A stretch of 62,966 nucleotides of DNA, filler included, from Rhabdomonas costata (taxonomy: Eukaryota), in assembly GCA_019059605.1 (NCBI GenBank). It is 27 parts of 27 records of this genome, joined end to end, with 100 filler letters (N's around TTAATTAATTAA, not from the genome) between each part and the next. Parts side by side here need not be neighbours in the genome. Positions count along the whole stretch, not along the records: positions 37,397 to 39,631 come from JAHMHO010004643.1; 26 more parts are not named here. The stretch is one strand, 5' to 3'. The notes under the pieces were generated by a model that saw only the letters and a program-made list of their open reading frames with translations, was not told where the DNA came from and did no database searches. Each line of letters starts with the position of its first letter. Position 1 is the stretch's first letter. Both the position numbers and the translations under genes were made by a program. Of this stretch, positions 1 through 62,966 are shown in pieces.

Positions 1-1387
1 GGTGTTGGGGGTTGTTTTTTTTACTGTTCGGTTCAATGTGCTTCTTGGGGTGGTATATTCCGGTGTTCATCTTGTGGTGTCTTGGCTTTCGACGTGGTTC
101 AAGAATGTCGGTCTCAACCATTTTGTATTCACAAGTTTTCGGTGTTGGAAGCGGTTCCCCCTAGCAAAGCAATGTAGCTGTGGCTATTTTGTTTGTATTC
201 TGGCGCTACGTTTTGTTGCATGGCCAAGCGCCTGATTTCTGGTGGGCTTTGTTTGCATTACAACTGCTGCGTGGTTATTGGTTGACATGGCCCGTTCACA
301 GCGATTGTGTCCGAGTGTTGGTGGGGTTTCTGTTGCGAGCTTGGGCGGTTCTTCAAAAAGCGGGTCACCACCAAGCTGTGAAGCCAAAATGACCACGGTG
401 GGGCTTTTATCCAAACAGCTGGTTGACGTCTGATTTCGAATTCGGCTATCTGTGAACAAGATGGACCGCCATATAGGCACTATTTTTCTCCATGTTGCCC
501 TGCGATCATTGCAAAATAATGCCAGCGCTTTGTAATGCATCCTCCAATGCTGTCACGTGACAGAAGCCAACACAAGCCAGCAACAGAGTCAACGTTTCGT
601 TTCGACAAAGCCGTTGCTCTGGAAACGTGGCTGAGGGGGGACAGGTCTCCCGCCTCCCTTCGAAGAAGCACAGGAAACACTCAAAACAGCACTTTTCACA
701 TCCATGTTCCATGCAACAAATTCGCAGTGGTGCGGCCCCACAAACACAGCACAAAGCTCAGCACAGAGAAGTAGAGGGGCGGGGGACATTAGGACAGGGG
801 CTGTGCTGTTTCGTGCCATACATCACCCATCACAGAAAAAGAAACTTGAGGCTTCTTGAAAACCCTTTCCGGTGTGAAGAGTGGCAAGGCTGTGGCCTCC
901 CCACACTTCTCTTGGAAAGCATCAATCTGGACACATTGCTTCGATACCTGCACTGCAGAATACGCAAAAAATCGTCTGTCTACTGTATATCTAAATCGGC
1001 GTGGAGTTTAAACATATCCTTTGACTGGAAGTCATTTCATGTTAGAACATGCTGCCTCCATACTCAACAAAAAATCTTCTGCGTTCAAGCGCGCACGTGT
1101 GGGTGGGAGGCATGTTTCCAAGTGATATGATAATTTGCTGTCCTGCGATGTTGTAAGCAGGAATCTTTTTGGCGTCTGGTTTCTAGTCATCCATAACACC
1201 TGAACACGGCGATAGGTGTCTCAAGACCGGCGGAGCGGTGGAGAGGAGGGGTTGCAGATGGCAGTGCATGTAGATTTGGCTACACCGCGAAGCCAAACCA
1301 GAAAAAAAAAAGAGGAGAAAAGCAACAGCGCGCAACAACGCCCGCGTGTTTCGAGGGTGAGGGGGGCGACGGGGAGACGAGAAGTAC

Positions 1388-1489
1388 CTCCTGACACAGT
1401 CTCGTTGGGTTTCCGGTGATGGTCTGGTAGATCGAGTTGATCAGGCTGGACTTCCCGTTGCCCGAGCGACCAATCAGAGCGCAGTTCAC
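1388..1489 (-). CDS. Internal exon of a P-loop GTPase (IFI44-like/TRAFAC-type G1 region)
   Basis: AG|...|GT-bounded exon VNCALIGRSGNGKSSLINSIYQTITG with Walker A GxxGxGKS. Confidence 0.6.
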
Positions 1490-2238
1490 CTAAATGGGGA
1501 GGGGAGGCATGGGTGTGCAGGGGTGGATCGCACCCAAAATTACAGCAAAGGGGTTCCCAAGGGCGTCGCGGTCTACCACAGCGTTGCTGTGATTCAGGAG
1601 GGGGTGGGCGGTGTTACAGAAGTGAGATTCCGGGTTTTCTGTGCTGCGTGATTGGGGTTTTCCCCAATTTTGTTTTTCTTCACGAAACCCGTTGCGAAGG
1701 ACGTCGAGAACAGGTTTGTTTGGGTAGAACCCTTTCCTTTTTTCCTTGGACTCGCTGTGTGGAAAGCATGGAAAACCTTACCAAAGAAAGCGAGCGAATC
1801 TCAAGTGCACGTACCGTCAAGTTAAAAAGATAAGAAAAGATTAGCATAACAGAGTTAAAAGTTGAAGCCACAGAAGTACGTCAAGCCGCCAGAGCACTCT
1901 TTGAGAGTGACTGATATCACTCTTCACAATGCTTTTTTGTGTGCCATATTTAACAATCCATCCACTGCCTCCGGGGTAAGCAGCAGAGATGAACAAAAAA
2001 ATGCCCCATCGGCGGTTAATGCTTCTCCGTGGTCAGCAAAACGGCCAAAAAGGGGCATTATAGGGCCTTTGACCATGATTTACAGCGGTTGGCCGTGTTC
2101 TTTGTGATTTTTGGACCAATGTTTTACATTTTGACCTGAGTTTGACGTATATGTATGAAGCGACGCCTTAGGCAACTAAACGGCACTTCTTGCTGCCGAT
2201 CTATTGATTTTCTGCTGCTCGCCATATGACAAACCACC

Positions 2239-2338
2239 NNNNNNNNNNNNNNNNNNNNNNNNNNNNNNNNNNNNNNNNNNNNTTAATTAATTAANNNNNN
2301 NNNNNNNNNNNNNNNNNNNNNNNNNNNNNNNNNNNNNN
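2239..2338. other. Artificial contig linker N44-TTAATTAATTAA-N44 (first of 26, recurring about every 2.34 kb; last at 60633-60732)
   Basis: Identical 100-nt spacer with stops in all six frames; flanking contigs are all about 2.23-2.25 kb. Confidence 0.98.
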
Positions 2339-2514
2339 GGGGGTTGGGTGAGGATCTGTATATGCGCATGTTAAACCGATCATTTTTTTGATATTCCGAG
2401 AAGGTCAACACTGGAGCAGCGCACAAAGCACGTTCACATGATCGTGAGATCTGCCAAATGCGCAACTACAGACCAGAAGACTATGGGCAAGGAAAATAAA
2501 CGCAAAGGGTGTGC

Positions 2515-4561
2515 CTGTCTTGGTGTCCTTGACTTGAATAGCGGTCATCGTGTTCTCGTCCCCGGTCACCGCGATGGGCTCCGTGTTGAACATCACCTCA
2601 AGCTTCGGAGTCTGGTGAGCGTTCACAGCGACAGGGAGTGACACACAAAGGTGCAATGAAGAGAACACCCTTCCCTGGGGTACAACCAACATTCCAGTCC
2701 CTCGCACACTTCTGTATATGTTGTCAAATTCGGTCCATCCGTCATACCCACAACCATTTCCGATCCTTACTCCCCAGATCATTCACTTTCAACCTTTGAC
2801 CGCTCTTTTTATTTATCACACCCGCCATTCCCCCTTCCTCCTTTCTCTCGCTCTCTCTCTCGCTCTCTCTTTCCATCGCCTTCTCTCCTTTTTCATTCTT
2901 CCGTCTTCTTTCGGCACACCTCTCACTCGTTCGTCCCCTCCTGTCCTGTTTCTCTCCTCCCCTTCCCCCTCTCATAACTGATTTCTCACTGTTCCCACCC
3001 TCGTCCCAATACACGCAAGTTGGCCGTGATCCTGAACTTTGACGATGCACTATTCCCAACACTTTCGCTTCCTGCCGACGCAAGTAAGCAATACGCTATA
3101 TTGAAACCGTTCACAAACTCGGTTGTGGCTTTGCATCACCTTCTAAACCCATCTGATTCCCGTGTGGGGAGACACAATGATGTAACATCCTGATGATGAA
3201 ATCTGAAAAATGAAGGCGACAGGTGGTGGCGGTGGGGGACAACTCACCATCCCCAAGATACTTCGCTTTAGCGGCGCGCCTTTCCACAAAGGGCGCAGCA
3301 AGAACATTCCAGAGAGACCGGGTGAGATGGTGTGAGACCTTGAGAACACGTTCTTGCATCGCCTTTGAAGCACGCAGAACATCACGACGAACCATCAAAA
3401 TGACCTGAGAAAGTCACAGGATACGCAAAGGCAGTCAGCTGGCAGCTGCGACAACAACATATATCGAGAAGCAGACCCTCAAAAATCAACCTGAAGGAAA
3501 AGGTGGGGGATGCTACCCAAGTCCCCAAATGCTGTGGGACACCTTCATCCGCTGAGAGGGCAGCTTCTCTATATGTGAGTCCGTGTTTTACGCGGGGGGG
3601 GGCGCATGCAACGCCAGACTAGCTGGAGAGGTGAAAAATGCGAGCAATGATACCTTTTTCCCGAATTTCGTGAGGTAATGGGCCTCCTCGCACGCTGAAT
3701 CCCCGCCGCCCACCACAACCAGAACGTTGTCGCGGAAAAGCGGTAGGGCCCCGTCGCAGACCGCACACGCGGAGATTCCCTTCTGCCAGTACTTCTGCGA
3801 GCGTTGGCGCGTCCCCCTCACCCAATGTCCCCAAATCTCCAAGCCATGGCATATTCAGCGGAACAAACAGCGAGGAGCACGATATGTGAACAATGATGAG
3901 GAAGCTTGGGATTGATCCTCGAGACAGTGGAGGCAACCACACGGAGCACCAGTCAGAAGTTAGAGCAGCACAGCAGCATCCCCCCCCCCCCCCAAGAAAA
4001 AAAGAGAAGGAAAGAGGAAGACGGAGGAAATAAAGCACAGCACGGTCGAAAGATAGAAGACAAAAAGGCCAACCTCTTCACCCGGCAGGTTCATCCGCTT
4101 GGCGCAGGCCCCCGTGGCGATGATCACCGACGACGCCTCCAGCTGCGTACCGTCCTCACTTTCCATGTAAAAGGGCTTTCTGTGGGGACACCCCATATGC
4201 ATGTCAGAAAAACGGATTTGTTGAATGTTTGAGGGTCACTACAGGCGCAGGACAAAAAACACCTTCGGAGATCGATCTTGCTGATAGTTTCGGTGACAAT
4301 GTGAGCCCCACAATGGATCGCTTGATCGCGCATGTTGGACATCAGGCTCGGCCCCATAATTCCCTGCGCCAAGCCCCAAGAAAACGTGCTGGTGTCGCCT
4401 CAACAACAGGGGACTCCCAAATGTTGCAGAAAAGGGGCGCCAAATTCAGAATTTCGTTCATGTAATCCGATAAATGCAGACCTTGGGAAACCCAGGGAAG
4501 TTCTCCACTTCTGTGGTAGTTGTGAGCTGGCCTCCGGCTGCAAAACCCGCAGCCATGAATC
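2515..4561 (-). CDS. TRR1: Low-molecular-weight thioredoxin reductase, partial (6 exons)
   Basis: Spliced peptide has [34 protein letters not shown] (redox CxxC), [12 protein letters not shown] and [15 protein letters not shown]; five GT-AG introns are phase-consistent. Confidence 0.96.
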
Positions 4562-6727
4562 CTGAGCAGCAGCGGACAACACAAANNNNNNNNNNNNNNN
4601 NNNNNNNNNNNNNNNNNNNNNNNNNNNNNTTAATTAATTAANNNNNNNNNNNNNNNNNNNNNNNNNNNNNNNNNNNNNNNNNNNNGGTTGTTGTTTCACA
4701 GGAGCCGCGGAGTGCCTCTCCGCTCTTAGCGTTTTCCTCTGCGCGTCGAATTTTTCGGGATCTCGTATGGCAAGGCAAATATGCAGTGATGGATATGATT
4801 TTTGGGGCGTTCCTTTTTTAGCGAGTGTAAAGAAAGATGTCTCCGGGAAATGACGGAATGTTTGACCGGAAGACTGCCCCCTGTCGTACGTCTGATAGTG
4901 GTTGTGCTGAGAACGTGTCCCCTTTCTCCGTTTCCCGTGCCCGCCTCTGCTGACCCTTCGGCCCTTCTCTGCGCCCTCTGTCTGAGCATCGGACGATTTC
5001 CCGCCTTGATGTTCCCTCACCTCAAAAGAGCAGAGCTATTTCTCTCTTCACCGTGGGCAACTTGTGGCGGCAAAATCCTTGTCCTTTGTTTGGTTCACAC
5101 AAAAAAACACAGACACATACCTGAAAACTATCTTGGTGACTCTCACGGACGCGGCTGTACGGTGGGTGCGGTTTCTTTGGTTGTTAGTAGGTATTCTTAA
5201 ATGGAAGCGACAACTGCTAAAAGAAATGGAAACTTACACTGTTTTCTATGTTGGAAGTGGGCCGCCGGGGGTTCCCCGCAGCGTTTCGGGAGGTCTATTG
5301 CGTCTACAAAAGTTTCCGGCCTGGTTCGGCTAAGCCCTACTCAGTCATGCCACATTTGAATGAACAAACGTATTGGTGGCTTTGCTTGGGAATGGCCATA
5401 AGGCCTGCCTGCCAAGTAGCACATGTTCAGTGTAAAACTTCTTTCTAGCTGGTCGCTACCCTCGCATGGGCCGTGCGAGTGATGGAAAGACCTGTTTTCT
5501 CTTCGTGTGTTATTACTGTATGACGTGCTCACCGATATTCGGGGTGGCTGTGTGTGAATCGGGCCCTTCCGGATCCTGGGTATTCCTTTACTCTCCCGCC
5601 CTCTTCTCTTCGCTCTTCCCGCCCTCCTTTCCCTCCTTCAACCCTCGCACCTTCAACCCGAAAGAGGCGTTGGGTAGGTGCAGCGCTTTGCAGCAAAAGG
5701 TTTGGCAACTGCGGTAGTGATCGTATCCTCTAAGGTGGTCCAGGGATGCTTTTCCACGCACCCGCACCTGAGTGATCGACACCCACTATGCTCGTTTCTC
5801 CAGAACATACACTTACACACATTATTACAGTCACACGCACACGTCCCTGCGCCTTGCAATTGTGAAGTGTAATTTCTTTTTGTTGTCCTTTTATTGTCTT
5901 TTATTGTCCTGGGAAGCGTCCCAAACTTTTATCTCTCCCCCTTACAAACAAACACTGATCATTTAATTGTATTTCTACCCCCCGCCCGCTTTTTTGCTGT
6001 CTTGAGATGCGTGATTGTGGAAGAGGCCAGGTTTGCACTCAAATCCAGAGCATGTGCTTTCTTTATTTTGCCATACTTCGGCACTGGTCCCAATGTAATT
6101 GTTGTAATTTCCCTCGGTAGGCACCACCGCTGTCCACCACCGACCCACCGCTCACGAACGACCCATTGTTTCTGTTCCCTCGACGGGCCTCTCTGGATAC
6201 CCGTTCTGATTTTGCCTGCAAAATCCTTCAAGGGTACAATAGAGCAAAAAAAAACGTGAAGTCTCTCTGGAGCTGCTTCCCGCTGGGCGTAATTTGTTGC
6301 TGACAATCGTGCGATTTCCGTGCTGTGTGTTGTTTATTTTGTGCTCTGTGGCGTTTATCCTTTCTGGAGACCTGTGCTTCTTTTCCTTGGTGATTTTGGT
6401 CTTCGGAGCTGTGGTGAGAGGGCTCTATGGTTCTACGAGTTTATGGAGCAACTAACGTACATGACTTATTGCTGGTGGTCGATCGAATTTGCCAGGGCAG
6501 GCACCCCACCAATAGCTGGGCCAGGCTGGGCCAGGGGGTTAACTCTCAGGTAAACGATAAGTTACATGTCACGCTGGATTCTCGGTAGGGCGCTGCCTCA
6601 AAGTATGCGTGTGCTGCTCTCAAACGTGTTTCGGCTCCTCCTTTGTCGCTTATGGTGGCTCTTGCTGTGCAGTTTTGTTTTGGCCCCCACAAGCTGTCCA
6701 ACTTTTGTTCCCGTGGCAGTGGCAAGA

Positions 6728-6888
6728 ATGGATTCCTCTTGCGAACCTTCGCCCCGCAATGAGCACTCACACTCGATCACCCTTGTGACGGAGTCCCACA
6801 TCATTGATGAGACCAAGCTAGAGCTTTCGTTCGGCACCATCGCAACGGGGGGCCACCTGCCCCGAGGCCGCTTGGCGGAAGCTCTGAG
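6728..6888 (+). CDS. Probable first exon of a protein with a degenerate EF-hand-like segment
   Basis: ATG at 6728 after a pyrimidine tract and CAG; KLELSFGTIATGGHLPRGRLAEALR followed by a GTGTGT donor. Confidence 0.3.
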
Positions 6889-7686
6889 GTGTGTTCTCAT
6901 CACTCGTCGCTCAACCAACACANNNNNNNNNNNNNNNNNNNNNNNNNNNNNNNNNNNNNNNNNNNNTTAATTAATTAANNNNNNNNNNNNNNNNNNNNNN
7001 NNNNNNNNNNNNNNNNNNNNNNGCCACGGATGTGATGGGCCGTGGGGTTGATATTCCTCAAGTGCAGGTGTGAATCTGGGGAGGATAAGGTGGAAATTTT
7101 TTTTGGTGCGGCCTTGAAGACCGGACGCCCCGCCTGACTGGTGGATGGTGCATTTTCTGTCCATAGTGATTCAGTGATGGTATTTTCTCTCTCCATTTTT
7201 TCAGTACCGTGCCCCCCAACTGGCAACTGATACTGTCCAAAGACCAGAAGAAGTAACAATGCTGACATACTTTTCAGTGTTTTTTTGGGAACGCTTTCTT
7301 CAAGATGGTATGGTCCACAATTGAACTGTTTGCGAGTTTCTCGAAAGCTATTTTAGTGCACAGGGCGTGCTGCCCAATGACCTTCTTTTCGGGTTGACCA
7401 CGATCGTCACCCCTGTGGAGCCTGTGATACAATTGAATTCATCGGTGCATTTCACTGAAAGTTCGATGCTGCATCCTTACGGCGGGAGCTGGGAGGTCCA
7501 CCATCACCGGAGCTTGTAGGCCGCAAAAGTCGCCTTTGGGGGCACCGTGCGCAACTAGGCGCAAACACCTCCCTCCCCCTCCTCCTACATCTTTTGGGTT
7601 TTGAATGTCTGCTTCCCGTGCAAGTTTGTTCTTTTTTCTCTTTCCTCTTTCTGTCTTCTCTCACTCCCTTCCTCGCATACACACAG

Positions 7687-9075
7687 TACGTAGTGCACTA
7701 CCAGTTTCCGCTGAGCGCGGAGCAGTACGTGCACCGCAGTGGGCGCACGGCCCGCGGTCTGGGAGGATCTGGGGTGGTGTTCAGCTTGGTCAGCCCCAAG
7801 GAGTTCAGCGCATACCTCCACGTCTGCAGCGCCACAGGGCACTCTCAGGGGATGAGGGTGCTGGAGGTGGACTCCTTGCTGCTGCGCGACATGCGGAGCC
7901 GCATTGAGGCGCGTGCTCGCTTTCTTCTTTGCCATAGGAACAGTTGGGTTTTGTGTTGGGTTGTACCCCCCCCTTTCCCCGCGCCCCCACAGGGCATTTG
8001 CAAAACTGCACCAGTGGGGTGCTGGGTCTCTGGGTCTCTTTGCAGCCTGTTTGCTTCTCCTGACTCCCTCTTCTGGCCGTACTTGCACCACAGTGCCACA
8101 TGTATACTGAGGGATTTTCTCATGTCCCCATGCATCAGAATGCGGCACAGAAAGGGTGAAATCGATTTTGGAATGTTGGAGTGATCTCCCAGTTTCGATC
8201 CTGGAAGGTATAGGCTGTGCGAAGCAAGCAGAAAGCAAACGTGTCCACAGTTTAACGAAAGATCCGATTGACCCCAGGCCCGAGAGTTGTGGGGTGGTGC
8301 GGTGATATCCAAGATCGAGGGTAAAATGGGGGCAACCACGGACACCCCGCTATGCGGTCTGTAGGCCGCATAGAACAGCCCAAGGCTGACTGGACTATAG
8401 AGTACCTGGAACTCGTCAGGGCCCCATGGCCCTTGTATCGGGGGACCCCTCCACGTGCGTAGGGGACGGGCACTTCAATGGTTGGGCTGTGGGGTTGTTC
8501 AACCTAGTCTAGATAGGGGCACCTGAGGGATCCATTATATCGGGACTACACACCTTGCCTACAGCATACTGTGTTTGGGCGGAGTAGCGCATCCGGCCAG
8601 GCTGGTGGGACGCCTGCAAGTGAGTGGTGGGAGTGCCTCCGAGGCACGATGCCCCCAGGGACATGTTGTAGAGGCCCCCCAGCATCGACTCGTCTCAGGT
8701 CTTATGTGGCCATCGTTCTCTTCACAGGTGGCGCGGAAGATTGACAGCATTCTGAACTCCAACAACCGCGAGAGAAACACCCGGGCATGGTTTACCCGCA
8801 ACGCCGAGGCCGCGGAGGTGGAGGTGGACCAGAGCTTCCTTTCCAGTCTAACCCCGGACTCCCGTGAGGCCAGCCAGGAGGCGCGGCAAGTCCGAGCGCT
8901 GCGAAAGCAGCTGCAGACTCTGCTCGACGCCCCAGTCACGGAGGTGGTGGGAAAGTTCCTGCACGGCCCCGCCAACGTTACCCGCAGGCAGCGCAGCCGC
9001 GAGCTGCGGGCGCAGGGCCTGGCTCCGCGGTCCTCTTCTGCCCCCAGCGCTGCCGCCACTTCCAAGTCACCCTGA
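7687..9075 (+). CDS. DDX24: DEAD-box RNA helicase DDX24/Mak5, last two exons (7687-7908, 8728-9075)
   Basis: VVHYQFP..AEQYVHRSGRTARG (motif VI), then RSRIE|VARKID...WFTRNAEAAEVEVD, typical of the DDX24 C-terminus; TGA stop. Confidence 0.85.
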
Positions 9076-9653
9076 GCCAAGGGGCGCACTCAGCGGGAAT
9101 GAGTCACACTGCACAATTCTGCTTTTCTGTGACCTTTTTGAAACCCGGAGTTATTCGCCGAGGACGAGCTTTGCAAATTGGAGTAAGAATGCTTCAACTT
9201 GCGGAAAATATCGAATTTAAATATACCCTAAATTCGAAATTATATTGCCTGTGCCACCTNNNNNNNNNNNNNNNNNNNNNNNNNNNNNNNNNNNNNNNNN
9301 NNNTTAATTAATTAANNNNNNNNNNNNNNNNNNNNNNNNNNNNNNNNNNNNNNNNNNNNGGGTTGGGGGGAGTACGAAACGGATTTAAGATCGGAGTGGA
9401 CGGCTGAAGCAGGTATGCGCGCATTTCACGGTTTAACACCGTTGACCCGTTTATCCCCCATCCCAATTAAAATCACACTGCTGCTGGCGATAGCGCTTCA
9501 CTGTCTTGCATATGGGCTCCCGTGGTGCAGCTGCCTCGGCACGGCCCCTCAGTGTCCATGCGATGGAGGACAAGATACAGGCAATTAGTGTTCCGAGGGA
9601 GAGAGAAAGGGAGAGAGGGAGAGCAGCGGTGATACGAAGGGTGTGGGACATGC

Positions 9654-10925
9654 CAGGAACTCTATCACGGCCGCAGCCTTCGCGCAACGCGAAGGGTTGG
9701 ATATCGTAGTTTGCGTGGTGAACGGCATCGCGAAGCGAGCCAGCATGATAATCGGGTAGGCCTGCGTGGCGTGGCTGTCCAGCACCGCTGCAAACGTTCC
9801 CGTGTCCGTGAGTGCAAGTGGGTACGTGGTACGCGTGAGCACCGCACGCTGACAAAGCTTCTGAACCATCGCACCCAATTCCTAACCTCTCAGTTTTTTG
9901 CACGCAGTGTGAGGGATTACCCTCCAAACTTCATCCTTGGAGTGTGTGTGCCTCCGAACTCCGATAAAATATCCGCTGCACAACAGCAGCAGCTCCGACC
10001 CAGGCTTACAGACGATAACAACTCACACTTGCACAAACAAAGAGTCTTCGATTTCAGCGAGAAAGCAAGGCCTGTGCATTTGCGGGTCATCACATAATTC
10101 CCAATCACTTAAATCTGCTATACAAGACTCAGGAGGGTTTTGGGAAGCAGATCTACAGGGGAACACCACAAAAACTTACAAGCACTAGAAATTATCTCCT
10201 CCCTCGTCCTTTCTGGGCGGTGAGAGAGCAAGGGTGCGCACTGATGCTCAAGCTTAGCTTCCCTGCCTCCGCAAGCGTCGCGATACAAAGAAGAGCCCCG
10301 CGGAGGGGTGCCCGAAATAATGAATGGCAACACCTGCGTCCAGGTTGGAGTCGAATTCGATCGTGGATAGGGCCGCGGTGACGGTCTCGTCCGAGGCTGC
10401 CACGGAAGACCTGGGCCGACAGGTGGCGAGGGGCCGAAAGCAGTGCCGTGTGATTACTGCAGACGCATCACTATTGGTATTGTCCATTACCCCCCCCCCC
10501 GCGGGGTGTGTGTCATCTTTCAAACAGAACACGGCACACAGAACACGTAAGATAGGTAAATAGCACACCTGACACATTGAGGCAAAGCTAACGAGAGTAG
10601 AAGATGACGAAGAACCCAAATCCAAGCAAGTAGTAGGGGCCAAATAGTAGGGGGGGTCTGCAAGTCAGAACGGCAGTTGCTATCAAAAAGCTGAGGATGC
10701 CATTCCCAAGAGGCGGAGGTAAGAAGAGACTGTCAAGATGACCTGAGGGACCTTCGGGAAAAAATGAAACAGCGAAATTCGAAGGGTCCGCCGTGTCGTA
10801 AAATTAACCAAAGCAGGCCCTGCACACACTCGCACACACCCCGCATAGTTTTTCAGGGTGACCATCGACAGGCTTTGGGCCACCGCGATGGAAAACGGGA
10901 TCACCCCGGCCGTGTACGATGTCGT
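9654..10925 (-). CDS. PstS-like (PBP type 2, phosphate-binding) domain protein, 3 internal exons (10925-10840, 10410-10334, 9787-9654)
   Basis: Phase-consistent splice gives TAGVIPFSIAVAQSLSMVTLKNYAGSSVAASDETVTAAL...DSHATQAYPII...CAKAAAVIEFL, matching the PstS pattern L.N.AG..V.P...V.AA / D....AYPI / C..A..L..FL. Confidence 0.7.
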
Positions 10926-11511
10926 CTGTCAATGCAGAGGAAAACAGAGGAGAGGTAAGGAGTGCTGACAGAGGAATTTCACGTGGGCATGCCACCCGAA
11001 GCGCAAACGCATGGTGGGAGTGCTGAGCCCAGCACATGTGGGCTGACTGGTGCGGTGCTGATCCCTCAGTCCTTCTTGATGTCTTTTGAGACTGCTCCCT
11101 ATGTTTACTGCCAAACCCGTTTGATTCATCCACTTGCTGACAGCCACCCTCGCTAAACCCCCGCCTCAAGGCAACCCACCGTTCCTTCTCTCGCCGAAAG
11201 AAAAAAAGCAAAAAAAAAAGTCCCACGTTAGGAGGCTACTCTGAGCCAGAATGGAGCATAGATATGCTGAATGGCCCACAGTCCACATCTGCGAAAGATG
11301 CCTCCTTCCCTGGGCCCTTCATCGAAGTCCAACAACTAATCTGCCCAACCCGTCATGTCGTGTTATCCGAGTTGGCAGGTCTCCATTTGTACGGTATGTT
11401 CTGGAAGTGATTATGGGTGTATTGCATGGAAAAAAGGGTCTCGGAAAAAGTAGTTAAAACTCCCTCCCTCCTCCCTCCCTCATTTTCTGGTGTGGCGTGG
11501 TGTGGCGTGGC

Positions 11512-11589
11512 GTTTCCAAAGGAAGGATAACTTTGGATAGGAACTGGAGTGTTGCAGTTCCTATCCAAAGTTATCCTTCCTTTGGAAAC
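11512..11589. repeat. Perfect inverted repeat, 35-bp arms with 8-nt loop
   Basis: GTTTCCAAAGGAAGGATAACTTTGGATAGGAACTG-gagtgttg-exact reverse complement. Confidence 0.95.
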
Positions 11590-12237
11590 CCCACACNNNN
11601 NNNNNNNNNNNNNNNNNNNNNNNNNNNNNNNNNNNNNNNNTTAATTAATTAANNNNNNNNNNNNNNNNNNNNNNNNNNNNNNNNNNNNNNNNNNNNTTTT
11701 TTGGTTGACGCACTTGATCTTCTGAAGGAGGTGCCATTGAAAAATTATGTGAATGTTAGAAGTTTATCTTCGGCAGGTGTGCAAAAATGATTTTGGAATT
11801 TTCTGCCAATTTGTCTTTCACCCGTCCAACGTCGAAGCACGAATGCACATAGATGCTGTCGTTTTCACTACGAAATATTTTTTCATTTGAACCGGAACTT
11901 TGAAGGGTGAACCCCAGCTTGACAAGCCAGCAGCTAACCATTTCCTCCCTGCTCATGGACAAGAACGTGGCTTTGGGGCCGCTGCTGCAGCGAACCGACG
12001 GGGTGTCGCGAGGAAACCCCCCATAAAGCTTTGCCAAGCAGCATTAGCAAAATGCAGAAGGCCTGTTTCCGGAATTTGATACAAGGACCTATCGCAAGCA
12101 CCAAATCAGGTAGCAACTCCTCCGATGACGTTTAGTTGTATTCTAATGCCTTTCATCATTCCTCATGCAAACACTATCCATCACGATTTATGACTCGGGT
12201 TGCATTTCCCACCCTTTTGACTTTGTGGGGGCAACAG

Positions 12238-12357
12238 CTTTCGAGCGCCAGCTGCAGTACCCCCCTGCCAGGCCCACGACAAGCACAAAGCAGCGACGAC
12301 GGCTCATCTGCACTGGACGATCTCTCCGCACGACTGGCAAAGCTTCGAGAGGGCTAA
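12238..12357 (+). CDS. Terminal exon ending in a MIM1-like motif (ESCRT-III CHMP1/2-like)
   Basis: CAG acceptor, then ...SALDDLSARLAKLREG-TAA, resembling the D/ExxLxxRLxxL(K/R) motif. Confidence 0.5.
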   Translation, partial: LSSASCSTPLPGPRQAQSSDDGSSALDDLSARLAKLREG

Positions 12358-12949
12358 CGCGAGAGGACCCCGGGCCCCAATCACAACCTCTGGTGTTGCT
12401 TCGCTAATGACCTTTGGCCGGCGAAGTCGACAGGATTGGGCACTGCCTTGTGGTGTCCTTGAGCCTTTGTTTCTGCCGCCCCCGTTTTGTCTGCGGACAT
12501 GGCCGCATGAGAATGTTTCCAACTGTACATTTCATGATTGTCGTGCTTGGTTGTGTACAATCACGTGTAACTCATTCCAAGTTGAGCAAAGGGAGAAGTC
12601 GTGAACTGTGAAAGTGTATTCTAAGGTGCGCTGTGGTTGAGAGTTCCCCCTCTTTAACAGAACTTTCAGTCTGAGTACTTTCTTCTTTGGTCCAGTGAAT
12701 CACCTGTGGGTCTTTTGTGGCGGAGCGATTATTGATGGTGCCTTTTGCTGCCGTCCTTTCGTGCTCGTGATAAATAGAGAGCAACATTGCAATTACCATT
12801 CCAAAACATAAGTTCAGAAATAAAAAATACCCTAAGTCCTCTTCTTTGCACGACAGCCTTTTAGCCCTCTTTTTTGTTTCAACGGTTCTTTGGAGTGCGC
12901 CATCTACGTGCATTATTCACCGGGCGTCCACCTTTCGGAACCGCGCACA

Positions 12950-13933
12950 ATGAGTGGCGGCAGTGGTGAGGAGGCTCTGTTTGAGCCCATCGGGGCCGCA
13001 GTGGAGACCTCCGAAATGGGAACCATGTCCACGGAGAGCATGTGCCCGGAGTGCCAGGGGACCGGGGAGACCCGGCTGATGTTGGTCACGATCCCCTTCT
13101 TCAAAGAGGTCATCGTGGCGAGCTTCGAGTGCCGCGACTGTGGGTTCACCAACTCCTCCGTTCAGTTTGGCGGCGCGATTCAGCCCATGGGCTGCGTCCA
13201 GCAGCTGTCCGTGCAGGCATTTTGCTTTCCGTGAAAGCTGCTCTGTGCTTCCCGTCGATATATGATCGGGTTTCCACCCAGACTCTTCCCTTTTGTTGGT
13301 CATCAGAAGTCACTGCACTTTTCCGCGCTGGTGACCATCTTAAGTCCGCCATCCGGGCACGTTCTTATTGCGTACTTATTTCTTGCGAAGACAGTGCTTT
13401 TGTTTTACCGTTTTATCAACACAGGCTCCCGCAGATATGAATCGTCAAGTCGTAAAGAGCGAGTTCTGCACAGTCTCCGTGCCGGAGCTGGAGCTTGAGA
13501 TCCCCTGCAAGCAGGGCGAGATCACCACAGTGGAGGGCATCCTCTCCACGACTTCTTCTGGTTCGCCCAACCCGCATCCTACGCGTGTGGTTCCGCACAA
13601 CACATTCACGGGACACACTGAATTGAGAACGCAGTAAGGACAGAGGAACGGAAATGGAGTGAGAACATTCCTAGTTCCCAGTCTGTGGAACCCAGTCTCT
13701 GGAATTGCAATTCTATTCATTCCCTCCCCGACCTCATTCATTGCCTGCTCGTGTTTGCTGTTCACAGGGCTCTCCATGCAGCAGCCCCTCCGGCGCATCG
13801 AGCATCCTGAGCTGGCCGCGAAGATCGATGACTTCCTCGATCGGCTGCAGAGTTACATGGACGGCACGAAGCCTTTCACAGTTATCCTCCGAGATCCTTC
13901 AGGGAACTCCCATATCCAGAACTACAAAAACCC
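12950..13933 (+). CDS. ZPR1: Zinc finger protein ZPR1, N-terminal part (exons 12950-13216, 13425-13560, 13768-13933)
   Basis: ESMCPECQGTGETRLMLVTIPFFKEVIVASFECRDCGFTN, DMNRQVVKS, GEITTVEG and ILRDPSGNSHIQN. Confidence 0.96.
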
Positions 13934-14189
13934 NNNNNNNNNNNNNNNNNNNNNNNNNNNNNNNNNNNNNNNNNNNNTTAATTAATTAANNNNNNNNNNN
14001 NNNNNNNNNNNNNNNNNNNNNNNNNNNNNNNNNGTGAGGTGTGAAAAATGTTTTAATCTTGTCACACTGCCATGGCATGGAGCCGCAAGGGGCTGGTAGT
14101 TTCTGCCGTTGTCAACAGAGATGCAAGCCGAATTCTGTGACGTGTTAACTTCCACTTGTCCACTGCGACTCCTGCTTTGCTCCCCACAG

Positions 14190-14822
14190 TGGATGGCACA
14201 GTTCTGTGCCAAAAATCCCGAGCTGCTTGGCATAGAGGCACCCCCTGGCGAGGCCACCCCCATGATCGAGGAGGGCCGCTCCACTGCAGGACGCCAGTCC
14301 GGGGCCCTCGTTCCAGCCTCCACCTCCGCCCCGGTGCAGCTCTACGAGCCCCTGCTTCCCAAGGCCGAGGATCTCAAGCCGCTCCGTCGGAAGCGCCGGA
14401 AGTTCGAGATGCAGGTCTGCCGCACCCGGCACCTGCGGCAGTGTAAGCAGCACTACGACGAGGACGACGGCGAGGTCAGCAGAGGGAGCGGGGAGTGGGC
14501 CTCCACCACAGACGGCAGTGGAAGTAGCGGGGATGAGAGCGACCCTGAGGAGCATGTCGACCAGGATCTGGCCACAGTCGGCCGCCTGGAGGACTACCTC
14601 TCCAAGAAGGCGCTGAGGCGGCACAAGGCGGCAGCCGTAGACATTGATGAGGGTCAAGATGAGGAGGATGCCGACGAGGAAGACAGCGAAGACGGCGAAG
14701 ATGAAGATGTGGCTGAAATGGAGGAGGAAGAACCTCATCCCGCCAGGCGGGGGCGCGGCTCTGGGCGGCATGGTGGGCGCGGGCGTGGGGGTGGTGGTGG
14801 CCGCAGGATGCAGCGGCGATGA
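14190..14822 (+). CDS. Terminal exon of an unassigned, probably nucleolar protein (basic patch, acidic tract, RGG tail)
   Basis: CAG acceptor, GC3-rich 210-codon frame with RRKRRK, a D/E tract and GRGRGGGGGRR. Confidence 0.7.
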   Translation, partial: WMAQFCAKNPELLGIEAPPGEATPMIEEGRSTAGRQSGALVPASTSAPVQLYEPLLPKAEDLKPLRRKRRKFEMQVCRTRHLRQCKQHYDEDDGEVSRGSGEWASTTDGSGSSGDESDPEEHVDQDLATVGRLEDYLSKKALRRHKAAAVDIDEGQDEEDADEEDSEDGEDEDVAEMEEEEPHPARRGRGSGRHGGRGRGGGGGRRMQRR

Positions 14823-15958
14823 AGGGTTTGAAGGGAAGGGCCTGACTTTCTCTGGGAATGGGTTCGACGGAACGGCTGGCTGGTCCACAAACAATTTTGC
14901 CCACCAGTTAGTGTCTGACTAAAAAGCCCGCCTTAATAAACGGAGGCCCGTATGGCCTTCACACAGCTAGTGCCTGACCCAGCATTTGGTGTCAACGGGA
15001 AACTTCATAATGCCCACATCACCTCAAAAGCAAGAATGTTTTTTTCGCTTTACATTGAAGTTTACGACTTCAGATGTCAAGAGCGAAAATGCGGTAGACA
15101 AAAAGACTTTTTCGCTTCCATACCGCCGGAAAGAACAGTGCAATTTCGTTTTTTCGAGGCGGAGCATATCTGTTATTAGTAGGTTTTGATGCCCCGATGT
15201 GTTCTATTGATTGTCCCAGATCTCTACCATTCTGTTTCAGTGGATTTTTCAGCCCGTCGTGCCAGACGTCTACTCCTTCCCTGGCCTTTGTGTTGTGCCC
15301 GCAGAGTTGGATGTGCCCCCCTTTGCCTTTCTTGCCTGACCTCTGACTGTGCAGAGTGCCTGCAGCAATGACTTTAGCTGTCTGCCTTCTGACAGGTTGC
15401 TTTTGTTCTCGTTTGCGGTCCGGCAGAGCGCAAGGCTTGCCCTTTTCCCCTTGCACTGCATACCTTCACCACAACTCCATGCGGCGGTCCACGCACCGTT
15501 CCCAATCATTATTGAGTAGTTGTTCCCTATCGTTCTCGACTCGTGGATCGACTCGTGATGGTCCACTTTTAGTTGTTGGTGGCGCCAAGGGCCGGTTTTT
15601 ATTGGGGGGGGGGACTTTCCTGTTGATGTTATTAGATTGACTTATGTTTTCCGGTCGTTTGTGCACTTGTGCTCGTGCTTGTGCTGTCCGTTTTTGAAAT
15701 GGATCCTTGTCGTGCACATCAGGTCTTCTCTGCTTTCTCTCGTCGCTTTTTGCTGCTTTTGCATAAGAATTAAAAAGCAGCGGCGACAAAAACTGACACA
15801 CAGAAGCGACACCATGCTGATTGAGTGCCGATTCAAATTCTTATGCAATAGAGAGAGATAGAAAATGTGGGAGGGAAAACGTAAGGAAGTGAGCGAACAA
15901 GGGAAGTGAGCGCTTCCAGAGAGTGCGTGGAGGAAAACATAAAATAGCGAAGAAAGAC

Positions 15959-16090
15959 CTCGGTCCTGTTGCGCGAGGCCAGGGCCTCAGCGCCGGGCAG
16001 GATCACCCTGTGGAGGTCCGAGGTGGCATCCAGGGCGATGGCCTTGCCCCCGTACTGGGCGAGATTCACCGCATGGCTCGCCTTTGGCAC
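15959..16090 (-). CDS. Internal exon of an unknown protein
   Basis: AG/GT-bounded 132-nt GC3-rich frame VPKASHAVNLAQYGGKAIALDATSDLHRVILPGAEALASRNRTE. Confidence 0.5.
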
Positions 16091-16672
16091 CTTCGAAGAT
16101 TTGGGAAGGGAGAAAAAATAGCGCCGAGGAAGGCAAGGGAAAATTATGGAGGGGTTCAGTGAGGGCACAGCCCCCCGCTCAACTTGAACCTTTCAACCTT
16201 TTTTTTTGGGAGCCAGCATGTCAAAAAGTCCCCAACGGCGCTTTGGAAATGTTTGTGTTGACAAACCCACNNNNNNNNNNNNNNNNNNNNNNNNNNNNNN
16301 NNNNNNNNNNNNNNTTAATTAATTAANNNNNNNNNNNNNNNNNNNNNNNNNNNNNNNNNNNNNNNNNNNNTGTGGGGTTTTTTCCCCGCAGAAAGGACTA
16401 GAACAAAGTGTGAGATCTGAGCATGTGGACCTCGAGCCTTCTCAGATTCACCGGGCCGGGCCAAGTGCACCAAGTGTATATAATGTGCCCATGTCCTGGG
16501 GGATCGGCAGCAGCGGCTTCCTAACTCGTTGTCCCCTCGCTGTGGAGAACGCACTTGAATGAGACTCGAAGCTTTGAAGCTTTGTGTTCCAGTGGCAAGG
16601 AAAGCTGCGTTGACCCAGCCGTCTTGGTCTCTGTCAATGCCTTGTTCTTGTATTCTGGTTGCTTCTCCTCAG

Positions 16673-17506
16673 CGGATGCAAGCTGCGGCGGGAACTGCAT
16701 TAGCGACGTCTGCTCGACGTGCTGGTGTGGGTACTCCCCAAGGCCGGTACACCAGTCGTACTACTGCAACCTGTACTCGGACTGGTCCCAGAGATGCTGA
16801 GGTGCTGTGAGGTGGGCTCTGGGTTGTTGATGGATGAAGTTGGGCAAGCACGTAATTCAACGAGCTTGATAACATGATTCTGATGTGTTTGAGGCTGTTG
16901 TATTTTGCTATTTTAAATAGCCTCCAAACTACAAAACAACGCAGAGTTCTAACTAAGTGTCTGTATGATGTACTTTGGCACACAACATAGCGAAATCCCA
17001 GGTTACCTGTTTAATCAACCCAAGCCAGCGGTTGTCGGACATCATGAAAACACTCCAAATCGGAATTCGTCACGCACCCTTTTCTTGCTTTCGGGGTTCC
17101 ACTGGGATTATTGTTTTTTGTCAGCCCTCGACGAGCATCATGACTTCTCTGAGGTCGTCCTCGTCGTGCTGTCGTCTTTCGTGGCGGTGCTTCATGGTGG
17201 TTCATGACACTGATTGGAACTCTGGACTTACTCTCGCCGGTTCCTGTGGCATTTCTTGTTTTGCGTCAGTGCATTAGCAGCGAGGCGGCGGGCAGCGCCA
17301 ACGCGATGCAGGACCTGGACCGTCTCAACCACAAGATGAACATCGGGCTCTTCACGATCAACGAGGACTACTGGGACCTCAGCGGGGGCTCCGCGCCATG
17401 CGACCCCCTCGTGAACACCCAGGTGGCACACCAGATGTGGGCGAAAAACGGCAACTGGAAACCCTGGTCCCGCAGCTGGACATGCGGCTGCAGCAGCTCG
17501 CCCTAG
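16673..17506 (+). pseudogene. Protist lysozyme-like (SLT/lysozyme fold, Cys-rich) gene, apparently disrupted
   Basis: SCGGNC...C..C.CG...YCNLYSDWSQRC and CISSEAAGSANA...IGLFTINEDYW..SGGSAPCDP..N...A...W...GNWKPWS..CGC; in-frame TGA at 16798-16800. Confidence 0.65.
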
Positions 17507-17726
17507 AAGCAGTGAGCATCCTTCCTGCTTGACGTTCTCAATCCTCTCCCTTCTTCACCTTCCATCTCTTCTCCGCTGCCGGCACGTTTTTGTTTGGGTG
17601 GGGCACATCGGCTTTTCTTTCTTTTCGAGAGGGCGTCCTTTTGCCACGCTGAATTTCTCATCGGCCTGTCTCCTCGTGCTCTGGTTCTGGACCGAGTGGC
17701 TTGTGCTTCTTGCATCTCTGGTTCAA

Positions 17727-18064
17727 GCAGTACCGCCCCATCCGGGAAGTACGTGTTGCCCAAGGCGATTCCCCGGTGGCCCTTCTCCCAGAGTGGAAAG
17801 CCGACCACGGGATGATGTTCCCCTCCCGGATGTCCGACATGAAGCTGCAAATGAGCGCCTTCACCAAGAACCTGCTGGACGCCGTGGCTGCCAACTCCGA
17901 GCTCTCCAGTGGGTCGACTCGAAGGTCATCCACTCGCAGCTCACCCTCCCGTTCCGTTCAACAAGGTCCACCGGTGATCCGTGAAAATTGACTCCACGGT
18001 GGGGAAGCCCTTCTTGATGAACTGGAAGTTGAACTTGCTGTCCGTCGTGCATCTCGCTCGCTGA
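17727..18064 (+). pseudogene. Coding-like but frameshifted ORF remnant
   Basis: GC3-rich codon pattern shifts frame at least twice and contains an internal TGA. Confidence 0.35.
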
Positions 18065-18339
18065 CGGCGGCGTCCTCGGGTCCCGGTTCCCCGCCCAAGC
18101 GCCGTCGGCGCTCGCCTCCTACTCCCCACGGGACCAAGCGGTCACTCGCCCTCCAGAAGGATCCCGTCACGCTCGTGTGCCATCGTTCGCCTTCAGCAAA
18201 CAAAACCAGAAAAATTCCGGTGGGTTCACGTGTCCGTAGAGAGCTGGGTTCACAACAGAAATTCAGCTAAATATGGCAGGCTCAGTGACGGTTCCAGGGC
18301 CTTCCCGGACTTCCCAGCTTGGACATCCCGAGGGATGTC

Positions 18340-18607
18340 AGATGAAACACAAACAGCAAATACCGCAACAGAAATTGCGCACACGGAAATTCAACACACA
18401 GTCACCAATCCAGCCAAAGTCACGACAACCCCACAACCAAACACCTGACACCAAGACTCTACCAAACCTACAGCACCACCACTCCGACCACCACACCCCA
18501 CACCCCACACCAGGACCAAGAAAACGAACAGTGAGACCAACACCAGGACCAGGACCCAGACACCCAAACCGTGACCACCACCAAAATCCACAGACCCACA
18601 CCAACCC
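18340..18607. other. C/A-rich low-complexity tail, probable WGA primer concatemer (G/T-rich counterparts at about 1-340 and 42062-42260)
   Basis: Strongly strand-skewed mosaic sequence abutting the contig end. Confidence 0.65.
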
Positions 18608-18707
18608 NNNNNNNNNNNNNNNNNNNNNNNNNNNNNNNNNNNNNNNNNNNNTTAATTAATTAANNNNNNNNNNNNNNNNNNNNNNNNNNNNNNNNNNNNN
18701 NNNNNNN

Positions 18708-18887
18708 GGGGGGTGGAGCGGGGAGAAACGCGGGTACCGTGGCGTTGAGCATAACCATCGCCACCGAGGCCGGGGTCGCGGGCAGGGTCACGGTGGTCAG
18801 GGCAGGGGAGCCTGAGGTGGAGAAGTCCAGAAAGGTTAGCAGGTTTGGGGTCACAAAGTACGCCGCGAGCTGCAGGGTGTAATCCAC
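18708..18887 (-). CDS. Exon of an unknown protein running off the contig end
   Basis: CAG acceptor, then GC3-rich frame VDYTLQLAAYFVTPNLLTFLDFSTSG... Confidence 0.4.
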
Positions 18888-21800
18888 CTGAAGGGCCATC
18901 GCAACATAAGATGGAACAACACTCTGGCCTCTTTCTTGAAACAACGACTCAAACTCAGATGGAAAACTATTCGATCAATCTTTTTGATCACGCCGATCAT
19001 ATCAACCGACGAAACGTCAACTGAGCACAGTCAATTTTATCATAATTTAACATAAGAACGCTATGCAAGAAGCATCCGTGGGCAAGCGACTCACGCTAAC
19101 TTACATACGTCAGGTTGCAGAGAGTTAACACGTCCAGAAAAACACGCATACTGAGAAACAATCAGCATATGTCATGCCCTCTTGAAAGCTCGCGATAATT
19201 CCCGTCCTTTACAGGCATTCAAACCGGCGACCTGCGAGGGGTGTGATGTGCTTGCTTGAGAAAGGGGCACACATACCGCCATTTGCGAAGTGAGGCAGCC
19301 CGAGCAAGGAAAGGCCAGACATTGGGCCGCTGCAGCCGACGAAGGCAAGGCAGCACCGCGGTTTATCAGGCAAACTTTGTCCTTGCTTGAACTGAGAAAA
19401 ACAGTAGAGCAAAGCAGAGCAGAGAAGGCAGAGCCCACCCACGCACCCACGGCTTGTATATAGCTCCTTCCTTTCCCTCTTTTGTGTGTGGGGTGACTCC
19501 GGATGAGTACCGGCGAAGTCTACCATCAAGTTCACCGCGTTGATGTCCTTGGACGTTGTGAATTGTCAGCCCGAAAATTAACCATGAAGGATGGTTGGAT
19601 ACGATACCTTGAATTGCCCTTCCTCTTTCGCCTTTCTTTTTTTGAGTGCCCGCCCTTATAACCAGGGCCCGCCCCTCCGCATACAGAGCATACAGAGGGA
19701 ACAGGAAACTTCGAGGTCGCCGACGCGGCGAACTGAATTCTTTTTTAGGGCTTGAGGAGGGATGCAGAGAGTTTGGAATGCAGTAAGGGCTGGTGTGGGG
19801 GAGGGGGGATGCCTTGCTTCCATGACAAAACTCAATTTTAAAAGGTTGTCATCTCTGGAATAGTGGCGTTAAGTTGAGGTGAAAACTTCTCCAGGTCCCC
19901 CCCCTCCTGATGGGCTCTTCTAAAGACATTCCCCCTCCTCATCAATGGACAACAACGCACAAGTCCCGATGGGACATGCTGCCCTTAAAGTTTCGGATCT
20001 GCATTCATTGTATCTCGGTGTGTGTGTCTACCACAAGTGTGTCTAAGCAAGCCTACACAAGTTGCATATTGCAAGGAATGTTCAAAATGCGTGGGTGAGC
20101 CTTCCAAAACGGGAACGGCTATCTAATTGCTCATCCGAAAAGCGCAGGACTCACCGCGCGCCCATCCAGGTGGGACATCCGGCAGCCCATTCTTCGAGTG
20201 TGGGCACGGAAGAGGCCATTGCGAGGTGCCTCTTGGCCATAGATGAGGCCGAGGAGTGGGCGAGCATCTTTTCGTGGTCCCTGATCGCGGCATCCATTAG
20301 TCCTGGTATCTCCACACTCCACGGGGCGGGAAGCGCGGGGTCCAATCTCCACACTCCACAGGATGAGATGCGCGGTGAACTCAGCCACCGCCAATTCCCA
20401 CTACCGTTACGCCATGTACTGGACACAGACATGCGCTTGCATGTGAGAATCCCTGAAGTTTGGTGACTGAATTTCCTTGCTAGCTCAATACCGTAGCGTT
20501 CACTACGAGGAATTCAGGACAAAAAGGCCACAGTCGTGGCGATGAAAAGAATGCACACCCTCCTCCGAACTCCTGAACTCCTGAACTCCTGACGAAAAAG
20601 CTTGGTACCGCCCCCCCCCTCCTCACTGGTGTCTTTGGAAGCCTCACTGCGTGCTTTAAAGGCAGAAAGAAACTCGACTTGAGAGATTCGAAGAAAAACC
20701 TGAAGCTCCTTCGCACCCCCATTTTTTTCCGTTATCGCTTCTCGTGTCTCTCTTTTTTACTAGAGGGTCGCTTCCTTCGTGTGGCTGTGTCCACCTTCTT
20801 TGGGGTTCGCTCCTTCAGGGGTACACCGCGGAGGGTTGAATGCCGCTCCGCGAAGCTCTGTGCATCACACTTCGCCCATGGCCGGCCTGTACCGTTTGCA
20901 CCGTTGAGGCAGCCGTTGCTGCTGACCCGAAGTCCCCCCCCCCTNNNNNNNNNNNNNNNNNNNNNNNNNNNNNNNNNNNNNNNNNNNNTTAATTAATTAA
21001 NNNNNNNNNNNNNNNNNNNNNNNNNNNNNNNNNNNNNNNNNNNNTGTGGGGAAGAGAAACCCACCGCACATAACGGAAAGAGCAGTAGGGCCCGAACGAT
21101 CAGTACAGTATTTGCGCTCACCTCATCCCAAAAAAGGCGGTGGAGATTCCGCCAATACCGCTTTCTGCTGCACCCCTCCCTGCACCCCTCAATATTACAC
21201 CCTCCCGAAGTGTGCTTTCCCGCAGTCGAGCTCTGCACCCGTTTCCGCTACCTTCCGGCGTGTCATCTCTTTTTTTGTTCCGTGCGTGTTGATTGCCGTT
21301 TGCCGTTTGCCGTTTGCTGTTTGCTGTTTGCTGTTTGCACGTGGACCTTTCGCTGAACTGTGGTGTCTTGTGAAATTTAAAAAATAACGCTTTCAATGTT
21401 CGGCAAAAGAGCACAGCCTCAGAAGGCATGCCAGAACAGTGCAATTGCAAGACAATGAAAGCCGGTTAAAAAAAAGAAGTTCGTGGTAAGGACCCCACCC
21501 TATTGAGACACGTGGAAGGAAGAGAGAGTGGAGAAATCCAGTTGTAGACGGGAGGAATGGAAAAGCCGTCGATGTGGAAACATCTGGCAGATAATATGGG
21601 AGCAACTGAAGAAGATAGAGCCCCCAAAAGGAGAAAATAGCTTTGATTCCCAGACTCCCATGAGGGCGACAACCAATTGAAACAACACTACACCAGTAAC
21701 ATTCAGGATGTTCGTTGTACATTACACAAGCAATAGAACCAGATGTATGTGATGGTCTGTCGTTTCGAGTGGCCTTCAGCCAGCCCTTCCTCATTGTCAT

Positions 21801-24010
21801 CGAGTTGATCAAAACAACAAAAATACCGTCCACGAAGAGATGTAGTGGAATTCACGGAAGGAACACGAATGTTGCCGTAGAGCTCGTCTGACCTGCCGCC
21901 TCACCTATGGTCCCGCAGAGCATAAAATATACCAGTGAACAACCAGTGGCACCACCGCAGTACCCCGCGCGGCTATTTTGATTGGGTGGAGGTTTTATAA
22001 CGTGGTACTTCAGTAGACATGCCAACGATTCCTTTTTCCCAATCCTACTCTGAGGTCCACGCTTCCTCTGGAACAGCATAGAACCTGTGCTTCCAAGGGC
22101 AGTGTTACGTAGAATTTCGCCGTGGAGAAGGGACGGCTGCTGTCCTCAACCGCTTGGGAGTCAAATGAGGTGAACGTTCGGCTCACTGGAGACGGCCCCT
22201 GCCCCACGGCGTCACAGCTGCGGACAATAGGCCAAAGCAGAGAGGAGCTATGCACAACAGGAAGAGGGCAACGCGTCCAGGAAGAGGCACGAGCGCGGGT
22301 TGCGGTGCAAAGATATTGCGTACGACCACATTTCCTTCGAAACCCTTAGTTTGCTTTGCAAACTTCTGTTTCGCACGCGCAAAGTCAAATCTCTTTACAT
22401 GGCCACTGACCCTGGTCAGCGTACAGCACAGTACAGCACAGTGCCGTGGCTCTGCATCGCTTCTATAGGGCGAAGTGGGGTGGGGAGGGTTCCAGAACAC
22501 ACGCAGTTGGAGTAAAGGAACAAGGGGTGCTGTGCAGGAGGGAAAGTATGTGCAAAGCATCAGTTTTCACACCGCAAGCACCAGTAAACAGCACGGAAAA
22601 CACCTCCACGGGATACAGGAGGCGTCGATCCGGCGTTCAAAGCGATCGAGAGCTTTCGCACATTGTAGACAATGAATTCGGGTGAGTGGGCGGGCGAGCA
22701 CCAACCAAATGTTCGAAATTAACGTACTTCAAAAAAAGGTCACAGAAAGGGACACGATTTTCAAAGGTTTTTACAATTAGAGCTGACATTGTATGCGTTG
22801 TGTGGCTGTCACGGCACCTGTGAAGGACAGTGGTCATGGAAGGTACGGGGCCTCCAAGGTATCCGTCAAGCGGGAGCGCCTGGGTGCCGATATCCTTAGC
22901 GAGCCACGGGTAGGACTGCGCTATCAAAGGCTGCGAGTAAAAGTCCGAGCCGCAACCAAAAAGCTATCCTAGAAAGACAAAATGCGCGTGACATCACTCT
23001 TTCACAATGGTTGTGGCGTCCAGGCAAATAGAGCTGTAATGTCAGGAGAATTCTGAGCTTTACTCCTCTGATTTTGCGCTTGCGTTTGATTTGGGTTTCC
23101 CAGAAACCCCCACCCGCCCCGCGCTGTGTTGGTGAACCTCAAAAAAGCTCAAAAAAGCCTCCGCGGAAACTCACCAGGCTTTCGAGAAAATCATGTTTTT
23201 CGTTGGTCTTCATGTTTCAAAGTAGGTTGCAACACGAACGAGCAATTAATCGCTGGATTCGGAGACTAAAACCAAAACAANNNNNNNNNNNNNNNNNNNN
23301 NNNNNNNNNNNNNNNNNNNNNNNNTTAATTAATTAANNNNNNNNNNNNNNNNNNNNNNNNNNNNNNNNNNNNNNNNNNNNGGTGGTGGTTGGGGGGTTGG
23401 GTAGGGGTGTAATGGGTTTGCAGGCGTCCATCCCCACCTCGGCACCACAACACGTTAGGCATGGACGCCTGCAAACCCATTACACCCCTACCCAATCTCG
23501 CGCAATCGTTTGCTATTTGGAAGGGGGCAACGAACGTTTAGCAATGCAAAACAATGTTGGATTTTACGAATTTTTCACACGCTATACAATTGTTGCCGGA
23601 ATGAGGCAGTGCAACGGAACAGTATTAGTTAAGGGGCGGCCGAAGCAAGCGCATGCATTGGCGCATGCCATGCGGTGGGCGATGCTTCCTTTAGTGCTGC
23701 TGGACGCTCCCTCTGTTTCACGGGCGCTGCAATTTGCTGTAACGTTGGAGGTGGAGGCAATTGCTGGGAGAAGACTATTTCGCCGAGGCAGTTCTAGTCC
23801 CAGGAGCCATTTCTTGGAATGTGTGTAATCTGAAAAATTTTCGATGAGACCTTTGAAATCTCTTTATCGCGGGTTCTTCTCTCCCTAAAATCTGATGAAT
23901 AAAAAAGCTTCGCCCCTCCAGCTTGTGGCGTTCTCTGTGAATTATGCACAGTTTGCCGAAAGTGGGAACCAAAGAAAAGGGGAGCGACGGGAGGAGAGGA
24001 AATCCGAGTT

Positions 24011-25617
24011 CTACGTCAAAACCACCGCCAAGGGCCCCTCGAAGGTGAATCCCCCGAACAGAAAGAGCTGCCCCTGGAACGGCTGCAGTGCCATCGCGGA
24101 GCGGCTGGAGAAAGGGGCCGCGGCCAGGCTCCACTGGCGGCCATCCGCAGTGCTCCAAACCTGTGGGTTGTGAATGGGATGGGAGCAGAGTACCACGGGT
24201 GAGTGCAGGAAGAGAACATTGCATTCTCGGATGCGCTCAGCTAAGGTGGGCATGCCTCGAAGACAGAAGGGTTGGGGGCAGGGAGAAACTCCATTTTGAG
24301 TTACTGTCTACGGTCTCTCCCTTCCATACACTATTGTCGTATTGGCATCTAAATACGTAACCCTAACTGCTATCTCCCACCTCTCCGCACAACAGATGCT
24401 GCAGATGTTGCGCCTTCAGGCTAAGCCCATGAGGGCATGCGACTCACACGTTTGCGCCAACACTTCTGGAGCACATTTCTCAGTCTTCAGTCATGCTCGG
24501 TGCTGCTGCGGTTCCGATGCGGAGGTCACCTTTCCGCGCCGTGCACATACTCAAGCAGTGGCCAAGCTGCCGATCCATTTGACGATCATGCATTTACATC
24601 CTCCCCGGGCGGTTTGTACGCCAAGTACAGCCGCATCAAAGACCCCATCGCTTTGGAAGCCCAGCTGATTGGCAAGCAAGTGCATCAAGAGAAGCCACCT
24701 CCTCCAGGCTGCAGCTCTAGACCCGTCCTTCAATTCTCCCGACTTCTCGGTCGGGATCCTCCTCGCGGAGGCAACGACGATACCATCGTTATGCAAATAC
24801 AAACACCGAGCAATTGCTGTTGGCCCCAACCCCACGGTGGTGCACCCTGTGCATCCTTCCGCCCACATGGAAGGACAACCCGGGCGCGGCCCCAGCAAAG
24901 GCGGACGAGCAGATGCGGTCTTGGCGGGGTGCGCAAGTGCCTCAGCCCCTCTCCAATGAATGGGAGACATTTCGTCCCATGAGTGTCACCCTCCCCCAAC
25001 TCCTGCCACTCGAGTCCTTTTCGTTTTGTTTTTTCTTTCTATCTTATGTCGGAGTTGCTCTTTCGTCTCACCCGAAACAAAAGGTCAAAGGGGGACCACC
25101 TCAGTTGAAACAGAACCTGTCGCGTCTTCTTGCACATTTTTTCCAGGGTCCACACTCTTCACCTGTTTACCCCTTCTTCCTTCCTGTGATTTCTCCCAGT
25201 GCTCGGTAGCTAAAGGCAAGCCGCTCTCACGGGGCGTGCTTCTAGCTACCCGGAAAAATAAAAAGAACACGGAGAAAACGTGAACACGTACGTCGGAAAG
25301 CGATTGCACGTTGCGCTCCACCATTCCGCCGGCGATCCAGATTCGGCCCTGGAACGTCGTGACCCCCATTCCGCATCGCGGAGAAAACGGCGCTCGGTCA
25401 ACCACTTTGCTCCACGTGCCCCGCAAGGGATCGGAGGTCCGCCATACGTCGCTGAACGTGGTGAACACCCCGCACCCTCCCAGCAGCCACAGCTCCCCTC
25501 GGAAGGTCACCAGCCCAATGCGCTCCCTGGCGGAGAAGCCGCCATCCCGGCCAGGGCTCCACTTATGCGCATCAGAGCTCACCCATATGCTGCGGATGGG
25601 GAACCACTTCTTGTAGC
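24011..25617 (-). CDS. Kelch-like beta-propeller repeat protein, partial (exons ~25617-25292, 24160-24011)
   Basis: Three repeats of DVW.S.D...W......F S.R.....F.G.LW..GG; splicing gives SD|VWSTADG. Confidence 0.8.
25056..25110. repeat. Dispersed repeat, copy 1 (copy 2 at 51976-52029)
   Basis: 26-nt exact match TGCTCTTTCGTCTCACCCGAAACAAA plus a shared downstream TCAGTTGAAA on two different contigs. Confidence 0.8.
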
Positions 25618-26685
25618 NNNNNNNNNNNNNNNNNNNNNNNNNNNNNNNNNNNNNNNNNNNNTTAATTAATTAANNNNNNNNNNNNNNNNNNNNNNNNNNN
25701 NNNNNNNNNNNNNNNNNGGAGCGCGCTCTGGACTCTGATGTCCGGATGGTGCTTTGTCTCGGCCAGAACGAGGTGTGAAGCTTTTGGTTTTAGGTTTTAG
25801 GTTCTCGGTCCCTCTTCCAGGCTGTACGTAACGTCACCGTTACCGGTGAAGGGGCGTTTGGTCCCTTTCTTTTCGGAGGATTCGCGCGTCGCATTGCGGT
25901 CTGCGAACTTTAGGGGCAGTGTGTGTGTAAGCGTTGGGCGTAGGGCGTAGGAAGTAATGAAACCCAAAAACATAAATGATGAAAACACTTCCCTGGCGTA
26001 CAACGTGCGCTCGATTTAGTTAAATGTTGATTGGTTTGCCGTGAAGTTTCGGTGGCAGTTGCTACTGCGGTTCTGGTCTGGGTGGGCCAGGTTGAGGTGC
26101 CCATTCTCGCCGCGCAACTTGTTGGCTGTGCTTGGCGAGACCAGAACCGTGCCTTGCTGCTTGGCGTTGCTGGGGGGATTGGTCGGCTTACGCCGCTGCT
26201 CCTGGAGCAATCTCTCGAGTGTGTCTCAATGTGCATTGCTGGACCAACTCGTGCGGTCATATTCGGATGAATGTATGTCTGCTCCACAACCAGTTAAGAA
26301 GGTGCCACGGGGATAAACTCTCACGTGCAGTGCGTTTTGACCATCCATTTTGCTCCACAGCCTTTCCTCTCCGCTTTCCGACGATTACAATGAAGCGTTG
26401 CAGCTGTAAATTTCGGGTAGTTTGTTGAAGAGTTTTTTCTTTCCTTTGTTTTATTTCCCGTGTGGTCTTGCTTTTTGGAAGGAAGGTTCTGCATAACTTT
26501 CCAGATTCTGTAGATTCACTTGAAACCTCTGTGCAATTAGTAATTCTCAGCCAATTGCAAAACCTCCTTCGCCGATTTCCCTGTTGATTCTGGTCAGTGT
26601 CAAAATGAAGTTCGTTTCGAGTTACTGAATTCCTTTCCTGCGATGCATAGCCTATAGTTTCCCAGCCCTGCTCCTTTATTTTAAG

Positions 26686-27624
26686 GTGGTACCACCGCAC
26701 TGGCCGGACCAGTGGCCTGGTGGTCGGCGAGGACTCCAGCATCGAGTTTCGTCGGACTAGTGCCCTCCTTGGGCGTACTTTGCGAAAGCCTTTCATGCCT
26801 GAGGAGGGTCAGCACAAGGTCAGCCGCCAGGTATGCTGCCAGGGTCGTCATACGAGTGTTTTAAACTCCTTCGAAATTTGTTGGTTTGATGTGTGGGCAT
26901 AGAGTCTGAACCTCTCTCCTTCCGCTGCTGTGTTTCTTCGCTCGTGTTGCGCCTACCGTGCCCGCAAGCTATGAATTCCCATATTCGCCCTTTTGTCCCA
27001 GGGTGCTCCACGGGAAGAAGTTGAGTCCCATGTGTGCGAGGGGGATCTCTACCTGGAGGTGTGCAATTCTTATTTTCGCTAGAAAGTCTGAAAGTTTCGG
27101 GGCAAACGCTATCCTCTTGGCTTAATTGCACTGCTTTCCACACACTGCCTCGAAGACCTGCCATTTTTTCGTGCAGGTTGTTTTGGTAATTCTGGCCTCC
27201 GAGTACGGTCTGGAACCCAACGCTGACCGCTTCTTTCTCGTGGACCGGAACTTTCCATATGAGCAACGCCTGGACGAGATCCAGGTTGTACTCCGCGAGA
27301 AGCGCAGGTGGTGGACCCCTCCCTTGCCCTCTCTTTTCTTGCTTGCGGCTTTTCCCTGGTGCCTGAGGCTATCGTTTGGCTTGATGTTGTCCCCATCCTT
27401 CTCATGCACTCTACCTCTTCTGTGTTTGCTCTCTTTTGCCCCTTGCCCGCTCTTTCAGGATCGTAATAGTTCTGGAGAACAGCAGCTGCAATACGGGCCA
27501 GAACGTGGAGTTCACCACCGAGATGCTGCAGCGGATGCGCCTGGCTGAGAACGGCGGTGTGATTACTGTGATGATTGCGATTGATATTATAGCTGAATGT
27601 CAGAAAAGATGCAAAAACAACTGA
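26686..27624 (+). CDS. C-terminal 3 exons (26686-26830, 27177-27307, 27459-27624) of a divergent type I phosphoribosyltransferase-like protein
   Basis: Phase-consistent GT-AG splicing; SEYG loop and RIVIVLENSSCNTGQNV at the PRPP-loop position. The exon structure is firm, the fold call is tentative. Confidence 0.5.
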
Positions 27625-30600
27625 GCGCCGTGCAAATTCCGCACATACTGCACTGTCCTCCATTTTAGAGTTGGGCGGGTAATCTTTTTATTTAAAATCC
27701 TCGGAATACAATTTAAAGCTTTTTGTTAAACGACACACACCGGGAGTGAGCTCTCCGTGTGGCCCTCCTTTGCCATGCAAGCGTCAGCTCTGCCGGAAAT
27801 GCCCGCTATGCCCTCTGACATCGTATTTCTGATTCCCGGTTCACCCTCTCTGGCCAGATGATAGCGTTTCCGGCAGGCACTTTCCCAACACTGTGCAACA
27901 TCGCGCCCAGTCACCCCCCCCCACCCCGAACCCCACACGAAATCCATCCGCACNNNNNNNNNNNNNNNNNNNNNNNNNNNNNNNNNNNNNNNNNNNNTTA
28001 ATTAATTAANNNNNNNNNNNNNNNNNNNNNNNNNNNNNNNNNNNNNNNNNNNNGTTGTGTTTGTGTTCCCTTTAGGGTCTCTCTCCCTTTCCTTCTTATG
28101 AATTGCTTGTGTTGTGATGGACCCCAACCGCTTCGAGAACTCCTGCGCTTGTGCCGCAATGCTATTGTTAATCAAAAAGCCTTTTTTTAAACACAGGAGC
28201 ACAGAAACGTGGGGCACAAGCAAGTGGACAGGAGGGTATCTTAGTGCGGATGAGTGTGCGTCTTGCACAAAACAATAATTCACATTGGTGAGCAAACAAC
28301 CGATTTCCAACCTTTGTGAACACTTTAATACACAAAAACCCCTCCCAAAAATTCAACAAATTGGCCCTTGCCGATGACTTCAACATTGACTTTGTGGGGG
28401 AAATGGGAGGGGGGCGCTCACAAGAATCTTGGAAATCGTTGAAAGGTTGAAAAGACAACTTGGAGAACGCGGGAAGAACGTGTTAGCGTGTTAGCGGGGG
28501 TGGGAGAGAGAAGAAAGAAAAAACGAGTGGGATACAAAATGCCGTTTGTAATCATCTCTATAATCATCACTATATCGTGTTTAGCCCTCTTGCTTCCTCA
28601 GCGGACACGGTTTTGGTGTTCATTTTCGGGCGACTTCATTCATCCTGCTTATGCACCACTGGGCTGACCAGTGGCCCGACGAATCTTGCGAATATCCATG
28701 AATAAAGCCCCCAGGAGCAAGAGCGCGTCCCAGGGAACATCTTGCACACCTCACTGATTACCACTGACACCGTTACCAGTGTTAGGAAAATTCAGCTCCG
28801 CCCCCCTGTGTATCGTCCTTCAACCCGAGACCAAGATCCACTTTCCCAGTTCCGAGACCCCTGCATCGTCTACTTAACCCCATAACACTGACACTACTAC
28901 TAATAATACTGCTCGGGTCACCCCAAAAGGGAGAATTTTGCTCGCTGTACATTAAAGTTTACGAATTCAGACTTAGAGAGCGAAAAAGGGGTCTAAAAAC
29001 CATGCTTTTACGCTGAAAGGGGCCTTTTCCATGCATGTTTTTGGATTGGACTGAGGACCTGACACGGAGCATACTAATAATAAGTAGAGGGCTAAGCAGA
29101 AGCAGGTCTGCGGTCTTTTGTATATCGAGAGAGTGGAAGATTGAAGAAAGGCGAAAAGCATTACTGTGGGGGCGCACGGCAACGCACACCGGAGGCGATG
29201 GCGCAAGGTCTCCCGAAGTCCCAGGACGCCCAGGAATCGCCACCGGGGCACGGCAAGAAGGCGGCCCCACAGCTCATCCTCCGCTGCGTCCCACCACACC
29301 CCCTCCATTTCCCACTCGCCCGATCATTCGATGAGGAACAAACCAACCGAAAGAAGAGGCGAACGAGCACACAAAATATCTCGTAATTTTTTTGGGGTCA
29401 CCAAATGCGAACGTCAAAATCGGAAGCCAGGCGCCTAAGTCTCCTCGTAATGTCCAATTCGCAAATAAACTTCCCCTCCACACCGTCAAGGATCCCAAAA
29501 CTCGGCGCAGACAGAAACATTGATAGAGCTCAGCGCCCTTGGATCACGAAGTGGGCGGGCGAGTTGCAGGAATTACTGGTGTTATGCCCCCAACCCGTCC
29601 CCCCCACCAAAAAATACCGAAGTACGGAGTAGGGCGCACCTCGTTGCACGGCGTCCCCCGTGCTTCCCGGGGGCTGGAGCACAGAGGCGGGTACCAAGGC
29701 CAGGGCAGTGCCCAGAACCTAAGTCAAATGCGGCTGGTGTGTGTGTGCGTGTGTGTGTGCGGGGGATGAACCGATTATTGGTCGTAAAGTAAACGGATCT
29801 GAAACGATCAATAGAAAAACGAGAGGCCGGATGGAGGGAGAGAGAGTGCAAGCAATGTTTCAGAACTGGAATTTCTGTGCAGTATCTCAAAGCGAAGGAG
29901 TGACAGCATTCTGAACACAACCCCTTCATGTGATGGTTGGCAGGAACACGAAGAAAAAGTGACGTTGTGTTTGAAATCTTCCCTTTTCCGATCTCACCCC
30001 CCCCCCATCACACACACACACCGGCGGCAGCGCACCGTCGTAAGGAGGGCCAAAGAGAGAGATAGAGAGAGAGGAGTTGGAGTGAGTGAGGCACCGTAAG
30101 CCCCTCTTCCTCCATCTGTTCCGTCGCAGCTCGGAGCTCGGGCTTGCCCACCCAGGTCGGGGGCTCGTTGGCATACCTATACAACCCGCCCAACACTCCT
30201 CGTGCCCATACCGAAACCCAAAGTCATGTACTGCAAGCACAGGCACATCGGCAAGCAAGGCACCCATGAAGGCGCATACCAAAAAACANNNNNNNNNNNN
30301 NNNNNNNNNNNNNNNNNNNNNNNNNNNNNNNNTTAATTAATTAANNNNNNNNNNNNNNNNNNNNNNNNNNNNNNNNNNNNNNNNNNNNTGTTTGTGGGCT
30401 TCGGGCGGCCAAGAGCCAGTTGCCTGGCCCCGTTTGGAGTGGGTTTTTTCATTAATGTAAGTATGTTGTGGGTGCTGTCGTAAACCCTCCGCTGCGGGGG
30501 GCAAGAAGCGGCACAAAAGGAATACCAGAGAGCCAAGGGCACCACAATCGGCCGAGGGTGAAAGGTCAGAGAATTTCGACCCCGGCCACGCAGCGTTTCA

Positions 30601-30834
30601 AAAGACCCCAGGCCAGCTTTGGCTTAGCCCTCAATACCAAAAGGATGGGGGCATTCGTAAAAGATCGTCCCTTTGGGCAAGCTGTATGAAGAAGCTTCAT
30701 CAACGTCACGTGCATATGATGATTGAGCAGTCTCGTTTCGTTATGGAAAAGCACCTGTTTACCTGTGTTGCAGTAGTTGATGTCTCCTAGCACAGGAACA
30801 ATGAGAACATGCTTACGCTTCATACACTCTGCAG

Positions 30835-32493
30835 GTCGCCCTTCCAGATATCCTGTGCTAGAGATGGAGTTACATGAGATCGCGCTGCTGCACTCGCTTC
30901 TTGGACCGCTATACCCTGGCCTTCTGCAGCTTCGCCGTCTTGCCTTCAACCGGTACTTTGCCGTGTTCTCGTCAGACAACGACGCCCGTTCCGCCCTGAC
31001 GTCTAAAGCAAAGACCTTACTGGGCTTTCCTATCTCGATAAGCCCTAACGATGAGATGGGGGCGGTTGTTTTGGAGCTCAATGTCGACGGGATTTTCCGT
31101 GCACTGCTGCGCCCCATGTTGGAGAGAGAGGGTGTGGTGGGCTTTGAACTGCGTCTGCACGGAGTGCGCCAATACTGCGAGCTCACAATGGTGAACATCC
31201 AAGCGGCGGAGCACCTGCTTTCGCGGAAAGCAGTCCAGTGCCTGGACTTGTTGCTCGCACTCAAGCCGGGAGCTAGCCACCCACCCTTTCAGCCCTCCTC
31301 AGAAAAAAGCAGCCCTACGGGACCTAATTCGCCTGAACTGACCTCACAGCCCTCCTCCGCAGCTAAAACCCTCCCTGCTGAATGCCCTACGTCTGACCTG
31401 CCTGACTGCACTCCATACTATACCGTGTTCGCATCTGTAGATCTCCCCAAGCTTCTGCAGAGAATTTTGCACCCAGTGTATCCCTGGGTTCAGCGTGTGA
31501 ACTACTTCCCGAGCAGCGGGCATGCCACCGTCAGCTTTGGCACAACCGGCGCGGCTCAGGCCTCGATGGATCTGGGTAGGGTGCATATTGGCAATTATTT
31601 GGTGCGCCTCAGTACAGGACGTGGTCTGGAGCCAAATCAGGCTAAGATGGAGCAACCCGTGGGCGCACTGCAGGCGGCAATAAAGGAGGGGCTTGCTGAG
31701 TGCGGTGTGACGGGGGTCATCCTGGACCGCCAGCGTGCAATTCTGTTGCTTCGGACTCGGGAGCAGCGCGATAAGTTGCTTGCTGGGGGAGCTGTCGCTG
31801 TGCAGGGGGTAACCTGCCTTCTTCGGAGCGGTTTGCACCACCACCCACCCCCCTCCCGCCTGCTTACTACTGTGCTTCTTCTTCATTCCATCTCTTCGGT
31901 CACCGCTGCATTTTCCTGTCCTGGTTTTGTGCAGTGCTGTAGGTGTGCTGTTGCGATTGCCATCTTCAAGGATTGCACAACCCACAGCTCCCTTCATATG
32001 CTCTGCGTATCCCGGGCTTTCTTTCTGGTCTACCGTATATGTTGTTATAGGCTGGGGCCATGAGGTCCTCCCTGTCCCGCTCAAAGTCAACTTCAACGAC
32101 ATCCTGTTGAGGGCTTTCCTGCCTCACTTCCCAGGACTGGTTGGTATTTCCTTCCGCAGATCCAGCCGGGGTGTTGTCTTCGGCCAGTTTTCCACCTTCA
32201 GCGAAACCACGGACGCATGCACCTCTTTTCCGGAAGCCATCCTTGGCGTCCCTCTTGCTGTAGAAGAAGCCAAAAACAGCGAAAGGACCGTTGTTTTCCG
32301 GCTGGATGCGCACGCCGTGCTGGACAAGGCAATGGCGAAGGACCTTGAGCAGCACCGCATTACGGAGTTGTGCTACAAGTGGCCCCTGCCGTACTGTGTG
32401 GGCTTCTTCTCAGATTTAGAGGCTGTCACCAAGCTGCGCTCCTCACTGTCCCTTTCCATCGCGGGCGCCTTGTGCACTATCTACAGGCATTGA
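30835..32493 (+). CDS. Unassigned protein with six divergent RRM-like modules (exons 30835-31830, 32051-32493)
   Basis: Two long frames joined in phase by a GT-AG intron (AGC G|GC TGG); internal repetition; TGA stop. Confidence 0.7.
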
Positions 32494-33038
32494 ACTTGAC
32501 AGTGATTTGCAAGAAATTTTTCCGAACCACAAGCCCGCGTTTACGCAGCTGCGACCCTTCGTATGTTGTAGGTTCCGCTGCCGTGGAGTCTTCGTGAAAA
32601 GGACGAAGAAACCCCCCCCCCAACACNNNNNNNNNNNNNNNNNNNNNNNNNNNNNNNNNNNNNNNNNNNNTTAATTAATTAANNNNNNNNNNNNNNNNNN
32701 NNNNNNNNNNNNNNNNNNNNNNNNNNTGTTGGTGTGTTTGGGGGTTGGTGTGGTAAGGCAGGTCCGTCCCGCCGTGTATCGGTTTGGTTGTTCGGCATAG
32801 TGCATGCGATGCTTACCATTTCTGGCTCATGGTTATGATGTTTTGATGGATAGGTGCGGTGATGGCTGGGTCGAGGGGTGGGTACGTACATGCCAACATC
32901 GAATCGAATCGAATCGATTGCATAACATCGAGTCATAAAAAAAACCTGGCGGAGTCACCCGGCCGCCCTCTCGCCGGAGTCATTCCCAACGTATGGCAGT
33001 GCAATCCACCAGAAAAACCACAAGAGGGAGATCCTTAC

Positions 33039-33184
33039 CGGAGGGGATACGGCAGGGTAATCACACGCTCGTCCATCAGAAACTCCCTCAGGTAGCGCCA
33101 CACCGCGGGTGCGGTGGGGCGAACCGGGGTGCCAGTGTTTACCAGCACCACACCCACCCGTGCACCTTCCCGAGAAGTGCCAGC
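33039..33184 (-). CDS. hemH: Ferrochelatase, N-terminal conserved exon (this frame is not in the ORF track)
   Basis: TAG acceptor and GTAAGG donor; [40 protein letters not shown]. Confidence 0.9.
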
Positions 33185-34011
33185 CTATGTGTACGTATGT
33201 GCTTTCGTCAGCCGGACACCACTGATAAAGATGCAGCAGATCACCATCTTCTGGTTGAGAAAACATGTTTTACAGCTAGTATCAATCAAAAACACTCAAA
33301 CGCCTTAAGAGCGCGCTCCTGTCAATCAGGCCTGCAGCTTTTCAATTCTGCGGTAAATCCGTGGCGAGTCTAAGGTGATTTAAGCATAGAACATACAAAC
33401 GAAGCAAAATGAGGTCACGTGGACGGTCTTGATTGGCCCCCGCAACAATACGGCCCTTTGGCGTCCTCTAAAACCATTGGCTGAGAGATTTGAGTATTCT
33501 CACGAGTGTCTCGTTCTTCTCCCTTGCTACCACTGCAGATACGAAGGTTGAAGGTTGGAAGAAACCAGGCAGTTTTCAGGGTCTGCTATGCGCGTAATGA
33601 CATTAACAAAACGGCCACCTGAAAGGCTCTCCCAGAGCCACTCTGGAGGGACCGGTCCAGCAAACGCACCCGACGGCAGAGCATCAGAAAAAGAAAAGAA
33701 AGGAAAAAGGGAAGCAACAGTACCTGAAAGGAAGGAAACCCACGCTGGAATACCCATACGAATGTCCGACTGTTTTTTTGGAATTCAAAGGAGTTCGGTG
33801 AGCGCTTTTGGGGAGGTCAATGGGATATCGCAGGAGCCCCTCGACGTGCGCTTGGCAGCATTTGAATTTTTCGTAACATTCCCATTCCCATGGAAGAAAA
33901 GTCCATTTGAATCACGAATTTTCAGGACACAGACAAACGAAGCAGGCAGACCATTGCAGTGCAGAGGCTCTCACACAAATTACACAAAGCAGCAGGCAAA
34001 AACAAAGCTTC

Positions 34012-34660
34012 TCAGGGCGGTGCTGTGGAGCCTCCTGCATCGGCCCACGAGCTTCGGGCCAGGAAGTGGGCCAGTAGGCCCCCGTTGGCCGGTCCAAGTA
34101 CAGCCTTAAGCTCATCCTCTGGGGCTCGAAGAACCGCGGCAAGGTTGGGAAAGGCTCGCAGTAGAGCCGGCCGGTTGGCCGCCGTCACCCCTGGAAGGGC
34201 TCCAAGAATCTCCGCGGCGACCTCGCTATCACTCAGAAACCCCCCAGAAGCGCGGTCACGGGGAGCGTCCGGCTTGACTCCATCCCCATCTGAGAATCCC
34301 CATTGTGTTCATCTTCAACGATCGAAAAAAAATCAATGAGAACGAAATTGAATATAAACCCCATCCGAATACACGAGCTTCGACCTGTCACACCAAATGC
34401 CGTCTTAAAAAAGTGTCTCAAATACGCTTCCTTGCCTTGTTCTTTGTTACTTTTAGGCCTACCCAGATTGTCTGCTGCATCAGCGAGAGCGTCCGACATT
34501 GCGGTGTCCGTCGCCGCCAAGGGGAGTGCCGCGGGGTCGGGCTGGGCGCGAGTAGCCTTCAGCGCGAGAAAGACGGAAGCCGTAGCCTCGGGGCTGCGGC
34601 ACCACAGCATCCGCAGGGAGGGCAGAGCCTGCACTAGCACGGTCAGTCGCTCCAAAACAC
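34012..34660 (-). CDS. ERCC4: DNA repair endonuclease XPF/Rad1, last two exons (34660-34463, 34289-34012)
   Basis: LTVLVQALPSLRMLWCRSPEATASVFLALK..QPD, then HhH2-like ILGALPGVTAAN...PNLAAVLRAPEDELKAVLGPANGGLLAHFL; phase-1 intron fits. Confidence 0.9.
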
Positions 34661-37419
34661 CTATTTTTCAGGAGCACTATGAAACCGCCACTGACTGGGA
34701 AATCCCTCCAAGTGCTTTGAAAGCACAGCACTTTGTAATCCGTGGGCTTCATTGAGATCCTTGCCCTCACCCAATATCACGATGTCAGACTTTTGACCGT
34801 TCACGATAGAACTTTTCGCAATCAACATCTCGCTCGGAAAACAGGGACAACCCAAAACAACTTTATCTCTCTCTCGCGCTTCTCTTTGCCCATTGTATAT
34901 CGGCCACCAGTTTTCCGGGGAATGCACAAATTCAGACGAAACACAATCGGGAGACACCCACNNNNNNNNNNNNNNNNNNNNNNNNNNNNNNNNNNNNNNN
35001 NNNNNTTAATTAATTAANNNNNNNNNNNNNNNNNNNNNNNNNNNNNNNNNNNNNNNNNNNNGTGTTTTTATATCCAATGTTGACAATTTCTCCCGTAGAT
35101 CAGTGTTTTTATTTCTGTTTTGCAGGGTTAGAAAGCGATGTATCCTCCTCGGAGGGGGGGTCCGGGGGGAACCTCCGGAACCTCCCCGGGAACTTAACCA
35201 ATAAAAAAGGAACACTGCTATACCTATGCCGAATGTTCTTCGAATTGAACAGAGGCAGCAGCACGCGAAACAATCGTGTGCAGGCAATATGTCAACTGTC
35301 TCGATATGTAACCACCTTTCTCCTATTAAAAAAAGAGAGAAGCAGCATCCCAATGGACAGCGTGTTCAATGACTTGACAACACACAAAAACACTCAGATG
35401 GCATTGAAGTCAGAACTTCAGGGGCAGCAGAACGAATGTGAAGGATTGAGCGCAGAAGGAAAGCAGCAGATACCGGAAGATAGCCCACCGGGAACGAGAA
35501 GGTGTGGGCAGGGCGACCAGCACGAAGATCCTGTGTCCATCACAGAAACACTGAAGGAACCTCAACGGAATGTTTAAATGATTGACCCTAACGATTAAAA
35601 ACTATGTCAAAGCAGACAAACACAGAAAAATCCAAAATCCATTTCAAAACGTGGAGCATGAAAAGAGTTGTGTTGAATACATGCATGAATTAATTGTTTT
35701 GGTGATGACAAAAAAATCCTTCGGACCCACCGCACAATTAGTAACCCAATTAGAAACCTATGTTAGTCCTTGCACAATCTTTGTTCTATGTCCTAAGTTG
35801 TCTTTGCAAATTTTCAGATGGAATCAGACGAGAATCGCCAAATATGTCATGCAGGCCAACAGCAGGCTTTTACGCCGATTAGCGCCCACAGCTCCCGGAG
35901 TAACAAGGAATTCTATGGATGGCGGCGTTTTGGCGCCCTTCAGGTGTCGGTATCATTCGAAGATTCGAAGGATGTCACAGGCCTGACTTGGCAGCTTGCC
36001 CGTGTTTCAAAGCGTGACGTTAAAAAGCGCGTACCTGTTGGAACAGGAAGTGCATGATGCTGAAAAGCCTTCCCTGGGGGTTCAGCAAAGTTTTAAGTGC
36101 AGCGTCAACGTCGGCATGAGCGTCGCTCTGGCACAACCATGATCTGCAAAAGAAAACGGACAACGCAGCAAGCCACCAAGAGAGCAAGTCAAAAAAAAAA
36201 AGAAACAGAAACGACGCTGCAAACCGAGCATGCTCAAAGTGCACGCTGGGGCCTGGTCTCCCGAAAACTTTTTGCAGAAGCCTTTCAAAAAGCTCATTCT
36301 GAAGGAACACGACAATTCTCTCAGTTTCAGCATCGAAACGGGCTCCAGAAGGTGGGAATCTTACTTTTGACAGCAACACGTCTGAAAAAAAGTGCAGCGA
36401 ACGAGGCCGAAACGGAAATCACAAACTGGAGAAAAGCTCCCCACCAAAAAAGTTGGAAAACAATCTGTCCGTGTTTGCAACTGCAAGCGCTGAATCCTTG
36501 CGAGCCTTGGGGGGTTCCCCAGTTTGCTGGCTTGGGAGGAGTCGAAAATGGGAGCTGGTAGGCCGTTTTGAAGTTTAAATGGAGTTACATGGAGTTAAAC
36601 GGCGTAAATGGCGTAAAATTCGAACACCGCCCTAATGGCCCCTGGTGTTTTACTGGTGTTTTAGCACCTTAGCACGTCCCTTAGAGGGGACTTCTAATAA
36701 CCTGTCCTTGGGGGGTGTTGGCAAAGTTTATCTAGCTCTCTTACATAAAAATAAGGTCATTTCGAGGGTGCTGGCATGCTTGATGGGACCGCTTTTAGTT
36801 AATTTACCAAAAATCTTAAGCCTGTTTCCTGTTACCACTCGTAAATGTTACCAGTGGTAACCGTTACCACTCCCCACGCCCAACTTCCATTTTGCCGACA
36901 ATCGGAACACTGAATTTGCTTCGCGCATGTGTTATGCTCGTGTGCCATTGTCCACGCGGTCATAGATGCCTCCACGTGCCTGCCACCACACCCACAGCTG
37001 CATCAGGTGCATGTTACCCCAGCTTACTGGTGCAGCGCAGGTTTTTTTTTGCATCGGTGAAAGCCCGTAGGATTGTCGATCGTGTCGCAGTAGCTGCATG
37101 GATGATGTCGAACTCCATCGAATTTTTGTATATAGTGCAGGAAAATGGCAGAGTGATGGTTTTTCACTGTTAAAGAGATGCACAGGATTCCATCCTGGAA
37201 TGGGTCAGTACTCCAGCCACCCATTCTCTTCTCTCCTTCTCCACGGAACTGTCACAAGGGGTCTTCCTTTGGGTGGGCCGTAGCGAACCCCACCACNNNN
37301 NNNNNNNNNNNNNNNNNNNNNNNNNNNNNNNNNNNNNNNNTTAATTAATTAANNNNNNNNNNNNNNNNNNNNNNNNNNNNNNNNNNNNNNNNNNNNTTGT
37401 GGGTGTGTTTGGGGGGTTG

Positions 37420-39542
37420 GGGCGCGGATCACAGGCTACCACGCAAAGTTCGGAGGTGAACTCAGGCGGGACTTCAGCCGAGGGGCCCTCCTCCGCGCTG
37501 CCCAGCAGCAGGGCTTGCGCTGCCCAGGCCTCCAGGGGGTCCCCACAGCCCCACCGGATGGGTTGCCGCAGCACCACCTCCCGCACATCGGCCACACAGC
37601 TCCGTAGAAACCCGCGGAACCGCACCGCAAAGCCCCTTCCTGTGCCCTCGTAGCTGCACGAAAGGAAGGCGGGGCAGGTGGGACTGTCCACGTCTGCTTT
37701 CAGTCTGATTACATGGGTCTCCCCAAATTGAGATGAACTGTGCAAACGGTCACCTTATTTCGGACCGAAAAGGTGACTTAGTTGGCCGGGGGACACCATG
37801 GTCACGCGGGACCGAGCCAGGGAGACCTCACAAGGACCTCAAAATGTGTCAGCAGCATTTTTGTCGAAGAATTCCACACGTCAAATGTGCCCCCCTTAAA
37901 GTAAAAAGGCTGACAGGTCAGGAAGAAGTAGGGTGCGGGCAGTGTAATAGCCACTCAAAAAGGCAGCTAAGTCTCTCTAGTCAAGGTCGAAGCATGGACA
38001 AGAAGGGCATGCCCGTGAACAGTGGTAGCAAAGCTAATTTTGGGGCATGCCCTGACCAAGGCCTTCAGTGTGTCGACGGGAAGAACAGCAGCCTCGGCGA
38101 CGAGGACCAGGTCCACAGAGCGGGCATTTTCCTGTGAAACGCAGCGAGCATGAAGGTCTGGCTGCGCCCTGGAAAAGAGCTAAAAGCAAATGCCCAGCAG
38201 TATTGCAAAAATGACCAGAGAGTTAACAATTAACTGGGGCGATGGATATAGCACAAAAAAATGCCCAGTGTGAATCCAACTCCAGCCAGGCACTGAATTC
38301 TCAAGACGTCGTTTATCCCTTGGTCCACAACATGTGTGAATCGTGCTCCAAAGTATCAAACCGCAACAATGACACTCGAAGAATCGTTTGATTACAGACC
38401 TTCAGCAGCACATCATACGGCAGCAACAGCTGGACGCGGTCATGGACATCACCAATGAGCGGCTCTACGACAGCTTGGATGTTGCCTAAAACGTCCTGCA
38501 CAGCAAGCAAAAACTCACTCTTGGGTGCAGTTTCTTCTCACACCCTCCACCCCGTCCGCCCAGCCTGCGTGCATCCCTCCCACAATCCAAAGACCTGATT
38601 TTTTAACCTGCCGCAACCACGTTGCCCTATTCCACAACATGAGTGATAGAACCCGACAACCTCGGACGGAGCCACAAGCGCAACACTGGATATTCCAGTG
38701 ATCATCGGATCCCTTGTCAGCAGCATGGCAGCCAGGCCCAGTGCCGTGGACTTCCCCCGGCCACGGTCCGCAAGAAGAAGCACGACCTCACACGAGGTTC
38801 GTCTACCACGCGAAAAACCGCACAATGAAACAAAAATATGGGGCATCAGCTACCCGTCACCACTGAACATTTCGGTGAGAATTCTTGCTGCGGAATCTTT
38901 GATGGTTGACGATATGAGGGGAGGTGCATCTTTGAACAATGCCCTGCTGGGATCACGGTTTTAGCCACGGTTTTATGCAAACTTGTGCAGTGATGAGGAG
39001 ACCATCCCATAGAGACAGCATGCCCTTCCATCAGGAGGCCAACACAGTTTTGTTTCCTGCGTGTTTGTGTGCTGCCTACTTGTCCTTGCGGGGTTTCCTA
39101 AGGAAACTGCCGATTTTCTTATGTTCCACTTTTTGAGCAAACACGCTGTAATTCTATAAATGGCAAGAGCTAGCTTGACGAACATTACTCAGAGAACCTG
39201 CAAGGAGCGCAGGAAGGCCAAAAGGGAACAGAGACCGAAAAGATATTGGGTCGCACACCATCTCACCGGAGGTCTTTTAACTGCAAGTATTCTTTTTTTC
39301 AATTTCGTTTTCGTTTTTGACAAAACTTTTTTATTCCAAAACAAAATCCTCCTGTAAAAAAATCTCTCCTGGAAATTAAAATTCAAAGGTGAAGAGGCTG
39401 GGCCATGTTTTCCAGCACCTTCCTTGAAATGGCCGCGAGCGATCAGTTCTGCAAAGCCCGAGCTGCAGCAGCGCCTCAACAGCTTGCAGCTGGTCCTCAG
39501 TGGCCGCGCGCCTGCGTGCTTCAGCAAGAAGAGCGGGCAGAA
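37420..39542 (-). CDS. tmcA: Prokaryote-type tRNA cytidine acetyltransferase TmcA, helicase-domain part (exons 39542-39419, 38802-38661, 38495-38400, 38131-38013, 37653-~37420)
   Basis: TEDQ, ADRGRGKSTALG, LVAEAAVLP, FATTVHGYEGTGRGFAVRF and LRQPIRWGCGDPLEAW; all four introns are phase-consistent. Confidence 0.88.
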
Positions 39543-39860
39543 CTGCGGCAGACGGGTTCACTCCCAGCGGCCCGGAGAATGAAGAGGAAAGTGACTCGCC
39601 AGCCCCATCGGTAAAACTGCACAAAAAAACCNNNNNNNNNNNNNNNNNNNNNNNNNNNNNNNNNNNNNNNNNNNNTTAATTAATTAANNNNNNNNNNNNN
39701 NNNNNNNNNNNNNNNNNNNNNNNNNNNNNNNTGGGGTTCCGAGTCGGTGCGGGGCAGTTTTGTTGTTCAGGGGGATCGAATTAGTCCCCCACCCCCAATT
39801 CTCCAGCTTCCTGAGATGCAGTTTTCCCAACCCTGATAATTCACACTTGTTTGCTACCAG

Positions 39861-41945
39861 GTGTTTTCTTCGCTGAGCACCGAAGTTACGAACGGGGCCA
39901 CGTTGGTCGACGCCTTCTCTGGAACGGCCCTGCTGCTCCTGCAGGGCGCGAAGGTGGGCTTTGGCTACTCCTTTGCCGAAATCTACAACGGAAGCACCTC
40001 AACGATGAGCATATACGGAATCGATCCCCAAACCGCGAAGGTCATTTATCCGGAGAGTCGGTGCTATTTCGGAATGTACCTGTGCGACGTCCCATGGCCA
40101 GACCTTCGCCAAATGCCCGATTTTAAGCTCGCCGCAACATTGCCGGCAGGTGAGATGGCCTGGGGCTCGCTGCTGGTTGCCCTTTCTGGGGACACGTACA
40201 TCAGTCTTGTGACTCCCATCCGAGAAAAGGTCTTTTCTCTTTTGCTTTTTTTTGTAGCCCTGCGGGCACGCATTGTTCATAAGGTTGCGCAGTGGCTGTG
40301 AGGAAGCCTTCGTGACTCATGGCAACCACCACGAGGCCACAGTTGTTGGAAAGTTACCTTTACCCCTTGACTCGATGTTTTTGTTAGCTCTTCCAGGTGT
40401 TCCAGGTTTTTGGAGCCCTGCGGGCTGGCATTGTTCGTGATGTTGTGCAGCGACCGGCGTGAAATTTAATGTTTTTGAGTGGCAGAGGCTTGCGTTTTAC
40501 GTCGGACCCCTGCCTTAGCCCTGCTTAGCTGCTCTGAGAGTGGGGTTCCCACTGTAAATTCGCTCTAAACCGCGCCATGAACTTTCCCACTGTCCCTCTC
40601 TTTCTTTCTTAACCGCCGCTTGTCTTTGGTCTACCTGGGCATCACTCCCCTCTCAGTCACTCACAACTCTGTTCCCCTATTTCCTTTCTTTCCTCTCAAC
40701 ACTCGCACCAGCGACCACACGCTGCCCCCTCTGCCGTCACGCCTCCTTTTTTGTTCTTGCCTCTTTTGGCATTTCTGCCAGTGCTTCGCCTCCTGCACTG
40801 TGATTCTGTAATGCTGTGAAGATTTCCTTCTCACTGTAGGGTCAAATGACATCCAAAAGTCGTGTGGGATCAGGGCAGCATATCATACGGACACTGAAGG
40901 ATGACAACAAAGTAAGCAGAGTATAAGAGAGGCGATCAAGGTTTTGCAAGGTACAAAGGTTGCAGGGAAGGGTGGTGCAAGTATCCGCCTCGAATGGCAC
41001 TGATGTATGTTTGTTACCTTAACATTGCAAACGCAAACGATGTGAGATGAGTTGCTGCGTCCCGGGACAAAGAACATTGCAACAAAGGCAAGCTTATACG
41101 AAAGAAAAGTTATCTCCTTCAACAGTAAAGCAACGAGGTTAAATTGGCATGGGGTTCCATGCTGTCAAACTGGGACAGATATTCTAAGTGCAGCGTTTGC
41201 AGGGCTTCGGTCGCGGAAAGGTTCCTGGTGTTCCTCCTGAATTTTTCTCTTTTGCCTATGTTGTTCAGGAGGCTCCGTACCGCTTGCAGGGGATGATGGA
41301 GCGAAGCCTGTTCCTTGCGGCCTTGCATTCCCTGCTGGCCTCTGTGGTGAGCCGGACGCCTGGGCAGATGATGTACGTGGTGGACCTGTCAGGCACCGTG
41401 GTGGGGAGCAGCCATGGGGGCAACATGGTCTGCATGCACGTCTATTTCTTGTTTGGTAAAGACATCACTCACATACACACATTTTGACGTGATTGTGTCG
41501 ATTTTATACGGGTGCAGATCGTCAGATCGATGCATGGCCCAGCAAAAGAGGTCAACCTTCTTTTCTTGCGTCAAATAAGGAAAAGGGAGGGGGTCTTCTG
41601 CAAGGAAACTTTGCGTCTGAATACATTGTCGTTGCATATGATTATAGGAGCTTAGTATGCCCCAATTTTTAATCGGGTTTTAATTGGCTTGGGAGGGTGT
41701 CTGGAAAGGGGGTCCCGGGGACAACATCCCTTAGATTGATTTGTTATCCTCGAAATTGTAAGTGCAAGGGGGTGCAAAAATATAGGGATTTTCATACTGG
41801 TTGGTTTTTCCCTCAGAGCACTCCTGTTCTAAACGTCCTGAACTTCAGTCTTCCCGCCGTGAGTCAGTCCGCGAAGTGGTTGCTGCAGCGGCATGGCAGC
41901 TGGTCCGCAGTGGCCAGCAATGCCTCGGGCTACAGCTTTGTCCCG
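39861..41945 (+). CDS. Internal exons (39861-40229, 41269-41427, 41817-41945) of a probable receptor extracellular Cache-like domain
   Basis: Phase-0 GT-AG splicing; MMYVVDLSGTVVGSSHG resembles the Cache y-i-v-D..G.l-i-a motif; several NxS/T sites. Confidence 0.5.
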
Positions 41946-43258
41946 GTTTCCACACACTCGANNNNNNNNNNNNNNNNNNNNNNNNNNNNNNNNNNNNNNN
42001 NNNNNTTAATTAATTAANNNNNNNNNNNNNNNNNNNNNNNNNNNNNNNNNNNNNNNNNNNNGTCAGTGGTTTCGTGTGTGCCTGCGAGTCGAGGGTGTTG
42101 GGGGTCGGGTTCTGGGGTTGGTGAGGTTGGGTTCGTGGCTTTGAGTTGGTGGGTTACAGTGCTTTGTGAGTGCGTGTGTGTCTGCGAGGCGAGGGTTTCA
42201 TGGGTTCGGCATTCTGGGGTTGGGGTTGGGTTCCTGTTTCCGTTGTTTGCTGGGTTCCGTCGCCCAACCATCCTCAACTCGCAGACACTAACCCTCTTAC
42301 CTTCTACGCATTCTTGGGTGCAAGGGATGTAGGGATGATGCATGACTGTACTGCCTTGATGTGTGATGGATGTGAGAGGGGTATTTCATGCTTTCTTGAG
42401 GTCACGGTTTCAGAGGGTAGGGTGGATTTTAGGACGTAGGGGTATCTTGGCATTCCTACCTGCGGTGCCAGAACCCACTACTACGGCAAGACCGCGATGC
42501 ACTCTTGCCTTCGTGACCTTCCAAGGATGCCTTCTTTTATGCGTAGGGGTATCTTGGGGTGTAGAGGCATTCCTATCGCAGATGCCTTCACTGCTCGGTC
42601 ATGCCTTCGTGCCTCAGACATGCCCTCGATACCCTGATGGTGGAATAGCCGATGCATACGTTCCTCGACTTGGGGACACTTACTACTACGGCATGCCTCG
42701 GTACCCTCGACATGCCTACGTGGGATGTAGGAGGAATGGACCGCCTTATGGCGGGGAGTGACGACCAGTGGAGTAAAGCCATGATGCCCGCAAGGGGGAT
42801 TCTTTGCTGTCGTCAGGATGCCTCCCTCCGGTCGTCATCCTTCCTCCTAAATGTGATGGTTCCTGCCCCTGGGTGGGAAGGGTGGATTTAAAATGGCAAG
42901 TCATGCCCGAAAAAAAATGCAAAACAACAACAACCACAAAACAGACAACGTGCAGTTGCAACTTTTGCTGCCCCCCCGTAGGCCCCCGACCACGAGGGTG
43001 AGGGGGGGGGGTTACATTGGCCCACCAGGAAAGTTACCCGACAACACAATCCACTGTTCAGTTGCAAAGGCAGTTCACGAGTTCACGACCTTTTCCTTGA
43101 CCTCGCGGTAGGCCAAAACACTACAAAAGCCGTCGTCAGGGAAGAAAAAGGGTTTTAACGAACCAGTGAAAAAACTTAAATAAAAACACATGGTGTCAGG
43201 CTAATTCACGCTGTGCGGTTACGGTTGTGGAGACGGACAACAAAAAAGCCACAAGAAC

Positions 43259-43956
43259 CTGGGGCATGACTCGAAACTCTTTCAGCAGAAACTCATGCCC
43301 CAGAGTAGTCTGATCGATCATGTCAACGAAATGAGTCGTGGCTTCGTCGTGCATCACCCAGCCTCCATTCGCAAACCCCAACTGCCCACTGCAAGAAGGA
43401 AGACTGAGGATATCCCCAGTGAACTGACGGTGGTGAACCAACACAGCGAAACTCAGGACACACCTTTCCACTAAACCGCGGACTTTATTTTTTGTCTCAG
43501 CACTTTGCCTCCGCCACCAAATGTTAAAGAAGGCTTGCTCCTGAACAAGGCATGACACAGGTTGGACTGGTTGGAAGAAGTGAAAACAAAAAAAATTAAG
43601 TAAAAGAAAAATTGGCACTAGTACCACATGCACAAATTTCCGCTGCGCATTATGCAAAAGCGCTTGCACGACACTGTCGAGGATGCAATTGGTGCAGGCG
43701 TATTGGATCGTATTGTTGCACCCTACAACAAGTGAGGAGAAAGTGCAAGCGTCCGAAACACCACCATAACACCATAGGATCAATGATTGGAACCTAAGAA
43801 AGCACCTGTGGCGTACTGATCGACGGTCTTCAGCCAACCGACATCGTCATGAGAATGGCAAATGATGTGAACGTGTAGTTTCTCAGGGGAGCCAGAAATC
43901 GAAATGCAGGCAGCAAACAAACTCAAGATCACAGTGACGAACGAAACCCTGGGCAT
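43259..43956 (-). CDS. GH38 lysosomal-type alpha-mannosidase, first four exons (43956-43806, 43722-43625, 43540-43464, 43388-43259)
   Basis: Signal peptide, [32 protein letters not shown] and [25 protein letters not shown]. Confidence 0.96.
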
Positions 43957-44473
43957 TTTTGTGCACAAAAAGAACTGAAAAAGAGAGCACTGTTGGCAGA
44001 CGAGTTGTTCACTTTGCTCGACAACCTGATCCTCAACCCCACCACCGAGAACACTTACCTGCTGCTTGTCTTCCCCCGTCTCATACTGGCCCCGTGTTCT
44101 CGAGGTGGGCGTCGGCATTTCCCGCCAGGATCCTCGGGGGGCCCTTTCGGACTGGCTCCCCGTCATCTCCTCCCAGATGCTTCGGATACCTGCCTCAACA
44201 GTCTGGCCAGGTTTTGCTCAGCCTTCGCTTCGGGGTCGCTCCCAGATTGTTGTCGCCTCCTTTGCGATGCTCGTTTGATCGGTATACCCAAACCCCNNNN
44301 NNNNNNNNNNNNNNNNNNNNNNNNNNNNNNNNNNNNNNNNTTAATTAATTAANNNNNNNNNNNNNNNNNNNNNNNNNNNNNNNNNNNNNNNNNNNNACCT
44401 GCCATGTGCCTAGCGGACATCAAGTCGAGCAACGCGTCAGACAATGCACATGTTGTTTGCAATCTGTGTTCAG

Positions 44474-46631
44474 GGATTCGACATATTCGGAGGGATGGGC
44501 GGATCAACGAGTGGAAGGCCACCGGCAAGCGGAACATCAGTAAAGCGGCTTCCAACCAGAGACAGGTACGACGACCTTCCCGTGCGGTGCGGTGCGGTGG
44601 GGGATCCGTTTTTGCCCACCATTCTACGTTTGCTTTCGACGAGATAATTCCTCAGATTGGCTTGCAAGTGTTTTGGGTCAAGCCACTGCCACCATCATCT
44701 TTGTTTGTTTAGCCCGTCTCCCTTTTGTTCGCTTTTCCCGTTGCATATCAGAAACTGCCCAGTTCCCATCTGTTTTACTGTGCATTGCTATAGCAGCTGG
44801 GACACTCCTTTCTGCGCCGTGCCTGGTCAGTCAAATTCGACCTGGTTGTGGTGGCTGTGCTCTCAATGCCTACTTGTCCCTTGTTTCGCTTAGAAACCTC
44901 ATCTTGTGTCTCAGGTGGTGATCGCCCAGGGGCAGGAGGTGGTATACTTCGAGTTGGACGCCGGTGGTGGCCTGATCGATATTTCCAAGCAGGACTTGGG
45001 GCAGGACGCCCTGTGCCTGGACGTGGGCCCCGTTCCCGAGGGTGCTCAACCGCTCTCTTCCACCCCGAACTTCTTCCTTTTACCGCCTCTCTCCCGGTGG
45101 GAAATATTTTAGCACATACCAATTTCGTGAAGGGCTACTTCATGGGGGATGGAATGGCGTGCTTTAGGCCCACATTATTTTTTCTTCTTGCACGCTCTTT
45201 GTCGCTGCTCTGCAGTGGGCTTGTTTTTGCACCTGCCCTCCATTGGTCCGTTGGAGTTCTTTCTTTGTGGTTGAATTTGTGTGTTTGGTGGTACTTTTGT
45301 GTTTGTGCGCGCGCCAAAAGCTACTGTCCATTTTTGACATTTTCCAGAGGTTGCTTGGATTCATACTTCAATCCCTGCCTGCCCATGTCAGTTGTCGTCA
45401 TTCCTGAGTGGCACGTGGCGACACCCATGATGCCTGTGGCTTCTCCATTTCCCCATCATATGATCGCTTCATTCTGCACTTCCGGTTTTTCCTTTGCTCT
45501 TGTGGCCTCTGTGTGGTGCTCCCTTAGGGAGGCAGCGGTCGAAGTTCCTTGTGGTGGGGTTCCCGGACCGCAGCGTGCGGGTGCTTTCGCTGGAGCAGGA
45601 CCTCACCCCACTCTCCCGCCTGGTGTGCACCGTGGAGCCCGAGTCGGTGATGCTCGCCACCATGAAAAGCGAGAGCGGAGAGGTCAGCCCTTCCCCCTCC
45701 TGCCCCCTCCTGCCGTCCCGCTCCTCACTGGCCACCTGCCCGTCTCAGCGAATTGCAGTATGCAGACCCTCACGGCAATTGTAAACATGGAGGTATCCGG
45801 TGCTCGTACTGGCGCAGAAATCAATTCACAAGTGTGAGCTTTGCAGCACCCGGGAAATCAGGTTTTTGACCGCAGACACGGATATCGTCTTCTAGTTTGG
45901 AGCACAAGATGCGACCAGTGCGTGGAGGATCTGATTTGTCTGGGGCCATAAATGGCGCATCCCTAAACCCTAGGTCCAAGACAACACCTACCTCTTTGTC
46001 GGGCTGAACAACGGCTTCTTCCACCGCTGCACGGTGGACCCCATGAGTGGGCAGATCTCCGACCAGCGTACTCGCCTGTGTGGGGCAAAACCAGCGAAGC
46101 TGATCAAAGTTCGAGCCCAGGTGTGTACAGCAGGGAGGGATGCATCTTGCTCTGCCCGTCAATTTGTAAAAGCACCGTGACGTCAGATATGCAGGGCAAG
46201 TGTGGTTCGGCCAACTGTGTGAGATGTGCCATGCTTGTGAGCAGCATATGAGAAGCATTGAGCTCGTCGTCGCGGGCATAAATTTGGGGAAATGCTCGGT
46301 TCGATCTTCAGCCTGTGGCACACTGTCTCTCTGGAAGCTTTTCTGCGCCTACACTGGAGACACTTGAACACTCGAGTACTGTTGGCACCCACTGGTTATG
46401 AGTTTTTTCTTTGTCTCAGTCACGCAGTCGTGAAGATGCTGAACATTGCTTTGCATAGATGATCTTCCTTGTCACCTTTGCTCAGGGCCAAAACGCAGTG
46501 ATGGTGCTGTCCAGCCGCAGCTGGCTGTGCTACACTGTGAATAGCAAGTTCATGATCACCCCGCTGGGCACGGAGATGTTTGGGTTTGCTGCGAACTTCG
46601 CCTCCGAGCCCTGCCCCGAGGGTCTGGTGAC
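44474..46631 (+). CDS. SF3B3: Splicing factor 3B subunit 3 (Rse1), 5 internal exons
   Basis: GIRHIRRDGRINEWK, NQRQVVIA, RSKFLVVG, GLNNG...VDPMSGQISDQRTR and LSSRSWLCY...FASEPCPEGLV; four GT-AG introns. Confidence 0.96.
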
Positions 46632-47074
46632 NNNNNNNNNNNNNNNNNNNNNNNNNNNNNNNNNNNNNNNNNNNNTTAATTAATTAANNNNNNNNNNNNN
46701 NNNNNNNNNNNNNNNNNNNNNNNNNNNNNNNAGAAACCCGGCCCCAGAGCGTCGGGTACACTTCCGGCCGGAACAGGCCGCGCAGGAATGGAACCGCAGA
46801 GGCTTCCCAACCGCAGCAGGTGTTAGCCACCACCGGAGCCTTCTTTGTCGCAAGAGGCCGAGTGGCTTTTTTCTGGGCACACCTTCTCGTGCACGCCAGA
46901 CCGCAGGGAAGGCCGAAGTTGGCTGAGAGCTGAAGCTCGTTCACGGACAGGTCAACAGCGGGTGTGTGTGAATATGTGTGTGTGCGCGCTCGCTGGGAGG
47001 AGGGAGGGTCCGAAAAGTTTAGAGATGTAGAAGAAGGTCTCGAGAAAGTGAGTGAGAGGGGGGGCGGCCTGACC

Positions 47075-48703
47075 CCGAGCTGCGCGGCACTTCACAAGGA
47101 ACTCGTCGCGGGTGCGGCTGTCCTTGAGGCTGAGCTGGTAGGTGACGTACGGCTTCTGCTCCACTGAGAACTCTTCATGGTCCCTGTGGCCATCCCCCAT
47201 CGCCCTGCCCTCGAGGAGCTTCCAAGGTGCCTTCAACATGCGCAGCGACGATAAATCACCTGCATTGTGCCATGGGCTGGAGTCTCTCCAACTGAAAACA
47301 ACCAGACGCCACTTTGTGACTACGCATTTTGGCAAATGAAGGAGCCCAAAATCTTCTATCAGGTGGTGAAACTAAAACGGTGGCAAAAGTCAACCAAACC
47401 CATAGAAACCCGACTTCTGTGGCGAGGAACCCTCAGTTAGGATGGATTGGACAGGGGATTTGCAAGCCATGCGTCTCTGTCCGCATGGGTTTAAGACACG
47501 CCGAGGAAAGGGTGGGATGGATCGGGAGGGGGGCATCTCGAGCCTTTCGCAAAGAGTCTTGAGATTTAACGTGATGCGCTCCTGAAAATCTTCAGCCAGG
47601 GAGGGGTCGAAGACAAACTGGAACTCCCCAAGGACGTAGCCGCGAAGAAAATCAGGTAAGTACAGCTTCGCTGGCAGAGAAGCCTTAGAAAGCAAGGGCC
47701 ACGGAGTTGCTGGGTGTGGAAATAGAAAAAAACCAGACGAAGCTGGCAGTCTCACTACGCCATCTCAGCAAGTGAGCAATGATCCGTGTTGCAACTAGAA
47801 TCAGAAAGTTTTCTTGCAAACTCTGTTCAAAACTATACAGAGGAAATGGGAAGCTCAATTTTTGCCATCCTCAAGAAAACTTCCATCAAAGCTGGGTCTT
47901 TTACAGCCCAGCCTTGATTCGACACTTGAAATGAAGTCGCCGGAGGAGCAAGGAGGGGATACCGCGGAGGAGGAAGAGGGTGCAGCCCGAGGGGGGAAGA
48001 AGAAGTGGTTTCCGCATTTTATGGCCAGCCGCAGCTTATGGGGGAAGCGGGAAGCCTGGGGTAGCAGCTTTTTGAGGTAGTAGTCCAGCTGGCCTGCAAG
48101 ATGGTGCCGCAGACATCGTGAAATGGCTAGAGGAACCAGAGCTGTCACCCAAAAACTGGACCACATAAGGGCAGCCAAAATATGTCTTGAAAAGTGCGTT
48201 TCAAATGAATTTTCTTGAGTGAAAACTTTCGACATCACATGGCACCGCCGTTGCTTGTCCTGGGTTACCTCACTCTAGAGTGCCTACAGGGAACTTCCCA
48301 GACCACCCCCCTTGTTCTCCTTCCTTCCTTGGCGTTCAGTTTGCCTCGTGCATTCCGTTGTTTGATCCCTTAGCAGGTTTCCCACCTTGATCGTTTGTGT
48401 TTCCCGTCGTCGTTGGCTCTGTCTGTGTTCTCAGCTTCAGCGTTTCCTTAAAGACAACTGGGCAAGGCAAACCCGTGAACTGCTCGGCAAAGCCGACAGC
48501 ATCGAAGATCGCCCCGCTGAACGTACGAGTGAAGGGGACGTCCGGCCCAAAGCGCAGATGGTACCGCTTGGGGTTTTCCTCAATTCTGTCCCCAGACTGC
48601 ACAAGCACACAAACACGACCCGAATCGGAGAAACCAGAAAAAACCGAACCAGAAAAAATGCTCGAGTTACGCACAGCTGCCACCAGATTAGGGTCAATAT
48701 ACC
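47075..48703 (-). CDS. Several exons of an unknown protein (phases not fully resolved)
   Basis: GC3-rich AG/GT-flanked blocks such as QLDYYLKKLLPQ, KLYLPDFLRGYVLGEFQFVFDP and VEQKPYVTYQLSLKD. Confidence 0.4.
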
Positions 48704-50484
48704 TGCAGAACGGAAAAAAAAAAGAACTGACAAAACTAAATTTCATTGAACCTATGGTATAGTCCTCCCCCGGAAAGTCCTACTTGCACCATGACCTTCC
48801 CTGGCTCGCTTCTGAAGTCTCCAGGGGGCCACTAAAAAGAGTCATATTTAGCCTAAACCACCCCCAAATACCCCGAATTTATCAGAATCAGAAAAGCCCA
48901 AAATAGGCAAAATTTGCTCATAAAATAGCAGCTGTGTCAATTTCGTCCCTTCATGCCCCCAAAACNNNNNNNNNNNNNNNNNNNNNNNNNNNNNNNNNNN
49001 NNNNNNNNNTTAATTAATTAANNNNNNNNNNNNNNNNNNNNNNNNNNNNNNNNNNNNNNNNNNNNTGTGGTTGTGAAGCCCTCCCCCAAAAAAGAAAACG
49101 CGTTCACTTCTTTATTTTAGACGCTGTCGTGCAGCTTCTTTTGACACCTGTGATGAAAAGGAACTTAGCCAGAAGCCCGCAAAGTTTTGCGCCATGACTT
49201 GGCCACACCGTTGTGGAAAAGGCGACAGATGGAGTGCTGCGCTGACGCAGCCAACCATCTTGTTGAAATAACGCACCTTATCATACATACCTTATCAAAC
49301 ATGGAAGTAAGATTTCTCAAAAGTTCTTGGAAAGGTCACAATTTTACAAATCGGAGGTATTCATAATTTTCTAAATCTTCACTTGGGTCGTTCGGCGCGT
49401 TCTTTTTTTGCGCAGTCGAGGCGTAGAGAGGACACCCATATTCTTACACCCTTACTCACCCATATGCTTACACCCATATTCCGCGTTTTTTTTTCGCATC
49501 ACTCGTTCAACATGTTACATATGTGATGATTACCCTCCAAGGTTATCAAGCCGACAATTCGTTGACGGAGAGATGACAGCAGGAGAATAGAAACACCTGT
49601 GGGAAGTCCCGCAGCTGCTGGAGCCGCGGAGCTGGCAGCGGGGTGGCGTGGTGGAGTCTCTGCGCTGCCGTCAACTTTGCGCTGTGCCTGACCGTCCATG
49701 GTGTGAAACTCCTATCAACCCACCAAATTGCATGCAAAAGTCCGTCAAGTCGACCGGGGGGGGGGGAGTTCCAAACCGCACCCCTTGCCTTGCCTCCAAG
49801 TGAAGTGTTCTCGTTCGCACTTGGCGTGCACGGCCTCACGTGAGGTCAGGGCAGCTTAGCTCTGCCTGAACCACAAAACTGATGCGCAAAGCTTCGCACG
49901 CGCAATAATGATTCAGGTGACGTGCCAAGTACGTGGTAATGTGGGTGACCAAAGAGATGAGCGCGCCCAGTGCTTGGTGCTTGCATTGGAATGAGCAGGA
50001 ATGCTTCGAGTTGGTTGCAGTTCAGCTGAGGCCCGGTCCGAGGGCCGCAACGTAATACAACAAATACATACAGCGATACCAACCCCCAGCAAACCATTTC
50101 GAAACGCACCCCTGTGTCTCGGATCCCTGGAAGGATGAATCGCCCTTTGATTCTCTTCTAAACCTTCTCTTCAAATTATAGAGAACCGCAGCAGCCTTCT
50201 ACCCACGTGTGCATCCTGCACTAGCAGATGCATATTCACGTTTCAAATGCTTCCTAATCTTCTGGACATTGGAAAATATTAACTGAACGCGACTGCGGAG
50301 CCAGAATAAGCGTGGTCACAGATGTTGTTGAAGCGAGGGAGACCTTTCTGCAGCAGCCATTGACGATTCCCAGCAGACTCTGCAGGGTGCCGTCTTGTTG
50401 CTCGATCAGTGCCTGCTGTCTCGCAACCTTTTGATAAAAAATCATGTGGCACAGCGGCAAGGAGACACGTCGCAATGTGATTTC

Positions 50485-50575
50485 TTGTGATGTGACGTGG
50501 TGTGATGCAATGCGATGTGATACGAGATCAGATCACATCAGATCAGAGCAGAGCAGAGCAGAGTAGAGTAGAGAA
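50485..50575. repeat. Drifting pentanucleotide microsatellite
   Basis: Unit series TGTGA, TGCGA, TACGA, GATCA, GAGCA, GAGTA. Confidence 0.85.
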
Positions 50576-53500
50576 GGTGTACCTTAGGTCCTAGAGGATA
50601 AGGGGCACCCCATGATCAGTGTGTATGCGGCAACAATCGTCTTGAGAAGTAAAGGGAGGTGGAAGAAGTGCGATATCGGTCTGGTCTGTTTTGGGAGGGG
50701 GGAGCCTTACACCGTATACGGGTATTACACCGTTATACGGTCATGGGGTGGTGTATCAAAAAACAATTTTTGGCCTTTCTGTGGTCTTTCACGTTGGTCA
50801 GTATTGGTAGGAAATCATTCCTTGCTGGACTTTAGCCAACAAAACGGAAAGGAGTAGTTTAGGGGCGGAAGCCATCTGACGCCGCGGCTGGAGCGGGCGG
50901 CTGAGGCAGGGACGTTGCCTGGGGGGTGGATTTCAATACGACGTGGCGATACACGTCAAACCGAAGCATGCACACTGGTGTCTAGGTAGGCCGGGCCCCG
51001 TGTGGTTAAGTTTCGTCCTCCGTTGTGAAACAACTTCATATCATATAAAGGCGTTATACCGTATAACGCCCCCCAAAAAAATAGATCGGACGCAAGAAGT
51101 GAACAACCAGACCTGGGCATCATACTCATCTACCTTAGCCTCGAGCGAAGCCACCTGAGAGAAGCATACAGAGATGCCAGGGGAAATTCATCCTCACACA
51201 TCCTTTCAACCAGAGGCATATGCGGAGCACGTTTTAGTTAGACTGATTGAGCCTCAAAATGGACAGGTTTGGCTCATTGTGGCTCTTTTGCTCATCGTTN
51301 NNNNNNNNNNNNNNNNNNNNNNNNNNNNNNNNNNNNNNNNNNNTTAATTAATTAANNNNNNNNNNNNNNNNNNNNNNNNNNNNNNNNNNNNNNNNNNNNT
51401 CCAAAGCCGCAGGCTGCGTAGGACACAGAGGGGCGGGGCGACGCTTGGTGTATGCCCCACTGTGAGCCGGAGTAGTCATTGTGGTTGTTGGTGTGACGTT
51501 TCGCTGTCAATGTCGAAATGATAACATATGGGAACACAGCTGACCAGAAACCAATCCGTTCCAAGAACACACCTTGCAACTTCCCAAAAATCTTGCACCT
51601 AGCAAAGCCCCAAATCGCACGGAAACGTTCTCCGGTTGCCTCATCACATGAAGAGGGGCGGTAATCTAGCTGTAGCTGGGAGACCTGAAGCATATATTAC
51701 TTTGAATCATAGAGGGCCCACCCCAAAGTTATCCCCGAAATCACCGCGTAATCAAAAGTCCCCAAAAGTCCAATGAGATGCTCAACTGAGAAAATTAAAC
51801 GACCGTTCCAAGACATCGTCAAGACGCACAAATCGGTCCCTCATAAAACATCCCGTTGGGTGTGGGCTCGAAGATGGGAAAGTCGAAAGGTAACCAAACC
51901 CATTCAACTCTCAGGGGAATAGGTGGTCGGGCCAACTTGAAATGTCGTCTGGGGTCATTATTTTTCTGTGGTGGGTGCTCTTTCGTCTCACCCGAAACAA
52001 AGAGCAAAAGGAGACGTCTTCAGTTGAAATAAAACAAAAAAAATGATTACGCTCAGTCGTGTTTGGCTTGCTTGAGCAACGTGCAAAGTGGGTTAGGCAT
52101 TGGGAAGGGGAACACAATGCTCCCGTCTCCCCCCTTCGTTCCAATTTCTCGGTCTGAAGGCTTAGGGGTATGAATGAATGACTCCATATTCCATTCCATC
52201 GGGTTCCCCGACATACGCCTTTGGAGGATTGCTGAAGGCTGAAGCAGTACGGACAACCACATCAGTGGATGCGAAGGGAAGCACGCGCACTGCAACTTGC
52301 AAAACAAAAGAGAAAGAGAGAAAGAAAAAAGACACAGGGTGGGGGGGCACAGGCACACGAAGCAGCAAAAAAAATTCCTCAGCGCGGATTGAATGGAGCA
52401 CAAGCCAGAGATCAGGTTTCTGGCAAGAAAGTATATACGCGCTTGAAGATGCTGAATACGACAGAGACAAAAACCCATGTTGGGCATCATGACATAAAAA
52501 GACCTTGAAAAAGACGCACTCGCACTGAGAGCCCGCGCATCCGCACGTGACCACAACGCGTGTAACTGCCTGCACAACACCTTGAGCACAAAAGTGGAAC
52601 GGGAAGCCATCTAAACAAGTACGAATGCGTGTACAGACAAGTTTGTGTGTGTTTCGCGTGTCGTGGGTATATACAGAGGAGACTCTTTTGGCCAAGAAAA
52701 GGGTTCAGAGACCGGATGCCTGAATCACCGTGACAGGCTGAGTGGCAGGCCGCACCCCAGCCTCCCCGTTCACAGAGCTCTGTTCGCGGTCCTCCTCTTT
52801 TGGGACACAACCCCATGTATGTTTCAGGAACGAAGCAGCGCTAAACTTCTGCAGGCATGGTTTCGGTGTCGTGGGGTGCAATGGAGATGGAGACTGAAGT
52901 GGTGACGGTGAATAGCGCGGGTGGGGGGTGGGGGCATTCAGGAGCACACAATTATCCTCTCACCACCTGCAACTCCGGATCTGCTGATGTGCGCGTAAGT
53001 ACTCTCGTAACATGCGCAGAAACGGTCTGACGGCGGGGGTAGTACCGCGGGTGTGAACGAAACCACACCCCTCCGCTGCAACTGACATATGCCGCTGCAG
53101 CCGTAAGGGATTGAAAAATGCTCTGAGACTCGCCTTCGCCAACCGACAGAGAAGTCAGCGCCGGAAAGCGAGTGCTTACACCCTCGGAGCGGTCAAGCCC
53201 AGACGTCATCACGGGAAGTATATTCGCAGAAATCGGAGAGCAGGGCAGAGAGAGAGAAGAGCTAGCACGTTGCTCGCGCGAAAGACGCTACCGGTTGGGG
53301 AGGGGGGGAGAGAGACAGAAAAGGACTGGATGAGGTGTTTCTGTATGTCTATGAGGATCTAAAACCAACCAATACGAGTACCACCCCGAACCCCCACGCA
53401 ACTGGAAGCGGAGGAGGGGCATACAGCGGACAAACGCATCCGTGGCAAGAAGGAAGGAGGTGTCGGGAAGAGACGAGGAGGCGGGGGGGCAAGGGCTCAA

Positions 53501-53733
53501 ATGAAGAGCAGGGAGCTCAAGTGGAAAAGAGAGCGGCACAACGGTCATGCGCACGAAGACGGCAGGGAGCCGAGGGAAAAGACCCTCAAAGAAAGAAAAA
53601 CACGGGAGAACGGGACAGCAGGAGGTCAGACACNNNNNNNNNNNNNNNNNNNNNNNNNNNNNNNNNNNNNNNNNNNNTTAATTAATTAANNNNNNNNNNN
53701 NNNNNNNNNNNNNNNNNNNNNNNNNNNNNNNNN

Positions 53734-53851
53734 CCACACCACAGCGTCGTCCGGGCCGATCAGGAATCCAATGGAGATCACGCACAGGCGGCCCCCTCCA
53801 CCTGCGGCAGCCCCAGGTAGGGCTACCTCAACAGGGGTCCACCCATCCTCA
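53734..53851 (-). CDS. Internal exon of an Nbp35/Cfd1 (Mrp family) Fe-S scaffold NTPase
   Basis: CAG acceptor, then SEDGWTPV...LCVISIGFLIGPDDAVVW (family: GW.PV...L.vmS.GFll...DDAViWRGP). Confidence 0.85.
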
Positions 53852-53943
53852 CTGCGAGAGGATGAGAAAAAGAGATGTCGGTCTGCGCAAAAACCCACAA
53901 ATCGAAGCGTTCCGCCCAGTTGCTTTTCGGCTTTGGGGGGGGT

Positions 53944-53996
53944 CCTCCAGACCTGCACCGTTTGTCAAGGGGTGACCCATGGTGCAGGTCTGGAGG
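53944..53996. repeat. Hairpin with perfect 16-bp arms
   Basis: CCTCCAGACCTGCACC...GGTGCAGGTCTGGAGG with an inner GTCA/TGAC stem. Confidence 0.9.
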
Positions 53997-54547
53997 TCCG
54001 CTGAGAAATGAGTGCTGCGGACCCCGCAACACGACAAAGAGAGGAACTCATGGTAATCTGCATTGCTTTTGCTGGATTTTATGCCTCTCTGCGGAAAAGC
54101 AATCCCAATTCCGCGTCCAGCAATTCAAGGTGACCTTTCACCACCCAACAGAAGCCAAACGACGTTTTGCAGAAGACGGAGGAGACTTAAAATTAATCGA
54201 ACCTAGTGCTTTAAAAACACTGCGTGCGGTGGCGGCGCCAGTCCTTATTTAGCACGCATCTGATCGGAAAGAGCAAGCCCACAGGTCAGTGCAAGCACTG
54301 TAGCCGTCGATTGGCGGATTGAATGCACCACCAACCTAATGAGGAAATAGTGGTAAAGAATAGGGAGAAATGCTGCAGGACAGCTGCATGCGAGATGGCT
54401 ACGAACACAAGCAACAAAAGACAAAATGTACACACCACCTGTGTCCTGTGGAAGAAGCAAACATGGTGCACGCAAGATCGAGATAGTACAGAAGAATGGA
54501 GAGGCTGCGTTGCATAGCATCGTGAAGACTCAGGATGTAACAAAGCA

Positions 54548-55947
54548 TCAGACAGTGGGTTCCTTGTACATCAGCCCGAGCTTCTCACAGATGTAGCGAC
54601 CCGCTGTGGTGGGGGGCTGGCTACCTCCCTGAAGGTCTGCCAAAGGGGTGACGTCGGCGTCGTAGTCGGCGTTGCAGAAGAACACGCACGAGTGGCGGGG
54701 CTGGCGCTCCGCGGCCTCCGCGATGAATACCCGGTGCACGGTGGAGCGGAACAGCCCGCCGGACCAGAACTGCATCAAGTCCCCCAGGTTCACCAGCAGA
54801 GCGCCAGGAAGCGGGGGCGCAGACAGCCATGCACTCGGGTCCGCGTTGGCTGCGAGGGCAATGACACAGGACAGCTGGCACCATTATTAGCGACGGGAAG
54901 TGAACTTCAGTTTGCTCCCAACCACACTCCAGGACCTCATTTTGCATTGCAACCCCTCCACTCAATGCACAAGTCTGAGAACCGGCATGGATAAGATAGA
55001 AATCAAAACTAAAAGGGTCTTCGCCCCTCCTAACTATCATTGTAAGCGGTGGTGAGGAAAGAAAATTTTTGATGGTTGTTTTTGTTTAATCTGAAACTCA
55101 GAGAGTTTCGTCAGTTTCGGGTCTTTTGCCTGTTCTTCTTTGTGTTTTACGCGAAAAATGGCGTTCCTGGTCTGCGAAAAGCGAAGTCTGGAACAACTGC
55201 CCCAGGGTACGCAGCACACGACCATTGCAGTGTGGAGGGAGGAGAAGAGAACGCACCGCTATCAGTGCGACGCCGCACCTCCAACCCAGGAACGTCATCC
55301 TGAGCCAGCACGGTGATCAGCCCACAATCCGTGTGCTCTCCACAGCCGACCCGGCTGCGGGCCACTGCGGCATCGGGTGGGGGAGGGTAGCGGAGCAACA
55401 GCAGCTGGGACACCGGGTCCTTCATCCTTTGCTCAAAGAAGCCCTCGGGAAGCTCCAGCGCCAGAGCAAGTCCTCGAGCCAGGGCTCGGCAAAGCCCCAG
55501 CTGAGCAGTGAAGTACCGGGACACGGTCTCCTTCCAGGAGCACGGGAGAAGGTCTTCCGCGGGCCAGGGGTTCGGCCCGTGCATGGGAGAGGAGGACCCC
55601 TCGGCGCCAAGCAGGAAGCTCTCCTTGAGGTCCGGAGCGGTTCCCCCGGAGGTGCAGTTGTGGGCACCGCCTATACCAGTCCATCCACGGTGCAGAGGAG
55701 ACAGTGTGGCGGCGAGCTTGACCTGCTTCTGCTCAGGAGGGAGATCAAATAGAGCTCGGGCAGCAGCAATCAAAGAGAGGGACAGGGATTGTAGCTCAGC
55801 GGGGAAGCCACGGATGTAGAAGAAGCCCCACTCCATGCAGGCCGCGCGAAGCTGGGCGGCGGTGGCGGCCTTCGCCGCGGGGTCACCGGCCCCCTCCCCG
55901 AAAAAGAGCGGGGCGATGTCAATGACAGGCAGGGACTCGGCGGGCAT
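54548..55947 (-). CDS. 2OG-Fe(II) oxygenase, IPNS/DIOX_N family, complete (exons 55947-55257, 54849-54548; 330 aa)
   Basis: LPVIDI, ACMEWGFFY, DLKESF, GPNPWP, HTD, VNLGDLMQFWS, STVHRV and RHS; spliced length 993 nt, in frame. Confidence 0.95.
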
Positions 55948-56363
55948 TTCGGAGGATGGACAACCAANNNNNNNNNNNNNNNNNNNNNNNNNNNNNNNNN
56001 NNNNNNNNNNNTTAATTAATTAANNNNNNNNNNNNNNNNNNNNNNNNNNNNNNNNNNNNNNNNNNNNGAAAGGTGGGAGCCCAGGGGAAAGTGGACCTCG
56101 AGTCCTCCCCAGAAAAAATTGATCCTTGCCAAGTCCACCAACTGTGTGTGTGATGTGTGTGCTTGTGTGAAGTGCGTCCTTCTGCTGTGCAGCCGGCTGC
56201 CCACCGTGGCAAGGTCTCATGCTCTCTCAGTCGACGGACAGAAATCGTGCCTGCATTCCTTGCCGGTTGTACACCTGAAGAAGATCGTCCTTTTTTGTTG
56301 TAATTTTCCGTGGTCTTTTCTTTTTATGTGTGTGTTTGGGTGCATGTGTGTCGGTTGCTGCAG

Positions 56364-57811
56364 GAGGGAGGGCGGAGCGGGCTGACGTCGGTGGTGACGG
56401 GGAGCCTTTTCCTTGCTGGGTGGCCACAAACCCCCCTGTTCGCCAGCATCCCGCAGATTGCCACCGGGCCGGTGCTGCTCCTGGTCGGAATTCTGATGAT
56501 GAGTGGCGTCGGTCTGTGAACATTTACCCAAACAAACACACATTGCGCCTTGGCGCGGTGTGCTGTGGCGTCCTTGTGCTGCTTGTTCTGCACACCTGTT
56601 GGTGTTTTGGCGCGTTCACGGTGCTGCTGTTCGTGCTCGACGACACGACGGGCATTGGGGCCGAAAAGCAAACAGTAACTCTGTTGTTTGTGCAGGGGGG
56701 ATTCCGTGGGATGATCTAAGCATCGCCCTGCCCTGCTTCCTGACCATTGTGCTGATGCCATTCACCATGGACATCTCATCTGGCATCATTTATGGTATGG
56801 TCCTTGCGCCCAGCCCCCCCCCCCGCCTTCCCATTTTGCCTTGCCTTTCTCATTTGAAAGCACGGGGGCCGGGCTATATCGGTTGCTTTTCCTTCTCTTT
56901 CTGTGTTCTTCTTTTGGGGAAGCCCTTAAATACCGTTTTGGTGTGTGGTTTTAAGCACGTTTCCCTGAAGGATTCCAGCCGGGCTGGTTTTGGGCATCAC
57001 TTCAGTGGTCCGGTCTCTTGTATGCGGGGGAGTTAAACGCTTGGCACCGCATCGGTCGTGAATTTCCTAACCCCCTTAAATTATACTATGTCTGTCCACC
57101 GGACAGAAGACCATTATAAGGATAGTTACACCACAAAGCTCAGAACAGCGTATGTGAAGTATTTCAACGTGGAGTCGTCAGACCCTATATGAATATAATT
57201 GCCATCGTCTTCAGCAGGATGATTATGTGGTCCCGCGATTCCCCCTGCCATTTTGGCTTGCACCCATGTCAAGAAAGTCTTGTTTTATGTTGCCGCAGGG
57301 GCGAGAAAATTTCGAATTTTGCACCCAGCGGGAATCATCACGCATCATCACGCATGCAGGCTGTGTGGAGCGTGGTACTACACGGGTACACGGGTAGGTT
57401 TTCTCCTGGTAAAAAAGCAAGAATTCTGCGGTAGGGTGTAACGTACTGTACCTAACCCCGTTTGCTAACATAAATGCATTTAGAGGTAGTCAGGGTACCA
57501 AAGAGACCTGGCACTGTTTCAGAGGTAGTTTTAGAGGTAGTTGATGTAGAAACAGTTTGCCTAACCCTCGGGCCCTTCAAACACCCTCTCCCCATCCCGG
57601 GGTCCGATTCAGGTCGTTTAACGTAACGTCCCAGCCCATCCGCCCGCTCCTTCACCACGACAAGTGTCCCAGTGCGTTCGGTGCACTAATGTATTCTTGT
57701 AGAAGGCAATGCCCTCGGTTTTGTTGGTCAGGTCTGCTGGTGTACGCGCTTCTGCGGATGGACTACGGCTTGCAATTGGTCCACAAATGGCTGTGGGGCG
57801 CCTCACCTGTG
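56364..57811 (+). CDS. AzgA-like (NCS2) purine permease, C-terminal exons (56364-56511, 56696-56794, 57732-~57811)
   Basis: EGGRSGLTSVVTG, PLFASIPQIATGPVLLLVGILMM and IPWDD...PCFLTIVLMPFTMDISSGIIYG|LLVY. Confidence 0.9.
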
Positions 57812-58400
57812 GTACAGAGAGATTGCGTTTTTTTTTCAAAAGCCCCATGCATCCCCTTGACCTCCACAGTGTGCACAACAACAGATGGTGCTTTGCGTGT
57901 GAAAAAGACAAGCCAATAATCTTCGAAAAGACCTTAAAAAGGAAAAAGGCAGAAGCAGAAAATGTATGGCACTTGCTGGTTTTGATTCTCCACCCCAGCT
58001 TCATTCAACCAAGCGCTCAAGTTCCCTTCCCAAACCTAGATTTCGTTTTTTCCTCTGCAGTCGCCAAATGTGTCATCCTGTCTCCTGTTCCCCTAACGAA
58101 ACGTAGTGTAGGGTAGGGTTTAGATACGAGAAAAACGGGAAAATGTCATGTCCGTGTGTGTGTGTGTCTGTGCGTGTAGACTTTTTCTGAGCTTTTTTTT
58201 TGCGCGAAGTAGTCGGCGTTTCAAGCCTCCGTAGGGCCTTCAAGCCCCAGGTTTGTGGGGGTGGGCTATCCGATGGAAAAATTCCGGGGCAAAAATTCGA
58301 NNNNNNNNNNNNNNNNNNNNNNNNNNNNNNNNNNNNNNNNNNNNTTAATTAATTAANNNNNNNNNNNNNNNNNNNNNNNNNNNNNNNNNNNNNNNNNNNN

Positions 58401-59029
58401 CACGTACCGAGGTTGAGCATCCGAGCAATCCTTTGGAGCAGAATATTCCGAACAACCGGCGGCCGCAGGTGGCCCTGAAAAAATACGCCAATGCACCCAC
58501 CCACCCACATACACTCATTGACTCTGCTGACCATCTGGAAAAAAGCTCTGTGACGATGTGGCGATGGAACCTTCCGGACAACTCCGATCCTTTTTGGCAC
58601 TGCTTCTGTGCATTAAGGATGGCTGTTTGCAATGACGCTACTCTCTATGCTTCTGTGCCCAGTAAGTTTAGGCACGCCGTGTAATCTCGTGATGCGCTGA
58701 AGCTGTTGTTGTCAGTGTGTTCAAGGTGGGAGCCCTCACAGAGCCCTTGCGAACAGCCCTTGCGGCGGCGGAAGAGAAAGTAAAAGTGATTGCGGTGAAA
58801 ATAATCGCTGAGACAAAAATGAGGCTCGAGGCAATGATCGAAAAAAAAAAGATGGTTTCGCGAACCCTGTCTCAAGTAAAAACAAAACCAGAGCCATCTT
58901 CGCACGTACCGAGGTTGAGCATCCGAGCAATCCTTTGGAGCAGAATATTCCGAACAACCGGCGGCCGCAGGTGGCCCTGAAAAAATACGCCAATGCACCC
59001 ACCCACCCACATACACTCATTGACTCTGC
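58401..59029. repeat. Exact 127-bp direct repeat (58401-58527 = 58903-59029)
   Basis: Base-for-base identity starting at the first base of the contig. Confidence 0.95.
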
Positions 59030-60143
59030 GAACTAACTGTACTCAGACAAAGCCGTGCAAACCGGGCGGAAATCAATCTGTTTCCTGCCGGACAGAAGGG
59101 CAGACGTATACGAGAAAAGAGGGATCGCAGATCGCATCATACTTGGGTAGGACCTGCGGCCGGCGCATGGTTGACGAATATCGCAGCTGTCTTCGCCTCT
59201 AAGGTCCAGTGTAGGCAAGAACGCCAAGGAAACGAAATTCGGATCCCGCCGAATGAAGCTGTGGAGAAGAAGAACGTGATTCCGCCACAAAAACATTCCG
59301 GGTGGCAGCTGTAATCACAACATCCCATCGCACACCCCGAAAAGCAAATTGAACTCCCAGGACAGAAAAAATCCCCAGGCTCGCGACTGCGTCTCCCACG
59401 GAGAAAATCCCTAAAAATGAAACAAAAAACGCCAAGGAGAAATAAAAAGCTTCTTGTGAGTGGTGAACCGAACATGATAGTTAGTGCAGAATCGACCTCT
59501 GCGGAAGCCAAGTCTGAAGGATCCCCGTCGAAATCTTTCCACAAACTGAAAAGACACCCGATCGCAAGGAACACCAATGCTGAAAGAAATCAAGAATGCT
59601 GGAACCGGAAGGCAACGGGGAGGGGGGCTAGGGTGCACATACCCTTCCAAAAAGTCGAACGATGAACCCCTCGAGTAGAGGGATAATCATTTCCAATCAA
59701 AACGAAGCAGAAAAGGCATAAAAACAAAGCTGTGCTGCACATCATTATCACTCGTCACCAACCATTGCCTCTTCGGTTTGAATTCGGGACAGTTTTGCAT
59801 GTTCTTTTTCGGAGTTGAGACGAATTTAGAAGTAGGGGTAAAGAGTTTGTTGAAGGAAGAGCCATCGCCAGGCACTGGAGATGTTTTGAACCTATACAGC
59901 GTTAAACTCACTGCTCGAACGAGCTCAAGCATGAGGACAGAAGGATCGCAAAGATTAACGATTTGCCGGAAAGCAATATTGTTATCCGCACCGAAAGTAA
60001 CAGAAATCACCGACTTAAGCTGAGTTTGTCGTCGCTCGCCACGCGGCTCTTCCTCAAAAATGAAATTGACGTACTATCTCCACTGAACCATGAGCAAGGA
60101 CAACATCACACCAATTACTCTCGAAGGATCAGTTGCAAGCAGG

Positions 60144-60554
60144 CTAAGCTTGGGAGGCTGCCTGTGTCCTGAGATGATTCAGCAGAGCAGGGTTCACATC
60201 GCCAACTTCCTTGTACCCCAAAAAATAGTTCACGTCCACCACAACCACCTCAGGAAGAGGTGGAGAAGGGTTTGCACATGCTGGCCGCGAGAACGGCACG
60301 ATGACGTCGAAGCCGAACAGGCTTAATCCCAGAACGTTCCGCATTGTCGTTCCCAGTGCGGTCAAAACCGAGGCTGTGCCGGAGGCCAATCCAGGAAGCT
60401 CGGCATTCGGAAAAAGGGGGAGCGCGGTGTTGACGTCCAGAGGCCCAGGCTGACCGCTGGACTGGCTGTCAAAGTTGGCAGGCACGCCAGACTCAACGGA
60501 AACAGGGGGTGAGCTGCGGCGGGCAACCCAGGACTGAGATCCGATAATGTAGAC
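60144..60554 (-). CDS. ITPK1: Inositol 1,3,4-trisphosphate 5/6-kinase (ATP-grasp), terminal exon
   Basis: VYIIG...NFDSQ...LGLSLFGFDVI...VVVDVNYFLGYK; TAG stop. Confidence 0.88.
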   Translation of the reverse strand, partial: VYIIGSQSWVARRSSPPVSVESGVPANFDSQSSGQPGPLDVNTALPLFPNAELPGLASGTASVLTALGTTMRNVLGLSLFGFDVIVPFSRPACANPSPPLPEVVVVDVNYFLGYKEVGDVNPALLNHLRTQAASQA

Positions 60555-62966
60555 CTGAAAGATAAAAGCACATACTGCAAGGCGACAGCAAAAAAAAAGA
60601 GCACCAAAAAAAGCAAAGCAACCCACCACCCCNNNNNNNNNNNNNNNNNNNNNNNNNNNNNNNNNNNNNNNNNNNNTTAATTAATTAANNNNNNNNNNNN
60701 NNNNNNNNNNNNNNNNNNNNNNNNNNNNNNNNGTGTTGTTGGATAGCACAACAGCTCTCAGCTGCGCCGGAATGCGTACCGTTTGTATCACTAACTTTTC
60801 GAAAGTATAATCTGGATACGGCTTCTAAACAACGCTACCAGTGGAACCAGAGGCAGACACCGTGTTAGACATAAGTGGTGGGGTTGCAAGCCGGACCGTG
60901 AAATTACTTTTCATCATTCGCTCTTTTCTTCGTATCAATTTTTAATGTCATTTGCCCAGAGAGCTTATTCAACCAACGCGGCGTACATTATGGCGCACTT
61001 TAAAGCAGTTTATCTTTCCACTTAAGCTTCTGGTATTACTGGTTGTTTTCACTTGCACATATGCTATTTGTCGTGACCATCAGTATGCCGCATATGTTTT
61101 CGCTTCTTAATCGCGTGAACCGCGTTCACAAATGCACTTTCCTGCTGTACATGCATTGACGTGCATTCTAATAAAAATGTTGGATATATTGTATACTGGA
61201 GGCGTCTACATCGATTCCTTATTCTGCGATGGTTTTGGTCTTACGTTCGCTGCGGATGTTAAGGAGTTCATTTCAAGTGCATCGTAGAATGTAGAATAGC
61301 AGCTCAGAACGTTCTACCCCAACTCATTTCACAGCCAGTCCAGCGCTTCATTTTGCAGCGTTTTTTGCGGAGACCTCTCCTACAATAAAGTGCGTGAAAA
61401 AAGTGCGCGGTTTCATATTCATTCAAATTAACAGCAATTAACAACGCATTGTTGCAGTATTTCAGAATGCCGCGTGATGTACTTTGTCGCTTGTTCTCTG
61501 CGCCCTCAGAGGTGCTACCTGCAGTTCACGACAGCAATTCAAGTTACCTTCCTAGCCACTGTCAACCCAACACCTGGCAGCACGACGTCGGAAAAAGTCA
61601 AAGATAGTGTCCGTTTCTCTTGGCACTCTTGCGTTGTCTTTGCACTGTTCTTATTTTCTCGCTCCGACTCCGCGTTCAAAAAGCGGCGTTATGAAAGAAA
61701 ACATCCCTTGCAATATCTCCTTTGTTTGCACGATCTTTCATCCTGAACAAAAAGCGGCGGCCTTTCACATCCCGTTCATCGCTTCTTTTAGCATAGGATT
61801 TTTCAAAACGCCAGTACGCAAAAACGTGCTTTAGCAGAGTAGAGCAATGGAAACTGACTGGGCAAAAACAGGCGCTGGAGCGGGGTCTGTGTACCTACGT
61901 GGTCGCGTTGGTCTGATATACAAAATATGGTCAGCTATAAGTACCTTTGTAGTGAATAGTTACCAGCAAACAATGGACTAAAGAGACTTGAGTTTTGCTA
62001 TTTGACGGACGAATTGGTTTCCAGTGAATACCATGACCCACACGGTAACTCATACCACAGGCGGAAAGCGGCGGAAAGGTGGATAATGGCATTCCAGAAT
62101 TAGAGTGAGGACAAGGTCTTGGACTGGAAGCTGCAGGGCAGCGCAGAAATCAGTGCAGCAGCGCAGCGGTGAAGAATAAAGAACTAGCACGGAAATCGAG
62201 CAATATAGTGAGTATTAATAAATTTCGGTTTGATATAGCTGTGATAAATTGGTCTGCAAAATCGGTGGAAAACTTTATCGCATTTTATGCCCATTTACCC
62301 CACTTTCAGCAGCAGAGATTACCCAAAAGAAGCAGAAGAAGGAGATGATCACGGTAAATTTTTAGTTAAGGTTTGCTAGCCTCTGTTTTGTGGAGTTGTT
62401 TGAAGGGAGGTTTTTATTTTAGGAAGGTAGGAACGACTCAGGATGACAAAGCTGGTGCTGGATCTTGACCTCTGTGCACTGTGTGTTGTTACGGAGGTGC
62501 TGTTGCCTTCTGTTTGGTCAGTTTGCTTTTTGGCTGTATGGGAAAATGGCAGAGTATGCTAGGCCATCACGCGCACGCAAAAATCAACGGCGCATAGCTA
62601 TACGTGGAAACACGTATGTGGAGTCGCTCCTTGTTGTTCATTCAGCAGAATGAGATGACTCGTGGGAAGCCGTAAAACCACGTTAGATGCCAGACAAAAA
62701 CCTGAAGTGGTAAAGACAAAGAAAAGTGTGAAAGTGCTTTATTTGGACGAGTAACACCAACATGTATACAACCTGCGTAAACCACGTTTTAAAAAGCTGT
62801 GGTAGCAGAGCTCCGTTAAATCGAACGTAAGCAAAACGCTGGACTACGCGACCAAAATGAAAACGTTTTGTTCGACCAGTAAATTCAGCTCTCCAAAATA
62901 CCCGCTACTTCCTAAGCCAAGAACCACCGTACAGAACTCAGAAACACACCGAGTGCAAAAAAAAAC

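Follow-up and report, generated by a model that had tools for sequence, protein, structure and literature searches.

An intron-bearing fragment of a prokaryote-type TmcA gene on an unplaced contig of the Rhabdomonas costata assembly

An unplaced contig of the Rhabdomonas costata assembly (contig 17) probably carries the central third of a nuclear, intron-bearing eukaryotic gene, which would have descended from prokaryotic tmcA, been acquired horizontally, and been kept under purifying selection. Eukaryotic ac4C is attributed to NAT10/Kre33, and bacterial genes are common in algal genomes. According to PMC2500205, the TmcA type is found in Gammaproteobacteria and archaea, where it acetylates elongator tRNA(Met) at the wobble cytidine. 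A review on chloroplast tRNA modification (PMC8877259) gives C34 of plastid tRNA-Met as unmodified, and one nuclear cytidine acetyltransferase orthologue for Chlamydomonas, the type of which is unstated there. In open-access full text, no description of a eukaryotic TmcA-type gene was found. What appears to be new here is a TmcA homologue that is, as judged from its DNA sequence, nuclear, intron-bearing, and non-canonical in its Walker B motif.

Results

An interrupted gene on contig 17

The window, that is the whole stretch of DNA that was analyzed (62,966 nucleotides, filler included), is composed of 27 independent unplaced contigs of 2230–2247 bases each, which are arranged roughly from the longest to the shortest. 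They are connected by 26 identical artificial linkers of 100 bases, each consisting of 44 N, TTAATTAATTAA, and again 44 N. Because the contigs were joined artificially, the neighbors of a contig in the window carry no synteny information. An earlier sequence-only reading had claimed a TmcA gene in this DNA, and of the 27 contigs only contig 17 (37397–39631) bears on this claim. It is a whole unplaced contig of 2235 bp with a GC content of 0.529 and an artificial 100-base linker on each side, and its borders truncate the TmcA gene at both ends. An Rfam scan of the whole window yielded no match at the gathering score, and a dinoflagellate spliced-leader motif had no match in the window either. 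Elsewhere in the window, contig 24 contains a 290-codon frame for a 2OG-Fe(II) oxygenase (GC3 0.639), the best named relatives of which are all sphaeroplealean green algae, i.e., Raphidocelis (64% identity), Monoraphidium (59%), Hariotina (53%), Enallax (53%), and Scenedesmus (49–50%). Taken by itself, this one gene of another contig would point to a chlorophycean green alga as the host and not to a dinoflagellate.

A model with five exons on the minus strand of contig 17 was built from homology blocks and the sequence. Exon 1 (39419–39631, 213 nt) is open to the contig end and encodes a linker and the motif TEDQLQAV (39501–39478) ahead of the helicase domain; its homology begins at around residue 26, and the first approximately 25 codons are uncertain. 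It is followed by intron 1 (38803–39418), which is a GT-AG intron of 616 nt in phase 2 with a GC content of 0.443 and nine in-frame stops. Exon 2 (38661–38802, 142 nt) contains the Walker A sequence LLLADRGRGKS, with ADRGRGKS at 38771–38748. The 165 nt of intron 2 (38496–38660; GT-AG, phase 0) include one in-frame stop; its donor was picked by the best fit to homologues, and a later donor of the same phase is possible. Exon 3 (38400–38495, 96 nt) consists of 32 weakly conserved codons, and it spans the interval from APS to DEAA with a length that is at most three residues off that of the prokaryotic homologue P0056. Intron 3 (38132–38399, 268 nt; GT-AG, phase 0) has three in-frame stops. The Walker B region LVLVAEAA (38110–38087) and the sequence FATTVHG are encoded by exon 4 (38013–38131, 119 nt). 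Intron 4 (37654–38012, 359 nt; phase 2, six in-frame stops) has GC-AG borders and interrupts a Gly codon between FATTVHG and YEGTGRGF. Exon 5 (37397–37653, 257 nt), which is open to the other contig end, carries YEGTGRGFAVRF, QPIRW (37565–37551), and GDPLEAW (37544–37524). The intron-split motif formed by FATTVHG and YEGTGRGFAVRF thus extends from 38032 to 37617. The last approximately 10 codons of exon 5 are rich in Pro, Asn, and Thr and have no homology, and they possibly belong to an intron already.

All four introns are directly preceded by an exon G and end with a pyrimidine-rich tract and AG, and the reading frame is shifted by all but one of them. The spliced product comprises 275 codons without any stop, while the other two frames contain 12 and 8 stops. 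The exons have a GC content of 0.618 and a GC3 of 0.644, compared with a GC content of 0.44–0.53 in the introns, and the GC3 is close to that of the contig 24 oxygenase (0.639). The sequence-only reading had postulated four spliceosomal introns, and they were verified, i.e., three of the GT-AG and one of the GC-AG type, each with in-frame stops. The motifs ADRGRGKS, QPIRW, and GDPLEAW, which it had named, are all present on the minus strand of contig 17.

The close relatives of the gene are all prokaryotic, as would be the case if contig 17 were a contaminant of bacterial or archaeal origin. However, four stop-containing interruptions with GT-AG or GC-AG borders, including three frame shifts, lie between the homologous pieces, no prokaryotic homologue exceeds 39–45% identity over the fragment, and its cysteine content of 2.9% exceeds both the median (1.34%) and the maximum (2.64%) of 80 prokaryotic homologues. 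Because the gene is interrupted by introns, a prokaryotic contaminant is ruled out, barring an assembly artefact, and the probability left to this explanation is minute. The earlier statement that the gene does not stem from a bacterial contaminant was therefore correct.

Assignment to the TmcA type

The Pfam family PF05127, which represents the helicase domain of NAT10 and TmcA, matched three frames of contig 17 collinearly, at profile positions 2–35, 85–122, and 125–175, with E-values of 8.8e-6, 4e-6, and 1.4e-13, respectively. The scores of the exons were 51.6, 27.3, and 26.1 bits, all above the cut-off of 22.7 bits. The same three exons were matched by NF041296, the sole TmcA model in NCBIfam, with E-values of 1.6e-17, 7.6e-6, and 2.2e-4; as fragments alone were scanned, the scores of contig 17 are far below the full-length cut-off of this model (700 bits). 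It was the only NCBIfam model that the three exons matched. In tblastn searches with seven prokaryotic TmcA queries, the only blocks of the window with E < 0.1 were the same three on contig 17.

The most informative part of the gene was exon 5. Its alignment with E. coli TmcA (PDB 2zpa) is unbroken (residues 291–336, E 4e-4), whereas yeast Kre33 could be aligned in two pieces only, with E-values of 0.06–0.07. The two pieces place positions 1–14 and 16–50 of the exon 5 query at Kre33 residues 414–427 and 457–491, so that Kre33 has approximately 28 extra residues between them. In addition, exon 5 reads GRGFAVRF where Kre33 has GRSLSLKL. PDB searches with exon 4 alone and with exon 2 alone yielded only matches at chance level.

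Database searches led to the same family. Of 1.84 billion representative proteins, 669 matched exon 5 at E ≤ 0.001 in an exhaustive HMMER search, and the 150 listed of these 669 are 96–960 aa long and match mostly in one stretch. In a word-index search 25 of 139 candidates had E ≤ 0.001, and the named relatives were bacterial TmcA proteins from Zooshikella, Photobacterium, Endozoicomonas, and Nitrosococcus. A scan of species genomes matched 599 stretches, of which 496 code for a relative; Gammaproteobacteria and haloarchaea make up the top 80, together with one Myxococcota and one Geoglobus. A metagenome scan did not yield a close relative, and its best match was 62% identical in the exon with the highest conservation. 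The top relatives of the spliced product were P0032 and P0056, both with 135 bits. Prokaryotic proteins with the length of a TmcA are its best relatives, at 39–45% identity. Residues 26–262 of the spliced product align to the prokaryotic P0056, and there is no gap at the junctions of exons 3/4 and 4/5. P0056 itself matched E. coli TmcA with 216 bits in a single stretch, and the NAT10/Kre33 chains with 78–104 bits in one to three stretches.

As PF05127 is common to NAT10 and TmcA, a match to this family would also be given by the ordinary NAT10/Kre33 orthologue of the host. This identity of the fragment is, nevertheless, very improbable. The approximately 28-residue insertion of Kre33 between YEGTGR and PIR(Y) and the local sequence of the GRSLSLKL type are both absent from the fragment, which has the compact spacing from YEGTGRGF to PIRW instead, and the match of its nearest relatives is about twice as good to E. 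coli TmcA as to NAT10. The sequence-only reading had proposed a prokaryote TmcA type with compact spacing and not a NAT10, and both parts of this proposal are backed by the unbroken 2zpa alignment versus the split Kre33 alignment, by the NF041296 matches, and by the lack of the Kre33 insertion in exon 5. Going by these scores and the missing insertion, the fragment is predicted to be the helicase/ATPase module of a prokaryote-type TmcA that is distinct from NAT10.

By alignment, the fragment corresponds approximately to residues 149–364 of P0056 (687 aa), and about 275 of approximately 700 expected codons are present. A Pfam scan of exon 1 gave no match, and TmcA_N (PF08351) would lie upstream of the contig end. 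The GNAT domain (PF13718) and the tRNA-binding domain (PF17176) would lie beyond the downstream contig end. No piece of the TmcA_N, GNAT, or tRNA-binding domains was detected in the other 26 contigs of the window.

Conserved residues and an altered Walker B motif

The conservation of the fragment was evaluated with a set of 350 prokaryotic homologues, which was composed of 80 open frames from genome loci and of proteins of at least 550 residues. In this set 34 columns are conserved to at least 90%, and the fragment has retained 33 of them, including R-G-R-G-K of Walker A, E-A-A of Walker B, T..HGYEG.GRGF, P.R, and D.P.E. The Walker A residues R, G, R, G, and K show no variation among the 332 aligned homologues, and all five are present in the fragment. 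The sole lost column is the Asp of Walker B, which is replaced by Ala (LVLVAEAA, i.e., AEAA versus DEAA), a change that the sequence-only reading had overlooked. Among the 350 homologues this position is occupied by Asp in 347 cases, by Glu in three, and by Ala in none. The Ala codon is GCC (38098–38096), one base away from GAC.

In P-loop NTPases the Walker B Asp holds Mg2+, and its substitution by Ala usually abolishes hydrolysis. In Ikeuchi et al. (PMC2500205) the motifs of the family are given as AxRGRGKT/S and hhhhDEAA, and in vitro formation of ac4C by TmcA is described there to require ATP or GTP hydrolysis. The fragment agrees with the former motif and deviates from the latter. By analogy, the exchange of Asp to Ala predicts that ATP hydrolysis may be weak or absent, with a possible change or loss of the activity. 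The Ala may reflect a genuine change of function, an inactivating mutation of recent date, or a mistake in the assembly. By descent the membership in the TmcA family is clear; as an ATP-hydrolysing enzyme the protein is in doubt.

The Walker B exchange, which has no counterpart in the 350 homologues, raises the question whether the gene is an inactive relic, i.e., an acquired tmcA that is in decay or has been deprived of ATPase-driven acetylation, and that has ceased to write ac4C. The long branch of the fragment in phylogenetic trees (see below) and its location on an unplaced 2.2-kb contig, with the other domains not found in the window, point in the same direction. In contrast, 275 codons over five exons are free of stops and frameshifts, 33 of the 34 highly conserved columns were kept, and the exon GC and GC3 are above the intron GC and resemble the values of the contig 24 gene. 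More losses would be expected in a free-running pseudogene with such a long branch, and the single change in Walker B could be an assembly error. The conserved columns, the intact frame, and the elevated GC and GC3 of the exons together indicate selection and not free decay, and these features argue for purifying selection on the gene. A relic is thus considered unlikely, though it is the most serious competitor of a retained gene.

Composition and the source of the contig

Contig 17 carries no host marker, and a comparison with the other 26 contigs revealed no shared repeats. When the 27 contigs are ranked by how close their trinucleotide make-up is to the window mean, it comes seventh, and it was by composition alone that the contig was tentatively assigned to the same genome as the others. 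Alternatively, the sequenced material could have included another eukaryote from which contig 17 stems, as the contigs are independent, contig 17 lacks common repeats, and its weak sister in the most careful tree is P0202, a sequence from a euglenid transcriptome. This origin appears improbable in view of the window-typical trinucleotides and of the GC3, which equals that of the green-alga-like oxygenase.

Phylogenetic analyses

Two fast phylogenetic analyses, with FastTree (212 rows) and a quick IQ-TREE run (63 rows), both placed the fragment on a long branch of 1.3–1.35 changes per column and in no starred clade. FastTree put it next to Marinobacterium/Oceanospirillaceae with a support of 66, and the quick IQ-TREE placement was basal and unresolved, at odds with FastTree. 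A donor from the Marinobacterium/Oceanospirillaceae was dropped due to this disagreement. When the fragment and P0031, the best match of exon 5, were constrained together, the quick tree was 40.6 log-likelihood units above that of the free search (p-AU 0.914). The constrained tree being better than the free one, the quick IQ-TREE search must have been incomplete.

A more careful IQ-TREE analysis was performed with the model LG+C20+F+G4 and 46 rows, i.e., the 63 rows minus 17 that were long or redundant (L055, P0098, P0150, L073, L050, L054, L022, L072, L078, P0017, L057, P0044, L080, L066, P0131, P0014, and L052); its bootstrap was not fully settled (correlation 0.952). In this tree the 15 named Gammaproteobacteria were separated from six haloarchaea with a support of 99/95, and the fragment belonged to a group of 33 rows that includes all 15 named Gammaproteobacteria (72/81). 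Its weak sister was P0202 (70/89), and it was not joined with P0031. Across the trees the branch of the fragment had a length of 1.05–1.35 changes per column. Forcing the fragment into one clade with the haloarchaea lowered the log-likelihood by 25.9 units, and this was not rejected by the AU test (p-AU 0.132).

Taken together, a prokaryotic origin of the gene is well supported, and as to the donor, a gammaproteobacterium can be named only as the best guess. The phylogeny with TmcA that the sequence-only reading had suggested thus led to the gammaproteobacterial side (72/81), while the position of the long branch stayed unresolved. The horizontal acquisition that it had claimed is the simplest reading of the trees.

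Further candidate sequences from eukaryotes

Two additional sequences could be leads, not findings, in the search for eukaryotic TmcA-type genes. P0202 is a protein of 808 aa that belongs to the EukProt set of transcriptome sequences for the euglenid Neometanema parovale, and it has the full TmcA architecture according to a precomputed Pfam list. It has a canonical Walker B (VDEAA), the motif TSDQLQAV, and no N-terminal extension compared with bacterial TmcA, and it is 36.6% identical to the fragment. It could be a contaminant of the Neometanema parovale transcriptome. A search of the ESM Atlas with P0202 retrieved prokaryotic TmcA clusters only. P0031 matched exon 5 with 61% identity and is a frame of 296 residues on an ENA contig of 400,858 bases. 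Only a central part of this frame is homologous to TmcA, and on both sides it continues into unrelated sequences rich in Ala, Gly, and Pro, as would be expected for a single exon that is read into its introns, which is suggestive of a eukaryotic origin. The contig of P0031 was absent from the 162 loci that were retrieved. The cysteine contents of P0202 (3.6%) and P0031 (3.4%) are also above the range of the prokaryotic homologues.

The fragment, P0202, and P0031 formed a single clade in 20% of the bootstrap trees, and such a clade was not rejected by the AU test (p 0.307). It might be speculated that the host of the fragment, the euglenid, and the source of P0031 share an old eukaryotic TmcA clade, which would be a second ac4C writer beside NAT10 that acts on organellar or cytosolic tRNA(Met), and of which the form with the Walker B Ala would be independent of ATP hydrolysis or regulatory. 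We regard this far-reaching scenario as improbable.

Discussion

The reading that we prefer is that of a retained eukaryotic gene of prokaryotic ancestry. A prokaryotic tmcA would have entered a eukaryote by horizontal transfer, and the acquired gene would then have gained introns and a host-like composition and would have been retained under purifying selection. The full protein, provided that it has the GNAT half, would be predicted to bind acetyl-CoA and tRNA or another RNA and to acetylate a cytidine. As in the bacterial relatives, the likeliest target would be C34, in a substrate that resembles elongator tRNA(Met). Owing to the Ala in Walker B, it is doubtful whether the copy on contig 17 works by an ATP-driven mechanism. 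An organellar role or new RNA targets, which had been proposed for the fragment, are speculation.

If the intron-bearing TmcA gene is selectively maintained, a second RNA acetyltransferase of the bacterial style may exist in some eukaryotes, and it would be worthwhile to seek ac4C34 in the cytosolic or organellar tRNAs of such eukaryotes. With its introns and its host-like composition the fragment would be a clean case of a bacterial gene that was domesticated by a eukaryote. The value of the case is limited by the fragmentary gene, the unplaced contig, and the altered Walker B, and the enzyme activity is putative. The gene on contig 17 is nevertheless a concrete lead to a candidate second ac4C writer in eukaryotes.

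Among the known systems, NAT10/Kre33 belongs to the same enzyme class as the fragment (RNA cytidine acetyltransferases) and to the same Pfam helicase family, and differs from it by a divergent local sequence and by approximately 28 residues that lie in addition between YEGTGRS and PIRY of Kre33. Haloarchaeal TmcA resembles it in the match to NF041296, and haloarchaeal loci are among the best matches of exon 5, but the maximum-likelihood trees place the fragment across the 99/95 split from the six haloarchaea. P0202 is like the fragment cysteine-rich and has a motif of the TxDQLQAV type (TSDQLQAV), and is unlike it in its canonical Walker B. The best understood relative is bacterial TmcA (E. 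coli YpfI, PDB 2zpa), an ATP-dependent N4-acetyltransferase of C34 in tRNA(Met). The fragment has in common with it PF05127, xDRGRGKS, TxDQ, FATTVxGYEGTGRGF, PIRW, GDPLE, and the compact spacing, and it is set apart by four spliceosomal introns, a eukaryote-like composition, the AEAA form of Walker B, and an identity of 39–45%.

Composition of the window and its other open frames

The window (1-62966) was found to be a pseudo-scaffold of 27 unplaced contigs, each of them 2230-2247 bp long and placed in roughly descending order of size. The contigs are separated by identical linkers of 100 bases, which consist of 44 N, the sequence TTAATTAATTAA and a further 44 N (for example 37297-37396 and 39632-39731). 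Inferences from gene neighbourhood that span the linkers are invalid.

One contig differed from the others in its composition. Contig 27 (60733-62966) has a GC content of 0.443, and its trinucleotide distance to the window mean was 0.062, compared with 0.018-0.039 for the other contigs. It may represent organellar, repeat or foreign DNA.

The sole clue to the host lineage is an oxygenase frame of 290 codons on the minus strand of contig 24 (55147-56019), which contains a DIOX_N and a 2OG-Fe(II) oxygenase domain. Its best named relatives are all from sphaeroplealean green algae, with identities of 49-64%. On contig 19, 46 residues of a minus-strand open frame (43196-43846) match the glycosyl hydrolase family 38 (alpha-mannosidase) N-terminal domain with an E-value of 9.5e-15, and this frame is probably a single exon belonging to a host gene. 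No Pfam match at E<=0.01 was obtained for the window's two longest open frames, which are both on the plus strand (30777-32063, 428 codons; 44794-45837, 347 codons).

Further candidate eukaryotic TmcA-type proteins

The top database match of exon 5 of the TmcA-type gene fragment, at 61%, was P0031, an ENA protein of 296 aa that is encoded on a contig of 400,858 bases. Its TmcA homology is confined to the middle, while the flanks are unrelated and rich in Ala, Gly and Pro. It has a cysteine content of 3.4% and a canonical Walker B motif (VDEAA), and there is no intron at the position FATTVHG|YEG, at which intron 4 interrupts the window fragment. P0031 looks like one exon of another eukaryotic TmcA-type gene.

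The second candidate, P0202, is a full-length, cysteine-rich TmcA-type protein of 808 aa from the transcriptome set of the euglenid Neometanema parovale (EukProt EP01001), which grouped weakly as the sister of the window fragment. Either this protein stands for a second lineage of eukaryotic TmcA, or it is a contaminant. Compared with bacterial TmcA, P0202 exhibits about 33% identity across its entire length.
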